In this document: positions 1 to 64,000 of the stretch, one piece after another
Position numbering within the stretch: the first letter of the stretch is position 1
Layout: each line of letters opens with the position of its first letter
DNA from: Planctomycetota bacterium
GTDB taxonomy: Bacteria > Planctomycetota > UBA1135 > UBA2386
Direction: 5' to 3'
Assembly: GCA_965223545.1 (NCBI GenBank)
Contig: OZ245006.1
Coordinates: forward strand, 2,272,001 to 2,336,000
Length of the DNA: 64,000 nt
Made by a program: the position numbers and the translations under genes
Notes under the pieces: generated by a model
What the model was told of the DNA's origin: nothing
The model's database searches: none
What the model saw: the letters and a program-made list of their open reading frames with translations, nothing else

Positions 1-2
1 GC

Positions 3-1385
3 ACCTTCGGCACGGCCGATGACGTGTTCGGCTCGCCGGGGGTGATCGCCAACCTCGCCAACGGCGAGTACACCCGACAGCAGCCGTTCGGGCTGCGCCC
101 ACAGGTCACCGGCCGCAAGGCGCCACCGACCATCATGGCGGCGTTCAACCGCGAGCAGTTCTGGGACGGCCGCGCGACCCCGACCTTCACCGACCCGGTC
201 AGCGGCGCCGCGCTGTTCGGTGCCGGCAGCTCGCTCGAACAACAGGCATCCGAGCCGCCGCTGTCGACCGTCGAGATGGCGCACGCCGGCGAGAACTGGA
301 CGGCTCTGGCTGCCGAGATCGCGGGTGCGCGGCCGCTGGCGCTGGCCAGCAACCTACCGCCGGCGCTGGAGTCGTGGATCGGCAGCCGCGACTACCCCGC
401 GCTGTTCTTCGAGGCGTTCGGCAGCACCGCGGTGACACCGGTCCGCATTCTGCAGGCCATCGCGACCTACCAGCGCACGCTGATCGCCGATGGCGCGCCG
501 TTCGACGCGTTCCTCGCCGGCCAACCGGGCGCCCTGACTCCGCAGGAGCAGCGCGGACTGCAGGTCTTCCGCGGCGCGGCGCGCTGCGACACTTGCCACA
601 GCGGCCCGCTGCTGACCAACCAGCAGTACTTCAACATCGGCGTGCGGCCGGCGTTCGAGGACCCCGGCCGCGGGGCGATCACCGGCGATCCCGCCGACCA
701 GGGCGCGTTCAAGGTCCAGGGGCTGCGCAACATCGCGCTGCGCGCGCCCTATTTCCACAACGGCCGAATGCCGACACTGCAGGCTGTGGTCCGGTTCTAC
801 CGGCGCGGCGGCGACTTCCAGCAGGGGCAGACCACGCTGATCCAGCCGTTCCGCATCAGCCCGCAGGAAGAGGCCGACCTGTTGGCGTTCTTGACCAACG
901 CGCTGACCGATCCACGCGTCGCCGCCGGCCTACCGCCCTTCGACCGCCCCACGCTGTTCTCCGAATCGAGCCGCGCACCAACCGCCTACGGTTTCGGCGC
1001 CGCGGGCAGCAACGGCCGAGTGCCGGCGATGATCGCGCCGGAGCCGCCACTGCTGGGCAGCACGCGCTTCACCATGGCGATCGAAGGCGCAGCTCCGGGC
1101 AGCGCCGCGGTGCTACTGCTCGACCTGGCCCGCGGCAACGGCGCCCCGATCGCCGGCATCCCCGCCTGGGTGGCCGGCAGTCCGGCGTTGGGTGTGGCGC
1201 CCCTGGGTGCCCTCGCCGGCGGCGGCCCCGGCGGCGCGTGGATCTCGTGGAGCACCGCTCTGCCCACCGACCCGGCCCTCGCCACCCGTCAGCTGTTCAC
1301 GCAAGCGGCGATCCTCGACCCCGGCATGCCCGGCGGCCTCGCGAGCACGGCGGGTTTGGAGATTCGCTGGCTCGCGCCGCGGTAG
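3..1385 (+). CDS. Di-heme cytochrome c peroxidase/MauG-family protein with C-terminal shared module (5' truncated by window edge)
   Basis: RKAPPTIMAAFNREQFWDGRA, heme motif CDTCH, GAFKVQGLRNIALRAPYFHNG are CcP hallmarks; frame is open to the window start; C-terminus LPTDPALATRQLFTQAAILDPGMPGGLASTAGL. Confidence 0.85.
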   Translation, partial: TFGTADDVFGSPGVIANLANGEYTRQQPFGLRPQVTGRKAPPTIMAAFNREQFWDGRATPTFTDPVSGAALFGAGSSLEQQASEPPLSTVEMAHAGENWTALAAEIAGARPLALASNLPPALESWIGSRDYPALFFEAFGSTAVTPVRILQAIATYQRTLIADGAPFDAFLAGQPGALTPQEQRGLQVFRGAARCDTCHSGPLLTNQQYFNIGVRPAFEDPGRGAITGDPADQGAFKVQGLRNIALRAPYFHNGRMPTLQAVVRFYRRGGDFQQGQTTLIQPFRISPQEEADLLAFLTNALTDPRVAAGLPPFDRPTLFSESSRAPTAYGFGAAGSNGRVPAMIAPEPPLLGSTRFTMAIEGAAPGSAAVLLLDLARGNGAPIAGIPAWVAGSPALGVAPLGALAGGGPGGAWISWSTALPTDPALATRQLFTQAAILDPGMPGGLASTAGLEIRWLAPR

Positions 1386-1398
1386 CGACGCCGCCAAA

Positions 1399-1845
1399 TC
1401 AGCCCGCCGCAAGGTCCGCCAGCACGCGCGCCGGATGCTCCTTGGGCGCGACGTCGTCGTAGACGCGCAGCACGTTGCCGTCGGCGCCGACGACCACCGT
1501 GATCCGGTTGGGGTACGCCGCGTCCGGGCCGGCGGCAGCGCCGTACGCCACAGCCAAGCGATGGTCGACGTCGCACAGCAGCGCGAACGGAAACCGGTGC
1601 TTGTCGACGAACGCGCGGTTGTCCTCGACCGTGTCGAACGACGCGCCGAGGATCACGGCACCAGCTGCCTCGAATTCGCGGGCTCGATCACGGAACCCGC
1701 CGCCCTCGACCGTTCAACCGGGCGTGTCGGCCTTGGGATAGAACCACAAGACCAGCACCTTGCCGCGAAACTCCTCGAGGGTACGAACCGATCCCGTGTG
1801 GTCGGGCACCGAGAACGCCGGTGCCGGGTCTCCAGCTTGGAGCAT
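1399..1845 (-). CDS. bcp: Selenocysteine-containing peroxiredoxin (BCP/PrxQ family), Sec44
   Basis: ATG 1845 preceded by AGAGGA; MLQAGDPAPAFSVPDHTG...VLWFYPKADTPG-UGA(1716-1714)-TVEGGGFRDRAREFEAAGAVILGASFD...; the UGA occupies the peroxidatic Cys position of the YPKxxTPGC motif and the frame continues into ORF 1399..1656. Confidence 0.9.
1681..1711 (-). promoter_or_regulatory. Putative bacterial SECIS hairpin
   Basis: Starts 2 nt after UGA: GGUCGA-GG-GCGG-(CGGGUU)-CCGU-GA-UCGA-GCC forms a two-part stem with a G-containing apical loop. Confidence 0.6.
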
Positions 1846-1958
1846 GGTTCCTCTCTTGCGGCCGAACAGCAGCCAGCGCAACAGCTTCAGTGCTTCCACG
1901 GATGACCGATTCGACCAGCTCCGCGGCTCCGAGGCGAGGCCCGTCCGGACCTTCTCGC

Positions 1959-2405
1959 CTATCGCCGACCCGGGGCAAACACCACCAGCACGTGCAGGTC
2001 TTCCTCGATGTCGACGAACCGGTGCTCGATTCCCGCTTTGACGTAGAGCACGGTGCCCGGCTCGACCGCGATCCTCTCGCCGTCGACGAGAAAACCCGCC
2101 CGTCCCGCCTGCACGACGTAGATCTCGTCGCGGCGATGCGGACTCTGGCGATCTTCGGCACCCGCGGGCAAGACGTAGAGACCGGTGCTGAGGGCGGGCA
2201 CGTCGAGGAACGGCAGATAGGCGCGCTCGCTGGCGGCCCGCCGGCGCAGCAGGGCCTCCATGGAGAACGCCTTCCAGGCGGGGGGCTCGGCGGTGGCCGC
2301 GGTCTCCGCGGCGGTCGCGGTCTCCGGCGCGCGGCGGACGGGGTCCTGCTGCACGACCAGGACCCCGATCAGGCAAACGGCAACGATGAAGAGTTGGGGG
2401 TTCAT
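1959..2405 (-). CDS. Cupin-domain protein with N-terminal signal/TM
   Basis: GLYVLPAGAEDRQSPHRRDEIYVVQAG...GIEHRF cupin motifs; SD GGAGA. Confidence 0.8.
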   Translation of the reverse strand: MNPQLFIVAVCLIGVLVVQQDPVRRAPETATAAETAATAEPPAWKAFSMEALLRRRAASERAYLPFLDVPALSTGLYVLPAGAEDRQSPHRRDEIYVVQAGRAGFLVDGERIAVEPGTVLYVKAGIEHRFVDIEEDLHVLVVFAPGRR

Positions 2406-2458
2406 GCTGGAGTTCTCCGCGGTGAGTGGTCGATCCCGGGGATACGATCGCCGGCACG

Positions 2459-2653
2459 ATGCTGATGACCAAGCGCAAGAAAGCCATGCTCGTGGTGTGG
2501 TTGTCGACCCTGCCCGGCCTGGCGTTGCTCAGCAGCTGCGCCGGACCCGAGCGGGCGCCGCACCAGGCAATTCAAGGCGTCGACACCGACGACAACGAGG
2601 TCTACAACGCATACGACAGCGCGCCGACGAGCCGCGCTTCGACCACCAAGTAG
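2459..2653 (+). CDS. Small putative lipoprotein
   Basis: Basic N-terminus, hydrophobic stretch, lipobox-like LLSSC; first gene of a lipoprotein run. Confidence 0.5.
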   Translation: MLMTKRKKAMLVVWLSTLPGLALLSSCAGPERAPHQAIQGVDTDDNEVYNAYDSAPTSRASTTK

Positions 2654-2708
2654 CCGCTCGACTTTGGCGATGGTGCGCCAGCCGGTCGGGCAAGCCAAGG
2701 GAGGACTC

Positions 2709-3305
2709 ATGCCATACCGCCATCTCGGTCTCGCCGCGTTGTTGTTGGCGATCTGCGCGTGCCAGCAGCCGCGCGCGCGCATCATGAGCGACAGCGACCA
2801 AGACCTGGTCGGTGATCGCAGCGCCGGGGCGCCGACCTACGACCGGCTGATCAGCGAGACGGTGACCAAGCTGCTCGGCGACGTCAGCGCGCAGCGCGCC
2901 GGCGACGACCGGCTGCGCATCGCCTGCCTGGAGGTCGAGAACCTGAGCGCCGAGGAGCTCGGCGACTGGCAAGAGCACCTGTACTCGCTGCTGACCACCA
3001 GCATCGCCCGCTCCGAGCGCTACGACCTGATCAGCCGGCGCGCGGTACAGGCCGCGCTGCGCGAGACCCGGGTGAGCGCCGACCAGCTGTTCCTGCCGCG
3101 CTATCGCAACCTGTTCGCCGAGGCATTGGGCAGTGCCGGCTCGCCGGTGGACGCCATGCTGTTCCCGTCGCTGACCAGCGGCACGACGCAGGGCACCGGT
3201 GACTCCTCGCAGCGCAACTACGACCTCGCGCTCGAGCTGGTCGACCTCGAGAGCGGCTACAGCCGCCGGGTCTCCGAGCGGGTGCGCAAGGAGTATCGCC
3301 GCTAA
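2709..3305 (+). CDS. LpoB/CsgG-like lipoprotein
   Basis: SD GGAGGA; lipobox-like AICAC; IACLEVENLSAE...SIARSERYDLISR...YDLALELVDLESG resembles the LpoB/CsgG fold. Confidence 0.6.
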   Translation: MPYRHLGLAALLLAICACQQPRARIMSDSDQDLVGDRSAGAPTYDRLISETVTKLLGDVSAQRAGDDRLRIACLEVENLSAEELGDWQEHLYSLLTTSIARSERYDLISRRAVQAALRETRVSADQLFLPRYRNLFAEALGSAGSPVDAMLFPSLTSGTTQGTGDSSQRNYDLALELVDLESGYSRRVSERVRKEYRR

Positions 3306-3320
3306 AGGCGTGGACTGACG

Positions 3321-4733
3321 GTGGCGCGCGCGCTGGCATTCGCCGCCCTGGCGCTGAGCACCGCGTGCGCCAGCGACCCGATGCCGCAGATCCGCCGCGA
3401 CTTCGCGGCGGGGCGGTACGACGCTGCCCGCGACGCGTTGGCCGCGGCCGAAGCCGCGGCCGGCGGCGACCGACACGTCTACGCCTTGGAACGCGCCGTG
3501 ACGGAGCTGGCGGTCGGCGATCCGGACGCCGCCGAAGCAGCGCTACGCGCGGCGCGCGACCGCCTGGACGCGCTGCAGGGCGGCGGTGCTCTCGAGTGGC
3601 TCGGGGCGGTCTTGTTGGACGAGCGGCAGACCGACTACGCCGGCGCGGACTACGAAACCGTGCTGGTGCGCGCGCTGCTGGCGGTCGCCAACCTCATGCG
3701 CGGCGGCCGCGATGCCGGCGCCTACGCACTGCAAGTGCTGGAAGTGCAACGCGCGCTCATGGCCGCTTTCGAAGCCGGCGGCGAACACCCCAAGCAGGCC
3801 TACAAGCTGGTCGCCTTCGGCTCCTACCTGCGCGCGATCCTGGCCGAGGGCGACCCGCTGCGCCGCGACGCCGCGCGCCATGCCTACCAAGCGACGCTCG
3901 ACCTCGAGCCGCAGCTGCAGCTCGCGCACGATGGCCTCGCCCGCTCCACCGACGGCCAGCATTCGGCCCGCGGCAACGGCGTCGTCCACGTCCTCGCCTT
4001 GGTCGGCCGCGGCCCGTATCGGGTCGAGGTCGATGCCCCGGCAACGCGCGACGTGCTGGCCATCGCGCAGCTGGTGTGGGCGCAGATCCGCGGGCGGGTG
4101 ACGTTTCCCAACATCAGTCGCGTGCTGGTGCCCGCACTCGCGTTCCACGCCGACAACCCCACCGAGGTGCACGTCGAGGCCGACGGACGCTGGGCCGGCG
4201 TCGCGGAGGTCGTCACCGACGTCGAGCAGACCGCGCAACGCGAGTTCGAGGCGATGGGGCGCTTCATCACAGCCCGCGCAGTGCTGCGCCGCGTGGTCAA
4301 GATCGCCGTCACCGAAGGACTCAAGGAGGCGATCAATCCAAAGGAGCAGCGGCAGCGCTCTCGACCACGCAGCGGCGGCGACCCTCGACCGCGCCGGAAC
4401 CCGCCCCCGCGCGCCCAAGCCAACCCGCTCATCGATCTCGCCGTGTCGCTCGGCGGGTTGCTGTGGACCGCCGTCGAGCGCGCCGACCTGCGCTGCTGGA
4501 GCCTGCTGCCGGCCCGCTTCGCGGCTCTGCGCCTCGAGCTGCCGGTCGGTCTCCACCGGATCACCATCGTCGCCGGCGCCGGCGGCACTCCCGTCGGCGC
4601 ACCGCAGCACGTCGACGTGCTCGTGCGCGACGGCTTCAACAGCTATGTCCTGGCTCTCGTCCCGACGCTGCGCGGAGGGCCGCCGCCGCTGACTTCGGAC
4701 CCCTTCATCCTTCACCCCGACACCCGACCATGA
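3321..4733 (+). CDS. COG3014-like TPR lipoprotein
   Basis: Lipobox STAC; DYAGADYE, ADLRCWSLLP motifs characteristic of the COG3014 family that accompanies LpoB-like genes. Confidence 0.65.
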   Translation: MARALAFAALALSTACASDPMPQIRRDFAAGRYDAARDALAAAEAAAGGDRHVYALERAVTELAVGDPDAAEAALRAARDRLDALQGGGALEWLGAVLLDERQTDYAGADYETVLVRALLAVANLMRGGRDAGAYALQVLEVQRALMAAFEAGGEHPKQAYKLVAFGSYLRAILAEGDPLRRDAARHAYQATLDLEPQLQLAHDGLARSTDGQHSARGNGVVHVLALVGRGPYRVEVDAPATRDVLAIAQLVWAQIRGRVTFPNISRVLVPALAFHADNPTEVHVEADGRWAGVAEVVTDVEQTAQREFEAMGRFITARAVLRRVVKIAVTEGLKEAINPKEQRQRSRPRSGGDPRPRRNPPPRAQANPLIDLAVSLGGLLWTAVERADLRCWSLLPARFAALRLELPVGLHRITIVAGAGGTPVGAPQHVDVLVRDGFNSYVLALVPTLRGGPPPLTSDPFILHPDTRP

Positions 4734-5068
4734 GCTCATCCATCTTCCGCGGCGCCGCCTCGCGTTCGTTCCTCACCGCATCGGCGTGCGTCTCGTTCGC
4801 ACTCCTCACCGGTTGTGCGTGGAGCAACCCACACGGCAGCCAGAGCCTCGAGCCCGTCCACCGCCTGGTCACCGAGCCGCGCGACGCCACCGTCCACCTG
4901 GAGCGCCTCAACCGCACCTACCGCGCCCCCTGTGACTTCCCGATGGACGTCTACGAGAGCGACGTCGTGCGCATCACCAAGGAGGGCTTCCTGCCGTTCG
5001 AAGGACCGCTCGGCTCCCTGCCCGAAGTCGCCCGCGGCACCCGCAAGTGCCTCCTCGCAAAACGCTAA
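4730..5068 (+). CDS. Small lipoprotein, PEGA-like
   Basis: ATGA overlap with upstream stop; lipobox LLTGC; TEPRDATVHL...VVRITKEGF. Confidence 0.6.
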   Translation: MSSSIFRGAASRSFLTASACVSFALLTGCAWSNPHGSQSLEPVHRLVTEPRDATVHLERLNRTYRAPCDFPMDVYESDVVRITKEGFLPFEGPLGSLPEVARGTRKCLLAKR

Positions 5069-5123
5069 CCGAACGTACGGAGCCAGGCTCCCATTCATCA
5101 CGGACGACCGCGGTCCGCGTGGC

Positions 5124-6254
5124 CTACGCCACCCGCAACCCGTCGCGCACGCCGCGGTCCCGGCTCACCCGCCAGATCTTCTGGTCGAGGTAGTAGTGGT
5201 GGAAGGCGAAGCCCCACCAAAACGCCACCGCCAACTCGGACACCGTGTATCCACTCCCCAGAGCCGTCGCGCTGACCGCGTTGGGGCCGGGGCCACCGGG
5301 GATGTCCTCCATGCCGGTGAAGAACCAGCTGGAGTAGCGCACCAAGAACGTGAAGAGCAGACCGGCGGCGTAGTAGGTCAAGAAGTTGCGGCTGACCGCC
5401 GTCGCCAGCCAACCGTGGCGCGCGCGCGCGTCGTCGCGGTGGTAGCGGTTGCGGTTGAAGTACCAAACGATGCCGTGGTACTGGATGTTGTGGTGGAAGG
5501 TCACCGCCACCGAGAACATCAGCAAGTCCAGCCGTTCGGCCACCGCCGGCACCATGCAGACCGTCCAATGCAGCGGCACGCACGACAGGAGAAACAGGTT
5601 CTTGACGCCGTTGACCGCTCGCCCGTGCTGCCACAACCACCACTGGCGCGCGAGGTAGAGCGCCGTGGCGCCACAGACGAGACCCTGTAGCAGTCGCAGC
5701 GCGATCAGGTCGCCGGCGCCGGGTGCCGCGCTCAGCAGCATCGCTTCCCTGGCCTGCGCGTTCACCAGGATGAAGCAGCCGAGCGGCGCGAGAATCGCCG
5801 TGTAGTAGAGCCAGTAGTCGAAGGCGTTGTCGCGGCCGGCGGGCTCGCCGCGCACCCGCTGGTACAGGCACATGAAGCCGTAGTGCTGGCGGACCACGTG
5901 CCAGTACGCCCACAAGTTGGCGAACACCAAGAACAGCAAGTACGGCTGCCGGCTACCCGCCCAAACCCCGAGGGCGACGGCGATCGGTCCCGGCAAGAAC
6001 CACAGCAGAGCGCCGAGGAACAGACCGCGGCGCTGCCGCCACTCCTCGGCGTCGCAATACGTTCGCGACAGCGTGCCGAACACGTGCGGCCCGTCGATCA
6101 GGACGACCCACGCCCACCACAGCACCATCACCGGCACTGCCAGCGCCAGGTTGAGATAGAGCAACAGGTAGGCCACCAGACCTGGGGCGATGTACCAGGC
6201 CAAGTCGAACCGCCGACCCGTGATCCAGCCAGTCTTGGACACCGAGGAGGTCAT
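5124..6254 (-). CDS. Polytopic membrane protein with His-rich motifs, function unknown
   Basis: About 8 hydrophobic segments; DGPHVFGTLSRTY, YWHVVRQHYG, FHHNIQYH, FHHYYLD. Confidence 0.75.
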   Translation of the reverse strand: MTSSVSKTGWITGRRFDLAWYIAPGLVAYLLLYLNLALAVPVMVLWWAWVVLIDGPHVFGTLSRTYCDAEEWRQRRGLFLGALLWFLPGPIAVALGVWAGSRQPYLLFLVFANLWAYWHVVRQHYGFMCLYQRVRGEPAGRDNAFDYWLYYTAILAPLGCFILVNAQAREAMLLSAAPGAGDLIALRLLQGLVCGATALYLARQWWLWQHGRAVNGVKNLFLLSCVPLHWTVCMVPAVAERLDLLMFSVAVTFHHNIQYHGIVWYFNRNRYHRDDARARHGWLATAVSRNFLTYYAAGLLFTFLVRYSSWFFTGMEDIPGGPGPNAVSATALGSGYTVSELAVAFWWGFAFHHYYLDQKIWRVSRDRGVRDGLRVA

Positions 6255-6352
6255 GGGGAAGCCCGCGTGCGTGCTGCCCACGGATTCTGCGGCTGCTCGC
6301 GGGAGCCGCCAACGGTTTTTGCACGGCGGCTCGCTGCTACCATCGGCTCGCG

Positions 6353-9070
6353 ATGTACCGGTGCCCCCAATGCGACACGGAGCTGAGCACGGCGACGGCG
6401 GCGTGCCCCCGCTGCGGGGCGGCGCCGGCGACGGCCCCGACCGAGGCCCTGGCCTCGACCCAGCCCTGGCCGCCACCGTCCGGTGGGGAGCCGACGGCGC
6501 CCGCCCGCGCGGACGAGATGCTGCGCCCCGGCGCCCTGCTGCTCGATCGCTACCGACTGCTGGCGCCGCTCGGCACCGGCGGCATGGGCACGGTCTACCG
6601 CGCCGAGGACCAGGTCCTCGGCCAGCAGGTCGCGCTCAAGTTCGTCGCGCCGCAGCTGTCCGAGAATCGCCAGGCGATCGAGGTGCTGGTCAACGAGGTC
6701 CGCACCGCGCGCCGGGTCACGCACGCCAACGTCTGCCGCGTACACGACCTCGGCGAGGTCGGCGGCCGCACGTTCATCAGCATGGAGCTGGTCGAGGGCG
6801 AGAACCTGTCATCGCTGCTGCGGCGCATCGGCCGGCCGTCGGCGGAGAAGTGCGCGCAGATCGCCCGCCAGCTGTGCGCCGGGCTGCACGCCGCGCACGA
6901 GCGCGGGGTCCTGCACCGCGACCTCAAGCCGGCCAACGTGATGCTGGATGCGAACGGCGACGTGCGCATCACCGACTTCGGCATCGCGGCGGCGGTCGAG
7001 ACTCTGCGCGACGAGGACGCCACGCCGGGCACTCCGGCCTACATGGCACCCGAGCTGTTCGGCGGCGCCACCGCCTCGGCACGCAGCGACGTGTACTCGC
7101 TCGGCCTGGTGTTGTTCGAGCTCTACACCGGCCGGCCGCTGTTTCGCGCCAGCTCGATGACCGAGCTCCTGCGCGCCCATCGCCAACCACCGATACCACC
7201 CTCCCACGTGGTGGCGGAGATCGACGATCGAGTCGAGCAGATCATCCTGCGCTGCCTGGCCGCCAACCCGCAGGAACGGCCGCGGTCCGCCATGGCGGTG
7301 CTGGCCGCGCTCCCTGGCGGCGACCCACTCGCCGCGGCGTTGGCGTCGGGCGAGACACCCTCCCCCGAGTTGATCGCGCAGGCCGGCGGCAGCGGCGTGC
7401 TGACCATGCGCGGTGCGGTGGCGATGGTGGTGACCACGATCCTCGGCGTGCTGCTGGCAGTGGCCCTCGAGGCCGACGTCAAGCTGATCGCGCGAAGCCC
7501 GCTGCCGCTGTCCGGACCCGTGCTCGCCGACCGCGCCGCGCGCATCCTCGAGCAGCTCGGCTACGCCGACGACGGCGGCTCCGTGGCGTGGGGCTTCGAG
7601 ATCGACCGGGCCTACGTCGACGCCATCGAGGCCCACTCCCCCACCGGCGACACTTGGCAGGAGCGGCTGTCGCGGGCGCGGCCAGCGGTGATGGACTTCT
7701 GGCTGCGCCGCGCGCCGCCGGACCAACGGCTGGAGGCCAACAACATCAAGGGTCGCGTGCAGCCCGACGACCCGCCGCTGACCCGGCCCGGCGAGGTGCG
7801 CCTTCGGCTCGACGGCGAGGGCCGTCTGCGCGCGCTGCAAGCGGTGCCGGCCGCGATCGCCGACCGACCGACGATCGAGGGCACCGGCGCGACGCGCAAT
7901 ACCGACCCAGGAGCGCCGGTCGACGCCGGCCCACTGTTCACGGCCGTGGGGCTCGACCCGAACCGGTTCGAAGAAGTCGAGCCGGCGCTGCTACCACGCA
8001 CCTACGCCGATCGACGGCGGGCTTGGCGCGGCGTCTACCCAGAACACCCCCAGCTGGCGGTCCGGCTGGAGGCGGCGTTCTTGGCCGGGCGACCGGTCAG
8101 CCTGCGCATCGTCGAGCAGCGGTGGCCCGACCGCAGCGACACCACCGGTGAGACGATTCCCCCGACGACGCGATCGTGGCGCTTCTTGTTGCGCGTCGCC
8201 TTGCTCGTGGCGATCGCCGCACTCGCCTGGCACGCCATGCGACGACGGCGGGGCGACCTGCGCGGCGCGCGCCGACTCGGCGCAACGATGGTCGTCACCG
8301 TCGTGCTCTTCACGGTGCTCGGTGGCGACTCCGGCGGCCACTGGAGCGGAATCGGCAATCTACTGGTCAAGGGGCTGATCCACGGCGTCGTGGTCGGCGC
8401 CGAGCTGGCCCTGTTCTACTTCGCGTTGGAACCGCACGTGCGGCGCCGGTGGCCGGAGACGATGATCTCCTGGTCGCGGCTGCTCACCGGGCGCTGGCGG
8501 GACCCGCTGGTCGGCCAGCACGTGTTGTTGGGGGCCGTGCTCGGTACCGCCGTGTTGTTGGTCGAGTATCTCCATTCGCTGGTGCCACGCTGGCTCGGCA
8601 CGATCGAGCCACGCCCCCTGCTGGTGCACCCCACCGGAGTCGACGCGCTCGCCGGGCCGTGGGCTTCGGCGAGCGCGTTCCTCGAGATCGCGGTCGACGC
8701 CACCCGCCAGGGCATGACGTTTTTTGCAGCGTTGGTCCTGGCCAAGCTCCTGCTGAAGAAGCCGCTGCTGGTGTTCGCCGCGAACGTCGCCGTGTGGACC
8801 GCGGTCTGGAGCGCTTCCGCCATGCAGGGAGCACCGCACGACCTGCTCCGGCACGCGATCCACGTCGCCGTCATCGCCGCGGTGATCACCGCGCTGGCGA
8901 TCCGCGCCGGCTTGCTGCCCCTGATCGTGGGCTTCATCATCGTCACCTTGCTGGGGTCGTTTCCGCTGCAGCTCGGCGGCAGCTGGTACGCAGGGGCCAC
9001 CTTGCTGCCGGTGGCCGCGCTCGCCATTGCCCTGGGCACCGCAGCACGCAGTGCGACGCGAGCGGTGTAG
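6353..9070 (+). CDS. Ser/Thr protein kinase with N-terminal zinc ribbon, extracytoplasmic domain and multi-TM C-terminus
   Basis: CPQC/CPRC; GTGGMGTVY, VALK, HRDLKPAN, DFG, GTPAYMAPE, SDVYSLG. Confidence 0.93.
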   Translation: MYRCPQCDTELSTATAACPRCGAAPATAPTEALASTQPWPPPSGGEPTAPARADEMLRPGALLLDRYRLLAPLGTGGMGTVYRAEDQVLGQQVALKFVAPQLSENRQAIEVLVNEVRTARRVTHANVCRVHDLGEVGGRTFISMELVEGENLSSLLRRIGRPSAEKCAQIARQLCAGLHAAHERGVLHRDLKPANVMLDANGDVRITDFGIAAAVETLRDEDATPGTPAYMAPELFGGATASARSDVYSLGLVLFELYTGRPLFRASSMTELLRAHRQPPIPPSHVVAEIDDRVEQIILRCLAANPQERPRSAMAVLAALPGGDPLAAALASGETPSPELIAQAGGSGVLTMRGAVAMVVTTILGVLLAVALEADVKLIARSPLPLSGPVLADRAARILEQLGYADDGGSVAWGFEIDRAYVDAIEAHSPTGDTWQERLSRARPAVMDFWLRRAPPDQRLEANNIKGRVQPDDPPLTRPGEVRLRLDGEGRLRALQAVPAAIADRPTIEGTGATRNTDPGAPVDAGPLFTAVGLDPNRFEEVEPALLPRTYADRRRAWRGVYPEHPQLAVRLEAAFLAGRPVSLRIVEQRWPDRSDTTGETIPPTTRSWRFLLRVALLVAIAALAWHAMRRRRGDLRGARRLGATMVVTVVLFTVLGGDSGGHWSGIGNLLVKGLIHGVVVGAELALFYFALEPHVRRRWPETMISWSRLLTGRWRDPLVGQHVLLGAVLGTAVLLVEYLHSLVPRWLGTIEPRPLLVHPTGVDALAGPWASASAFLEIAVDATRQGMTFFAALVLAKLLLKKPLLVFAANVAVWTAVWSASAMQGAPHDLLRHAIHVAVIAAVITALAIRAGLLPLIVGFIIVTLLGSFPLQLGGSWYAGATLLPVAALAIALGTAARSATRAV

Positions 9071-9113
9071 TGGACTGGTGGTCCGCGCCGGCAGCAGCTA
9101 CCCTCGCGCCCGC

Positions 9114-10229
9114 GTGTCGAACAGCATCTTCCACCGCCATCCTCGCCTGACGCTGCTGTGCGTCACCGCGGTCCTCTGCACGGGGCTGTTGTTCGCGGTC
9201 GAGGCGTTGTTGGCGCGCAACGCGCCGAGCGCCGGCGTCAGCTCGCACCGCTCGATTCGGCTGCGCGAGCACAAGCCGGGCCACGAAGAGTGGATCGACA
9301 TGCCCGCCGAGCTGCTGCGCGACCCGGATTCATTGACGACGGAACGCGTGCACCTCGCGGTCGACGAGAACGGCTTCATCGAGCCCTCCGTCGTGCACGA
9401 CGACCCCGAGCTCAGCGTCGTCTTCCTCGGCGGCTCGACGACCGAGTGCCTCTGGGTGCAGGAGGAGAATCGCTTTCCCTACGTCGTGGGCCGCTTGCTC
9501 GAGCAAGGCCCGCGCTACAGCCGCGTCAACAGCATCAACGCCGGCCGCTCCGCCAACCACTCGCTGCACTCGATCGCGGCCCTCATCGGCAAGGTCGTCC
9601 CGCTGCGGCCACAGGTGTGCGTGCTGCTGCACAACTGCAACGACCTGATGGTGCTGCTGCAGCACGAGACCTACTGGTCGACCCGGATCGCCTACCGCAA
9701 CATGCTCGAGCACCGGCGCCGGCAGGAGACCGTCGGCACGCGCACCAAGGACCTGGTGCGGCAGATGTTTCCCAACGTCCTCGAGCTGTTCTCGCCGACG
9801 ATGGTCGCCGACGACCTCGCCGCCCTGCGCGGACGCCAGGCGAACGTCGATCGCGCGTTCATCGAGTCCCACTTCAAGAGCAGCTTGACGACCTTCGTCG
9901 AGATCTGCCGCGCATGGGGCATTCGCCCGGTGTTGATGACGCAGGCCAACCGGATCACCGAGCAGCCCGACGCGCAGTTCGGTCACTTGCCGGAACGGCT
10001 GCGGCTGGACTTCGGTGTGGAATACTCCGAGTACCACGAGCTCTACCACTGGATGAACGCGCTGATCCGCGACGTCGGCCGCGCCGAAGACGTTGCGGTC
10101 GTCGATCTGGCGAGCCTCATCCCGCAGACGAAGGAGTTCGTCTACGACCCCTACCACCTCAACGACGCCGGTTCGCGCAAGGCAGCGGAGCACATCGCCG
10201 CGGCCTTGGTGACGATGTTGGCCGAGTAA
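9114..10229 (+). CDS. SGNH/GDSL hydrolase family protein
   Basis: FLGGSTT, INAGRSA, HNCND, DPYHLNDAG blocks; N-terminal TM; start uncertain (GTG). Confidence 0.8.
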   Translation: MSNSIFHRHPRLTLLCVTAVLCTGLLFAVEALLARNAPSAGVSSHRSIRLREHKPGHEEWIDMPAELLRDPDSLTTERVHLAVDENGFIEPSVVHDDPELSVVFLGGSTTECLWVQEENRFPYVVGRLLEQGPRYSRVNSINAGRSANHSLHSIAALIGKVVPLRPQVCVLLHNCNDLMVLLQHETYWSTRIAYRNMLEHRRRQETVGTRTKDLVRQMFPNVLELFSPTMVADDLAALRGRQANVDRAFIESHFKSSLTTFVEICRAWGIRPVLMTQANRITEQPDAQFGHLPERLRLDFGVEYSEYHELYHWMNALIRDVGRAEDVAVVDLASLIPQTKEFVYDPYHLNDAGSRKAAEHIAAALVTMLAE

Positions 10230-10241
10230 GAGACGCGGCGC

Positions 10242-11570
10242 TTACTGCGCGGCCGTCTCGAGCCACTCGAGCCCCGCGCGGATCTGCGCGTGGGGATCAC
10301 CGTGCCAGCCGTGGCCTCCCTCGTACTCCACGAGGACGGTCTCCGCACCCGCCTTGGCCAAGCGGCGCACCGCGTCCTCTGCAAACCGCATGGGGATGAA
10401 ATCCTGCGGCGAGTGCAGCACGTAGTACGCCTTGCCCACGGCGCCGCGCAATGCAGGTAGCACCTTCGGCTTGAACACGCTCATGGCCACCATGCATCCG
10501 GCGAGCGGAGTCTTCGGCGTGAGGCTCGCCGAGTAGCACGGCGGTCCCCCCGAGGACCAGCCCAGCGCGAACACCTTGCGACGGTCGATCGGATGCCGTG
10601 CCGCGACATCAGCGACGACGGCGGCGATGAACTCCTCGGTCGTGAACTTCATCCCGTGCACGCGCGCCTTGCGCGTCGGCCAAACGATGCGATCGGCATC
10701 GTCGCCCCATCGCGGAGCGACCAGCTGCGCCACCAGATACCCCGGCGGCGCCGCGTGGCGAGCGATCGATTGCACGAACGGCCGAAACTCCGCCGATCCG
10801 TCGCCACCGGGCAGCACCAACAACAGCTTGAAGCCATCCGCGGGCGCCTCGCCAGCGGGACCGTGCAAGAAGTACTGCCGTTGCTCGTCGTCATCGATGC
10901 GCGTCGCCTCCGGCGACGGTGGCGCCTCGGCGCCAACCGGCAGCGCACCGGCGCGCACCGCCGGCTGCGGCGACAGCTTCAGCGCATCGGTCACCGCCAC
11001 GTCCTCGGCGACGTAGCGCGCCAAGACATCGTCGAACCAGACCTGCCCTGGTCCGTAGATCTGCAGCGCGACGCGCAACCGACGCGTGCCTTCCGGCACC
11101 GCCACGACCCCGCTGTACCACTGCCAGTCGTGGTCCGCGGGCGGATCCCCCACCCGGGTCGCCCCGACGTAGGCCGCCCAACAGTGGCCCGCCCCGCCCT
11201 GTGCATCCTCGAACTGCACATCGATCACCGCCTTGTGCGCCTTCGAAGCCTTGATCAGGGCACCGACGTGCACCCGACCGCGGCCATCCTCGTGCGGCAG
11301 CGTTTGCGTCCATTGGGCGATCGGGAAGTAGCGTTCGACGGTCTTGGCCAGGCCCAAGCTCCGGTCTCCACCAGCGCCGGCGTCAGCCCACACGAACTCG
11401 ACTCCGGGCGGCGGGTCGCTCCGTTGCCAGCCTGCCGGCGCGCCATCCCCGACCTCGGCCCCGGGGTTCTCCAGCAGGTTGTCGGCGGGCGATTGACCGG
11501 TGGACGTATCCGCCAAGAGCGCGGAACAAACGACGATCAGAGGCCAGTGCCAGGGGGCGATCTGTCGCAT
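10242..11570 (-). CDS. Secreted alpha/beta hydrolase (phospholipase/carboxylesterase-like) with N-terminal CBM-like domain
   Basis: Signal peptide; NLLENPGAE...VWFDDV carbohydrate-binding-like module; GWSSGG nucleophile elbow, SPQDF, GGHGW. Confidence 0.75.
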   Translation of the reverse strand: MRQIAPWHWPLIVVCSALLADTSTGQSPADNLLENPGAEVGDGAPAGWQRSDPPPGVEFVWADAGAGGDRSLGLAKTVERYFPIAQWTQTLPHEDGRGRVHVGALIKASKAHKAVIDVQFEDAQGGAGHCWAAYVGATRVGDPPADHDWQWYSGVVAVPEGTRRLRVALQIYGPGQVWFDDVLARYVAEDVAVTDALKLSPQPAVRAGALPVGAEAPPSPEATRIDDDEQRQYFLHGPAGEAPADGFKLLLVLPGGDGSAEFRPFVQSIARHAAPPGYLVAQLVAPRWGDDADRIVWPTRKARVHGMKFTTEEFIAAVVADVAARHPIDRRKVFALGWSSGGPPCYSASLTPKTPLAGCMVAMSVFKPKVLPALRGAVGKAYYVLHSPQDFIPMRFAEDAVRRLAKAGAETVLVEYEGGHGWHGDPHAQIRAGLEWLETAAQ

Positions 11571-11757
11571 GCAATCAAACCCTCTGCAACGCGGAATCGC
11601 GGCGATCGGGCCGCCCGCCGACTCTACCACGATCGGCGGCCCCGCGACGAGCGCCTCGACCGTGCGCGGCGATGGTATGCTAGAAGGGTCTCTGCTGCTC
11701 CCGGCTGGCTGGGCGTCGCTCCGCCGTCGGCACGAGCACCCCCACACACCTCCCATC

Positions 11758-12846
11758 ATGCAGAAGATCTGGCTCTTGGCAGCGCTCTGCGCTGTCTCAG
11801 TACCGGTCCGCGCGCAGCCGGACCACTTCACCACCGCACCCGAGGGCTACGACTACGTCGAGGGCGACTCGGACAGCCGTGATCTGCTCGGCACCGAACC
11901 CCTCCTGCGCTACCAGCAGATCGACGGGACGATCCTGACGGACCTGCAGTCGCGCAACAAGATGGCGTTCCGGCGCGATGGTCGGCTGCCCGACAACTTC
12001 GACTACCTCGGCCGGACCATCGAGCTCGAGGTGGTGTTCTCGGAGTCCGACCTCGCGTCGATCTCCACCAACTTCGCCGCCAACTACAAGACCAACACGA
12101 CGACGGTGGTGTCTCGCAAGAAGATCGCCTTCGCCGACTGGAGCTTCGCACCGACCGTGCTGCCCGGAGGCGTGACCAACGTGCTGGCGCTCGACCAACT
12201 CTGGAGCTACCTGGGCAGGCCTGCCAGCGGCAACGACTTCCTCTGGGAGGTGCGGGTTTGGAGCAACACGATGGCGGGCAAGGATTACCCGTTCGACCTC
12301 GAGTACGTCGTGCCCAACGCGACCTTCGGGACACAGGCTCCGGCGATCAACGGCGGCGTGCAGCTGAGCGCCGGCTGCGCGATCGGCGCGGCCGCGCCGT
12401 TCGACCTACAGCTGGCACTGACCAATACCGGCAGTGCGCTGGGCTGGCAGTCGGACACCTACTTCGGCACGCCGGGCGCGCCGGTCGCGCTGCTGCTCGA
12501 CGGCATCGACCAACAGCTGCAGCTGCCCGGGCTGTGCTCCACCGTCCACGCTCTGGCGATGACCATCCCGCACGGCATCGCCGACGGCGCTGGCCACACG
12601 AGCGTCGGCTTCAACCTGCCGTACCGGCGCTCGCTGCTGGGAGCGACTCTGTTCGCGCAGGCCGCGACTCCCGATCTCGGCCAGCCTGGCACCGCCGTCG
12701 CGCTGACCGGCGGCCTCTCCGCCACCGTCCCGGCCGACCCGGCTCCACCGAAGGTGGGCCGCCTGTGGGCGCTCGATCCGAACGCCACCACGGCCACCAC
12801 CGGCCCACTGCCGGGTGGCATCATCATCTGGACCAACCATCAGTGA
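11758..12846 (+). CDS. Secreted protein, paralog family A, with shared C-terminal module
   Basis: Signal peptide ending VRA-Q; EG...RYQQID...FRRDG...LWEVRVWSN; paralogous to 12860, 35125, 30706. Confidence 0.85.
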   Translation: MQKIWLLAALCAVSVPVRAQPDHFTTAPEGYDYVEGDSDSRDLLGTEPLLRYQQIDGTILTDLQSRNKMAFRRDGRLPDNFDYLGRTIELEVVFSESDLASISTNFAANYKTNTTTVVSRKKIAFADWSFAPTVLPGGVTNVLALDQLWSYLGRPASGNDFLWEVRVWSNTMAGKDYPFDLEYVVPNATFGTQAPAINGGVQLSAGCAIGAAAPFDLQLALTNTGSALGWQSDTYFGTPGAPVALLLDGIDQQLQLPGLCSTVHALAMTIPHGIADGAGHTSVGFNLPYRRSLLGATLFAQAATPDLGQPGTAVALTGGLSATVPADPAPPKVGRLWALDPNATTATTGPLPGGIIIWTNHQ

Positions 12847-12859
12847 GAGGGACCACGCG

Positions 12860-13948
12860 ATGACTCCACTGCGCTACGTATTTGCCGCCCTCGGCATCAC
12901 TGCACTGCTTCCCGCCGCACCTCAGGGCCCGGTCACGGCCAGCCCCGCGGGCATGCTCTACGTCGAGGGCGGCGGCGACAGCCGCGACGTGCTCGGCACT
13001 TTGGCCAAGACGCGCTACCAGCAGATCGACTCGACGCTCGTCTGGCCGCTGACCGGCATCCGCTCGCTGTCGCTGCGGCGCGACGGCCGGCTCGGCGCCG
13101 ACCCGGCCTATGGCGCCCGCACCGTCGACCTCGAGCTCATCTTGGCGGAGGGCGACATCAACAACTTCTCGCGCACCTTCGCCAACAACCACGTGGCCAA
13201 CGCGGTCACCGTGCTGCCGCGCAAGCAAGTGCAGTTTCCCGACTGGAGCGCCGCTCCCGGCCAGGTGCCGAGCAGCGCGCTGCTCACCCTGCCGTTCGCG
13301 CAGCCGTTCCACTACAGCGGCGCCTCGGTCAGCGGACGGGACCTGGTGTGGGACGTCAAGATCTACAGCAACAGCGCGGCCGGCAGCGACTACCCGTTCG
13401 ACTTGGAGCAGGTAGTGCCCAACGCGATCTTCGGCCAATTGGTGCCGACCCGCAGCGGCCACGTCGACCTCGGCTTCGGCTGTCAGGTGGCGACCGGCGA
13501 GTCCCACATGGACATCGACATCTGGAACTTCGGCTCCAAGTTCACCCTCGACGCGCACCTACACACCGCCGCCAACGCGCCGGTGATCCTCAACCTGGGC
13601 TTCTTCAACGCCGGCCTGAAGCCGCCCGGCTTCTGCGCCACGATCTTCGCTCTGCCCGGCATCGCCCTGCCGGTCGGCATGTCCAACGGCATCGGCGATA
13701 TGGACATCGACATCGACCCGATCCCGTACAACCCCGCCATCATCGGCATGGACGTCTACGCGCAGTGCGTCGCGCCCGATGCCAGCCAGCCGGGCGTGCC
13801 GCTGGCGCTGAGCAGTGGCGCGAAGATGACGATCCCCACCGACCCCCGCGGCCCCGCCATGGGACGGCTGTGGTCGACCGACCCGGCCGCTACTCGCGGC
13901 GCCAACGGCCCGTTCGCCGGGGGCATCGTCGCGCAGCTCGGGCAGTAG
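12860..13948 (+). CDS. Secreted protein, paralog family A
   Basis: SD GAGAGGGA; RYQQID, LRRDG, LVWDVKIYSN, DYPFDLE shared with upstream gene. Confidence 0.85.
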   Translation: MTPLRYVFAALGITALLPAAPQGPVTASPAGMLYVEGGGDSRDVLGTLAKTRYQQIDSTLVWPLTGIRSLSLRRDGRLGADPAYGARTVDLELILAEGDINNFSRTFANNHVANAVTVLPRKQVQFPDWSAAPGQVPSSALLTLPFAQPFHYSGASVSGRDLVWDVKIYSNSAAGSDYPFDLEQVVPNAIFGQLVPTRSGHVDLGFGCQVATGESHMDIDIWNFGSKFTLDAHLHTAANAPVILNLGFFNAGLKPPGFCATIFALPGIALPVGMSNGIGDMDIDIDPIPYNPAIIGMDVYAQCVAPDASQPGVPLALSSGAKMTIPTDPRGPAMGRLWSTDPAATRGANGPFAGGIVAQLGQ

Positions 13949-13949
13949 A

Positions 13950-14046
13950 GCTGCGCGGCCACGGCCGCAAACACGGAGCGTCCCGCGACCCGAGCGTGGG
14001 GCGCGAATCCCCCGGTCGCCGGCGGCCGAGGCCGCAACCAAACTCA
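13950..14046 (-). repeat. REP-like composite repeat, locus 1
   Basis: Minus strand has GAGTTTGGTTGCGGCCTCGGCCGC and GTGTTTGCGGCCGTGGCCGCGC around a spacer similar to 17781-17838; lies between convergent genes. Confidence 0.75.
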
Positions 14047-14442
14047 ACGGCCGAGCGTGGGATCCGGCGCGTGCGCGACCGGTTCCGGGTGCGCCATGCA
14101 CCAATCGACCACGCGCTCGGTGATCAGGTAGTAGCAGCTGCCGTGGCCGGACAGGTCGGGCCGGTCCCGGTCGCGGACGATCTCGTCGATGGCCGCGGCG
14201 ATCGCTTCGCGCTCGGCTTCGGTGAACGTCGCCGGATCGTCCAGGTGGTGGCCGACGAAGCGCCACATGCGCTCGCAGTCCGCGTCCCAGTTGGCGTTAC
14301 CGTTGCGGTAGGCCTCGTCTGTGAGCTTGCCGGCGATGCGGATCAGCTCGCCCTGCAGGGTGTCGGCCTGCCCGTGGGTCGGCACGAACTCGTCCCACAG
14401 CCGCTCGTGCTCTTTGGTCCACTCGTAGTTGCGTTCTGGCAT
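14044..14442 (-). CDS. Hypothetical protein
   Basis: SD GGAGA; LWDEFVPTHGQADTLQGELIR...YRNGNANWD reads like a real protein; start could extend to an upstream lipobox (LLSC). Confidence 0.65.
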   Translation of the reverse strand: MPERNYEWTKEHERLWDEFVPTHGQADTLQGELIRIAGKLTDEAYRNGNANWDADCERMWRFVGHHLDDPATFTEAEREAIAAAIDEIVRDRDRPDLSGHGSCYYLITERVVDWCMAHPEPVAHAPDPTLGR

Positions 14443-14562
14443 ACCATCTCCGCCGCACGACAGCAGCGCGGCGACCAAGCCCAAGACGCACGGGTATCGA
14501 GGGACCGACCTCGAATTCACTCCGCGCCCGTGTTGCCGCAAACGATCCAAGACCGCGACAGT

Positions 14563-16506
14563 CTACGGCAGCAGGCGGATGCCGATGGCATTCGACGCCA
14601 GGATCGCCCCGGTCGGCCCGGTGCGGTCGTCGACGAACGCCTGGGTGTAGATCGTCACCGGCGCGCCGACCTTGATCACCGGTAGGTTCAGCACCAGGTC
14701 GCCGGCCGCGTCGGTCATGCCGCACGCGATCTCGAACCACGGCCCGCCGACGCTCGCCGTCAACGGCCCCAGCGAAGAGGTCGTCCGCGACAGACCGCCG
14801 AGGATCAGCACCGGCTTGCCGGCGCTGCCGTCGACCTCGAGCCGCACCGGCGTGCCGGAGCGGTGCTGGACCTGCCAGGCCGGCTCGCCGTTGACGCGGT
14901 GCACGGCCAGCGCGAGCTTCGCGCCGGCGTAGGCATCGACGCGGCCGGCGCCGTAGGTGTTCTCCTTGCCCGCCACCAGCCCGAAGTCATCGGCGGTCTG
15001 GTGGACGATCATCGCCACGTCCTCGGGCGTCAGGCTCATGTTGGCGCTCTTCCACAGCGCCGCGATGCCGGCGACGACCGGGGTCGCGTTCGAAGTGCCG
15101 CCGAACGGCCGGATCTGGCAGCTGAAGCCACTGCCAACGGTCGTGTCGGTCCCCGACGGCGCGACCACGTCCGGCTTGAGCAACCCCAGCTGGGCACCTC
15201 CCGCCCACGGGTAGTCGTTGTGGGCAGCGCTCCAGTAGATCGTCGGAAACGTCGGCACCACCGCGAGCAGCTCGGTGAGATCCCACGCCACCGGCCCGCA
15301 CGGCGTCGTGCTCTGCAGCTGCCGCGTGGACAGGTCGTACGCGCCGACGCCGATCACCCCGCTGCGGGCACCGACCAGCGTCTGCGCCGGATCCATGTAC
15401 GGCGAGGGCACGTTGCCCGGCGCCGAGACGTTGAATGGGCGCCGCACCCCGCTTGTGGGATCCTGGCACGAGTTGCCGTTGTTGGACGTCGAGTTGGTGC
15501 GAATCAGCCCCGCCGCCAACGTCGCGTCGGCGATCTCGCGGTGCATCCGATAGTTGGGTGAGGGTAGGAAGTTGTTCTTGTAGGAATGCGAGCTGGTCTG
15601 CACGTGCGCGCCCATCTGCACCGCGTACTGCAACGCGAACCACTGGCTGACCTCGTTGGACAGCTTGCCGGTCATCAACTCGGCCCCCGGCGCGATGCCG
15701 TAGGCGGTGCCGTCGCAGAAGCAATTGCCGATCATCACGCCGGCGGTGGCGGTGCCATGGCCGCCGTTGTCGTCGACGTTGGGGCTGTTGGCGGCGAAGT
15801 TCCACCCGATGTCGTCGTCGATGTAGCCGTTGCCGTCGTCGTCGATGCCGTTGCCGATGATCTCACCGGGGTTGGCCCAAAGCCCGCTGCGCAGCGACAG
15901 GTGGAACTGGTTGACGCCACTGTCGGCGTTCATGATGACGACGCCCTTGCCAGTGAAGCCCATCGCCCACACTTTGTCGGCGCCGACCTCGGCCGGCCCG
16001 TTGCCCGCAGGCCCACAGCCCGCGGCGCCGGAGTGCGCGGCGCGCGGCGCACCGTCCTCGTAAGCGGCTGGCGGCAGGACCACGTCGGGCCACACTTCCC
16101 AGACGTCGTCGCGCGCCGCGACCGCGCGGACCACGTCGGCGTGCGCCTCCGCGCAGACGAAGTTGCCGAGCCAGTTCGCGGCAATGTCGCGGCAGCGACC
16201 GCGCTGCCGCTCCGCAAGCAGAAGCTCGACGATCGGGCGCTGGCTGCGCGCGGCATGGGCGCGCAAGTCCGCGACCACCGCGGCCCGGCGCGCGGCGAGC
16301 GGCAGGTCGCGCACGCGCGGAGACCAGTGGCCGGGCCCGATCCGGTCACGCATCACGAAGTAGACCCGCATCGGTTCGTCGCCGCGCGTGTTGGCCAGGC
16401 GGGCCGCCAGCGTGCGCTCGAACTTCCAGTCGACGTGCTGTGCCGGCATCGCCGCCGCCAGCAGAACCGCGGCCGCAGCGATGCGCCGTCCCCGCCGAAC
16501 TCCCAT
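14563..16506 (-). CDS. Secreted S8 (subtilisin-like) serine peptidase with shared C-terminal module
   Basis: Catalytic triad motifs ADSG, GHGT, GTSNATP; NGIDDDGNGYIDD Ca-binding loop; C-term IYTQAFVDD...ASNAI. Confidence 0.9.
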   Translation of the reverse strand: MGVRRGRRIAAAAVLLAAAMPAQHVDWKFERTLAARLANTRGDEPMRVYFVMRDRIGPGHWSPRVRDLPLAARRAAVVADLRAHAARSQRPIVELLLAERQRGRCRDIAANWLGNFVCAEAHADVVRAVAARDDVWEVWPDVVLPPAAYEDGAPRAAHSGAAGCGPAGNGPAEVGADKVWAMGFTGKGVVIMNADSGVNQFHLSLRSGLWANPGEIIGNGIDDDGNGYIDDDIGWNFAANSPNVDDNGGHGTATAGVMIGNCFCDGTAYGIAPGAELMTGKLSNEVSQWFALQYAVQMGAHVQTSSHSYKNNFLPSPNYRMHREIADATLAAGLIRTNSTSNNGNSCQDPTSGVRRPFNVSAPGNVPSPYMDPAQTLVGARSGVIGVGAYDLSTRQLQSTTPCGPVAWDLTELLAVVPTFPTIYWSAAHNDYPWAGGAQLGLLKPDVVAPSGTDTTVGSGFSCQIRPFGGTSNATPVVAGIAALWKSANMSLTPEDVAMIVHQTADDFGLVAGKENTYGAGRVDAYAGAKLALAVHRVNGEPAWQVQHRSGTPVRLEVDGSAGKPVLILGGLSRTTSSLGPLTASVGGPWFEIACGMTDAAGDLVLNLPVIKVGAPVTIYTQAFVDDRTGPTGAILASNAIGIRLLP

Positions 16507-16514
16507 TCTTCGCC

Positions 16515-17486
16515 TCACTGGATCGTGAACGAGACAGCGTTGGTCAACGTCAACGGCGTCTGCCGCCCGCTGGCGACATCGACGAGCAGGCACTGCGCCT
16601 CGAGCGTGGCGCCGACCAGCGACGCCCTGTTGGGGATCGGCACCGGGAAGACCGCGGTGCCATCGGCGAGCGCGGGCGTGCCCGGCGTGGTCCCGAAGCC
16701 GAGCTGCAGCAGCGGCTGCACCCACAGCGTGCAGCCGGTGACACCGACTAAGCCCAGGTCGACCTGGAACGTCGGGTTGGCGCCGAAGACGAACACGCAC
16801 GGCACCGCCGGCGGCGCGCCGTGCACCTCGAGGTTGAAGTTGGGGTTGCCGACCGAGGCCGTCTGCGCCGAGCCCAGCACCGGAGTCACCCCCGTGCCGC
16901 CCGCACAGCCGGCGCCGTGGTCAGTGACCGAAGCGCTGTTGACGAACAGGCGCACCGGCACGGACTGCTGCTGGCTGTCGCCGAAGAACGCCCATTGGTC
17001 ACCGTTCTCGGTGCCGTCGCCGTCCGCGGTATTGGACCCCGTGTACAGCTCGACCAACCCCGGCGTCGCCGGTGCCGTGTAGCCGTACTGCCAGCTGCGG
17101 CCGAAGAACGCGAAGCTGTGGGTGATGAACTTGCCAGCCGGATCGGTCTTCGTCATCGACCCCGCCGCCAGCGCGCCGCGCGTCACCTCGGCGACAAACC
17201 CGCCCCAGGTCGAGGTCGACACGCCACCCGTGGTCGTCGACGTGATCTGGATCGCCTGCCCCGCATCCAACGAGTACTGCGTGGGCGACACCTCGAGGTG
17301 CGGCAGCGGCACTCCCGCGGTGGCGGAGTGGCATTGCGCGCAACCCTGGCCGGTGCGGACCACGGTGTTGGGGACGGTGCCGGGAATGCCGGTCGTGCCG
17401 GGCAACGCGCCCTTGCTGTAGGAGAGGGCGGTGGCGGCGAGCACGAGCGCGGCCGGACTCGCGATCAGGAGGAGCCGGTGTTTCAT
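16515..17486 (-). CDS. Secreted Reeler-like (choice-of-anchor V type) protein with CxxCH and shared C-terminal module
   Basis: Signal; SKGA...TG.PG...GCAQCH; WQYGYTAP...NTADGDGTENGD; C-term IPNRASLVGATLEAQC...LTNAV. Confidence 0.7.
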   Translation of the reverse strand: MKHRLLLIASPAALVLAATALSYSKGALPGTTGIPGTVPNTVVRTGQGCAQCHSATAGVPLPHLEVSPTQYSLDAGQAIQITSTTTGGVSTSTWGGFVAEVTRGALAAGSMTKTDPAGKFITHSFAFFGRSWQYGYTAPATPGLVELYTGSNTADGDGTENGDQWAFFGDSQQQSVPVRLFVNSASVTDHGAGCAGGTGVTPVLGSAQTASVGNPNFNLEVHGAPPAVPCVFVFGANPTFQVDLGLVGVTGCTLWVQPLLQLGFGTTPGTPALADGTAVFPVPIPNRASLVGATLEAQCLLVDVASGRQTPLTLTNAVSFTIQ

Positions 17487-17664
17487 CTGCGACGGGCCAA
17501 AGGTGTGGTGTGTGTGGCGGCGTGGGCCTTGGCCACGCGACGCCATGGGAATGATAGCGTACGCGGCCGCCCGCGGCCCGAACGGGCGCCCAGGCAGTCC
17601 GATCCTGCGACAGGGCGCCAATCCGCCGCGGCAAGGGCGGCTCGTGAGCCTTAAGGCCCCCCGG

Positions 17665-17866
17665 GCCTCAGGGTCCGCAAATCTTCGCGCGGCGACAACC
17701 TTTCGGAAGGCTCGATGCCGCTGGAACTTCGACAACGCAGCTCCCGGAGGCTCGAAGACAACACTGGCCTCTGGGCTCAGCGCGGCCGCCGGCGACCGCG
17801 GGACCCGCGACCGACGCTCGGGTCGCGGAATGCTCCGTGTTTGGTTGCGGCCTCGGCCGCGCTGAG
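17665..17866 (+). repeat. REP/REPIN-like composite repeat, locus 2
   Basis: 17665-17786 matches 45609-45730 (e.g. identical CTCCCGGAGGCTCGAAGACAACACTGGC); ends GTTTGGTTGCGGCCTCGGCCGCGCTGAG. Confidence 0.85.
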
Positions 17867-17867
17867 G

Positions 17868-18887
17868 TCAGTCGTCGGCGGGGATCGGCTGGACCGCGCT
17901 GCCGCTGGCCATGCTCAGCGTCGCCGCCTCGAGCGCCTGGACCACGCGCAGGCCGTTGCGGCCGTCGGTCAGCGCCGGCTCGCCACGCTCGACGCAGTCG
18001 AGGAAGTGCTCGCACTCGGCCTGCAAGGGCTGATTCAGCCGAATCGCCGGGATGTACACCCCGCCGTCCACCACGGAGGTCTTGTACTCGAGGTAGGTGT
18101 CGGCATCCGGCGGCGCCTCGACGTGCCCGTCGTAGACCTGCACCGGCCGCTGCAGCTCGAGGTCGTCCCAGACCGCCATCTTGGCACTGCCGACGACGGT
18201 GATCTGCCGCACCTTGCGGGGGTTGAGCCAGCTGACGTTGACGTGGGCCAGCGGACCGTCGGCGAAGCTGAAGGTGGCAAAGACCGCGTCCTCGATCTGC
18301 GCGTTGAGGTAGGACTGACCGCGCGCGGTGACGTCCAGCGGCGGCCGCCCCATCAAGTAGGTCATGATCGAGATGTCGTGACTGGCGAGATCCCACAGCG
18401 CATTGACGTCGGTGCGCACCGGTCCGAGGTTGGTGCGCACGAAGCTCAGGTAGTGGATGTCGCCGAGCTCGCCGGCGTCGATCAGCTTCTTGAGCGCTCG
18501 GATCGACGCGTTGTACTCGAACACGTGGCCGACCATCAGCACGCGCTGCCGTGCCTCGGCCAGCTCGATCAAGGCGCGCGCCTCCGCCGCCGTCTTGGTG
18601 ATCGGCTTCTCCACCATGACGTGCTTGCCGGCCTCGAGTGCCTGCCGCACCAGCTCGAAGTGCGTGTGCACCGGCGTCGACACCGCCACCGCCGCGACCT
18701 CGTCGTCGGCGAGAATGTCGTCCAGCTGCTGCGTCGTGCGAGCGCCTGGCTGCTTGTCGGCGAAGCGTTCGAGACGCCGCGGATCGAGGTCACACACCCA
18801 CTTGATCTGGGCACGGCCGGTGAGCGCGAACGAGCGCGCGATGTTCGGTCCCCAGTGCCCGACGCCGACGAGTCCGATGTGGTGCAT
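17868..18887 (-). CDS. Gfo/Idh/MocA family oxidoreductase (NDP-sugar 3-dehydrogenase-like)
   Basis: IGLVGVGHWG, KHVMVEKP, WDLASHD. Confidence 0.9.
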   Translation of the reverse strand: MHHIGLVGVGHWGPNIARSFALTGRAQIKWVCDLDPRRLERFADKQPGARTTQQLDDILADDEVAAVAVSTPVHTHFELVRQALEAGKHVMVEKPITKTAAEARALIELAEARQRVLMVGHVFEYNASIRALKKLIDAGELGDIHYLSFVRTNLGPVRTDVNALWDLASHDISIMTYLMGRPPLDVTARGQSYLNAQIEDAVFATFSFADGPLAHVNVSWLNPRKVRQITVVGSAKMAVWDDLELQRPVQVYDGHVEAPPDADTYLEYKTSVVDGGVYIPAIRLNQPLQAECEHFLDCVERGEPALTDGRNGLRVVQALEAATLSMASGSAVQPIPADD

Positions 18888-18891
18888 GCTC

Positions 18892-20007
18892 TTAGTTCCG
18901 CGCAGTCCGCGCCAACACCTCGGCCGCCCGGCCGACGGCCTCGTCGGGCATCTCGGCGTAGATCGGCAGGCTCAAACAACGCCGCGCCCAGCGCTCGGAG
19001 ACCGGGAAGCGCCCGGTCTCGTAGCCCAACCAGCGATAGGCACCGAGCTCGTGCACGGCGAACGGATAGTGAATGCCGGCGCCGATCCCGGCCGCGTGCA
19101 GCGCCTGCAGACACTCGTCCCGGTTGCCGACGCGGACCACGTAGAGGTGGTGCACCGAGCCGGGATCGATGTCGGTCAGCTCGACGCCATCGATGCCGGC
19201 CAAGGCGTCGTGATAGGCGGCGGCGAGCTCGCGGCGCCGCGCGTTCCAGGCGTCGAGATGGCGCAGCTTGACGCGCAGCACGGCCGCCTGCAGCGTATCG
19301 AGGCGACTGTTGAGCCCCATGCTCTCGTGGTGGTACTTGACCGCGCTGCCCCAGTTGCGCAGCAGCGACAGCTCGCGCATCAGCTCCTCGTCGCCGGTGG
19401 TGATCGCGCCGCCGTCGCCGTAGGCGCCGAGGTTCTTGCCCGGGTAGAAGCTGAACGCAGCGATCCGGCCGAGCGTTCCGGCGCGCCGGCCAAACGCTTC
19501 CGCGCCGTGCGCCTGGGCAGCGTCTTCGAGCACGGGCAAGCCGTGCTTGTCGGCCACCGCCTGCAACGCCGGCATCGCCGCACACTGGCCGTAGAGATGC
19601 ACCGGCAGGATCACCTTGGTGCGCTCGGTAATGGCTGCCTCGACCAGCTCCGGATCCAAATGGCCGCGCGCCGGGTCGACGTCCACCAGCACCGGGCGGC
19701 CGCCGGCGAGGGTCACGCCGAGGGCAGTCGCGACGAAGGTGAACGCCGGCAGGATCACCTCGTCCCCCTCTCCGACGCCGAGCACGCGGCACGCGAGGTG
19801 GAGTGCATCGGTGCCGCTGGCGCAGCCGATGGCGTAGCGCGCACCGCAGAACGCGGCGAACTCCTGCTCGAATCGCTCGTGGTCCTCACCCAGGATGAAG
19901 TCGCAGCGGTCGAGTACACCGCGCAAGGCGGCGTCGATGTCGGCGGCGATCTGCTGGCGCTGCGCTTTGAGATCGACCAGCGGGATCGATCGCTTGGAAT
20001 CGGACAT
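18892..20007 (-). CDS. DegT/DnrJ/EryC1/StrS family aminotransferase
   Basis: [42 protein letters not shown]. Confidence 0.95.
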
Positions 20008-20202
20008 GGAGCGGGGCCGCGGTCTTGGCGCGGCACAACGGGCAGAGGGCGAAGGGCAACGCGAACGGGGCGCAGTGACACGCCTCGCCGCAACTACACA
20101 ACACTAGCTCTGGCATGGGGATGGTGCAAATCGAGGGAGCGCCCACCAGACCCGGCACGGCACGGCGAACGGCCGGCCCCAACGGCGCTACAGTCGCCTG
20201 CA

Positions 20203-21561
20203 ATGACCCCTTCGAACCACCGCGACCGGCCGGCAGAGCGCCCGCGGCGCGCCATCGCCGTGGCCGCGCTGTCGACGGTGCTCGCCAGTACCGCCGCCGG
20301 CCAACCGGTCACCGGCGAGGTCGCCGAACCCGGCCCGCCCGACCCGCGGCAGGCGGGACTGCGCGCCGCGGAGTGGCTGTTGCACACGGCGACCGAGACC
20401 GAGCACGGTCTCGCCTGGGCCGCCGACCCCACCGACCCGAAGACGCGCAGCGACGCGCTCTACTCGGGCAGCGCCGGTGCAGTGTTGCTGCTGATCGAAG
20501 CGCACGCGGTCACCGGCGAACCCCGCTGGGCCGCGGCGGTCGGGCGGGCCGCCGACCACTTGGCCGCGGTCGCCGGCGACGAGGCGGCGATGCCGCCCGG
20601 GCTGTACACGGGGCGCGCCGGCATCGGCTACGCGTTGGCACAGGCGTGGCGTGTGACCGGCGCGCCCGAGCACCGCGAGGCAGCAGCCCGCTGCGCCGCC
20701 GTGCTGTGCGACACGGCCACACCAGCCGGCGCGGGCGTCGAGTGGAACCACGTCACCGACATCATCGGCGGCGGCGCCGGCATCGGGCTGTGGTTGCTGC
20801 AGGCCGCCGCCGAACTCGAAGCGCCGCGAGCACTGCAGACCGCGGTCGCGGCCGGCCGGCGGCTCCTCGAGCTCGATCGCCGAGACGCCCGCGGCCGGTG
20901 GTGGCCGATGTCGGCGCGCACCGAGCGGCACTATCCGAACTTCTCGCACGGCACCGCCGGCGTCGCCTACTACCTCGCGACGCTGCACGCGGCGACGGGC
21001 GATCCCGAGTTCCTCGCCGCCGCGGTCGACGGCGCCGCGTTCTTGGCTAGCGTCGAACGCGACGGGTTGGTACACCACCACGAGCCCGGCGGCGAGGACC
21101 TGTTCTACCTCGGCTGGTGTCACGGACCGGCCGGCACCACGCGCCTCTACCAGCGCTTGGCATGGACGACGGGGGACGCCACCTGGTCGCAGCGGCTGCG
21201 GCAGTCGGTCGACGGCCTCACGGCCCTGGGCGTGCCCGGTCGACACCCCGGACTCTGGGACACCGTCGGCCAGTGCTGCGGAACCGCCGGCATCGGCGAG
21301 ATGCTGCTGCAAGTCGATCCGCTGCGGCACGCCGGGCTCTTGGACGACATCGCCGCGGACCTGCTCGCCCGCGCCACGACCGACGCCGACGGACTGCGGT
21401 GGGTCCAGGCCGAGCACCGCGTGCGGCCCCAGCTGCGCCTGGCGCAGACCGGCTACATGCAGGGCGCGGCCGGTGTCGGTCTGTTCTTCCTGCACCTCGA
21501 CGGAGCCCGCAGCGGGCGGCCGCCGCGGGTCGTGCTGCCAGACTCCCCCTACCGCCGCTGA
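20203..21561 (+). CDS. Stand-alone LanC-like (lanthionine synthetase C-like) protein with probable signal peptide
   Basis: Repeated GxAG motifs (YSGSAG, YTGRAG, SHGTAG), GWCHGPAG, QCCGTAG, YMQGAAG. Confidence 0.85.
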   Translation: MTPSNHRDRPAERPRRAIAVAALSTVLASTAAGQPVTGEVAEPGPPDPRQAGLRAAEWLLHTATETEHGLAWAADPTDPKTRSDALYSGSAGAVLLLIEAHAVTGEPRWAAAVGRAADHLAAVAGDEAAMPPGLYTGRAGIGYALAQAWRVTGAPEHREAAARCAAVLCDTATPAGAGVEWNHVTDIIGGGAGIGLWLLQAAAELEAPRALQTAVAAGRRLLELDRRDARGRWWPMSARTERHYPNFSHGTAGVAYYLATLHAATGDPEFLAAAVDGAAFLASVERDGLVHHHEPGGEDLFYLGWCHGPAGTTRLYQRLAWTTGDATWSQRLRQSVDGLTALGVPGRHPGLWDTVGQCCGTAGIGEMLLQVDPLRHAGLLDDIAADLLARATTDADGLRWVQAEHRVRPQLRLAQTGYMQGAAGVGLFFLHLDGARSGRPPRVVLPDSPYRR

Positions 21562-23309
21562 CCGCGGCGCCGGTGCTCGACCAGCCGCCCCTGGTGCAGC
21601 ACCAGGATCCGGTCGGCGTCCTGCACCGTCGACAGCCGGTGGGCGACGATCAGCGACGTGCGGCCCGCCATCAGCTGGCGCACCGCGTCCTGCAGCAGAT
21701 GCTCGGTGTGGGTGTCGACGCTGGCGGTGGCCTCGTCCAGCAGGAGCACTTCGGGGGCAATCACCAGCATGCGGGCAAACGCGACCAGCTGCTTCTCACC
21801 GGCCGAGAGGTTCTTGCCGCGCTCGGCGATCGGCTCGTGGTAGCCCGCTGGGAAGCGCGCCACGACTTCGTCGAGGTGCAACCGGCTGGCGGCGGCGATG
21901 GCATCGGCTTCCGAGACGCCTTCCTGCCCCAACAACAGGTTGTCGAGGATGGTGCCGTGGAACAAGAACGGGTCCTGCGGCACGACCCCGATCCGGCGGC
22001 GCAGATCGGCACGCGGCAGCTGCCGGACGTCGACACCATCCAGCGTGATCCGCCCCTCCTGCAGCTCGTACAGCCGCGTCAACAAGCTGAGGATCGTGCT
22101 CTTGCCGGAGCCGGTCACCCCGACCAGAGCGACGGTCTCGCCAGGCTCGACCGCGAAGCTCACGTCGTGCAGGACCGGCTCCGCATCGCCGTACGAGAAG
22201 GTGACGCCCTCGAATGCCAGGGCGCCGCGCCGGCCGCCATCGCCCTCCGGCGCGACCATGCCCGCAGGCTCGGGCGGCTCCGGCTCCTCGTCCAACAGCG
22301 CGAAGATGCGGTCGCTGGCGACGAACGCGTTCTGCATGACGGTGTACTTGAGGCTCAAGTCGTTCACCGGCCCGAAGAACTTCTGCATGGTGTCGACGAA
22401 CGCGAACAGCGTGCCGAGGGTGAGCGCCCCCGCCCAGCCCGCCGCCGCGTCCGCACCGAGGCCACCGAGCACCACCCCACCCCCGTACCAGAGGATCAGC
22501 GCGGTGGTGAACGAGCCCAGCATCTCCATCACCGCCGACAGCAGCGACTCCCACCACACCGAACGCAGCTGGGCCGCGCGCACGCCGTCGTTGATCACGC
22601 CGAACTCGCCCGCGCGCCGCTCTTCCTGGCCGAACATCTGCACGACCGGCATGCCGGAGACCTGCTCGTGCAAGAACCCGTTGAGCTCCGACAGGCGGCC
22701 GCGCATCGCCGTGTACGCCGTGCGCACTCGGCCGCGGATGAACATCGTCGCCGCCACCAGCACGGGCACGACGAGCAGCGTCGCCCCGGTCAGCGGTGGG
22801 CTCAAGCTCAGCATCAGGCACACCGCCGCGATCAAGAACACGACGTCGCCGAGGATGGTGACGACACCGGAGGAGAACATCTCCTGCAGCGCCTCGACGT
22901 CGGTGGTGACGCGCCCGACGAGGCGGCCGATCGGGGTGCGGTCGAAGAACGCCGCCGGCAAACGCTGCAAGTGCGCGAACACCTGCCGCCGCAGCTGCAG
23001 CAGCGCGCGTTGGCCCGCGGTCTCCAGCGCCAGCTGCTGCAACCAGCGCGCGCCCATCTCGACCACGGCCACCCCGGCAAACGCCGCCATCAGGGCGCCG
23101 AACCCGCCCGCCTCCGCCCCGATCAGGTGGCGGTCGATGGCCCGCATCAGGATCCACGGCTGCGCCAGCCGGCAGCCGGACGCGAGCAGCAGCAGCACGA
23201 AGCTGAGCCCGATCCAGCCCTTCTGCCGGGCCATCACCCCGCGCAACCGCCGCCACAGCTCGCCGCGCGGCAGCCGCGTGGCCTCCAGCCTGGCTCCCAG
23301 CGCCGTCAC
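21549..23309 (-). CDS. ABC exporter, fused permease/ATPase (heterodimer subunit B)
   Basis: TM domain; GVTGSGKS, LSAGEKQ, LLLDEAT, AHRLST. Confidence 0.93.
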   Translation of the reverse strand: MTALGARLEATRLPRGELWRRLRGVMARQKGWIGLSFVLLLLASGCRLAQPWILMRAIDRHLIGAEAGGFGALMAAFAGVAVVEMGARWLQQLALETAGQRALLQLRRQVFAHLQRLPAAFFDRTPIGRLVGRVTTDVEALQEMFSSGVVTILGDVVFLIAAVCLMLSLSPPLTGATLLVVPVLVAATMFIRGRVRTAYTAMRGRLSELNGFLHEQVSGMPVVQMFGQEERRAGEFGVINDGVRAAQLRSVWWESLLSAVMEMLGSFTTALILWYGGGVVLGGLGADAAAGWAGALTLGTLFAFVDTMQKFFGPVNDLSLKYTVMQNAFVASDRIFALLDEEPEPPEPAGMVAPEGDGGRRGALAFEGVTFSYGDAEPVLHDVSFAVEPGETVALVGVTGSGKSTILSLLTRLYELQEGRITLDGVDVRQLPRADLRRRIGVVPQDPFLFHGTILDNLLLGQEGVSEADAIAAASRLHLDEVVARFPAGYHEPIAERGKNLSAGEKQLVAFARMLVIAPEVLLLDEATASVDTHTEHLLQDAVRQLMAGRTSLIVAHRLSTVQDADRILVLHQGRLVEHRRRGQRR

Positions 23310-25186
23310 CACTCCGCTCCCGGCAAGCCCAGCTCATCGGCAAGCGACTGCTGCACCTGTTGGACCGCGAACAGCTCCGCGTAGTAGCCGCGCCGCGCCA
23401 GCAGCTCGTCGTGCGTGCCGCGCTCGGTGACGCGGCCGTCCTCGAGCACCAGAATCTGATCGGCGTGCTGCACGGTCGCCAGGCGGTGCGCGACGATGAT
23501 CGTCGTGCACTCGCGCAGCACGGGCTCCAGCCGGCGCAGGATCTCCTCGGCGGTGCCGACATCGACCGCCGACAGGGTGTCGTCCAACAGCAGCAGACGG
23601 GGTCGGGTCAGCACCACCCGCGCCAACGAGGTGCGCTGCCGCTGGCCACCCGACAGGTTGACGCCGCGCTCGCCGAGCATGGTGTCGAGACCGCGCGGCA
23701 GCTGGCCGAGGTCGGTGCGCAGGCCGGCCACATCGACGGCGTCCTCGACCGCGGCACGATCGGCCGTGGGTTCGCCGAACCGCACGTTGTCGGCGAGCGT
23801 TGCACTGAACAAGAACGCGTCCTGCGGCGCCATGCCAACGGCGGCACGCAACCGCTCCAGAGGCAGCTCCACGAGATCGACACCATCGACGAAGATCTGC
23901 CCCGGCTTGACGTCGAGCTGCCGGGCGAGCGCGCGCAACAACGTCGTCTTGCCCGACCCCACCGGTCCGACCACCCCGACCGTGCTGCCCGCGGGAGCCG
24001 AGAAGGACACGTCGCGCAGCAGCACCCGGCCGCCGGGTTCGTCGCGCCCCGTCGATGCGTAGTCCTCACGCACCGCGCCGCTCAGTCCCCCGGCACGGTC
24101 GGGGGGCGGCAGCTCGACCGTCAGCCCATCGACGCGCAGCGCACCGCGCTCGATGCGCGCTGCGTCGCGGGCGTGGTGGTCGTCGATCTCCGGCTGCAGG
24201 TCGAGCAACTCGCCGATCCGCGCCAGTGCGGCCGCGCCGCGCTGCAGCGAGCTGAGCACGAACCCCAGCGTGCGCACCGGCACGGCCAGCATTCCCAAGT
24301 ACAGCACCATCGCCACGAGATCACCGACCGACACGCTGCCGGCGCGCACCAGCGGAGCTCCCGCGACCAACACGAGCAGCGTACTGAGGGACGCCAGCAC
24401 GCCCATCAGCGACAACAGCGAGGCGCGCGTGCGCGCCACCGAGAGCATCGTCGTGCTGTAGTCCTCGCAGATCTCCTCGAAGCGGGCGCGGTCCGGCCGC
24501 TCGAGCACCAAGCTCTTGATCACCCGATGGCCGCTCAAGCTCTCGTCGACCTTCGCCCCGATCCGGCCCAGCTTCTCCTGCCCGGCACGCGATCCCTCTT
24601 GCACGCGCCGCGCCAGGCCGTGGGCGAAGTACAAGAACACCGGAAACGGCAGCAAGCCGAGCGCGGCGAGGCCGGGATGCGCGACCACCATGAAGCCGAT
24701 GCCGACACCGAACAGCACCGCGGTCTCCACCAGGTACATGAAGACCGGGCCGAGCAGCCCCTGCACGTTCTGCATGTCGTTGACGCAGCGCGACATGATG
24801 TCGCCGGTGCGGTGACGGACGAAGAACGCGGGCGACAACCGTGCCAAGTGGGCGAACAGGTCAGTGCGCACGTCGTGCACCGCACGGCGGCTGTTGCCGA
24901 GCAGGGTGAGGCGGCTGGCGGTGCGCACGGCGGCCCCCAGCGCGGCGGCCGCGGCCATGGCGAGCGCCGCCCAGCCGATCCGCACGCGCAGCGCGGCGGC
25001 GCCTTCGCCAACCGCGTCATCCCCCGCCGGCACCTCGGCGGCGCGCAGCGCGTCGATCGAGTCGCCCAGCAAGTAGGGCACGGCAAACCGCAGCGCGACC
25101 GCGGCCACCACGCACACGGTCCCCACCGCGTAGCTGGCGCGGTAGCGGCGCACGTAGGGCAGCAGGCGGCGGAACTCGGACGCCAT
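23306..25186 (-). CDS. ABC exporter, fused permease/ATPase (heterodimer subunit A, degenerate Walker B)
   Basis: GPVGSGKT, LSGGQRQR, LLLDDTLSAVD; overlaps partner by GTGA. Confidence 0.93.
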   Translation of the reverse strand: MASEFRRLLPYVRRYRASYAVGTVCVVAAVALRFAVPYLLGDSIDALRAAEVPAGDDAVGEGAAALRVRIGWAALAMAAAAALGAAVRTASRLTLLGNSRRAVHDVRTDLFAHLARLSPAFFVRHRTGDIMSRCVNDMQNVQGLLGPVFMYLVETAVLFGVGIGFMVVAHPGLAALGLLPFPVFLYFAHGLARRVQEGSRAGQEKLGRIGAKVDESLSGHRVIKSLVLERPDRARFEEICEDYSTTMLSVARTRASLLSLMGVLASLSTLLVLVAGAPLVRAGSVSVGDLVAMVLYLGMLAVPVRTLGFVLSSLQRGAAALARIGELLDLQPEIDDHHARDAARIERGALRVDGLTVELPPPDRAGGLSGAVREDYASTGRDEPGGRVLLRDVSFSAPAGSTVGVVGPVGSGKTTLLRALARQLDVKPGQIFVDGVDLVELPLERLRAAVGMAPQDAFLFSATLADNVRFGEPTADRAAVEDAVDVAGLRTDLGQLPRGLDTMLGERGVNLSGGQRQRTSLARVVLTRPRLLLLDDTLSAVDVGTAEEILRRLEPVLRECTTIIVAHRLATVQHADQILVLEDGRVTERGTHDELLARRGYYAELFAVQQVQQSLADELGLPGAEW

Positions 25187-25249
25187 GAGGGCGGAGCAGA
25201 ATACCGACACAGGCCGCGATCCCAAGGCGCGGCGCGCGGAGTGCACGAC

Positions 25250-26677
25250 TCAGCGCGGCGCGCGCAGCAACACTGCCCGTGCCAGACCGTCTTCGGACTC
25301 GACGTCGAACACGGTCGCCATCGGCGGTGCCAGGCTCGCGAGGATCGCGTCGAGCCAGGCGTTGCGCTGGAAGAGCACGGGCTTGCGCTGCCAGGTCAGC
25401 AGCGCGTGCGTCGCCCCGCGCGCGGCCAGGTGGTTCCACAGCAGCGGACCGTCCGCATCGGGCGGATCGGGTGAGAAGCCTCGCAAGTGGATCGCCGGCA
25501 CGCCGAGCGCGCGCGCGATGATGTCGCAGTCGTGACTGAGGACGACCGCGTCCGCGGGCAGCGGCCGCGCCCCGAGCTGGTCGAGGGCGAGCACGATGTC
25601 CGGCCTGCCGGTGACGTCTTCGCGCGACGCCAGGCACTTGTAGGGGCGGCGGATGTTGTCGATGCCGACGACGATCAGCGCAACGCACGCGAGCACGCGC
25701 ACCCAACGCGTGCCGTTGCAGATGACCGCGGCACAAAGCGCAGCGGCGGTGAAGTGCAGCGGGATGCCGTGGCGGTTGGCGAACAGCCACGGCCGGTCGT
25801 TGGCGGAGTCGGGGTAGGCGAGACAGGCCAGGGTGTGCGCCGCCGCCAGCATCCAGAACGGTGCCGCCTGCGGCGTCCGCCGCAGGGTCCACCCCGCCAG
25901 TAGCAGCGGCAAGGTCCAGTGCCGCAACGCGCGCGGCAGCGAGTCCCGGTGTGTCGGGTCCACCGCCACGCCCAGGCCTTCCAGCCAAAGGGGCTGCACT
26001 GCCGCGACGGCCACCAGGGCGACGAGCGGGGCGGCGCGGCGCATCCAGATCCAGGCCGGCGCGGTCGCGGGCCAAGCCCAGAGCCAAGGCAGGAGCAGCA
26101 CCGCGTTTTGCCAGCGCACGACCACCGCGACAGCCAGCAGCCCCAGCGCCATCCACGGCCGGCGCGCGACGACCGCGCCGATGACCGCGATGTTGGCGAG
26201 CAGGGACGGCGCGTCGGTGAGTGGCTGGGTCGCGACATGGCAAAGCCAGCGCGTCATCAGCGCCAGCGACACGCAGGTCGCCGCCAACCACGCCGGCACG
26301 CCGAACGCGCGCACCACCACGACGGTCCCCAACCAGACCGCGCCGATCAACGACAGCAGACTGACGACCGCGCCGGCGATCTCCGTGCGGCCGGTCGCCC
26401 AGTACAGCACCGCCAGCGGCGCCGGCCACCAGGTGCGGATCTCGGCCGGGCGCGGAAACTCGGCCGGCAGCGCTGGGCCGCGCCGGTCGGCGAGGCTGTT
26501 CCAGCCCTCGCCGTCGAACCATCGCTCGGCGACGCTGCAGTACAGCGCAGCGTCCTGCTCGATGAAGCCGGTGCGGCCGATCGCCGGTCCCAGCGTCACC
26601 GCCAAGTAGACCGAGACCAGCAGCAGCACGAGCAAGCCCGGGCGATCGAGACCGGTCACCGCGGACAGAGGGCGCAT
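25250..26677 (-). CDS. Polytopic membrane protein, GT-C/ArnT-like glycosyltransferase candidate
   Basis: First TM followed by EQDAALY loop, about 10 TMs, PLTDAP motif, soluble C-terminal domain. Confidence 0.55.
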   Translation of the reverse strand: MRPLSAVTGLDRPGLLVLLLVSVYLAVTLGPAIGRTGFIEQDAALYCSVAERWFDGEGWNSLADRRGPALPAEFPRPAEIRTWWPAPLAVLYWATGRTEIAGAVVSLLSLIGAVWLGTVVVVRAFGVPAWLAATCVSLALMTRWLCHVATQPLTDAPSLLANIAVIGAVVARRPWMALGLLAVAVVVRWQNAVLLLPWLWAWPATAPAWIWMRRAAPLVALVAVAAVQPLWLEGLGVAVDPTHRDSLPRALRHWTLPLLLAGWTLRRTPQAAPFWMLAAAHTLACLAYPDSANDRPWLFANRHGIPLHFTAAALCAAVICNGTRWVRVLACVALIVVGIDNIRRPYKCLASREDVTGRPDIVLALDQLGARPLPADAVVLSHDCDIIARALGVPAIHLRGFSPDPPDADGPLLWNHLAARGATHALLTWQRKPVLFQRNAWLDAILASLAPPMATVFDVESEDGLARAVLLRAPR

Positions 26678-26785
26678 CGGCGCGCCATTCGAGGGCATCG
26701 ACGACGGCGGCGAAACCCCGAGCCGACAAACAACACCGGGAGACATGGACTCGGCAAATGCCAGCGGGCAGCATGCGTTCCGCCC

Positions 26786-29623
26786 GTGCCACACTCCTCG
26801 CCGGCTCCTCCACGACCCCAGCCCGGCTGGGCGATCCTGATCTGCTTCGCGGCCTCGGGCGCCGCGGCTCTGGTGTACGAGGTGTGCTGGCTGCGACTGG
26901 CGGGTCTCGCGTTCGGCTCGACGCATGCTGCGTTGGCCACGGTGCTGGCGGTCTTTTTCGCCGGCATCGCGCTGGGCAGCTGGGGGTTTGGCCGCTGGTC
27001 GCAGAAGCTGCGCTCCCCGCTGCGCGCCTATGCAGCGATCGAGCTGGCACTGGCCGCCCTGGCGCTGGCCAGCCCCTGGGCGTTCGCCGCGGCCGAGACC
27101 GGCTACGGCGCCGTCGTCGCCGGCACTGATACCGCCGACGACCCCACCTGGACGCGGATGCTGATCGTCGCGGTCCTGCTGCTGCCGCCGACCGTGCTGA
27201 TGGGCGGCACGTTTCCCTTGTTCTGCGCCAAGTTTGCCACTGCGCGGATCGCCGGGTCGCTCGGCCGGTTGTATGCCTGCAACACATTGGGGGCAGCGCT
27301 GGGCTGTGCGCTCACGGGGTTCGTGCTGCTGCCAGTGCTCGGCACCCGTGCCGCGATCGCCTGCGGCGCCGCGCTCAGCGCCGCCGCAGGCCTGGGCGCG
27401 TTCTGGTTGGACCGCGCAGCGGCGCTCCCGAGCGACGCGGAGCGAGACGACGACGACGCGCCCGCCATGGCCACCGACGGTCCCTCGAGCGCCGCTGTTC
27501 GCGTTCCCGCCTGGCTTGTCGGTGCCTTTGCAGGCAGCGGCTTCGTCACGGTTGGCCTGCAAGTCGTGTGGGCGCGCCACCTCGGCCTGCTGGTGCACAA
27601 CACCGTGCACACCACCACGCTGACGCTCACCACCGTACTGACCGGCATCGTGATCGGCAGCTGGATCGCCACGCGCTGGTTCGACGCCGTCCGCCACCCG
27701 CGGCTGTGGCTCGCCGGCCTGCTGCTGGCGCTCGGCGCGATCGTGCAGCTCCTGCTCGCGCTCCCGCCGACCGCCTGGCGCGCGCTGCGCCCCGAGCTGT
27801 GCGCGTACGCGCTCCTGATGCTGCCGCCGATGATCCTCGCCGGCGCTGCCTTTCCGCTCGGGCTGCGGCTGGCGATTCCCGACCCGCGGCACGCGGGCTC
27901 GGCGAGTGGTCGGTGGACCGCGGTCAACACCGCCGGCGGCATCATCGGCGCCGTCGCCACCGGCTTCGTCGCGCTGCCCACGCTCGGGTTGGCCGGCACC
28001 ACATGGTTGCTGACCGCCACTGCCACGGTCTTGGCACTGTGGATCTGGTGGTCGGCGCCGGAACGGCACCAAAGAGCGGCGGTCGTGGCCGGTCTCGCGC
28101 TGCTGGCGATCTGGGCCGGGGCGCCGGCAGTGCTCGGCACGCGCGTTCCGCAGGACTTCTTGGCACCGCGGGACGCGCTGATCGCGCACGTCGAGGGCCG
28201 CACCGCCAACCTCGCCGTCACCCGCTACGACGGCGTCCGACAGCTCGACATCGACCGCTGGTGGCAGGGCAGCAACGAGCGCAACCACCAGGTCATGGCG
28301 GCCCATGTCCCGATGCTCCTCCACCCGTCGCCGGAAAAGGTACTGGTGGTCGGCCTCGGCACCGGACAGGCGCCAGCGGCCTTCGCCCGCTGGCAACCGG
28401 AGCGCCTGGACGTCGTCGACATCGAGCCCGCGCTGTTCGACTTCGTGCCGCGCTTCTTCCACGCCGACTGGATGCAGGCTGAAGGCGTGCGCCTGCTGCG
28501 GACCGACGGCCGCCACTACCTGGCGCACACCGCAACGCGCTACGACGTGATCTCGATCGAGATCGGCCAGCTGTTTCGGCCCGGGGCGGCGGCGTTCTAC
28601 AGCGCCGAGTTCTACGAGCATGCGGTACAGCGCCTGCGACCGGGCGGGATCCTGTGCCAGTTCGTGCCGCTGGCGTTCTTGCCGCCGGAGGCGCTCCGCG
28701 CGCTGCTGCGCACCTTCCTCGACGCGCTGCCGCACGCGCAGCTCTGGTACAACACGCAAGAGCTGCTGCTGCTGGGAACGCGCGATGCGCCGATCGTCCT
28801 CGACATCGCGCAGCTGCGCACTCGGCTGCAGAGCCCCCGGCTCGGCACCGACCTCGACTACGCCCATTGGGGCGGCCCGGCGTGGGCCGTGCGCCAGCCC
28901 GAAGTCTTCCTCGCCGGCTATCTCTGCGGCAGCCCGGGGCTGGCGCGCCTGGCGCCCGCCGGTACGCCGCAGCTGCGCGACGACCGCCCGCTGCTCGAAA
29001 CCATCGCCGCCGGCGTCGAGCAGAGCGCCCGCATGGAGCTGCAGTCGGTGCCCCTGCTGCGCGCGGCGCTCGATCCAATCGCGACGGTGGCTTCTGGCGC
29101 GAGCGCCGAGACCCTGGCGGCGGCAACCGAGCGGCGATCGACCCACCTCGATGACCTGGAGGCGCGCGCCCACCTCCGGCTGGCACGCCTACATCAGCGG
29201 GCCGGCGCGCTCGACGCCGCGGCCACAGCGCTTGACCAAGCGATCGCGGCCAACGCCGACGACATCGCGGTGCTCCGCGCCCTCGGTGACCTCCGCGGCC
29301 AGCGCGACGACCACGCTGGCACCGCCGAGGCCTACCGCCGCGCGCTGCGGCTGGACCCCGACGACGCCGGCAGCCGCCGCGGGCTCGGCCTCGCGCTGCT
29401 CCAAGCAGGTGCGGTCCCGGAAGCTGTGGAGCACCTGCGCCACGCAGTCGACCTACGGCCCGAGGACGCGGTCGCGCACAACTACCTCGGCGCGGCGCTG
29501 GCGCGCACCGGCGCGCTGCAGGAGGCGGTGCGCCACGTCGAGCGCGCGCTCGAGCTGCGGCCCGGCTATCCTTCGGCGGTCACGCACCGAGAGCACCTCC
29601 AACGCGCGCTGACTGGACGGTGA
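26786..29623 (+). CDS. Fused membrane/spermidine-synthase-like protein with C-terminal TPRs
   Basis: SGAAALVYEVCW, LMGGTFP, LYACNTLGA; KVLVVGLGTG, VVDIEP, DGR, YDVI, EFY; TPRs at end; start uncertain. Confidence 0.85.
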   Translation: MPHSSPAPPRPQPGWAILICFAASGAAALVYEVCWLRLAGLAFGSTHAALATVLAVFFAGIALGSWGFGRWSQKLRSPLRAYAAIELALAALALASPWAFAAAETGYGAVVAGTDTADDPTWTRMLIVAVLLLPPTVLMGGTFPLFCAKFATARIAGSLGRLYACNTLGAALGCALTGFVLLPVLGTRAAIACGAALSAAAGLGAFWLDRAAALPSDAERDDDDAPAMATDGPSSAAVRVPAWLVGAFAGSGFVTVGLQVVWARHLGLLVHNTVHTTTLTLTTVLTGIVIGSWIATRWFDAVRHPRLWLAGLLLALGAIVQLLLALPPTAWRALRPELCAYALLMLPPMILAGAAFPLGLRLAIPDPRHAGSASGRWTAVNTAGGIIGAVATGFVALPTLGLAGTTWLLTATATVLALWIWWSAPERHQRAAVVAGLALLAIWAGAPAVLGTRVPQDFLAPRDALIAHVEGRTANLAVTRYDGVRQLDIDRWWQGSNERNHQVMAAHVPMLLHPSPEKVLVVGLGTGQAPAAFARWQPERLDVVDIEPALFDFVPRFFHADWMQAEGVRLLRTDGRHYLAHTATRYDVISIEIGQLFRPGAAAFYSAEFYEHAVQRLRPGGILCQFVPLAFLPPEALRALLRTFLDALPHAQLWYNTQELLLLGTRDAPIVLDIAQLRTRLQSPRLGTDLDYAHWGGPAWAVRQPEVFLAGYLCGSPGLARLAPAGTPQLRDDRPLLETIAAGVEQSARMELQSVPLLRAALDPIATVASGASAETLAAATERRSTHLDDLEARAHLRLARLHQRAGALDAAATALDQAIAANADDIAVLRALGDLRGQRDDHAGTAEAYRRALRLDPDDAGSRRGLGLALLQAGAVPEAVEHLRHAVDLRPEDAVAHNYLGAALARTGALQEAVRHVERALELRPGYPSAVTHREHLQRALTGR

Positions 29624-29636
29624 AGGCGACGCCTGA

Positions 29637-30689
29637 TCAGAGTCCGGCGAAGCCGACCGCGTCGGTCAGCTGCACCTGCATCGCCTGACTGACCACCGCG
29701 GCCTGCACCCAGAACGAGCGCAGCGCCGGTGGAATCGCGCGCATCGGAAACGGCCCCACCGTGCCGAAGCCGTTCGGGTCGAGGACGATCGCTCCCAGCT
29801 GCAGTGGGAACGGTGGCGCGAGCCCCAGGTACCAGTGGTCGTTGGGCGCACCGATGCAGCAGAACGGAGTCGGCAGCTGGGTCGGCGACAGGTAGACCAG
29901 GGCAAAGGGGAAGGTCGCGCTGGCAGCGTGCACGCTCAGGCCGAACTCGTCGCCACGCGCCGCCTCGGGAAAGAGGCTTTCGGGGCCGTACAGATCTTCT
30001 GGCGGATTGCCGTAGGCGCTGCTGCGCACGAAGCCCTGCAGCACGGAACCGGCGAACAGCGGCGAGACCGCCAGCGTGTCCAGGGTGCGCCCTCCCAACG
30101 GCACAGCTGCGGAGGTCCCGGCTGGCCGCTCGAACGCCCACACCGCGCCGGCGCGCGCTGCGGGCACCCGCGGCCGCAACGGGTCGTTGGGCAAGTTGAG
30201 CTGCGCCTGTACCGACAGGCCGTCGCTCTGCGGCCAACCCGAGGCCGCCGGCAACGAGACGACCACGCCGAAATGGTCGGGCATCCGCACAGGCAGCCCG
30301 ATCGTCATGGTGAACTGAAACGCGTTGCCCCCGCCGGGCGGTGGGAAGCCGAACGCGAAGAACGAGCGCGACGTCAGAAGCCCAGCTGGCGACAGGTCGG
30401 GATCGACGCCATTGGCCGCGAAGCGCACCGCGCTGATCGTCAGCCGCTCCAACGTCAGCGGGTCCTCGTCCTGAAGGGTGACGTCGAAGCCGACCAAATC
30501 GTGGCGGCCGGTCACCTGCAGCGGCGGCTGCATCATGATCAGCTCAGTCGCCGCGGCACCCGCGGCACCCCGCGTCACCGCGTTGTGCTTGCCGTTCCAG
30601 AACGGCTTGGACTTGGGGCCGTGCGCGGCGCTGAAGCCGGCGATGGCACAGCTCGCGACCACCCACAGAAACGCCGTACTCCGCCGCAT
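29637..30689 (-). CDS. Secreted hypothetical protein with shared C-terminal module
   Basis: SD AGGAGG; signal peptide; C-term LDPNGFG...FWVQAAVVS...LTDAV. Confidence 0.75.
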   Translation of the reverse strand: MRRSTAFLWVVASCAIAGFSAAHGPKSKPFWNGKHNAVTRGAAGAAATELIMMQPPLQVTGRHDLVGFDVTLQDEDPLTLERLTISAVRFAANGVDPDLSPAGLLTSRSFFAFGFPPPGGGNAFQFTMTIGLPVRMPDHFGVVVSLPAASGWPQSDGLSVQAQLNLPNDPLRPRVPAARAGAVWAFERPAGTSAAVPLGGRTLDTLAVSPLFAGSVLQGFVRSSAYGNPPEDLYGPESLFPEAARGDEFGLSVHAASATFPFALVYLSPTQLPTPFCCIGAPNDHWYLGLAPPFPLQLGAIVLDPNGFGTVGPFPMRAIPPALRSFWVQAAVVSQAMQVQLTDAVGFAGL

Positions 30690-30705
30690 GGCGACCTCCT
30701 TGGAA

Positions 30706-31875
30706 TCAGCGGTACTCGATCACCGGACCCAGTCCGAACGTTCCCGTCGTCCCGGTGACCGCCGTCGTGCTTCCCGCGCCCTCGGCCCACACGGTCCGCA
30801 GCCCGAACGGCTGCCCCGTACCGACGTAGGTCGGCGTCTGCACCATCACCGGCGCCGACACCGCGTAGTCCTGCGTGTGCACGTCGAAGTTGAGCTCCTG
30901 GATCCAGAACTTGAAGCCGATGAACGCCGGTGAGTAGTTGACCGACCAGAACGGACCACCAGCGGTCGGCCATCGCGCCTGCCCGTACTCGTTGGAGCCG
31001 GTGATGCCGAAGAAGATCTGCGTGGTCAGGTCGAGGTCGATCGTCCCACAGCCGTTGAAGCTCGGCGGCAAGGTGCTGACCGGGAACCCCTGACCGAAGC
31101 CGACGATGTCGAGGGCGCCGAACAAGAAGCCGCGGCTGTGGTGCTCGGCGTGGTGCCTCGTGGCGTGGAAGTTCAAGCGGTTGGTGCTCGGATCGACGCT
31201 CAACGAGGGCCGCAGCTCGATCGCCGGCGACCAGCGACGCGGCGAGAAGCAGCGGCTCCCGGCCGACAGCCACGCCGCCTCGGTCGAGTTGGTCATCGCG
31301 TCGAGGTCGCGCGTCGCCTGGGTCAGGCGGTTCGGGTCCATCAGATCGTTCTTCCAATGCACGACCTGCATGACCAGCGAGCCGTTGGCGGCGTTGTAGG
31401 GAAACGGCGTCGCCAAGCGGATGCGGTAGCCGAACGGCTCGGGGAACGTCGCGTTGAACTGCTGCGCGCCGAACAGCACCGGCTGCCGTGGCAGCACCAG
31501 GGTCGCGTCAGCGCCCAGGTTGTTGGCAAACGTGGTCGACGCCGAGGCCGCGGTGTTGCCCGAGGTCGCCAGGGTGACCTCGATCTCCGAGAAGAAGGAC
31601 TGCAACGTCAGCTCCGGGAGGATCGCGCCATCGCGGCGGAAGCGCAGCTCGCTGATCGTGCCGTTGAAGGTCGACGGCAGATCGCTGATCAGCTGCATGC
31701 GGAACTCGGACGCGCCCGGGGTCTGATCAGGATTGGCCCACCACGGAGCGCCGCCGCGGTGGTCGCCGACCGAGGTCTCGCCCTCGGCCGTCGCCGCGGC
31801 AGTGGGGAACACCAGCGGCTGCGCCGCGCACGGCACCGCGGCGCACAGCAGCGCCCAGATTGAACGAATCGTCAT
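30706..31875 (-). CDS. Secreted protein, divergent member of paralog family A
   Basis: SD AAGGAGA; signal ending CAA-Q; EG, RMQLI, FRRDG, STTFANN, PFPY, LVMQV; C-term FWIQ module plus tail. Confidence 0.8.
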   Translation of the reverse strand: MTIRSIWALLCAAVPCAAQPLVFPTAAATAEGETSVGDHRGGAPWWANPDQTPGASEFRMQLISDLPSTFNGTISELRFRRDGAILPELTLQSFFSEIEVTLATSGNTAASASTTFANNLGADATLVLPRQPVLFGAQQFNATFPEPFGYRIRLATPFPYNAANGSLVMQVVHWKNDLMDPNRLTQATRDLDAMTNSTEAAWLSAGSRCFSPRRWSPAIELRPSLSVDPSTNRLNFHATRHHAEHHSRGFLFGALDIVGFGQGFPVSTLPPSFNGCGTIDLDLTTQIFFGITGSNEYGQARWPTAGGPFWSVNYSPAFIGFKFWIQELNFDVHTQDYAVSAPVMVQTPTYVGTGQPFGLRTVWAEGAGSTTAVTGTTGTFGLGPVIEYR

Positions 31876-31885
31876 CACACTCTCC

Positions 31886-33268
31886 TTACGGGTTCGTCAC
31901 GTGCACGCTCGGGTTGGACAAGTTGACCCCGACGCCATTGGACGTCAGCGCCTGCCAGTAGGTCGGCACGAACGGTGTCACCCCCGCCGCCGGGTAGTTG
32001 ATCGCCTGGCCGGCCGGGGTCGGAATGCTGAAGTACGGCACCAGGATCGAGACCGCCGGGTTGACGAACAGATGGCCGGCGGGATTGACGAACAGGCCGC
32101 TCTGGAACGACGACCCGCCGATCAGCAGGAACGCCGGTAGGCCCGGGGTACCACCGATGCCGACGTGCACGTGCGTGTGCTGGTCGACCGGCAGGGTCAG
32201 GGTGACGTTGCTGAACTCGGCAGCGCCGATGTCGATCGCGACACTCACGTCGAAGTCTCCGTCCAAGCGCCGCGGCTGGTCATAAAGCCCCTGGTTGCGC
32301 TGCGGGGACGCGGTCGGGTGGCCTGCATCGACCGCCGGTGAGCCGGCGGTCAGCCGCCAGTCGTTGAGGCCGTTGTAGGCCGGGGCAGCATCCAGGTTGC
32401 CGCTGGCGAACGCCTGCCCGTTGAGCTGCGCAGCCGTCATCACCGTCGCACCGCGGCGATACGCGCCGGCGTTGTTGCCGTCGAAAATGCAGTACTCGAC
32501 GGTCGGGTCGACCGACGTGTCGACCTGGTCGATGCCGAACACCGTGCCGCCGGAGGCCAGACCGTTGTCCGAGAAGATGCAGTTGCGGATCGTCGGGTTG
32601 GCACCGTTGCGCAACCGAATGCCGCTGTTCTCGTTCTGATCGATGGTCAAGTTGATGAACGTGCCGGTGGCGTTGTCGACGTCGATCGCGGCACCGCTGC
32701 TGGCATCACCGTTGTAGGCGAAGACGCTGTTCTCCACCTGGGCCACGGCACCGTTGCGCACCAGCAAGCCGGCGCCGGCGTCGGCGCTGTCGTTGTTGGA
32801 ACGGATGAAGCTGTTGCGCAGGGTCGCGTTGACCCCATCCATCAACACGCCGCCGCCGCCCGGCGCACCCGCTTGGCCGCGAAGCACCCAGATGCCGTCC
32901 AACACCGCCCCTTGGCCCATCGTCACGACGGTGCCGGTACCGGTACCGACCAGGTTGGTCACCTTCTGGAACGACCGGGCGAGCAGATCGGGATCGCCGC
33001 GGCCGACGACCGACTGTGCGTCGCCGACGAAACCACCGAGAACGGTCACGCCCGCGGGCACGTTGAACGCGCCGATGTAGGCCCCACTCGCCACCCACAG
33101 GGTGGTCCCCGGCCCGGCGGCGGCGAGCGCAGCGCCGAGATCCTTGTAGGCCGCTGCCCAGCTGGAGCCGTTGCCGCCGGTGGCGACGTTGGCGTCTACG
33201 TACAGGATCTGAGCGGCGGCCGGCATCGCGAGCGCCGCGGAGAAGGCCAGCGATCTGAAGACTTGCAT
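31886..33268 (-). CDS. Secreted right-handed beta-helix (choice-of-anchor Q-like) protein with shared C-terminal module
   Basis: LYVDAN.TGGNGSSWAAAY.DL..AL, parallel beta-helix repeats, DWRLTAGSPAVDAG, IDIGAAE. Confidence 0.85.
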   Translation of the reverse strand: MQVFRSLAFSAALAMPAAAQILYVDANVATGGNGSSWAAAYKDLGAALAAAGPGTTLWVASGAYIGAFNVPAGVTVLGGFVGDAQSVVGRGDPDLLARSFQKVTNLVGTGTGTVVTMGQGAVLDGIWVLRGQAGAPGGGGVLMDGVNATLRNSFIRSNNDSADAGAGLLVRNGAVAQVENSVFAYNGDASSGAAIDVDNATGTFINLTIDQNENSGIRLRNGANPTIRNCIFSDNGLASGGTVFGIDQVDTSVDPTVEYCIFDGNNAGAYRRGATVMTAAQLNGQAFASGNLDAAPAYNGLNDWRLTAGSPAVDAGHPTASPQRNQGLYDQPRRLDGDFDVSVAIDIGAAEFSNVTLTLPVDQHTHVHVGIGGTPGLPAFLLIGGSSFQSGLFVNPAGHLFVNPAVSILVPYFSIPTPAGQAINYPAAGVTPFVPTYWQALTSNGVGVNLSNPSVHVTNP

Positions 33269-33295
33269 GGTTAGAGCCTCGCTCACAGAGTTCGG

Positions 33296-34954
33296 TCAGC
33301 GGGCGACGAAACGCCCGCCGCGCATCACATGGAACACCGGTGCCGGGCTCTGCGCCGTGGTCGGCACCAGCAACGGCATCGCGTAGAGCTCGATGCCGGA
33401 GAGGGACTGGTTGTTGGGCAAGGGGACGCGCAGGCTCGCCTGCGCGCTGAGCAGGGCCGGCAGGGTCACGGTCGGCTTGGCGAGATCGAGATACAGCGTC
33501 CACGGCGGCAGCGCCACCGACGGCCGCGTTGTCGACAAGCCAACCATCCACACCGCCGCGGTGCCCGGCTGCAGGTCGACTGCCAGGTCGACCGAGCCGC
33601 CCAGCGTGGCGGCGGTCGGCGTCACCCAGGCCGAGCCGATCCACGGCTGGCTGGCGAGGCTCTGAACTTGCACGTTGGCGCTGGCGGTGCTCGAGCCCAA
33701 GAACGCGCTGGCCAAGGTCGTCACGCCGGCGGCAGTGGCGTCGGTGATGTCACTGCGCACGAAATCGCAACGATCGGCGCGCACGCTCTTGGTGGTCGCT
33801 GCGTCGATCATCAGCGGCGCGCTGGTGTGGGCGTTGTCGGCGAGGTCGCCGCCGGGACCGGTCGTGCGCAGCACCACCTGACCGTTGGCGAAGCGGTTGT
33901 TGTGCAGCGACAGCACGCTCGCGCGGCTACCCAGCTGCAGCAAGACGTTGCCGTCGACCTGCGTCTCGCTCACCGTCATGTTGAAGCGCGCGCCACTCGG
34001 CGTCGTGCGCAGGGCGAAGTCGCCGGTGCCCGGGCCGCCGCGAAGATCGCTGTGCCGCACCGTCACCACCCCTGCGCCGATCGTGTCACCGGCGAGGTCG
34101 ATCGCCGAACCGCTGGCCGCGATCGTGGTGTGCTCGACGTCGAGCGTCAGCGTGCTGTCGGTCGCCACGGTGCGGGTCGCGACGATGCCGGTGGTCGCGC
34201 CGACGATCGCACAGCGGTCGACGACCACATCGACCGCCCCGACGGTGCCCCCCATCGTGAACCGCAGCGCCTCGCCACAGCTCTCGAAGCGAGTGTTGCT
34301 GATGCGCATGTCGGTATCGCCGGCAAACCCCTGATCCATGAACTCGATCGCCGTCGGCAGACCGCGGAACACGGTGTCGAAGATCTCGCCCGGCTGGATG
34401 CCACCCGGGGGGAACGCCGGCACGCGCACCTCGATCGCCTTCTTGCTCTGGCCCTCGAACAGGCAGTTCCTCACCCAGAACAACTCGCCGGGGTGGTAGT
34501 GCAAGAGCGTGTCGTAGCTGATCGCGATCTGCCCACCGCGCACGATGATGTCGCGCAGGTGGAAGTGGTTGGTCCGCGACGGGAAGATCTCGGTCGGGTT
34601 GACCCCCGTGGCGTCGATCACCGGCCGGCCGTTGATGCCGAAGAAGTTGCAGTCGACGTGCGCCACCGTGTCGCCGATCACCTCAGTGAGCTTCTGCTCG
34701 ACGGTGATCACCGGCGTGACGTTGAAGTCGATCTCGATGGTGTCGAGGATCGTCGTCGGCATGCCGCGAAACTGCGCCTGCTCGGCCGCCGACAGCGACG
34801 AATACGACAGGGTCGTGTTCATCACCCGGATCGCCTCGTCGAGCGACAACAGGCCGTCGTTGAGCTGACCGTGCGACTTGGGGTCGCTGACGATCGCCGT
34901 CATCTGCGCGGAGAGGGTCGCGCTGAGCGCGGCCACGGCTAGGAGGGTTCGCAT
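33296..34954 (-). CDS. Secreted beta-helix-like protein with shared C-terminal module
   Basis: Signal ending LSA-Q; DGLLSLDEAI; beta-helix-like repeats; LPNNQSLSGIELYAM. Confidence 0.75.
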   Translation of the reverse strand: MRTLLAVAALSATLSAQMTAIVSDPKSHGQLNDGLLSLDEAIRVMNTTLSYSSLSAAEQAQFRGMPTTILDTIEIDFNVTPVITVEQKLTEVIGDTVAHVDCNFFGINGRPVIDATGVNPTEIFPSRTNHFHLRDIIVRGGQIAISYDTLLHYHPGELFWVRNCLFEGQSKKAIEVRVPAFPPGGIQPGEIFDTVFRGLPTAIEFMDQGFAGDTDMRISNTRFESCGEALRFTMGGTVGAVDVVVDRCAIVGATTGIVATRTVATDSTLTLDVEHTTIAASGSAIDLAGDTIGAGVVTVRHSDLRGGPGTGDFALRTTPSGARFNMTVSETQVDGNVLLQLGSRASVLSLHNNRFANGQVVLRTTGPGGDLADNAHTSAPLMIDAATTKSVRADRCDFVRSDITDATAAGVTTLASAFLGSSTASANVQVQSLASQPWIGSAWVTPTAATLGGSVDLAVDLQPGTAAVWMVGLSTTRPSVALPPWTLYLDLAKPTVTLPALLSAQASLRVPLPNNQSLSGIELYAMPLLVPTTAQSPAPVFHVMRGGRFVAR

Positions 34955-35124
34955 GTCGGACACTCGCGGACGCGAGTCAGTAAAGAGCAGCGGGGGCGGA
35001 CGCCAGCGGCACCACCCCCTGATAAGCGCAAGGAGCGGTGCCGTTCCGGTTTCGCCCCGGGCGGCGCCCGAGGCACTGCGGAGTGGGCCGCCCCCAGTCG
35101 GCCCGCCCGCAGCTCACGCAACGA

Positions 35125-36210
35125 TCACGGGTGGTTGGTGTGCAGAATGAGACCACCGTCCAGCACGCCGGAGCTCGCGGACGCCGCGTTCGGGTCCAGC
35201 GAGTAGAGGTGCACGCACTGCGAGTTCGTCGACGGGTCGATTGGCACGTAGGTCTTGCGGCCGACACCAAGGCCGATGCCACCCGGCTGGGTGTTGTCCA
35301 GAGCCACGGCCTGCGAGTAGAAGCTCTGGCCGATCAGGCTGGTGTTGTAGGCGATCGGGTCGATCGACAGGAACGCGAAGCCGGTGCCATCCGTGTTGCC
35401 CATGAAGACGTCGGTGACCGGGATGAGCTCGAGCGTGCTGCACAGGCCGCCGATGGCGATCGACTGCGCGGTGGTGCCGAGCAGCATCGTCGCCGGCGAG
35501 TTCGGCGCGGCGCGGGAGATGTCAAAGGCCGACGACATCTTGGTGCCGTGGTTGAAGAACTCGACGTGGTTGTTCATGCCGCGAGTCTGGCCCGTGGTCA
35601 CGCACGACGAGTTACCGGTGCTCCCGGTGGCGCCCTGCATCACGGACAAGACGACCGGGTCGGCGTCCATCGGGTAGGACTTGCCGGCCTGGTCGTTGGC
35701 CCAGACGCGGACCTCCCAAACCAGGTCGGTGCCGGTGGCCTGCTTGCCGAGGTAGCTCCATTGCGAGTCGAGCCACAGGATCGCCCAGTTCGACTCGGAC
35801 TGCGGCGCTAGCGCCGGCGCGGCCTGCCAGTCGGGGAAGCTGACGCGCTTGCGCGAGATCACCACGGTCTTGGTGCCGGCGGTGTAGTTGCCGTCGAAGT
35901 TGCTGGTCGCGGTGGCGAGATCGCCCTCACCCATCACCAGCTCCATGTCGAGCGTGCGCGCGACGTAGTTCGGATCGAACGGCATCAGGCCGTCGCGACG
36001 GAAGGCGATGCGGTTGCGGTCGGCCTTGGAGCCCCAGTTGGTGGCGTCGATCTGCTGGAATCGCAGCAGCGCTTCCTTGCCGATCAGGTCGACGGACAGC
36101 GACCCTTCGGTGCTCTCGTAGCCCGCGGGGCTCGAGGTGAAGTGATCGGGCTGAGCGATGACGGGGGTGGCGATCGTCGCCACCACCGCGAGATGGAGGA
36201 GGTTACGCAT
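35125..36210 (-). CDS. Secreted protein, paralog family A
   Basis: AQPDHFT..P.GY...EG start nearly identical to 11758; RFQQID, FRRDG, LVWEVRVWAN; ends ILHTNHP. Confidence 0.88.
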   Translation of the reverse strand: MRNLLHLAVVATIATPVIAQPDHFTSSPAGYESTEGSLSVDLIGKEALLRFQQIDATNWGSKADRNRIAFRRDGLMPFDPNYVARTLDMELVMGEGDLATATSNFDGNYTAGTKTVVISRKRVSFPDWQAAPALAPQSESNWAILWLDSQWSYLGKQATGTDLVWEVRVWANDQAGKSYPMDADPVVLSVMQGATGSTGNSSCVTTGQTRGMNNHVEFFNHGTKMSSAFDISRAAPNSPATMLLGTTAQSIAIGGLCSTLELIPVTDVFMGNTDGTGFAFLSIDPIAYNTSLIGQSFYSQAVALDNTQPGGIGLGVGRKTYVPIDPSTNSQCVHLYSLDPNAASASSGVLDGGLILHTNHP

Positions 36211-36581
36211 GGTTTCCTAGTTGTCAGGTGTGTGGGGTGCGAGGCGGCCTCGCGGCGCCCCGGCTCGGGTGAGCGCGGAGAAGCCTAGCGCAGACTCGCG
36301 CGTTGGCTAGGGGGTCGAGGCCGGGTTTGGGCCTCAAATCGGGAGTTTGGCCCCGGTCGTCGGGTTGCCGTCGGGCCGTCGGAACGCCGACAACCGCCAC
36401 GGCGCGGACCGAAACCCCCCGTGGATTCAGATCTTGATCTCTCTCCTGTGGCCGTTGCGGGGCTCCCACCGACGGGCACCGGACGGAGGCTCGGCTGCAA
36501 AAAAATCGACCCCTCAGCCGGGTCACGCGACACACATGGCGCGCGACCGACTCGAGTCGCTGCTCACTGGGTGGAGTCCCC

Positions 36582-37919
36582 TCAGTATTGCACTCGCATC
36601 CACGGGGTCTCGAAGAGGCTAACGGTGTCATCGACTCCAACCTTCCCATCGAGGGCGCCAACCCCCGTCCCAGGAATCGCCGGAAAGATGAATCGAATCT
36701 TGTCGCCCGCGCCGACCGGTTTCACGTCGATGATTGTTGGCGGCACGATCGGCGATGGAGAGCTGAACAACGCCGGAGATGCATGCGCGATCCACAGGGC
36801 AGCGGTGCCCGAGACCTGCGATCGGAGCGGCACGTAGTACCGGTCCGCCCCCAAGTCCGCGCGATACAACCCCGAGCTCAGCAGTGGGCTACCGCCGGGC
36901 GCACGATGGCTACCGATCATCTTGCGAACTCGATCCGATCGAGGATCGATGATGCACACTGCGTCACACTTGTCCGTGGACAAGAACTTGATCTTGATCG
37001 AGACCCGGTACCCGGTCGGAGTCAGAAGTGGATCGACCCTCCAACCTTGCCCCTTCGGCTCAGCGACCATCAACGGGTCGGTCGGATGGTCCGACGCGAA
37101 CACGATGGCGCCGACGCTCTCGTCCCAGGCGAGGCCGGAGATCTCCCCGGTCGGCGGAACACCGAAAGCGCTGTGGCCATCGAGCCACACGGTCGGCTCC
37201 GTCCATTCGGATCCTGTCCACTCCGTGAACAGAACATCGTTTCCGTCAACAGGTCCGATGTTGGTCCATTGGTTCGTCGCCGCCGCCGCGGACCCGTTGG
37301 TTACGGAGAAGATGAGCTTCGTACCCCCCCATGGCTCGGGATCGTTGATCAGCATGGGGATGTAGGACTCCAACGCGACCGTGTCCGGCTGCGTGTTTGG
37401 TTGCGTGACAAGGCTGATGTCCGAAACGTCGTTCGCGGTGAGCAGCTGGTCGATGTACTCGGGCGGCAGCCCGGTGCTCCCGTCGACGACGTACTGGAAG
37501 TGAATCCCGGCGCGATCCGAGGCCGGCTGCTGGTTCAGGTAGGAACCAGCTTCGCCGGTGGTGGACGGATCGACCGAGAGCAGCACCGCGATCCACCCGT
37601 CAGCGGTCGACGGGGCTTGCAATCGCCCCTTGTCCACGGGAATGAAGACATGATTGGTCGACAGCGCATCGATCTCGATCTGCTGACCATTGCTCCACGG
37701 CAAGATCCTGAAGTCGGGATCTTGCGCCCCCGGAGCAGGAAACGGCAGCGGCGACGCGCCGATGTCGTTCCTGTTCTTCAGCCAGCCGGGCAGCGCATCT
37801 CCCGGATCGATGAGACCCTCGTCGTTCGCCGTCGTTGGGGACACGACCACCGTCTGTGGCATGTCGTAGAGGTTGCCGTATTCCTGCGGCAGGAGAGCTA
37901 GGCAAAGCTCGAGTAGCAT
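36582..37919 (-). CDS. Secreted hypothetical protein downstream of ECF-kinase pair
   Basis: SD AAGGAG within kinase 3' end, 3-nt gap; short signal MLLELCLALLPQ; coding-like composition. Confidence 0.7.
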   Translation of the reverse strand: MLLELCLALLPQEYGNLYDMPQTVVVSPTTANDEGLIDPGDALPGWLKNRNDIGASPLPFPAPGAQDPDFRILPWSNGQQIEIDALSTNHVFIPVDKGRLQAPSTADGWIAVLLSVDPSTTGEAGSYLNQQPASDRAGIHFQYVVDGSTGLPPEYIDQLLTANDVSDISLVTQPNTQPDTVALESYIPMLINDPEPWGGTKLIFSVTNGSAAAATNQWTNIGPVDGNDVLFTEWTGSEWTEPTVWLDGHSAFGVPPTGEISGLAWDESVGAIVFASDHPTDPLMVAEPKGQGWRVDPLLTPTGYRVSIKIKFLSTDKCDAVCIIDPRSDRVRKMIGSHRAPGGSPLLSSGLYRADLGADRYYVPLRSQVSGTAALWIAHASPALFSSPSPIVPPTIIDVKPVGAGDKIRFIFPAIPGTGVGALDGKVGVDDTVSLFETPWMRVQY

Positions 37920-37922
37920 CGG

Positions 37923-40433
37923 TCACTCCTTCTCGGTTGGGGGTGGGTCTTCGATTGTGAAACTGCGCTGCGCTTCCCTTTCCGCCAACAGCGTGAAGAG
38001 GTGCCGCACGGCCTCGTGCGACTCGCGGCTGAGGTCCTCCGGCAAGGCGTCCGCCACCTGGCGCAAGTACTCCGGACTCTGGGGAGCTCGCTCGCACACG
38101 AGCTGGAACACAAACTCGTCCAGCACTGCCTCTCCCGAGCTGATCGCGATCGCAGCACGGCGATCTCTCTCGTAGCTTTCTCGGCGCGTGGACTGACCCG
38201 GCGGTAGCTCGGAGAGGGCCTGGGCAAACGCGTTTGCCGCGCGTTCAGCACTGTCTCTTGCATCCTCACGCCGCCCCGCCCAGATGCGGCCGATCGCTTC
38301 GCTCAACGCAACGTAGCCCTCGCCCTCCCATCGCAGATGGGACAGCTGCGGCTCTCCGGCCCGGCGCGCGGCGCGCGCCGCCTCCTCGAAGTCGCCTCCG
38401 TCGGAAAGCGCCGCATCCGCCAGGGCCTTCGCGAGAGCAAGTGCGGCTTTGGCGCCGCGGGGACGAATCTCCAGTGCATGCCGCGCGCTCTGCGCAGCCC
38501 TCTCGAAGTCTCCCGTCCTGCTGTAGCAGACTGCCAGGTTGGTGTGCGCGTTGTAGTAGCGCGGCGCCCGAGCTGCGACAGCCTCCAAGGGGAGGATGGC
38601 GTCCGCCCACTGCTGCATCAGAGTCAGCGCCGTGCCTTCGAGATACTGCAACGAGACCGACGGTTGGCCGTGCTCGGCTTGTAGCTTGCGGATTTCGACG
38701 TAGACGCTCGGTGCCCGCGCGGACTTGTAGAGCGCCAGCTCGACGGTCAGCCGGAGCTGGCGCACTCGCAGATCCGATCCAGCGACTCGGAGGTGATCGA
38801 ATGCGCGCCGGTAGGCATCGGCGACTCCGCTTCGCAACAGCCGATGTGCCTCCAAGAAGTGCTCCACCTCGGTTTGCGGCTCCGGAGTCTGAGGTCCAGG
38901 TTCCCGTCCAGCCACGGAAACATCAGCCAGGGCTCGGGCATACGGCGTCCCCAACACGTCGGCCACCGCCGCGAAATCCTCCGCAGCCCCCGCCGGATCG
39001 TGGTGATCCTGGCGGAACGCTCCCCGATAACTCCGGACGATCACGTCGTCGGGCACTAACCGCACCGCAGAGTCGAGCAACCGCTCCATGCGGTGGCGTT
39101 CGATGGCATCACCGATTTCGGGGTTCTTCCCGAGCGTCAAGTTCGGGATCAGCTGGCGAAAGACCGCCAGCATCTGGCCGGTGGCGAGGGACCGGGTTCG
39201 TTCGCTCCACGCGACGAAGCCCAGGACTCCAGCCAAAGCCCCCGCACCCAGGACACCCGCCTGCAGGTGGCGCGCCCTCGACACCGCGCGCCACGTCCGG
39301 GCAACGGGCCCCCGGCGCCGCGCGCTCACCGACCGGAAGTCCAGGAACGCGTTCAGGTCCGCCGCCAACGCGGCCGCGGTGGGATAGCGGTCGGCGGCGC
39401 GCCGCTCCATGCCGCGCTCGAGGATCGCAACCAAGTCGCGCGGCAGACCGCGACATACCCGATCGGGAGGCGGCGGCGCCTGGCGCTGGAGCGCGGCGAT
39501 CACCTGCCGCACGTCCCCGTCGTACGGGGCGCGGCCGGTGACCAGGTGGTAGAGCGTCGCCGACAGCGAGTAGATGTCGAGGGCGGGACTCGGTTCGTGA
39601 CCCCCCTCGGCCTGCTCCGGCGCCATGTACTTCGGAGTGCCCAGCGTGGTGTCGCCGACGGTGAGGGTGGCATCCCCCAGCTGCGCCGCGATGCCGAAGT
39701 CGAGCAGCACCGCGCGGCCATCGCGCGCGATGAAGACGTTGGACGGCTTGACGTCGCGGTGGAGGACGCCGGCGTCGTGCACCGCGGCGAGGCCGTCGGC
39801 GAGCTCGGCGGCCCAACGCGCCGCCAAGCGCAGGAAGCCCTTGCCCAGCTCGGCACCGCTGCCGAGCCGTTCGCTGATCCACGCGGTCCCCACGTCGGCG
39901 CCGACCGTCGCCGCCCGCGCCTCGCGCTCGTCGAGCAGCGCCGCCATCGACACACCCTGCAGCAGCTCCATCACGAGGTAGTGGAGGCCCTGGTCGGTGC
40001 AGCCGCGGTCGAACACCGTGATGACGTTGGGATGCCGGATCTGCGCCATCGCCTGCGCCTCGCGCAGGAAGCGGTCCGCGGCCACGGAGGCGTCGAGGAG
40101 GTGCGGGTGCAGCACTTTGACCGCGACCGGGCGCGCCAGCTCGAGGTCGACGGCACGGTAGACCGCGCCCATCGCGCCGGCCCCGATGCGCGCCTCGGCG
40201 CGATAGCGATCGGCAAAGCACAAGCCCTCGAGATCGCCAACGGCACCGACGCCGCCTCGCCAGGCGTCGACGCGCGTTCCCATCGCCAACGCCTCCCGCA
40301 GCGCCTCCAGCAGCTCGGGGTGGTCGGCGCAGACGTCGGCCAAGTCGGGATCGGCGCCGTTCTCGCGCAGCTCCAGCACGCGCTCGACCAGACCGGCCAG
40401 CGTGCCGTCGCGATCGTCGGCCGCGCCCTTCAC
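37923..40433 (-). CDS. Ser/Thr protein kinase with TM and TPR C-terminus
   Basis: GAGAMGAVY, VAVK, HRDVKPSN, DFG, GTPKYMAPE; GTG start overlaps sigma stop (GTGA). Confidence 0.92.
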   Translation of the reverse strand: MKGAADDRDGTLAGLVERVLELRENGADPDLADVCADHPELLEALREALAMGTRVDAWRGGVGAVGDLEGLCFADRYRAEARIGAGAMGAVYRAVDLELARPVAVKVLHPHLLDASVAADRFLREAQAMAQIRHPNVITVFDRGCTDQGLHYLVMELLQGVSMAALLDEREARAATVGADVGTAWISERLGSGAELGKGFLRLAARWAAELADGLAAVHDAGVLHRDVKPSNVFIARDGRAVLLDFGIAAQLGDATLTVGDTTLGTPKYMAPEQAEGGHEPSPALDIYSLSATLYHLVTGRAPYDGDVRQVIAALQRQAPPPPDRVCRGLPRDLVAILERGMERRAADRYPTAAALAADLNAFLDFRSVSARRRGPVARTWRAVSRARHLQAGVLGAGALAGVLGFVAWSERTRSLATGQMLAVFRQLIPNLTLGKNPEIGDAIERHRMERLLDSAVRLVPDDVIVRSYRGAFRQDHHDPAGAAEDFAAVADVLGTPYARALADVSVAGREPGPQTPEPQTEVEHFLEAHRLLRSGVADAYRRAFDHLRVAGSDLRVRQLRLTVELALYKSARAPSVYVEIRKLQAEHGQPSVSLQYLEGTALTLMQQWADAILPLEAVAARAPRYYNAHTNLAVCYSRTGDFERAAQSARHALEIRPRGAKAALALAKALADAALSDGGDFEEAARAARRAGEPQLSHLRWEGEGYVALSEAIGRIWAGRREDARDSAERAANAFAQALSELPPGQSTRRESYERDRRAAIAISSGEAVLDEFVFQLVCERAPQSPEYLRQVADALPEDLSRESHEAVRHLFTLLAEREAQRSFTIEDPPPTEKE

Positions 40434-41083
40434 GCCTCGAAACCCCGCCGGCGCAGCCCGACCAACACCCGCGCGTGCGCGGTCCGCGCCGCCTTGCGCG
40501 CGGCCTCCGCCGACGACATGCCGAGCGTCCGGGCGATCTCCGCGTAGGGTCGCTCCTGCCGGAACCGCAGCCGGAACACGTCGCGCAGCCGCTGAGGCAG
40601 CAGCGCGACCACCTCGTCCACCGCCGCGTCGAACTCGCGGTTGCGCACCGCGCGCGTCGGCGAAGTCATGTCGCTGGACAGCTCGGCGCGGGCCAGCACC
40701 GTCCCTGCCCGGTCGCGGCCGCGATCGCGGCACTTTGCCCGGTGGAACCGGATGGTGTCCATCAGCTGCGTGGTGACCGTCGTGGCCAGATAGCTGACGA
40801 AGGCGCGCTCATCGCCGGCCCGAAACCGGCGGAGATCCCGCATCACGCCCATCAGCACCTCGTGCACCACGTCGCCCGTGCTGAACAGCGCGGCCAGCGC
40901 CTGCTTGCTGTTGCGCACCTGCAAGTCCAGCTGGCGCCGGACCATGCGACTGACCTCCGGGTAGAAGCGCTCGATGAGCGCGTCGCGTGCCGGCAGGTCG
41001 CCCGCCTGGGCACGCCGAATCAGACGCTCGATCTCTCCGGCTGCCGGCCGCTCAGGCGAATTTGGGTGTAGCACCCCGACCAT
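40430..41083 (-). CDS. ECF sigma factor (kinase-associated, planctomycete type)
   Basis: LIRRAQAGD..ARDAL, STGDVVHEV, RDVFRLRF...YAEIARTLG. Confidence 0.85.
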   Translation of the reverse strand: MVGVLHPNSPERPAAGEIERLIRRAQAGDLPARDALIERFYPEVSRMVRRQLDLQVRNSKQALAALFSTGDVVHEVLMGVMRDLRRFRAGDERAFVSYLATTVTTQLMDTIRFHRAKCRDRGRDRAGTVLARAELSSDMTSPTRAVRNREFDAAVDEVVALLPQRLRDVFRLRFRQERPYAEIARTLGMSSAEAARKAARTAHARVLVGLRRRGFEA

Positions 41084-41131
41084 GATGCGGCACGAGGCGA
41101 GCGCCGTGGCGCGCAGCGGCCCAACACTCTC

Positions 41132-41160
41132 AAAAAAAGCGCGCCGGCCCCCGTCAGCGC
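41132..41160 (-). terminator. Possible intrinsic terminator of sulfatase gene
   Basis: Minus strand GCGCTGAC-GGGG-GCCGGCGC-GC-TTTTTTT; imperfect stem overlapping the stop codon. Confidence 0.35.
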
Positions 41161-42587
41161 ACTCGATCGTACTCCGGGTTGACCGCGCGTTCGCCCCAAC
41201 GCTGCACGACGGCGCGGAGGGCGGCGTCGGATTCAGGGTATTGCCCTAAGTCACCCGTCTCAACCATCCAGCGGGCGAGCCGCACCCGCATCTCGCCCAA
41301 GGCTTGCGCGTGCGCGGGGTCGTGGACCAGGTTGCGCGTCTCGTGTGGGTCGGTGTGCAGGTCGTACAGCTCTTCGCTCGGCCGGTGCGGTCCGGCGAAC
41401 CGCTTCTGCACGGAGTCGAGGCGGCCCCCGTCGTAGAGCTCTTTGAGGACGCGCATCGTCGGCCAATCGTCGCGGTACTGCGGCTGCAGGTATGGACGAT
41501 CGGTCATGAAGTTGCGGATGTACTTGTAGCGCGCCGTGACCACGGCGCGGATGCGATCGATCGTGTAGTCACAGCGATCCCGCGCCGCGACGAAGTGATC
41601 GCGGCGAAAGCCCTCCGCAAACACATCGCGACCGTGCATGTGCGGTGGCACGGCTATCCCCGCCAACGCCAAGGTGGTGGCGGCGAGGTCGAGGCCGCTG
41701 ATCAGGTCGTCCCGCACGACCCCCTCCGGCACGCCGGGGCCGGCGATGATGCACGGCACGCGGATGCCGCCCTCGTACAAGAACTGCTTGTGGCGCATCA
41801 AGCCCATGCCGTGATCGGAGAAGAAGAAGATCACCGTGCGCTCCAGCAATCCGTCGCGGCGCAGCGCGGCGACGATGCGGCCGACCGCGGCGTCGAGATC
41901 GAGGATCGAGTCGTAGTGCTTGGCGATCGCCTCGCGGAACGCGGGATGGTCGGGGTAGTACGGCGGCACGTCGACTGCTGCCGGGTCGACGACGGCCGGG
42001 GCCTTCGTCTTGCCACCCGTCATCTGGATCTGGCCGAAGAACGGCCGCGTTCCGGCAGCGGGATCGGCATTCCAACAGCGCCCGTCCTCCGCGCCGTGGA
42101 AGTTCATCCTCGCGTCGTACCAGTCGTAGAGCCGATCGACGTCGTAGACGAAGTTGTAGTGCAGCTTGCCCTTGTTGAAGGTGAAGTAGCGCGCCAACGC
42201 CAAGATCTCGGGGATCGTGCGCACGGCGAGGTAGTTGGGGTCCCACGCGTCCATCTCGATGCCGCGCCATTGTTCGAACGAGCTGTAGTGCTGGTGCGCG
42301 CCGATCGAGGTCTGGTGCATGCTGGTGATCACCGCCGACCGGGTCGGCGTGCACACCGGCGCGGGCATGTAGCAGCGCGTGAACCGCGTGCCGGCCGCGG
42401 CCAGCGCGTCGATGTGCGGCGTCTGGATCACTCGGTCGCCGTAGCAAGACATCCACGCGTTGGTGTCCTCGACGTAGATCCACAGGACGTTGGGACGATT
42501 CGCATCGTTGGGTAAGGTATCGGCCGGCGGCTGCGCTGCGGCCGGCAAGAGACTGAGAAGACAGCAGGCAACGACGATCGGCGGCAT
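41154..42587 (-). CDS. Sulfatase (Cys-type, formylglycine dependent)
   Basis: RPNVLWIYVED, TPHIDALA, CTPTRS (CxPxR), FFSDHG, ELYDL..DPHE. Confidence 0.93.
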   Translation of the reverse strand: MPPIVVACCLLSLLPAAAQPPADTLPNDANRPNVLWIYVEDTNAWMSCYGDRVIQTPHIDALAAAGTRFTRCYMPAPVCTPTRSAVITSMHQTSIGAHQHYSSFEQWRGIEMDAWDPNYLAVRTIPEILALARYFTFNKGKLHYNFVYDVDRLYDWYDARMNFHGAEDGRCWNADPAAGTRPFFGQIQMTGGKTKAPAVVDPAAVDVPPYYPDHPAFREAIAKHYDSILDLDAAVGRIVAALRRDGLLERTVIFFFSDHGMGLMRHKQFLYEGGIRVPCIIAGPGVPEGVVRDDLISGLDLAATTLALAGIAVPPHMHGRDVFAEGFRRDHFVAARDRCDYTIDRIRAVVTARYKYIRNFMTDRPYLQPQYRDDWPTMRVLKELYDGGRLDSVQKRFAGPHRPSEELYDLHTDPHETRNLVHDPAHAQALGEMRVRLARWMVETGDLGQYPESDAALRAVVQRWGERAVNPEYDRVR

Positions 42588-42649
42588 GCGGGCGAGCTGG
42601 AGAGACAGAGTGGCGTGCAGCATTGCACGGCGCAGGCGAAGATGCCCCG

Positions 42650-43108
42650 ATGAAAGTCCTGTTGTCCCGACTCAGCAACGACCGCCACCGCTTGGTGGTC
42701 GAACGCGCCGGCGGCGACCGGATCGAGCGCGAGCTCGAGACCCGCAGCGTGCTGTTGCACGACCTCGTGCACTACGCCCTAGAGGCAGAGGCCGGTATGC
42801 AAGACGGCTTCTGGGGGTCACTGGCGTCCGGCATGGACTTCGACACCCTCCTGGCCGAGACCCAGAGCCCAGAGCTGCGCGGCATCCATTTGGCCGAATC
42901 GCTGGTCGGCCCGATGCAATCGGTCTGGAAGGGGCAGCTGTCCGTCGACCGATACGTCGAGACCGCCCGCCGCACTGCGCCGTTCGTCGACCGCTCGTTC
43001 GTCGACGGGGTCCTGCGCCGCATGCGCCACCTGTGGGGCCACTGGTGCGGCACGCCATTTCACGAAACCATGGAGCTCACCTGGCCGCCGCCGAAGGCGG
43101 GACGGTAG
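42650..43108 (+). CDS. Hypothetical protein (gene X)
   Basis: LLHDLVHYALEAEAG...GFWG motif; a second partial copy at 45304-45554 keeps the frame. Confidence 0.7.
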   Translation: MKVLLSRLSNDRHRLVVERAGGDRIERELETRSVLLHDLVHYALEAEAGMQDGFWGSLASGMDFDTLLAETQSPELRGIHLAESLVGPMQSVWKGQLSVDRYVETARRTAPFVDRSFVDGVLRRMRHLWGHWCGTPFHETMELTWPPPKAGR

Positions 43109-43111
43109 GCC

Positions 43112-43436
43112 ACTTGGGCAGCACCTTGCGCTCTCACCCCATCGCCCGGGCAGCGCGCGAGCTGGAGGTGAGCGAGCGCCAGCTCAGCCGGCTGTTCCAG
43201 CGCCACGTCGGCCTCGCGCCCAAGACATTCCAGCGCGTTAGCCGCTTCCGCAGCTTGTTGCACACGATGCAACGGACGGGAGAGCTCGCTTGGACGCGTG
43301 CGGCCTACCACTGCGGCTTTGCCGACCAGCCGCACCTGTGTCGCGAGTTCCGCGGCTTCGCCGGGATCACGCCGAGCCAGTACGTACCAGCCGCGGCGCC
43401 CGACTACATGCCGTGGGCACCGAGAGAAGGCGAAGA
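43112..43436 (+). pseudogene. AraC C-terminal HTH fragment, 325-bp copy of 49285-49609
   Basis: Ungapped near-identity with the 3' half of araC-like gene 48792; no start or N-terminal domain. Confidence 0.85.
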
Positions 43437-43562
43437 GACTACGCCTAAGGACACGTTGTGCCGGGCAATAGGTCGCGCGCCGGCTCAGGAGTCCATCCAG
43501 CATGCCAGCGCCCCGCTCTCCTCAAGCGGATCCGTCCCGTTCCGATCCGCCCCTTGAGCAAG

Positions 43563-44915
43563 TCAGATCGAGAGCAGGCTCAGCAATAGGTCGAGCTCGT
43601 CTCGCACGCTTGCCTGCTCGACCGACCCAACCATCCAGTCTTGTGGCGGTGACACTCCATCAACTCGCAGCCGAACATTGGTGAGCAGGTTGGTGGCGGT
43701 CGACGTATCCAGGTTGGCGATCGCATTCGCAGCGTTGCGCACACGATTCGCCAGCGAGTTACGTCGCCCCTTTCTCGCATTGTCGTTGGCCCCGACGAAC
43801 AAGTCGAGGTCATACGCGTCGACAACCGCGGCGAGAACCCGCACTTGGTCTTCAAGGAAACCTGTCGTGACGCCCGGGATCGTCGGCGACGGATCAACAT
43901 CGTCGCTCACACCGTCTCCGTCACTGTCGACGTTGCACGGGTCGGAGCCCAGAGCGAGCACCTCGATCCCATCAGGGAGGCTGTCCCCGTCGGAGTCGGG
44001 ATCCAGCGGGCTCGGGCAGCCCGTACCCATCGCGATGTCCTCCTCGACGCCATCGAGCAACCCATCGCCATCCGTGTCCGCGTTCAGCGGGTCAGTGCCG
44101 ATCTCAGCTTCTTCGCCATCGTCCAGACCATCTCCGTCACGGTCGCCGAAGGCCAAACCGACGAGCCGGTTCGAGGTGTTCAGAGCCACCTCCAGCAGCA
44201 CGTCCCCGGTGTCCAGGTCGATCTGCAACAGCCGGGCGGGATTGAACCCCAGCGCCCACATCGCTCCTCCCGCGATCAGTGGATTGCTCGCAACCAAACC
44301 CGGAGGTGGGTAGTGGCGGACAACGGACTGCGTTGCCGGGCTGACGGTCAGCTCGTACAGGTCAGTAATGCCGGTACCATCGTGGTCCAGGTTGTAGATA
44401 GTCCCGGTGGCCGGGTCCACGATGACACCGTCCAGATCGTCGTCGCTCGCCGTGGAATAGTCCGCGATGACGGTCATGGTTCCATCGAGAGCCAGCGCGG
44501 CGAGAATCTCGGAGGTAGCGTCCTGGCCCGGATCAGCGCTCATGTGCAACAGACCGTTCAGGACGAACAGAGACTCACCGACCGTGCCGACACCGTTTAG
44601 AGAAGTGGTGACCGAACTGAGAATGCCCCCTGTCAGCGAGTCGATCTCCACGAGCTGGGGGTTCGTGAACAGTGCATCGCGCGCCAACGCGAAGAGCCGC
44701 CCATCGAAATTCGCCATCTGGACGTTGGCGAAGACCGATTGCCCCAGTGGGCCGACTGGCGAAACGTCGCCCGTGACACCATCGATCAACACGAGGCTGT
44801 CGTTGTCGGTATCAACGCTGAAGAAGGATGGCTGGGCTGCCGCGCTCAGGCCGAGAACCAAAGACGCCGAAGCGCGTCCGATTGCCAACACTAGGGTCAT
44901 CGGTGACCTGTTCAT
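43563..44915 (-). CDS. Secreted beta-propeller-like protein with DxDxDG (thrombospondin type 3-like) Ca-binding repeats
   Basis: Signal ending AAA-Q; DRDGDGLDD, DTDGDGLLD, DSDGDSLPD, DSDGDGVSD; lower GC than flanks. Confidence 0.8.
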   Translation of the reverse strand: MNRSPMTLVLAIGRASASLVLGLSAAAQPSFFSVDTDNDSLVLIDGVTGDVSPVGPLGQSVFANVQMANFDGRLFALARDALFTNPQLVEIDSLTGGILSSVTTSLNGVGTVGESLFVLNGLLHMSADPGQDATSEILAALALDGTMTVIADYSTASDDDLDGVIVDPATGTIYNLDHDGTGITDLYELTVSPATQSVVRHYPPPGLVASNPLIAGGAMWALGFNPARLLQIDLDTGDVLLEVALNTSNRLVGLAFGDRDGDGLDDGEEAEIGTDPLNADTDGDGLLDGVEEDIAMGTGCPSPLDPDSDGDSLPDGIEVLALGSDPCNVDSDGDGVSDDVDPSPTIPGVTTGFLEDQVRVLAAVVDAYDLDLFVGANDNARKGRRNSLANRVRNAANAIANLDTSTATNLLTNVRLRVDGVSPPQDWMVGSVEQASVRDELDLLLSLLSI

Positions 44916-45156
44916 GAGATCTCCATTCGAGATGTACGACGGGCTCACGCGACACGTAAAGCAGCGCCGCGCAGCCATCGGCAGCCCGATCGCGAAGACC
45001 CACGACGGGGCAACGGTGCCGACGGCGATCGTGAGTAGCAGCGCGATTCAGTCGAGTCGTCCATCACGGAGAGCCCCATTTCCCTTCGATTTCGGCGAGG
45101 CCCCCCTGCACCGGACGGTTTTTCGGGGGACCGTGATGGACTCCTACGCCTGTTGA

Positions 45157-45554
45157 CCCCGGGTCGGGTGCAAAGACGCGCTCACATCTCTGCAGAATCA
45201 GGAACCCCGGGCAGCTCGCGTCGTCGAACTCCGCTTCTGCGGCGGCCTGACGATCGAAGAAGTTGCAACGCGACTGCACGTCGGCACGACGACAGTTGAA
45301 CGAGACCGCCACCGGCTGGTGGTCGAACGCCCCGACGTCGACCGGATCGAGCGCGAGCTCGAGACCCGCTGCGTTCTGCTGCACGACCTGGTGCACTTCG
45401 CCCTCGAGGCAGAGGCCGGCCTGCAGGATGGCTTCTGGGGTTCGTTGGCGTCGGGCATGGACTTCGACGCCCTACTGGCCGAGGCCCAGAGCCCAGAGCT
45501 GCGCGGCATCCATTTGGCCGAATCGCTGGTCGGCCCGATGCAATCGGTCTGGAA
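45157..45554 (+). pseudogene. Chimeric remnant: ECF sigma region 4 fused in frame to internal fragment of gene X
   Basis: DALTSLQNQEPRAARVVELRFCGGLTIEEVATRLHVGTTTVERD continues directly into RHRLVVER...; 45304-45554 copies 42680-42930. Confidence 0.75.
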
Positions 45555-45556
45555 AA

Positions 45557-45808
45557 CCGCTCCGGCAAGAGCGGCATCCGAGTTTGGTTGCGGCCGTGGC
45601 CGCGCTGAGCCTCGGGGTCCGAGAATGTTCGAGCGGCAACAACCTTTCGGAAGGCCCGTCGTCGCCGGGACTTCGATACCGCAACTCCCGGAGGCTCGAA
45701 GACAACACTGGCGTCTGCGCTCAGCGCGGCGGCGGATGTGTCAGAACTTCCAACCCGCTCCGGCAAGAGCGGCATCCGAGTTTGGTTGCGGCCCCGGCCG
45801 CGCTGAGC
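45557..45808 (+). repeat. REPIN-like composite repeat, locus 3
   Basis: 54-bp direct repeats 45557-45610 and 45755-45808 (2 mismatches); inner unit bounded by 12-bp inverted repeat GCCGCGCTGAGC/GCTCAGCGCGGC. Confidence 0.88.
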
Positions 45809-45824
45809 ATCCCGACGGTCATCT

Positions 45825-46946
45825 TCAGGGCGTCGTCACGATGGTCGCCGAACTGAGCTGGAGACTTTGGTCGTAGAGCACCGTCTGCAACGCGACCGTG
45901 AACCCCAAGGGCAGCGGCGGATGGTTGATCGCCAGACGGTGGAGGCGGCTAGCGGGCAGAGTGCCGTAGCCGATGAACACGTGATCGGCGGGATTCACCC
46001 AAAGGGCGCCGAGAGGGCCAAGGAGGGCCGGAGACGGGTCGCTGATCAGGATTGCGAAGTCCGCTCCCGCCGGGCCGTGCAGCTCGACGTCGAGTCGCTG
46101 GCCGGTGGTGTCGGCGATAGTGCTCGATACTTCGCGATGAATGACCGTCGCCGGTCCCTCGATCGGAACGGCGCCGGGCGCGGGCGTCACCGTCGCCGAC
46201 GGGTCGAGGATCAGGACGCCACCCGAGGTCCGGATGGCGGGTTGCGGAAACACGGTGCCAGTGCCCTGGACCGTGGTGCGGGTCAGGGTCACTCGGCCGC
46301 CCATCAGCGTCAATCCGGCACCAGGGAACGTGCCAAAGCTCCCGCGAATCGAGCACGACACGCAACTGACGTCGCCGCTGGCGACAGTCAACCCCGAGAA
46401 CAGGTTGGGGTCGAACACGCAACGCTCGACCACGACCGACGCGCTGCCAATGGAGAGGGTTTCGACAACGGCGTCGGCGACGTGGACTTGCGCCGACGCA
46501 GACACTCGGAGATCCCACTGGGCGAGGTTCGACTGACCGAGGTCACGCAGCGACACGGACCCGGCACAGTCGCGCACGGTCAGTGGATAGGACGGCCCCG
46601 CGGTGTAGGAGGCGGTGTACGCATCAAAGCCGCGCATCGCGAACGTCTGCCCCGACGGCACGTCGTGGACTTCGATGCCCAAGAAGCCCGGCGGTGACAG
46701 CGAGAAGGAAGGCTCCAGACGAGCCCCCCTCCCGATCAGGTGGATGCCCTTGTCGATCTTGATGGCCTTGGACTCGGAGTAGATCCCGGCGCGCACCAGC
46801 ACGATGTCACCCGGAGCCGCCGCGACCACAGCTGACGAAATGGTCTGAAAGGGGCCGGCTACGGGGTCGACGATAAGAGTTTGCTGGCCGGTGGCGATGC
46901 CAGCGAGGATCGCAACGACGGCCACCACACGGGTGTGGGGAAGCAT
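45825..46946 (-). CDS. Secreted short beta-helix protein (paralog family B) with shared C-terminal module
   Basis: Signal ending ATG-Q; FQTISSAVVAAAPGDIVLVRAGIY; similar to 61801..62958. Confidence 0.8.
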   Translation of the reverse strand: MLPHTRVVAVVAILAGIATGQQTLIVDPVAGPFQTISSAVVAAAPGDIVLVRAGIYSESKAIKIDKGIHLIGRGARLEPSFSLSPPGFLGIEVHDVPSGQTFAMRGFDAYTASYTAGPSYPLTVRDCAGSVSLRDLGQSNLAQWDLRVSASAQVHVADAVVETLSIGSASVVVERCVFDPNLFSGLTVASGDVSCVSCSIRGSFGTFPGAGLTLMGGRVTLTRTTVQGTGTVFPQPAIRTSGGVLILDPSATVTPAPGAVPIEGPATVIHREVSSTIADTTGQRLDVELHGPAGADFAILISDPSPALLGPLGALWVNPADHVFIGYGTLPASRLHRLAINHPPLPLGFTVALQTVLYDQSLQLSSATIVTTP

Positions 46947-47126
46947 TGGGGCGAAGCTCCTTCGAGAGGGGAACGGAACACCTTGGACGGCGCAAGTCTC
47001 GTGCCGGCAGCGGCAATCGCGATGCAGGCGCCGTACGCGCGGGCGCGCGGTCGATTCCGGGCACAGACATCGGCGCATCGGCACCCATTCGTCCGTTCGC
47101 CGACGGTGCGCACCCCTCGCATCACC

Positions 47127-48131
47127 TCACCCCCCGATGTTCGAGGAGTGGAAGTGCGCGACGCGCCACTCACCGCCACGCTGGACGACCACCGCGGTGC
47201 GGCGCCCCGGGCGCGAGGCGCGCTCCACGCGCCAGGTCACCAGCGCGCTCCGCGGACCGAGCTCGGTCACCGAGAAGTCGGTCGCAGCGTCGCGGACGCC
47301 GAGGGGAGCGCTGCCGCCAGCGGCGCGCCACTGCGCGAAGCGCTGGGTCATCGCGTCACCGATGGCATCTCGACCGGTCACCAGCCGGGTCGCATCGGCG
47401 TGAGGAAAGTAGATCGAGGCATCCTCGGTCAGCTCCTCCTGCACCGCGTCGCTGTCCATCGCATCGAGGGCGGCGACAAAGCGGTGGACCGCGGCGAGCG
47501 GTGTGCTGGCCCCACCCTCATCGGCCTCGGCAAACCGAACCGGCGCGGTCCACCGATGGGGCCCCCAGGCGAGCTGCAGCGTCATCTCGCAGCCATCGCC
47601 CGCCGTGCGCAGAGTGACCTCGAGCAGCTCGACCACCTCGTCGACGAGCTCGTGCCGCAGCGCGATCTCGATTCCCTCGGGATAGCGGTCGCCGAACGGC
47701 GGGTAGGCGCCGCGCGCATGCGCGTCGGCGGGTTCCATCAACCGCAGTGCCATGCGACCCGCGACATCGAACCCCCATCCGACATAGCGCAGCCCCGATG
47801 CGACCCGCTGGTCGCCGAACACGATCGCTCGGTTGTTGTCGATCGTGGCCCAGTAGTTCCGGCCGAGCCGAAACCAACGGTCGCGCGCTGGAGCGGAGAG
47901 CAGTTGCTCGTGCTCTGGCTTCCACCGCGGTTGCCCGCACGCGATCCGCACGAGCGCGAGGGGCTCGCCGTCGAACGCCAGCTCGAGGCCGTCCTTGCGC
48001 GGCTCGGTCGTCACCAAGAACGCAGCCGCGGTGCCACCTCCCGAGAACGTCAGGAGCTGTGTGGACTGGCCGGCGACCGGCGCAGCCGCGACCGTCGACA
48101 AGAGCAGCAGGAGGAAGCGCGGCTGACTCAT
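47127..48131 (-). CDS. Secreted DUF2911-like plus NTF2/SnoaL-like domain protein
   Basis: GQPRWK...WFRLGRNYWAT; LQLAWG; C-term RTAVVVQRGGEWRVAHFHSS; ATGA overlap. Confidence 0.65.
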   Translation of the reverse strand: MSQPRFLLLLLSTVAAAPVAGQSTQLLTFSGGGTAAAFLVTTEPRKDGLELAFDGEPLALVRIACGQPRWKPEHEQLLSAPARDRWFRLGRNYWATIDNNRAIVFGDQRVASGLRYVGWGFDVAGRMALRLMEPADAHARGAYPPFGDRYPEGIEIALRHELVDEVVELLEVTLRTAGDGCEMTLQLAWGPHRWTAPVRFAEADEGGASTPLAAVHRFVAALDAMDSDAVQEELTEDASIYFPHADATRLVTGRDAIGDAMTQRFAQWRAAGGSAPLGVRDAATDFSVTELGPRSALVTWRVERASRPGRRTAVVVQRGGEWRVAHFHSSNIGG

Positions 48132-48697
48132 CGGTCCTCCTCGTGGGTGACCCGCTCGTACGCGGTCTCGACGGCGAGCTCTTCGCGTCCATCGGGAGCG
48201 ATGTTGAACGCCGAGATGGTCAGCCGGTCGTCGGCCGCAAACGCGTACTCCGTTCGCCACCCCCACGGCTCCTGCGCCGCGTGCATGCGGTAGCTTCCGG
48301 TGACCGCGAAGCCATCGCGCGCGGGCTTCCCGCGGGACACCATCAGCGCGTTCGACATGTGGAAGGCGTCCCACCACACGAGCTGGAGATCGCCCGCGAC
48401 ACGATCGAACGCGATCGTCTCTTCGCCGGCCGAGGTCTTGCCGTCGCGGGCGCGCGTATAGCAGTGGCGCACCATGCGCCCCTCGAGCAGGGGCTCGAAG
48501 CGCCCGCGAATCACGGCGTCGTCGAGGAGCTTGCCGGCCGACCAGGCCTTGCACGTCCCCTGCCATTCGCCGAGTAGACGGTCGAAGAGATCATGGTCCA
48601 TGGCCTGGTTCGACTCCTGCAGACGATTCGACGGAAGGACAATCGGAGAGAAAACAGCGGCGAGTGAGCTCGCCAGCAAGAGCGACGTACAGCGCAT
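48128..48697 (-). CDS. DUF1579-like protein
   Basis: RLLGEWQG, WWDAFHM, GSY...PWGWRT, FNIAPDGRE..AVE..Y. Confidence 0.7.
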   Translation of the reverse strand: MRCTSLLLASSLAAVFSPIVLPSNRLQESNQAMDHDLFDRLLGEWQGTCKAWSAGKLLDDAVIRGRFEPLLEGRMVRHCYTRARDGKTSAGEETIAFDRVAGDLQLVWWDAFHMSNALMVSRGKPARDGFAVTGSYRMHAAQEPWGWRTEYAFAADDRLTISAFNIAPDGREELAVETAYERVTHEEDR

Positions 48698-48791
48698 GCA
48701 CGCACTGTCCGCGCGGCGATCCGGTGAGGCTTGAACGAATCGGACACCTGCACGGCACCGCTCGGCGCGGCAGAATGGGACACCGAGCTCG

Positions 48792-49682
48792 ATGCGCTAC
48801 GTCCGCCGCCCTCCCCGTCTGCCGCTCGACACGATCGTCGATCACTACTGGGCCTTCGAAGGTTACGAAGTGCCCGTCGCCACCGGGCTACTGTTCGCCG
48901 ACGGCTGCTGTGACCTGATGTTCGCGCTCGACATCTCGATGACGCTGACCCGCGGCCAACGCACCCAGAGTTGGCGTGGCGCCGCGATCTCGGGCCAGCG
49001 GACCGCGCCGATCCGGATCGATCTGCCGGCCAAGCGCTTCACGATCGTGGGCGCTCGCCTGAGGCCGTGGGGACTCCCCCCTCTCATCGGCGCACCGGCC
49101 ATCGAGGCCCGCGACGCGGTGATCGACCTGCACGCGTTTTGGTCTGCCGACGCGGAACGCATTGCGGACAGGATGGCCGCGGCCGAGACGCCGGCGGCGC
49201 GCATCGACATTCTTGAAGATTTGCTCGAACGTCGCTTCGACGCTCGGCGATTACCGAGCACCGGCCTCATCGAAAAGATCGACGACTTGGGGAGCGCCTT
49301 GTGCGCCCACCCCATCGCCCGGGCAGCGCGCGAGCTGAAGGTGAGCGAGCGCCAGCTCGGCCGGCTGTTCCAGCGCCACGTTGGCCTCGCGCCCAAGACA
49401 TTCCAACGCGTCAGTCGCTTCCGCCGCTTGGTGCGCACGATGCAAACGATGGGAGAGCTCGCTTGGACGCGTGCGGCCTACCACTGCGGCTTTGCCGACC
49501 AGCCGCACTTGTGTCGCGAGTTCCGCGCCTTCGCCGGAATCACGCCGAGTCAGTACATACCAGCCGCGGCGCCCGACTACATGCCGTGGGCACCAAGACA
49601 AGGCGAAGACCACGCGCGGCGGCGGGATCCCGAGCGGAGCTCGGGCGCCGCGCGTAGTGGCGAGCGACTGCGCGTCAGTTGA
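48792..49682 (+). CDS. AraC family transcriptional regulator (DUF6597-type N-terminus)
   Basis: ADGCCDL, GARLRPWG, SERQLGRLFQRHVGLAPK, GFADQPHLCREF. Confidence 0.92.
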   Translation: MRYVRRPPRLPLDTIVDHYWAFEGYEVPVATGLLFADGCCDLMFALDISMTLTRGQRTQSWRGAAISGQRTAPIRIDLPAKRFTIVGARLRPWGLPPLIGAPAIEARDAVIDLHAFWSADAERIADRMAAAETPAARIDILEDLLERRFDARRLPSTGLIEKIDDLGSALCAHPIARAARELKVSERQLGRLFQRHVGLAPKTFQRVSRFRRLVRTMQTMGELAWTRAAYHCGFADQPHLCREFRAFAGITPSQYIPAAAPDYMPWAPRQGEDHARRRDPERSSGAARSGERLRVS

Positions 49683-50400
49683 CGACGGTCCAGCGCTCCC
49701 CGTCCTGACCGGTGGCGTTGGCGGCGGTGGTCGACGCCATGCTGACGCTGCTGATGCCGGTGAGGAAGGCCGCCGGCCAGTTGAGCGTGGGACTGGTGCC
49801 CGAGTAGCGCGTCGTGGAGTTGCGCGACGCGAGCACGTCGCCGGCCTGGTTGACGAAGAAGATGCGCTTGCCGGAGTTGCCGTAGCTCGAGGGCCACGCG
49901 TAGCTCATCCACAGCACCTCCGACAGGGCGGCGTCGATCTGCTGGCCAGCGGCGCCGCCGCCGGGCGTGCCGGCCTCGGCGGCCGGCACGCCGCCGGACG
50001 CACGGTTGGGCAGCCACACGCCGAACACGTAGCCCGAGCGGATCACCTGGCGGTTGACGACATTGCCGAACGCGCCCGACAGGAACGGCGGGTTGATCCG
50101 CTCGGTGCCCACGCCTCCGGTCTCGTTGTTGCGCACGGGAACCGCGCCCGAGAGCTCGCCGAAGAAGCCGTACTCGCCGGCGCCGTTGCCGTTGGCATCG
50201 ATCACGGCAGCAGCCTGACACTGCGACTGCGCGGACGCGATGTTCTTCAGAGTGGCGATCGCCGCGGACTCGTTGGCGTTGAGCCGGGCACTGAGCAGGT
50301 TGGGAATCGCGATCGAGGCGATGATCGCGATGATCGCGACGACGATCATCAGCTCGATCAAGGTGAAGCCGAAGTCTCTTCGTTTCATCGGTTGTTGCAT
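49675..50400 (-). CDS. Type IV pilin/pseudopilin-like protein
   Basis: Class III signal G|FTLIELMIVVAIIAIIASIAIPNL; ANESAAI..LK; RSGY.F; YAWP..YG.SGKR.FFVNQ.G. Confidence 0.9.
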   Translation of the reverse strand: MQQPMKRRDFGFTLIELMIVVAIIAIIASIAIPNLLSARLNANESAAIATLKNIASAQSQCQAAAVIDANGNGAGEYGFFGELSGAVPVRNNETGGVGTERINPPFLSGAFGNVVNRQVIRSGYVFGVWLPNRASGGVPAAEAGTPGGGAAGQQIDAALSEVLWMSYAWPSSYGNSGKRIFFVNQAGDVLASRNSTTRYSGTSPTLNWPAAFLTGISSVSMASTTAANATGQDGERWTVVN

Positions 50401-50583
50401 TCCTGAACAGGGATCCAATAGATGTGGTGCGGGGCCGCGCACACGCGTGCGCGCCGCTGCCGGCCCACACACGCAAAGCGCAGCACCGGCGGCTCCCGAA
50501 ATGCGGATCAATCACATTCGCGACGCTGGACGATGAGTCCGGTGCGGGCCGGAGATCGCGATCTCCAAGGCGAGGGAGATCCC

Positions 50584-51114
50584 ATGGCAGGTGGCGGCGA
50601 CGAGAACGGGACGGATCAGCTGGCGCTTGCGTATGACGAGCTGCGCCGGTTGGCAGGGCGCTATCTGCGCCACGGCGGTGCCGACCAGACGCTGCAACCC
50701 ACGGCCTTGGTGCACGAGGCCTGGCTGCGACTCGCCGGCAACCGCGCTCTCGACGAGATCACCAGCAGCCACGTCGCCGCGCGCGCGGCGCGTGCCATGC
50801 GCCACGTGTTGGTCGACCGCGCGCGCCGGCGTGGATCGGCGAAGCGTGGAGGTGATTGGCAGCGCGTCGCGCTGGAGGCCGCGCCGCCACGGTCGGAAGC
50901 CACCGCACTGCTCGACGCGGTCGTCCTGAACCAGGCCATCGACGCGCTGGCGGCATCCCACGCCGAGCTCGCCGAGCTGGCCGAGCTGCGGCTGCTCGCC
51001 GGCCGGTCCCTGGCCGACGCTGCCGCGATCCTCGACTGGCCCCTTTCGACCGCCAAGAAGCGGTGGCAGTTCACCATCGCCTGGTTGGCGCGCGCGGTGA
51101 GGTCGGACGATTGA
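50584..51114 (+). CDS. ECF-type sigma factor (TLQPTALVHEA group)
   Basis: SD GAGGGAG; YDELRRLA, TLQPTALVHEAWLRL, AMRHVLVDRAR, KRGG. Confidence 0.9.
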   Translation: MAGGGDENGTDQLALAYDELRRLAGRYLRHGGADQTLQPTALVHEAWLRLAGNRALDEITSSHVAARAARAMRHVLVDRARRRGSAKRGGDWQRVALEAAPPRSEATALLDAVVLNQAIDALAASHAELAELAELRLLAGRSLADAAAILDWPLSTAKKRWQFTIAWLARAVRSDD

Positions 51115-54100
51115 ACGAGGCGCGCGTCGTGGAGCTGTTCGCGGCGGCGCAGGGGCTGAGAGACGCCGAACGGCGTCGATTTTTGCAGCAGGCCTGCTCC
51201 GACACGCGCCTGCGCACCGAGGTCGAAGAGCTGATCGCCGCCTACGAGGACCTCCCCGCCGAGCTGCAGACCGACCGATCGCCCGCGGACCGGCTCTCCG
51301 GCCAGGGAGACCGCCTCGATCCACCCAGTACCGTCGGCCCTTACACCTTGCTACAACGCATCGGCGCCGGCGGCATGGGCGTCGTGTTCCGCGCGCGGCA
51401 GGAGCTTCCCAGTCGCACCGTCGCGCTCAAGGTCGTCCGCCCCACTGGAGCCGGCGGCGATTGGCTGCGCCGCTTCCGCACCGAGGTCGAGACTCTCGGT
51501 CGGCTACGCCACCCGGGCATCGCTCAGGTCCACGACGCGGGGATCGTCGGGGGCAGCCACGGCGACCAGCCTTGGTTCGCCATGCAGCTGGTCGAGGGCG
51601 TGCCGATCACCGAGTACGCCGAGCGCCATGGCCTCGACTGTCGTGCGCGGTGCGCCATGCTGGCGCGGGTCTGCGACGCCGTGCAGCACGCGCACGAGAG
51701 GGGTGTCGTCCACCGAGACCTGAAGCCCGCCAACATCCTCGTCGACGCTGACCCTGGCGAGCCACCGCAGCCGGTCGTTCTAGACTTCGGCATCGCGCGC
51801 CTGCTCGACCAAAGCGATGCGACCGCGCAGGATCTGACCGAGCAGCCGATCGGCACGCCGCCCTACATGAGCCCGGAGCAGCTCGGCGGTGACTGCGCCG
51901 TGGACGCTCGCTCCGATCTCTACTCGCTGGGGGTCCTGTTCTTCGAGCTGATCGCCGGTTGGCGGCCGCACGAGATGGACGGCCAGGGCTATCACGCGTT
52001 CGCGCGGCGCGTGGCACAGTGCGAGCCGCCTCGACTCGGCACGCACGACGCGCGGCTGCGCGGCGACCTGGAAGCCATTGCGGGGATGGCGCTGGCCAAA
52101 GACCGAGACCGCCGCTACGCCTCGGCACGGGCGATGGCGGATGACCTGCGGCGCTGGCTCCGGCACCTGCCGGTGAAGGCGCGCCGGCCGAGCGTTTGGT
52201 ATCGCGCCCGCCGCTTCGCTCGACGCAACCGCGCGCTGGTGGGTGGCGCCGCCGCGACTCTGGTCGCGATCACCGTCGGCGTCGTGGCGACTGCCTTGTT
52301 TGCGCTGCGCGCCGTGCAAAACGAGCGCGCCGCCGCGCAACGCGAGTACGCGGTGCGCATGTCGCAAGCGCTGGCGATGATGAGCCGCGATCCGGTGGGT
52401 GCCGAAGAGCTGCTGGACGGCGCCGCTCCGGGCCTCCGCGGCTTCGAGTGGCACTACGCGCGGGCGCGCGTCGACAGCAAGCGGCACGCCTTGGTGGACG
52501 CGTTCTCCACTGCCGAGGCCGCCTGGCACGAGCAGTGCGCGGTGGCGTTTCCCGCCGACGGGCCGCTGTACGCGCGCACCGACTCGGAAGGGCTCCGGCT
52601 GATCGACGTGCGCACCGGCACCGTGCGCAAGATCCTGCGGGCAGGAGGCGCCCTCGAACATCCCGCCCTCAGCGAAGACGGCACCCGCGTGGCCGCGCGC
52701 CTGCGGAACGGATCCCAACGCAGCCTGCTGGTCTGGGACGCCGCCTCCGGCCGAGAGCTGTTGGCGCTGGGCCTGCCCGCCGAACACCTCGGTCCGTTCT
52801 CGCTGCGCGGCGACGGGCGCATCGCCGCGTTCGCGCGCTGGCGCGACGGCGGCGCGATCGTCGACGTCGACCGCGGCACCGTCATCGAGCTGCCACCGGC
52901 GCCCGAGGTCGTGCACGGACCGCTGCCGGCACCCAGCTTCGTCGCCGACGGACATCGAACGCGCATCGGCGCGCGCGTCTACGACACCCACTCAGGGCAG
53001 TTGGTGGCGGAAGACGCCACCGACGCGGCGGTGTGGCAGATGACGCGCACGCGGAAGGGGACACTGGCGACCGCACAATGGCGGCGACGGACGATCGAGC
53101 TCGCCGAGGCGTCGGCCGCGACCCCGAAGCGTTCTTTGACAGGACTGCGCAGCCACGCGCACGAGATGGTGTTCTCGGCCGATGGACGCCGACTGGCCGC
53201 TGCCGACTACGCCGGAGCCGTGCTGGTGTGGGACGTCGAACTCGGAGCGGTGCTGCGCGGGTTTCCCGACGCCGCCAAGTGGTTGGCGTTCGACGAGAGC
53301 GGGACCCGCTTGGCCGCATGCACCAGCACCGGCCCGGTGGAGTGGGACCTGACCGACCGCGGCGCGCGGGTGCTCGCGGCACACCGAGCCTACGGCCTCC
53401 TGGTGGCGTACTCGCCCGACGGCGCGCTCCTGGCCTCGATGGACACCGACCGGCGCGTCGTGCTGTGGGATCCGCTGACCGGCACGCCGCTGGCCACCAT
53501 CCAGTCGGCCAACCGCGGCCAAGCGCTCCGCTTCTCGGAGGACGGCCGGCGGCTGATCCTGGCGGGACCTCCCGACCAGGGCTGGGACGTCGCCACTGGC
53601 GCCCCGGCGCCGGTCGACGCACCCTTCGCCGCCCCCGGTCGACCCACGGCCGCGGCGCGCGAGGTCGGTGCGTGGGATGCGGCCAGCGACGACGGCGCTC
53701 TCCACGCGGTTGCGAGCAGCACCCACCTCTTCGTGCGCAACGCCGACGGCGATCCCCTGATCACGCTGGAGCTCCCGCCGGCGAACGGCGGCGGCCCCGG
53801 CCGCGCCGCCAGGCTGCGCGCCGCATTGGCGGAGCTCCACATCCTCTACGCCCCGAGCCTCGCCATCGACCCCCACCACCGCTGGGTCGCCGCCGGCCGC
53901 AAGGACGGGTCGCTGAACGTCGTCGATGCGAGCAGCGGCGAGGTGCGCACCGTGCACCGGCACTTCGGACCGGTCTACGGCGTCGCGTTCAGTCCCTGTG
54001 GGCGCCGGATCGCCACCGCAGGCAACGACGGCGCGGTTCGCCTGTGGGACACCGAGTCGCTCGAGCACGTCGCGGAGCTGCGCGGCCACGACACCTACGT

Positions 54101-54398
54101 GCGCGCCGTCGCATTTCGCCCCGACGGCCAACAGCTGGCGACCACGTCCGGCGACCTGACGGTGCGGCTGTGGGACGCCGCGCCGGATGGAGTCGTGCGC
54201 GCGGCGGCGCGCGCGCGGGCCGCCGCGCGAGAGCGGGCGCGGGTCGCGATCCGCACGGAGCTGCGGGGAGGTCGGGCACCGGCGGAATTGGCGCGGAGGG
54301 TGCGCGCGGATCCCGAGCTCTCGGAGGAGCAGCGGGTCGTGGCCCTGCAGGCGTTGCTGCTCGAGAGCCAAGCCGCGCGGTGGACCCGGGCGCGCTGA
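51111..54398 (+). CDS. Ser/Thr protein kinase with C-terminal WD40 repeats
   Basis: TTGA overlap with sigma stop; GAGGMGVVF, HRDLKPAN, DFG, GTPPYMSPE; GH...VAFRPDG...VRLWD repeats. Confidence 0.93.
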   Translation: MNEARVVELFAAAQGLRDAERRRFLQQACSDTRLRTEVEELIAAYEDLPAELQTDRSPADRLSGQGDRLDPPSTVGPYTLLQRIGAGGMGVVFRARQELPSRTVALKVVRPTGAGGDWLRRFRTEVETLGRLRHPGIAQVHDAGIVGGSHGDQPWFAMQLVEGVPITEYAERHGLDCRARCAMLARVCDAVQHAHERGVVHRDLKPANILVDADPGEPPQPVVLDFGIARLLDQSDATAQDLTEQPIGTPPYMSPEQLGGDCAVDARSDLYSLGVLFFELIAGWRPHEMDGQGYHAFARRVAQCEPPRLGTHDARLRGDLEAIAGMALAKDRDRRYASARAMADDLRRWLRHLPVKARRPSVWYRARRFARRNRALVGGAAATLVAITVGVVATALFALRAVQNERAAAQREYAVRMSQALAMMSRDPVGAEELLDGAAPGLRGFEWHYARARVDSKRHALVDAFSTAEAAWHEQCAVAFPADGPLYARTDSEGLRLIDVRTGTVRKILRAGGALEHPALSEDGTRVAARLRNGSQRSLLVWDAASGRELLALGLPAEHLGPFSLRGDGRIAAFARWRDGGAIVDVDRGTVIELPPAPEVVHGPLPAPSFVADGHRTRIGARVYDTHSGQLVAEDATDAAVWQMTRTRKGTLATAQWRRRTIELAEASAATPKRSLTGLRSHAHEMVFSADGRRLAAADYAGAVLVWDVELGAVLRGFPDAAKWLAFDESGTRLAACTSTGPVEWDLTDRGARVLAAHRAYGLLVAYSPDGALLASMDTDRRVVLWDPLTGTPLATIQSANRGQALRFSEDGRRLILAGPPDQGWDVATGAPAPVDAPFAAPGRPTAAAREVGAWDAASDDGALHAVASSTHLFVRNADGDPLITLELPPANGGGPGRAARLRAALAELHILYAPSLAIDPHHRWVAAGRKDGSLNVVDASSGEVRTVHRHFGPVYGVAFSPCGRRIATAGNDGAVRLWDTESLEHVAELRGHDTYVRAVAFRPDGQQLATTSGDLTVRLWDAAPDGVVRAAARARAAARERARVAIRTELRGGRAPAELARRVRADPELSEEQRVVALQALLLESQAARWTRAR

Positions 54399-54453
54399 GG
54401 CTTCCTATCGTGGCGGTGGCGCTGCACAGTGGCTAACGTCCACGTTCACGTTC

Positions 54454-54528
54454 TCCGGGGTAGATCAGAGGTGAGATCGCTCGGCTCGGACCGAGAGGGC
54501 GCTGGTTCGAATCCAGCCCCCGGACCCA
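54454..54528 (+). tRNA. tRNA-like RNA with non-canonical 6-nt anticodon loop (identity undetermined)
   Basis: TCCGGGG/CCCCGGA acceptor, TA, GATC/GATC D-stem, CTCGG/CCGAG stem with loop CTCGGA, AGGGC, GCTGG-TTCGAAT-CCAGC T-arm, C-CCA end. Confidence 0.8.
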
Positions 54529-54550
54529 TTTCGACCCAACGACGGTGACC

Positions 54551-56866
54551 ATGCCCGGCGACGACAGGACGACCCCATCGGGCGCCAATCCTGGCTACGC
54601 CGCATACCAGCTCACCAAGGCGCTGGACACTCGCGACACCCACGCCGATCCGGAGACCCGCCGTCGCGCGGCAGCGAGGGTGACTCGGTGGGAGACGGTG
54701 TTGCGCGACCTTCTCACCGGCGCTGTCGACCACGGAAGCCGCGCCCCGCTCGAGAACGTCCCCGAGTGGGTCACCCTCGAGGTGATGACCGGCGGCTTCG
54801 CCACCGGCAATCTGGTCGCCGGGGGGCCGCTGCAACCGCACGAGCTCGCCCTCCTCGAGGAGCTCTCGAAGCCACCGAAAGGCCGCGAACGCGCCGCGTT
54901 GAACGCGCACTTCGTGAGCGAGCCCGGGCTCGCCGAGTTGGGCGAGCGTTTGCGCGCGGGAACGTACGACGTCACGGTCCCTGAGGAAGGCGCCCTGTTG
55001 ACCGTCGCGTGGCTGGTGCGGCACGGTCACGTCACGCAGGCCCACGCGCTCTTGGATCAGCTGCTGCCCTTATTCGACCGCGTGCGATTCTACCCCGTGC
55101 CGCGTTCGGGGCCTCCGCCCCGCGGACCGCACGTCCACCTGCAGACCGTCGGCGACACCGTCGCCGACCTCGATCAGATCCAGCCCAATCGCAAGGTGCT
55201 GGCGCAGAAGGAGGCGGTCGAGATCTGGGCTCCGTTCCATGACCGCGTGGTCTCGATGTTCTGCGAGACGGTCGTCGACGACTGGCCGTGCCGGCACTAT
55301 CCGCCGGACTGGAAGGAGCGTGCGCGCGCCCTGATCGACGAGTACTCGACGCTGCGCGCGCAGCACGTGCTCTGCAGCAAGCCGGATCGAAGAGGAGGAC
55401 ACCAGCTGCAGCTCCGCACGCTCCTGCAGCAATGCGCAGAAGACCCCGCCGCCCTCGACGGGCGCGCCGCGGGCATGGTCCGCCGGATCCTGCGCTGTTT
55501 CTCGCGCAAGCGGGGAGCTCCGGGGTCCGCCGCGTGCGCGCAGGCGCGCGCGCGGCAAGCCGAGGATGTCCGCGCCCCTGTCTTTGCCGCCATCGCCCAG
55601 CTCGTCGTCGCACGCCTCAACCGGCATCCCGGCGACGCAGCCCTGGCGGACGTGTAGGTGTTGACCGCGGCGGTGAGCGAGGTCGAAGCGCGGAGCGACG
55701 TCCCTGCGGGCACTCCGATCCCGCCGTGCATCGGCCGCAAGGCGGAACGCTGCTTGTCGGACACGCCGGTCGCCTTGATCCGAAAGGGCCTGATCACGTC
55801 GGGAGACACGCTGGCCCGGATCCTGCCACAGCTCAGTGCGGCAGTCAGCGGTGCCGCCATCGACGATCCAGAGCTGCGACCGCTGTACGCGGCGGTCTAC
55901 CGCGCCTTCCGCAGACGCCGATCACTCCTGCTGCTGAATCTGCAAGAGCAAGTCCAACTCGAAGAGCTGCCCTGGATCGCCGTGACCGCGCAGTTTCGCA
56001 CCCGCAGCCGCACCGGACGCGATCTGGCGCGGGAGACGCTCGGTGAGGCCGCGTTGCTGACCCTGACGTCGTTCCCCCACGCGCTCGTGCCCAACAAGCT
56101 CTTGCAGGAGTTTCGCGCGCTGAGCCGTGCCGCCGGCATCGACCTGGCTCTGGTCGACGAGCTTGCGGCCGACATCTTCGCGGGCACTTTCACCGGCAAG
56201 TTCACCGCTGCTCTCGAACGGGCCGCCCAACTGCTCGATGGATCGATCTACGCCACCTACTACGAGATCGACTACCCAGCGGCCGTGGCCGCCGTCGCCA
56301 GAGACCGTTCCCCCCGGCGCAGCCTCTTTCGCCGCCCGACCGACCGGCCCCCCAACGATGCCCTCGCCCGCCTGTGCGCAGCGCGCGCCGGGGTCGAACT
56401 CGACCGTTGGGCGCCGGCGATCAACGGCATGGTCATCGAGCAGCAGCAGATCCTCACCACGCAGAATCTCGCGGTTCTCGTCTCGGGGCTCGACCTGCAA
56501 GAACCGCTACGGCCGCACCTCGACGGCATGGCCAAGGGCTGCTTCACCTGGATCTGCAAGCGCCTCCAGGTCAAGCCGACCGATTGGCACGATCGGCTGA
56601 TCGCGACCAAGAACGCCGCCTACGCATGGCGTCAGATGCTGTTCTATCTCGCGCTGCAACCATCGGGCGCGACGGATGAGTTCCTGCACTGGGCAGACGG
56701 GGTCCTCGGCCAACAGCGACCGGAGTTCGGCGCGCGCTTCCGCCCCGCGTTGGATGGGCTGGTGCTCGTCGCCGGTGGCCAGCTCGACGACTCTCGGCGC
56801 AACCGAGTGCCGGGATTCCTGGGATGGTGCGACGGCACGCATTGGCTGTTGGAAGAGTCGGGCTAG
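54551..56866 (+). pseudogene. Large uncharacterised protein (771 codons) interrupted by one in-frame TAG at 55655-55657
   Basis: ORFs 54545..55657 and 55658..56866 abut in the same frame; no SD before the second; sequence reads continuously (DAALADV*VLTAAVSE). Confidence 0.7.
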
Positions 56867-56993
56867 GCTCGGGTTTTTTGGCGGAAAGGTGTCCAAACCG
56901 GGCACCGCGACGCGTCGCCTGGTGTCGGCCGATTCGACCGGCGAAACCAGAACCACTGACGAAACAGACCCGAAGCCTCGGAAAGGACACGCC

Positions 56994-57329
56994 GTGCCCA
57001 ACTACCTCTGCATCCAGCGAAGCCAACCCGGCGGACCATGCGACCAGCCGTCTCCCGCCCAGATGGAGGAGCTGTACGCTGCGTTCCTCGCCTGGAAGGA
57101 CAAGTTCCAAAAGAACATCGTCGACATGGGTGGCAAGCTCGGCGGCGGAAGCGTGGTCACTGCGGACCGCGCGACGGACGGCCCGTTCGTGGAGGCCAAA
57201 GAGATCGTCGGCGGATTCATGATCGTCGCCGCGGACAGCCTGGAGGAGGCGATCGCAGTCGCTCGTGAGAGCCCCGGAGTCGCCATGCCGGGGTCGTCGG
57301 TAGAGGTGCGGGAGATCCACACTCCTTGA
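56994..57329 (+). CDS. YciI/DGPF-domain protein
   Basis: SD AAAGGA, GTG; TDGPFVEAKEIVGGF...EEAIAVA...VEVR. Confidence 0.9.
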   Translation: MPNYLCIQRSQPGGPCDQPSPAQMEELYAAFLAWKDKFQKNIVDMGGKLGGGSVVTADRATDGPFVEAKEIVGGFMIVAADSLEEAIAVARESPGVAMPGSSVEVREIHTP

Positions 57330-58585
57330 CCGCGCCCTCGCTTCCCGAGCACTTCTTCCGGCACGAGTACGGGAAGCTCGTCGCCACGTTGGTGCGCCGC
57401 GCCGGCGCGCAGCACTTCGAGCTGATCGAGGACGCCACGCAGTCGGCCTTGCTGATGGCCGTCGACTCCTGGCCGCGGACGGGGTTGCCGGAGAACCCAT
57501 CGGCTTGGCTCTTTCGAGTTGCGCACAACGATCTCATCGGACAGCTGCGCAAACGCGCGCGCGAGCGCCGCCTTCTCGAGCAGAGCCCGCGGAGGGACGT
57601 CCAGTCCGACGACCCATCCGAGCTTGGCGATGAGGAAATGCAGGACGACCTGCTGCGGATGTTGTTCGCCTGCTGCGACGACACGATCGCGGTCGAATCC
57701 CAGCTCGTGCTGGCCCTCAAGACCCTCTGCGGTTTCAACATCCGAGAGATCGCGCTGCGCCTGTTCATTACCGAGGCGAACGCCTACAAGCGCTTCGATC
57801 GGGCCCGGCGCCGCCTGCGCGAGCGTCCCCCTCCCGGGGGCAAGCTGCAAGACGAGCGTTGCGCATCGCGACTCCCCGCGGTGCACAAGGTCCTCTACGT
57901 CCTGTTCACCGAAGGACACCTCTCCGTCCGGTTGGGAGAGTCCTTGCGGACCGAGCTCTGCGCCGACGCGATCCGGCTGGCGGAGATCCTGGCAGAGCAC
58001 CCGGCCGGCCAAGTTCCCGAGACGTTCGCGCTGTTGGCTCTGATGCACTTCCACGCGGCGCGCATGACCGCTCGCCAAGACGCATCCGGCGGACTGCTCC
58101 TCCTCGAAGAGCAAGACCGCGAGCTCTGGGACCGCGCGCGGATGCACACTGGGCTCGAGTGGCTGGCCAAGTCGGCACAGGGCAGCGCGTTCTCCCGATA
58201 CCACGCCGAGGCCGGCATTGCGGCGGAGCACTGCCTCGCCCCTTCGTTCGACGAGACGCGCTGGGACAGGGTCGTGGAGTGCTACCGCTTGCTGGAGAAG
58301 ACCGCCCCGTCCCCGATCCACAGGCTCAACTGCGCCGTGGCGGTCGCCGAGTGGAAGGGGCCGGCCGCGGGTCTCGCGACGCTCGAGGGGTTCGTGCCTC
58401 CGACTTGGTTGGCCAGTTCATACCTCTGGGCCGCGGTGATGGCGGACTTGCATCGACGGTGCGGAGACGCGGAGAGGGCGCGCGACTATCGCGAGGCAGC
58501 TCTGGACGCTGCCCCCACGCAGGCGGTGAGGCAACTGTTGGAACGACGACTCGCGTACGTCGCCGCCGACGGCGAGCGAGGCTGA
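57326..58585 (+). CDS. ECF sigma factor with long C-terminal TPR-like extension (ECF42-like)
   Basis: EDATQSAL, WP..G.PENP.AWL, DDLLRMLFACC, LYVLFTEG, LEEQDRELWD, YHAEAGIAAEH; coupled to DGPF gene. Confidence 0.88.
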   Translation: MTAPSLPEHFFRHEYGKLVATLVRRAGAQHFELIEDATQSALLMAVDSWPRTGLPENPSAWLFRVAHNDLIGQLRKRARERRLLEQSPRRDVQSDDPSELGDEEMQDDLLRMLFACCDDTIAVESQLVLALKTLCGFNIREIALRLFITEANAYKRFDRARRRLRERPPPGGKLQDERCASRLPAVHKVLYVLFTEGHLSVRLGESLRTELCADAIRLAEILAEHPAGQVPETFALLALMHFHAARMTARQDASGGLLLLEEQDRELWDRARMHTGLEWLAKSAQGSAFSRYHAEAGIAAEHCLAPSFDETRWDRVVECYRLLEKTAPSPIHRLNCAVAVAEWKGPAAGLATLEGFVPPTWLASSYLWAAVMADLHRRCGDAERARDYREAALDAAPTQAVRQLLERRLAYVAADGERG

Positions 58586-58624
58586 GATTCGGCCGCGACC
58601 ACATCGCCCCCAAACGCGGCCTCA

Positions 58625-59266
58625 TCAGCGGCCCTTGGCGTAGTGCCGCGCCGCCTTGGCACGGTTGCCGCACGCGCTCATGTCGCACCAGCGGCGCCGC
58701 TTGCTTCGACTCTGGTCCAAGAACAGCCAACCGCAATCGACCCCGTGGCACTCGCGAACAAGAGGTGCGCGCACATCGTCGAGGAGAAGCGCGGCGGCCG
58801 ACTCCGCGATCGGCCACAAGACAAGGTCCAGTTCCTCGGGACCAGGGGTCCAAGTTCGCACGAAGCGACCAGTTCGAAACGTGATTTTCGACGCTTGCGC
58901 GGCATGACGACGGGCTGCATCGATGACGTGCAAGTCGCGAGACTGTGGGGCGCTGCCGCGCGCCAGCGCGGACGCGACAGCGTAGATGGACTCTCTCAGC
59001 TCCACGGCGAACTCGAACGCCGCTCCGGCCGCGCGGGAACGATCGGAGGCCACGCCCCGGAGCCTGCCGATCTCCTGCGAGGGCAGCAACGCAACCCGGC
59101 GGGCGAAGACCAAGACGTCCTCATAGTCATGCAGGTACTCTTGGGGGTTCGGCCCCCTGCGCAACTCGCGAGTATTCGCGAAGTCCAGGCACGACACGCC
59201 GGCGCTGAACGTGAGGTGCTTGGAGCGAATGGTCGCGCCGTAGGGGTAGCTTCGCGGACGGGCCAT
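58625..59266 (-). CDS. ABATE/CGNR zinc-finger protein
   Basis: LDFANT; RECHGVDCGWLFLDQSRSKRRRWCDMSACGNRAKA. Confidence 0.92.
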   Translation of the reverse strand: MARPRSYPYGATIRSKHLTFSAGVSCLDFANTRELRRGPNPQEYLHDYEDVLVFARRVALLPSQEIGRLRGVASDRSRAAGAAFEFAVELRESIYAVASALARGSAPQSRDLHVIDAARRHAAQASKITFRTGRFVRTWTPGPEELDLVLWPIAESAAALLLDDVRAPLVRECHGVDCGWLFLDQSRSKRRRWCDMSACGNRAKAARHYAKGR

Positions 59267-59273
59267 GACTTGA

Positions 59274-59726
59274 TCACGAGCCGGGCGCCGGGAAGGGCCT
59301 CTTGAACGTGAAGGCCTCGGCGGTCGGACCCATCGACCGGAGCCGGTCGAGCTTCTCTTTCGCCTCGTCGACGGTCGGCTCATGCCCAACGGAAATCCAC
59401 CACAGGACGAACGGTGGCTCCAGCGGCGTGAACCACTGCATCCGGTCGCGGAAGGGCCCGGAGTGCGCACCGCGGTAGACGTAGAACCGAAGATCGTCGA
59501 TCGACGTCCACACCGACATGTTGAACAGGACGAGCTCGTCCTCGAACGCGCGCACCGCCGTCGAGTCGCCGGCCTCGGTCTGCAGCCGCCACACAAACCC
59601 CGGGCTGTGCTCGGCGGCGGCGTTGATGGCCGCGAGCTGCTTGCGAAACCCGTCCATGACCGGCGCCTCCAGAGGGGCGCGCATGCGGGCAACGTTGGCC
59701 TGAGCCAGGTGGTAGTGGTCGCTCAT
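59274..59726 (-). CDS. DUF3291 family protein
   Basis: YHLAQANVAR, SPGFVWRL, NMSVW, LWW...GH.PT, GPTAEAFTF. Confidence 0.88.
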   Translation of the reverse strand: MSDHYHLAQANVARMRAPLEAPVMDGFRKQLAAINAAAEHSPGFVWRLQTEAGDSTAVRAFEDELVLFNMSVWTSIDDLRFYVYRGAHSGPFRDRMQWFTPLEPPFVLWWISVGHEPTVDEAKEKLDRLRSMGPTAEAFTFKRPFPAPGS

Positions 59727-59739
59727 GCTTGGACTATTC

Positions 59740-59766
59740 TAACCTCCTATCGACTTTTTCCGGTTA
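59740..59766. promoter_or_regulatory. TAACC-N17-GGTTA inverted repeat overlapping a TAGAAT -10 box, candidate CGNR operator
   Basis: AT-rich palindromic arms 13 nt upstream of the DUF3291-CGNR operon start. Confidence 0.5.
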
Positions 59767-60112
59767 TATCTTCATGCTGCCCCTCGCGAGTCCCCCGACG
59801 CCTCCCAGCTCGGTCGCCGCTAGACTGACGCAGTACCCGGCCCCAGTGCGCCGCACATCCCTTGCGCCGTCACGGATCATCCCGGTCACGGACTCCACGA
59901 ACTTGCCAAAGTGCTTGAGCAGCGGCGACGACTCGGCGATGCGGTTCGGCTCGTTCCTGCGCGTGTTGGCCGCGAAGCACGAAATGGCATTCTTCATCCG
60001 GCTGCACAACCTCCGAAGCTTGCTCGTCGGACCAACACGAGAACCGGTGCAAACCGGCGCTCTTGCCGACAAATCCTCAGAACTCTGGTGCGTGTGGCGA
60101 CACGAAGTGTGC

Positions 60113-61642
60113 ATGGATCTACACGCTCTACGTTCGAGTCTAGTCGCCGCCTCGGTGACCGTTCTTCCCGCGATCTTCGCGGCACCACAGGTCTTCGCTC
60201 AGTGCAATGCCACCTGGAACCTTGCTGGCGGTATTCCCGGTTTCGACAATCCGGTGCTTGATCTGCTGCAGACAGACGGTGGTCTCTTTGCCTGCGGCAG
60301 GTTCAGCACAGTCGCTGGCTTCCCGGCGCTCAACATCGCGCGCTGGGATGGGACGGCTTGGCAGAATGCTGGCTCCATCGGCAGCACGGCTTCCGAGGTA
60401 CGCCAGCTCCTGGAGCGCAACAACGGTGACCTTCTCGCTTGTGGCTCGATTGGCTTCCCGACGAATCCCAGTGCTCACATCGCCCGATTCAATGGCACGT
60501 CCTGGGGCCCAGCTTTCCCGGGATTCACGGGCGGGTCGGTGAGCGCGATGACTGAGCTTCCGAACGGGGACCTCGTCGTCGGTGGCGACTTCAACTCCGC
60601 CGGAATTGCGTTTGCTCCGAACATCGCGGTTTGGGACGGAAGCGCCTGGTCGGGCCTCCCCACGAACGTCGGGAACGTGAAGGCGCTGGCGACTGCACCG
60701 GGCGGCGGCTTCTACGCAGGAGGAGACTTCACGACCACACTCACAGGTGGCGCCGTTGCGAACCGGATCGCGCGATGGAGCGGCTCGTCCTGGTCCGCAC
60801 TCGGTTCAGGGCTCAACGGCTCCGTGCGCTGCATTCGCGTGCTCGACAACGGTGACGTCATCGTTGGCGGCGGTTTCTCGACCGCGGGCGGCCTCCCAGC
60901 GAACGGCGTTGCGCTGTACCGCCCGGGTGGTGGCGGCTGGATGCAGCTGGGTGCAGGACTCTCCGGTGTCGTCAACGATATCGAGGTCTTGCCCAGCGGC
61001 GATCTTGTGGCAGGCGGCAACTTCACCGGAGTTGCAAATCCGGGCATCACGAACATCGCGCGGTTCGATCAGACGACGTCGACATGGGTCGCGCTGGCTC
61101 CAACAGGCAGCAACGGGCAGGTGCTCGCACTTGAGCTCACCACGGAAGGGGAGATCGCGGCCGCGACGTTCGCGACAGCCGCTGGCTTTACGACCCAGTA
61201 CTTCGCTCGCCTGGTTTCCGGATGCCCGCCCGTAACCACCCCCTACGGAACGGGCTGCCCTGGTCAGGGCGGTTTCCTGACACTGACGAGCGACATGCTT
61301 CCCTGGAGCGGGACGACAATCTCGATGAACGCCTCCGGCTTCGGCCCCAACTCGCTCGGCCTGTCCATCTTGAGCTTGACGCAGGCGAATGTCTTGCTCT
61401 CGACTGCCCCTGAGTTCGCGGGCATCGCGGGCCCGACCTGTCTCGCTCTCGCGACGCCGGAACTGTCAACGCTGGTGATCCCGATCAACGGCGAAGTGAG
61501 CTGGGATATCGATCTTCCCATCGACCCGATGTTCGCGGGGACCGACCTCTTTCACCAAGGCATCGAGCTCGAGTTCGGCACCAACGGCATCGTTTTTGTC
61601 GGTTCGACCAACGGAATCCAAACCACGATCGGGACGTTCTGA
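60113..61642 (+). CDS. Secreted beta-propeller protein (IARWDG repeats) with shared C-terminal module
   Basis: Signal ending VFA-Q; repeated GDL..GG.F...IARW.G..W; YGTGC; LPIDPMFAGTDLFHQ...STNGI. Confidence 0.88.
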   Translation: MDLHALRSSLVAASVTVLPAIFAAPQVFAQCNATWNLAGGIPGFDNPVLDLLQTDGGLFACGRFSTVAGFPALNIARWDGTAWQNAGSIGSTASEVRQLLERNNGDLLACGSIGFPTNPSAHIARFNGTSWGPAFPGFTGGSVSAMTELPNGDLVVGGDFNSAGIAFAPNIAVWDGSAWSGLPTNVGNVKALATAPGGGFYAGGDFTTTLTGGAVANRIARWSGSSWSALGSGLNGSVRCIRVLDNGDVIVGGGFSTAGGLPANGVALYRPGGGGWMQLGAGLSGVVNDIEVLPSGDLVAGGNFTGVANPGITNIARFDQTTSTWVALAPTGSNGQVLALELTTEGEIAAATFATAAGFTTQYFARLVSGCPPVTTPYGTGCPGQGGFLTLTSDMLPWSGTTISMNASGFGPNSLGLSILSLTQANVLLSTAPEFAGIAGPTCLALATPELSTLVIPINGEVSWDIDLPIDPMFAGTDLFHQGIELEFGTNGIVFVGSTNGIQTTIGTF

Positions 61643-61647
61643 CGCGC

Positions 61648-61800
61648 CTAGGTGCCGGGGTGTGATTCGCCCTGTTGGGGACTTATGCAGGGCCGCGCGT
61701 GCTCGGCCGACCTCTACGAGGATCTGCTCGGCAGTCTTCCGCCACACGAACGGCTTCGGATCGTCGTTGTGCTCGTCGATGTAGGCCTTGAAGAGGACGT
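61648..61800 (-). mobile_element. IS630-family transposase 3' remnant
   Basis: Minus strand KAYIDEHNDDPKPFVWRKTAEQILVEVGRARAAL, typical IS630 C-terminus, followed by CTAG at 61648. Confidence 0.7.
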
Positions 61801-62958
61801 TTAGAACAGGATGACCATGGCGGGGTTCGACAGTTGCAGGCTGCCGCCCGGTGTCTGTACCAGCGCCTGGTAGGTGAGCACCTGCTCGCTCGGGTTGAAC
61901 GCCGGACCGACGGTGGTCTGGAACGACACTTGTCCGGTCACGGTCGTGCCCGCCGCCAGGACCACGAGGCTCGTGCTGACCCACAGCGGGCCGAAGGCGG
62001 TCGGAATCGGTCCGGTCGGGAGCCCCGCGACGAGCGCGTAGAGGCTGCCCGGCTGGGTCACGAGGTCCGCCCGCGTTGTCCCACCGGGGCCTGCGCCCGA
62101 CGCCGTGAGCGCCGGGACGTGCGTGATCGTAGGGAAGAGCACGCCGGCGATCGGGCCTTGCACACGGACTCTTGGATCGAGCAAGAGTCGGGGGCCGCCG
62201 ACGATGGCAGGGCCCGTGATGGCGCAGCTGGCCGGGAACAAGGGGCAGACTCCACCCGCGGCGATCCGGGTCGTCGCATCGCGGCCCGTCACCAGGATGG
62301 TGCTGCCGGTGGATCGGATCGCCGGAGCTGGCGTACCGCCAAAACCCTTGAGGGCGTCACCCCCGAGGATCTCGCCGTCAGCGAACAGGAGGTGGCTGTT
62401 CTGCAGGTGCAGCCCGGGAGCTTCCATCATTCCGGTCACCCGGCAGTCGCTGAACGACAGGATGGAGTCGGTCGCGCCGATGGTGTTGAGCGAGCTGTTG
62501 GCGAAGGTCACGTGGTGTGCGCCGTCGATCACCACCGCGATCGCGTTCGGGTTGGTCGGTGATGTCGAGGCGCTGAACGTGCAGCCCTCGAAGTGCAGCT
62601 GGCCCGAGCAGTTGCGAACCGTGAGACTCGACGTGAGAAGGCCGAACAAGCCGAGCGATCTCGCAGTCAGTCCCTTGCACAAGAACGAGCGCCCGGCTCC
62701 GACACCGTCGACCTCGAGTGCCAATGTGGTCACCCCCGGTTCGCAGAGCAGACGGATGCCCGTCGTCACCTTGCCCGGCGAGTAGGAGCCGCGCCGCACG
62801 AGGACCGTGTCGCCATCGGCGGCCGCGGCGAACGCAGGTGGCAGGTCGGTGAAGTGGGCGCCCGCGCCGCCTGCCTGGTCGACGACCCACGTGGTCTGGG
62901 CGGTCGCCGTGGACCAACATGCCGTGAGGATGAGCGCCGCGCGCAGGGTCGTGTGCAT
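61801..62958 (-). CDS. Secreted short beta-helix protein (paralog family B) with shared C-terminal module
   Basis: Signal ending ATA-Q; WVVD..GG.GAHFTDLPPAFAAAADGDTVLVRRGSY; LTYQALV...LSNP. Confidence 0.85.
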   Translation of the reverse strand: MHTTLRAALILTACWSTATAQTTWVVDQAGGAGAHFTDLPPAFAAAADGDTVLVRRGSYSPGKVTTGIRLLCEPGVTTLALEVDGVGAGRSFLCKGLTARSLGLFGLLTSSLTVRNCSGQLHFEGCTFSASTSPTNPNAIAVVIDGAHHVTFANSSLNTIGATDSILSFSDCRVTGMMEAPGLHLQNSHLLFADGEILGGDALKGFGGTPAPAIRSTGSTILVTGRDATTRIAAGGVCPLFPASCAITGPAIVGGPRLLLDPRVRVQGPIAGVLFPTITHVPALTASGAGPGGTTRADLVTQPGSLYALVAGLPTGPIPTAFGPLWVSTSLVVLAAGTTVTGQVSFQTTVGPAFNPSEQVLTYQALVQTPGGSLQLSNPAMVILF

Positions 62959-63069
62959 GATGCCGGTTTCCTTCCGCCTCGATGGTAACCGAAGCGGGGC
63001 CCCCTGCCTTGGGCAGCCCGGTTTGGGCAGTCACCGTCGTCCTCGGCCTGAGACGAGCGGTTTCCACGG

Positions 63070-63580
63070 CCGCTTCGCCCCAGCTCCAATGGACGGACGG
63101 CGATCGGAAGCTGCCGGCCCCACACCACGAGCCCGGACGGCGACGCGTTTGCCACCCGCGTCGGCGACTTCTTCGCCGCGTCGCAGCGCCACGGAGCCCA
63201 CCTCTGGCGCTCGGAAGGCACGACCGTGGGCACGTACCCGATCGCGCACGACACCGGTCTACTCGGGGTTCGAGCTCAGGGTCACCGACGGGACCACGGC
63301 CGGGACCCGGCTGGTGAAGGAACATCGACCCCAATGGCGCGTCGTTCCCCCGACAGCCCACGGCCGTGGGTAACGAGCTCTACTTCTCGTCGAACGACGG
63401 CACCAACGGCCGCAAGCTGTGGGTCTCGAACGGCACCGCGGCCGGCACGCGCATGCTGTCGCACTCGGCCCCGCGGACGCCTCGCCGAGCGGCATGACGC
63501 GGGTCGAGAACCGTCTGCTGTTCGCGGCGCGGACCGCGGCGGCGCGCGAGGAGCTGTTTGCCGTCGCGCCAACGTCCACT
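63070..63580 (+). pseudogene. Frameshifted ELWxxDGT-repeat protein remnant
   Basis: HLWRSEGTTVGT, GFELRVTDGTTAGTRLVK, GNELYFSSNDGTNGRKLWVSNGTAAGTRM, RLLFAA...EELF found in successive different frames. Confidence 0.75.
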
Positions 63581-63661
63581 CGGCGACAATGGAGAGCTCG
63601 GCAATCGCGTGGCGTGTCCTCGCTGATTGCGGATTCTGGCCCCGACCTCTACTGTGTCTGG

Positions 63662-64000
63662 ATGAGGAGTTGTTGTGCAAGTGCGTGCTGGGTCTTGGCG
63701 ATGCTCACCACGATCGCCGAGTCGCCGTGCCAATCGGCGTGGGTTCGGATCGCATCTCCGCTCGTGGGGCCGGAGCAGCGCCTGGTGTGGGACGAGTCGC
63801 GGCAGCGACTGGTGTTGGCAGGCGCAGCAGTGTTGTTCGGTACCGTCCACGCGGCAGCGGAATGGGACGGTGTCTCCTTTGCGCCGAGACCTGCGAGCAT
63901 GCGGGCGGGCCGAGCGCGCTCATCGATGGCCTACGACGCGCTGCGTCAGGAGAGCGTGCTGTACTTGCGCGCCGCGACCTGGGTGTGGGACGGCTTCGAC
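63662..64000 (+). CDS. Secreted Kelch-like repeat protein (3' truncated by window edge)
   Basis: Signal-like N-terminus; LVWDESRQRLVL, EWDG, MAYDALRQESVL, TWVWDG; open to window end. Confidence 0.7.
   Translation, partial: MRSCCASACWVLAMLTTIAESPCQSAWVRIASPLVGPEQRLVWDESRQRLVLAGAAVLFGTVHAAAEWDGVSFAPRPASMRAGRARSSMAYDALRQESVLYLRAATWVWDGFD

Follow-up and report, generated by a model that had tools for sequence, protein, structure and literature searches.

We found that a tRNA-like RNA in the genome of a Planctomycetota bacterium keeps the L-shape of tRNA but neither its anticodon nor its acceptor identity. It is inherited together with the protein encoded downstream and abuts the start codon of that protein's gene, and these features point to an undescribed RNA-protein module. 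No curated family is dedicated to the RNA or to the protein, and a literature search with little reach into subscription journals or supplements did not find the module described; a mention in print is possible. Automatic tools label RNAs of this family as tRNA-Trp, -Lys, -Arg, -Leu and others, and because they call them ordinary tRNAs, the family is hidden and tRNA gene counts are distorted. Whatever the mechanism, the RNA and protein families have travelled together across phyla. If the RNA acts in cis, it would represent bacterial tRNA-punctuation control of one protein gene, with engineered cis-tRNA leaders as its artificial counterpart; a role in trans or as a bait would place it in a new RNA-protein system of tRNA-directed conflict whose protein has an unmatched fold. 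Intact copies in named culturable hosts, among them Massilia rubra CCM 8692 (L011), Nocardiopsis potens DSM 45234 (L025) and Brevifollis gellanilyticus NBRC 108608 (L018), make the module open to direct testing.

The tRNA-like element and its family

In the window (the whole 64,000-nt stretch analysed), the element lies at 54454-54528 on the forward strand and was recognized by direct reading of the cloverleaf, by ARAGORN, by Rfam and by our family model R1. Direct reading confirmed in every detail the 75-nt cloverleaf described by the sequence-only reading: all stem positions form Watson-Crick pairs (7/7, 4/4, 5/5 and 5/5), the tertiary signatures U8/A14, G15/C48, G18G19, G26/A44 and the UUCGAAU T-loop are present, the acceptor has U1-A72, C73 and an encoded CCA, and the anticodon-position loop (54485-54490, forward strand) is the 6-nt CUCGGA, of which C32-U33 is fixed in the family and the remainder variable. 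ARAGORN returned tRNA-???, and Rfam matched the tRNA family alone, RF00005, at 57.6 bits (E 1.3e-10; gathering score 29), with one lower-scoring overlap from the same clan omitted without a name and no yjdF match at the element. The family model, whose training set includes the element, scored it at 89.6 bits compared with at most 69.5 bits for the host tRNAs scored. Because the element is unremarkable by folding energy alone (z -1.18; equally good folds in 22 of 200 shuffles), the structure is supported by the covariance model and by conservation.

The window locus has a single copy of the element, and the unit is flanked by a kinase-WD40 gene and by a YCII/ECF sigma pair. A possible -10-like hexamer, weak and seen by eye, lies 14 nt 5' of the RNA (54434-54439, forward strand) and was not among the calls of a promoter scan. 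By eye, clearer -10-like hexamers occur 9-12 nt 5' of the RNA at the Achromobacter loci, in the L082 clade and at the streptomycete plasmid loci. The spacer (54529-54550, forward strand) has no obvious Shine-Dalgarno sequence on inspection and leads to a start at either GTG 54545 or ATG 54551. The RNA had been described as ending 22 nt before the ATG, which is true for ATG 54551, but the spacer may instead be 16 nt because GTG 54545 matches the start in the closest relative, L030. A terminator scan of the window placed no terminator between the RNA and the protein gene; it called three sites, compared with 1.2 ± 1.5 in shuffles, and a weak terminator-like hairpin with U-run closes the unit at 56858-56882 on the forward strand.

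The proposed tie between element and downstream gene is upheld by homologs, which do carry the RNA: in a set of 85 non-redundant homologs spanning at least six phyla, 77 have an element just 5' of the gene. Seven of the eight element-less genes fall into a single clade (support 0.89) with no tRNA-like element within 400 nt upstream, and the eighth, L033, lies directly 3' of five real tRNAs; the element is thus dispensable and replaceable. Mean loss of conserved residues in the element-less clade is 0.054, within the 0.042-0.109 of the other clades, and the only residue lost along with the RNA is R604, which also varies in one RNA-bearing clade. Protein distance correlates with distance in the RNA body (rho 0.71) and hardly with distance in the anticodon (rho 0.10; 3649 non-independent pairs), and the RNA body diverges by only 0.2% at more than 90% protein identity. 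Two-sided changes were found in 14 of the 21 pairs of the element stems. The tertiary pairs change jointly between states, in few independent events: 15.48 is G-C in 69/87 and A-U in 10/87 unique elements, 54.58 is U.A in 75/87 and G.G in 11/87, and 18.55 is G.U in 63/79 and A.G in 9/79. The core-triple bases U8, A9, U12, C13, A14, G22, A23 and G46 are invariant in 60/60 elements. Among the 87 unique elements the discriminator is C in 44, U in 32, G in 11 and never A, the first pair is U-A in 61 and C-G in 24, and CCA is encoded in 49. With compensatory pairs and free anticodons, the suggestion that shape was selected over decoding is borne out.

At loci with a called start, N73 is separated from the start by 1-3 nt in 9/107 and by 8-33 nt in 94/107, with spacers of 54-120 nt at four loci; in five actinobacterial loci a single base lies between G73 and AUG. 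The predicted accessibility of the start region drops modestly at the actinobacterial loci (0.43-0.50 versus 0.46-0.61), and median Shine-Dalgarno strength is -3.3 kcal/mol with an element (96 loci) and -4.75 kcal/mol without one (12 loci), not a significant difference (p 0.09). Five loci (L011, L054, L058, L113 and L135) have two or three elements in tandem, and L088 has a half-element whose junction falls at the loop. An actinobacterial clade with an altered elbow also has changes at N110, E138 and R171 of the N-domain, which are otherwise fixed, as one event. The distribution is patchy (12/351, 7/151, 4/151, 2/351 and 1/301 genomes, centre genomes counted in). The family model detected diverged elements on five plasmid loci; the element pattern was absent from the viral contigs searched, and blastn found none in plasmids or phages.

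The loop CUCGGA is common to the window element, L030 and L060. The sequence-only reading had treated the 6-nt loop as the key feature; the short loop does exist and is found in 16 of the 87 unique elements, but it is not key because most family loops have 7 nt (68, with 5 nt in a further three) and freely varying anticodons. Twenty-two anticodons occur among the 87, including CUA and UCA, and their match to the codons of the gene, whether the first 20 or all, was no better than in shuffles. The frame of the loop is constrained: C32 and U33 are invariant in 60/60 elements selected without a loop constraint, and seven-nt loops (n=63) have a purine at position 37 in 56 and A38 in 52. Tandem copies differ at 4-5 of five loop positions with few changes in the body, and in a Massilia duplication the differing bases number 4/5 in the loop, 11/275 in the flanks and 1/66 in the body (binomial P ~1e-5). 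Among single-copy orthologs at 90-99.9% protein identity, the anticodon changes at 0.12 per site, compared with 0.00-0.22 at fourfold sites, and the loop is identical in 14 of 20 pairs. Pairing of the loop with the 5' acceptor strand was considered and rejected (4.82 pairs versus 4.88 in shuffles).

The interrupted gene and its protein family

The frame from 54545/54551 to 56866 had been taken for a single 770-aa protein, but an in-frame TAG (55655-55657, forward strand) splits it into 368-370 aa and 402 aa, whereas its relatives are uninterrupted at ~780 aa. The 5' half (54545-55657, forward strand) has 370 codons from the GTG to the TAG and is 66% identical to P0002; the 3' half (55658-56866, forward strand) has 402 codons from a GTG right behind the stop and carries the all-helical conserved core. 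The TAG falls in a variable surface column with Ser in 58 of 120 sequences, Gly in 23 and other residues in the rest. Logan contigs from runs X1 and X3 cover the whole stretch with no differences, and a contig from run X4 covers 54300-55720 at depth 453, also with no differences, the source sample possibly being among these runs; because the contigs are identical, the 6-nt loop and the TAG are not errors of this assembly, and the re-assembly excludes such an error as the cause of either. Pyrrolysine read-through was rejected with no PylS match in the host genome (91% complete). Only one other internal TAG was found in the family, at a different position in L062, and seven further flagged stops are normal termini. 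The TAG is probably a nonsense change of recent date, and a programmed stop is unlikely; the window copy is probably a recent pseudogene or split gene. Broken gene copies were found at 9/115 loci and among 6/12 matches within the phylum of the host.

The protein family comprises 1167 clusters among 8000 candidates scored, with 1499 representatives at 50% identity, and was not found in the viral contigs or phages searched. The earlier statement that the protein could not be assigned to a family stands: there was no match in Pfam, NCBIfam, PADLOC or PHROGs, a PDB sequence search returned nothing, Foldseek on PDB and BFVD found no match despite confident models (pLDDT 88.9 and pTM 0.89 for the domain homologous to the 3' half), and the ESM Atlas gave unnamed clusters only or no match. 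VIA-align reached at best Z 7.3, for a 52-residue hairpin, and Z 5.4 for a stretch of 89 residues, with residues 53-390 not folded alone. For the models, lack of a fold match is no proof that the fold is new, the N-terminal half not having been folded alone. The conserved residues include Arg, Asn, Gln and Trp, with no His among those conserved at 93% or more; R56, E90, R106, E137, R448, R449, N507, E529, D533, K679 and R686 are invariant.

Seven of 80 loci have RNA-related neighbours and 73 have none, a count with no background rate behind it. At L089, rtcB-rtcA lies directly upstream, the sole rtcB/rtcA adjacency among the 80 relatives' loci; the others are Hen1 (L054), an EF-G paralog with AAA_33-HD (L011), TrmK (L093), a weak PTP-SAK match (L040) and tRNA arrays (L033 and L100). 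Further neighbours include DISARM drmA/drmB and a type I restriction enzyme, and at one neighbourhood an HNH gene adjoins a 19-tRNA array. An integrase adjoins the element locus at 1/80 (L108), and besides lineage synteny there is no conserved third gene. From the neighbours and the conserved Arg, Asn, Gln and Trp, and not from the fold, the protein most likely acts on RNA.

Possible roles of the element

The reading that we tentatively favour, at a probability of about 45%, is a cis-acting tRNA-mimic leader that is cut by tRNA-processing nucleases and gates translation of an RNA-acting protein. The accessory module would consist of two parts behind a promoter, the tRNA-shaped leader and the ~780-aa, mostly helical protein. 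The element would be transcribed together with the gene and processed by host nucleases, presumably RNase P for the 5' end and RNase Z or RNase E for the 3' end. The element could thereby serve as a bacterial t-element or as a translational gate in which the cloverleaf masks the start region; translation of the mRNA, leaderless in actinobacteria, would then hinge on protein binding or on cleavage at the 3' side. Since processing of the element would control translation, we propose that expression is linked to how the cell's tRNA metabolism is faring. With the AUG one base past G73, as in the five actinobacterial loci, a ribosome would have no space on the folded RNA. During translational stress the protein most likely binds tRNA or other RNA, or acts on it, and, in the weakest step, it may repress its own mRNA via the mimic. 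Earlier studies describe t-elements that fix mRNA ends via RNase Z or P (PMC1920247), tRNAs in cis that raise translation 2-6.3-fold (PMC9142559), and 264 leaderless mRNAs together with an RNase Z homolog in S. coelicolor (PMC4681348). The favoured reading draws on the short distances from N73 to the start, the missing terminator between RNA and gene in the window, the selection for shape, the co-inheritance of RNA body and protein, the dispensability of the element and the seven loci with RNA-related neighbours. Against gating, the upstream copies in tandem loci cannot gate the start codon, and against a pure processing signal, such a role does not need the invariant C32-U33; the lack of a significant Shine-Dalgarno difference, the modest drop in accessibility, the four long spacers and the 73 loci with no RNA-related neighbour count against this reading as well.

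The main rival, which we hold less likely, is that the excised cloverleaf acts in trans and binds the protein, whether as a stable subunit, as an inhibitor or as a decoy, in the manner of Ro60/Y RNA or a type III antitoxin. Tandem copies at five loci would supply RNA in excess, the RNA body is co-inherited with the protein, the clade with the altered elbow also alters N110, E138 and R171 (one event), and patchy distribution with frequent breakage suits a costly accessory gene. However, the seven-member element-less clade retains the conserved residues, which is incompatible with an obligatory antitoxin or subunit unless a host tRNA substitutes; the window has no terminator between RNA and gene, the protein matched none of the known toxins or nucleases by family or by fold, and no position conserved at 93% or more is a His. 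Of the roles first suggested for the RNA, a processing signal fits the anatomy best, while a ligand or decoy is unproven and weakened by the same clade. We regard as improbable a new class of tRNA surveillance in which dedicated tRNA decoys gate or hold a new-fold protein that is activated by attack on the cell's tRNAs; its decoy loops would diversify, fastest in tandem copies, and so sample anticodon nuclease specificities.

Still more improbable is a tripwire, in which the loop would be a bait for anticodon nucleases, with a cut made by a toxin, phage or competitor tRNase altering the fate of the mRNA or releasing the protein, and with loops diversifying to sample different nuclease specificities. 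The retained frame (C32, U33, purine 37 and A38) alongside 22 anticodons, the concentration of loop changes in tandem copies including the Massilia duplication, and neighbours such as RNA repair genes, DISARM drmA/drmB, the type I restriction enzyme and the HNH gene by the 19-tRNA array are in its favour, but anticodons of single-copy orthologs change at about the synonymous rate with 14 of 20 pairs keeping the loop, 19/87 loops have merely 5-6 nt, the clustered changes may stem from a hairpin mutation hotspot, and the protein has no PADLOC match. A charged non-canonical tRNA, either mistranslating or donating an amino acid to the downstream protein as a tRNA-dependent transferase, is very improbable. 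The normal T-stem and acceptor and the encoded CCA in 49/87 would allow it, and donor tRNAs would need no fixed anticodon, as is established for non-proteinogenic tRNAs, so that a free anticodon is compatible with this role; yet discriminator and first pair vary across the 87 elements, so no single synthetase identity is retained, the anticodons include CUA and UCA and are unlinked to the gene's codon use, and the protein matched neither a synthetase, a transferase nor a LanB/PEARL-like protein by family or by fold. Least probable of all, and largely refuted, is a decayed tRNA or integration scar hitchhiking beside the gene, as patchy distribution and the L088 half-element, joined at the loop, might suggest: the element is at most 68% identical to any of the 48 other host tRNA calls, no word longer than 14 nt recurs elsewhere in the genome, the body is nearly invariant with compensatory changes, and an integrase was found at only 1/80 loci.

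Comparison with known systems

Identity of tRNA-Pro involves C1-G72 and A73, whereas the window element has U1-A72, C73 and a 6-nt loop, and the family does not conserve the anticodon; a decoding tRNA, tRNA-Pro(CGG) or other, was therefore rejected, and the host has an ordinary tRNA-Pro(CGG) at C1:8065485. Type III toxin-antitoxin systems (ToxIN, TenpIN and CptIN) also place RNA units, sometimes in tandem, directly upstream of a protein gene, but here the RNA is a cloverleaf and not a pseudoknot, there is no intervening terminator, and one clade has lost the RNA. With no ToxN/TenpN/CptN-type match in Pfam, NCBIfam, PADLOC or PHROG, a protein of ~780 aa and a single element in the window, a type III antitoxin was rejected. 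The autoregulated E. coli thrS gene has a tRNA-mimic operator, and a leader that mimics the tRNA ligand of its protein is one possible mechanism here too; unlike thrS, the present element is a whole cloverleaf with a free anticodon, and the protein is no synthetase.

Ro60 (Rsr)/YrlA Y RNAs likewise pair a tRNA-mimicking RNA with a large helical protein, with an occasional rtcB link, and in PMC4201824 D. radiodurans Yrn1 is modelled with a 6-nt 'anticodon loop' and a Ro60 (TROVE) gene within 4 kb serves as the criterion for a Y RNA. Membership in such Ro60/Y RNA and RtcB loci, raised by the sequence-only reading, found no support: TROVE/Ro60 (PF05731) was absent from the host genome (91% complete), from 238 flanking ORFs and from the partner protein, the host rtcB lies at C1:3.63 Mb, 1.3 Mb from the element, and the element appears to be a cloverleaf only, without an extra Ro-binding module. 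The tRNA-Other pseudo-tRNA of B. cereus, as portrayed in PMC3399842, is also a tRNA-like gene outside translation and inside a longer RNA, but it carries the anticodon for Trp and borders an island, whereas the present family has a free anticodon and a constant partner gene. The yjdF riboswitch (PMC9142559) is likewise a tRNA-derived cis leader acting on translation of one gene family; it differs in that our element has an intact acceptor stem, often with CCA, precedes a different gene and often lies too near the start codon for a Shine-Dalgarno expression platform. Plant mitochondrial t-elements (PMC1920247) share a non-decoding tRNA-like fold with its 3' end at the mRNA 5' end, and compared with them the present element is bacterial, keeps C32-U33 within a complete and strongly conserved cloverleaf, is putatively cleaved, and accompanies one protein family across phyla.

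The interrupted module in the window

Direct reading of the sequence bore out every detail that the sequence-only reading had described for the cloverleaf at 54454-54528 (+). ARAGORN labels this element tRNA-???, RF00005 (Rfam) matches it with 57.6 bits (E 1.3e-10), and its folding energy by itself is ordinary (z -1.18). The suspicion that the short anticodon-position loop might be an assembly error can be set aside, and the same holds for a decayed duplicate or att scar of a host tRNA: independently assembled contigs of three runs (two samples from one study, possibly the source of the assembly) are identical to the window base for base at the loop, and none of the other 48 tRNA calls in the host (8.1 Mb, 70% GC) is more than 68% identical to the element, whose longest word in common with the remaining genome is 14 nt. 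An ordinary tRNA-Pro(CGG) is present, and a relaxed ARAGORN run also found a tRNA-Sec (host genome G000, contig C1:7952888-7952986).

The downstream gene had been taken for a single open reading frame of 770 aa, overlooking an in-frame TAG at 55655-55657 that is confirmed by the same three runs. When the stop is translated as X, the protein retains 90 of 91 family-invariant residues, and each half is 66% identical to the closest homolog; thus the interruption appears to be recent. Since a GTG immediately follows the stop, two separate polypeptides are possible. The flanks are ordinary: upstream (50476-54398) are a Ser/Thr kinase-WD40 gene and, judged by eye, a putative ECF-type sigma gene; downstream (56997-58585) are genes for a YCII protein and a DUF6596 ECF sigma.

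Conservation of the RNA and its link to the gene

In 24 of the first 28 loci, ARAGORN placed a tRNA just upstream of the gene, with ten or more different amino-acid/unknown labels or anticodons. A loop-unconstrained parser yielded 61 unique near-perfect cloverleaves, of which 60 were aligned to build the covariance model R1 after removal of an ordinary tRNA-Gln (locus L033); 14 of 21 pairs show two-sided changes in this alignment, its 99.9% pairing being by construction of the set. On 25 new loci outside the training set (omitting the unpublished L116), R1 detected the element in 17; of the eight that it missed, two are internal fragments of the gene. Homologs carry the element upstream: it occurs in 110 of 122 loci that include the gene's 5' end (a redundant set), and in 77 of 85 after reduction to below 80% protein identity. 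Only two of 61 related genomes have the protein, and these alone exceed 80 bits with R1 (89.6 and 87.3; next best 74.7), so within this sample the element is not found apart from the gene.

Seven of the eight genes lacking the element form a single clade, which retains the conserved protein residues and in which even relaxed thresholds revealed nothing tRNA-like within 400 nt; the eighth lies directly behind a five-tRNA array (L033:13-516; Thr, Met, Asn, Ile and Gln) standing in the element's place. One clade can dispense with the RNA, and in one locus a real tRNA can replace it. At L106:127-3900, DISARM drmA and drmB and a PLD-like gene (by eye) precede an element-less family gene, and deletion junctions fall at or just past the element's anticodon loop at L035:3980-4140 and L088:275-353.

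The element keeps its shape and a fixed position and has lost decoding and acceptor identity. Among 87 unique elements, the loop has 7 nt (68), 6 nt (16) or 5 nt (3), there are 22 anticodons including CUA and UCA, the discriminator N73 is C (44), U (32) or G (11), CCA is encoded in 49, and both partners of the tertiary pairs 15.48, 54.58 and 18.55 switch together. An actinobacterial clade is distinguished by G54.G58 together with a GGC T-loop; in this mostly actinobacterial subtype (L024, L025, L028, L111-L115, L118, L119 and L121), A18.G55 is frequent, CCA is absent and the AUG often lies 1-3 nt past G73. Across 107 loci, the start codon is 1-3 nt from N73 in 9, 8-33 nt in 94 and farther in 4. 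Several clades have a -10-like hexamer about 9-12 nt 5' of the RNA (by eye); a promoter scan of the window found none before the RNA.

Over 104 intact loci, protein distance correlates with RNA body distance at rho 0.71 and with anticodon distance at rho 0.10. Above 90% protein identity, divergence is 0.2% in the body and 12% per site in the anticodon, the latter about in the fourfold-synonymous range. By these comparisons, the body is under strong purifying selection and inherited with the protein, and the anticodon of single-copy elements is roughly neutral. Five loci have two or three tandem copies; four pairs that align gap-free have 4-5 of their 5 loop positions changed, and the loops of a recent Massilia duplication have diverged far more than its flanks (4%); this pattern suggests diversification or a mutation hotspot. 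This duplication (L011:5290-6040, Massilia rubra) spans about 350 bp covering promoter region, element and gene start, with loops differing at 4 of 5 positions; a domain-IV fragment of the upstream EF-G paralog is likewise duplicated. Loops all differ in the two or three tandem elements of L113:5640-5981 (Embleya), L135:3970-4123 (4 nt between copies), L054:3747-3943 and L058:2068-2343.

The protein family and its neighbours

From 8000 scored candidates, homology search gave 1167 clusters; the best 120 of these are all full-length (743-803 aa) and 'hypothetical protein' wherever named, and the family has 1499 representatives at 50% identity. Named loci belong to Acidobacteriota, Chloroflexota, Pseudomonadota, Planctomycetota, Verrucomicrobiota and Actinomycetota. 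Distribution is patchy (2/61 relatives), with the gene in 12/351, 7/151, 4/151, 2/351, 1/301 and 6/44 genomes of six further samples (counts include the centre genomes; one of the 7 is unpublished). It was found on seven actinobacterial plasmid records and not in the viral contigs or phages searched. The gene is often broken, in 9 of 115 loci (16 flags minus seven normal termini) and in 6 of 12 hits in the host's own phylum, some possibly through assembly. One fusion was found, a Ser/Thr kinase-TPR protein followed by a complete family member (P0272, 1569 aa), which may be chance read-through or a chimera.

The protein has no match in Pfam, NCBIfam, PADLOC or PHROGs and no PDB sequence match. 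AlphaFold2 models the whole protein as mostly helical (pLDDT 84.5, pTM 0.71) and its C-terminal domain as compact and all-helical (pLDDT 88.9, pTM 0.89), neither with a structural match (Foldseek on PDB and BFVD; VIA-align). Invariant residues are mainly Arg, Glu, Asp, Asn, Gln, aromatics, Gly and Pro; because no His is conserved at the 93% level, a HEPN-type RNase is unlikely. The protein may act on RNA.

No conserved third gene surrounds the module. In 80 loci (115 minus 35 near-duplicates, plasmid records and the window), tRNA- or RNA-repair-related neighbours occur in 7 and defence-type neighbours in about 5 (DISARM drmA/drmB, type I restriction enzyme, DNA methylase, DitA-like gene and MrfA helicase), as counts without a background rate. 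At L089:1484-6301, element and gene come directly after rtcB and rtcA in the same orientation, an arrangement resembling one RNA-repair operon. At L100:4-10243, the module has a type I restriction enzyme gene on one side and a 19-tRNA array on the other, with an HNH nuclease gene beyond the array.

Possible mechanisms and comparison with known systems

We put at about 0.45 the probability that the element is co-transcribed with the gene, would be cleaved by RNase P and RNase Z/E, and would thereby control translation of the gene in cis. Support comes by analogy from t-elements (PMC1920247), cis-tRNA leaders (PMC9142559), and the leaderless mRNAs and tRNA processing of streptomycetes (PMC4681348). 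A non-significant Shine-Dalgarno test counts against cis control, and the tandem copies and the C32-U33 loop start, invariant in 60 loop-unconstrained picks, also weigh against it. That the RNA is instead the protein's ligand or antitoxin is the main, less likely alternative, and a tripwire for anticodon nucleases is improbable. We give very little credence to a charged non-canonical tRNA, and least of all to a relic. The ligand or antitoxin, tripwire and charged-tRNA explanations are partly compatible with one another.

Type III toxin-antitoxin pairs have a layout resembling that of the module, and in its manner of working the module might be likened to a t-element or tRNA-mimic leader. The layout is also like that of Ro60 with Y RNA (PMC4201824). 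The module does not qualify for any of these families whose defining features could be checked. The B. cereus tRNA-Other (PMC3399842) differs from the element, which has a free anticodon and a fixed partner gene. Searches of the open-access literature yielded no description of the module. Because neither RNA nor protein has its own family and the link between them is well supported, we judge the module to be new in kind; if its role proved purely cis, it would be a new variant of tRNA-mimic leaders.
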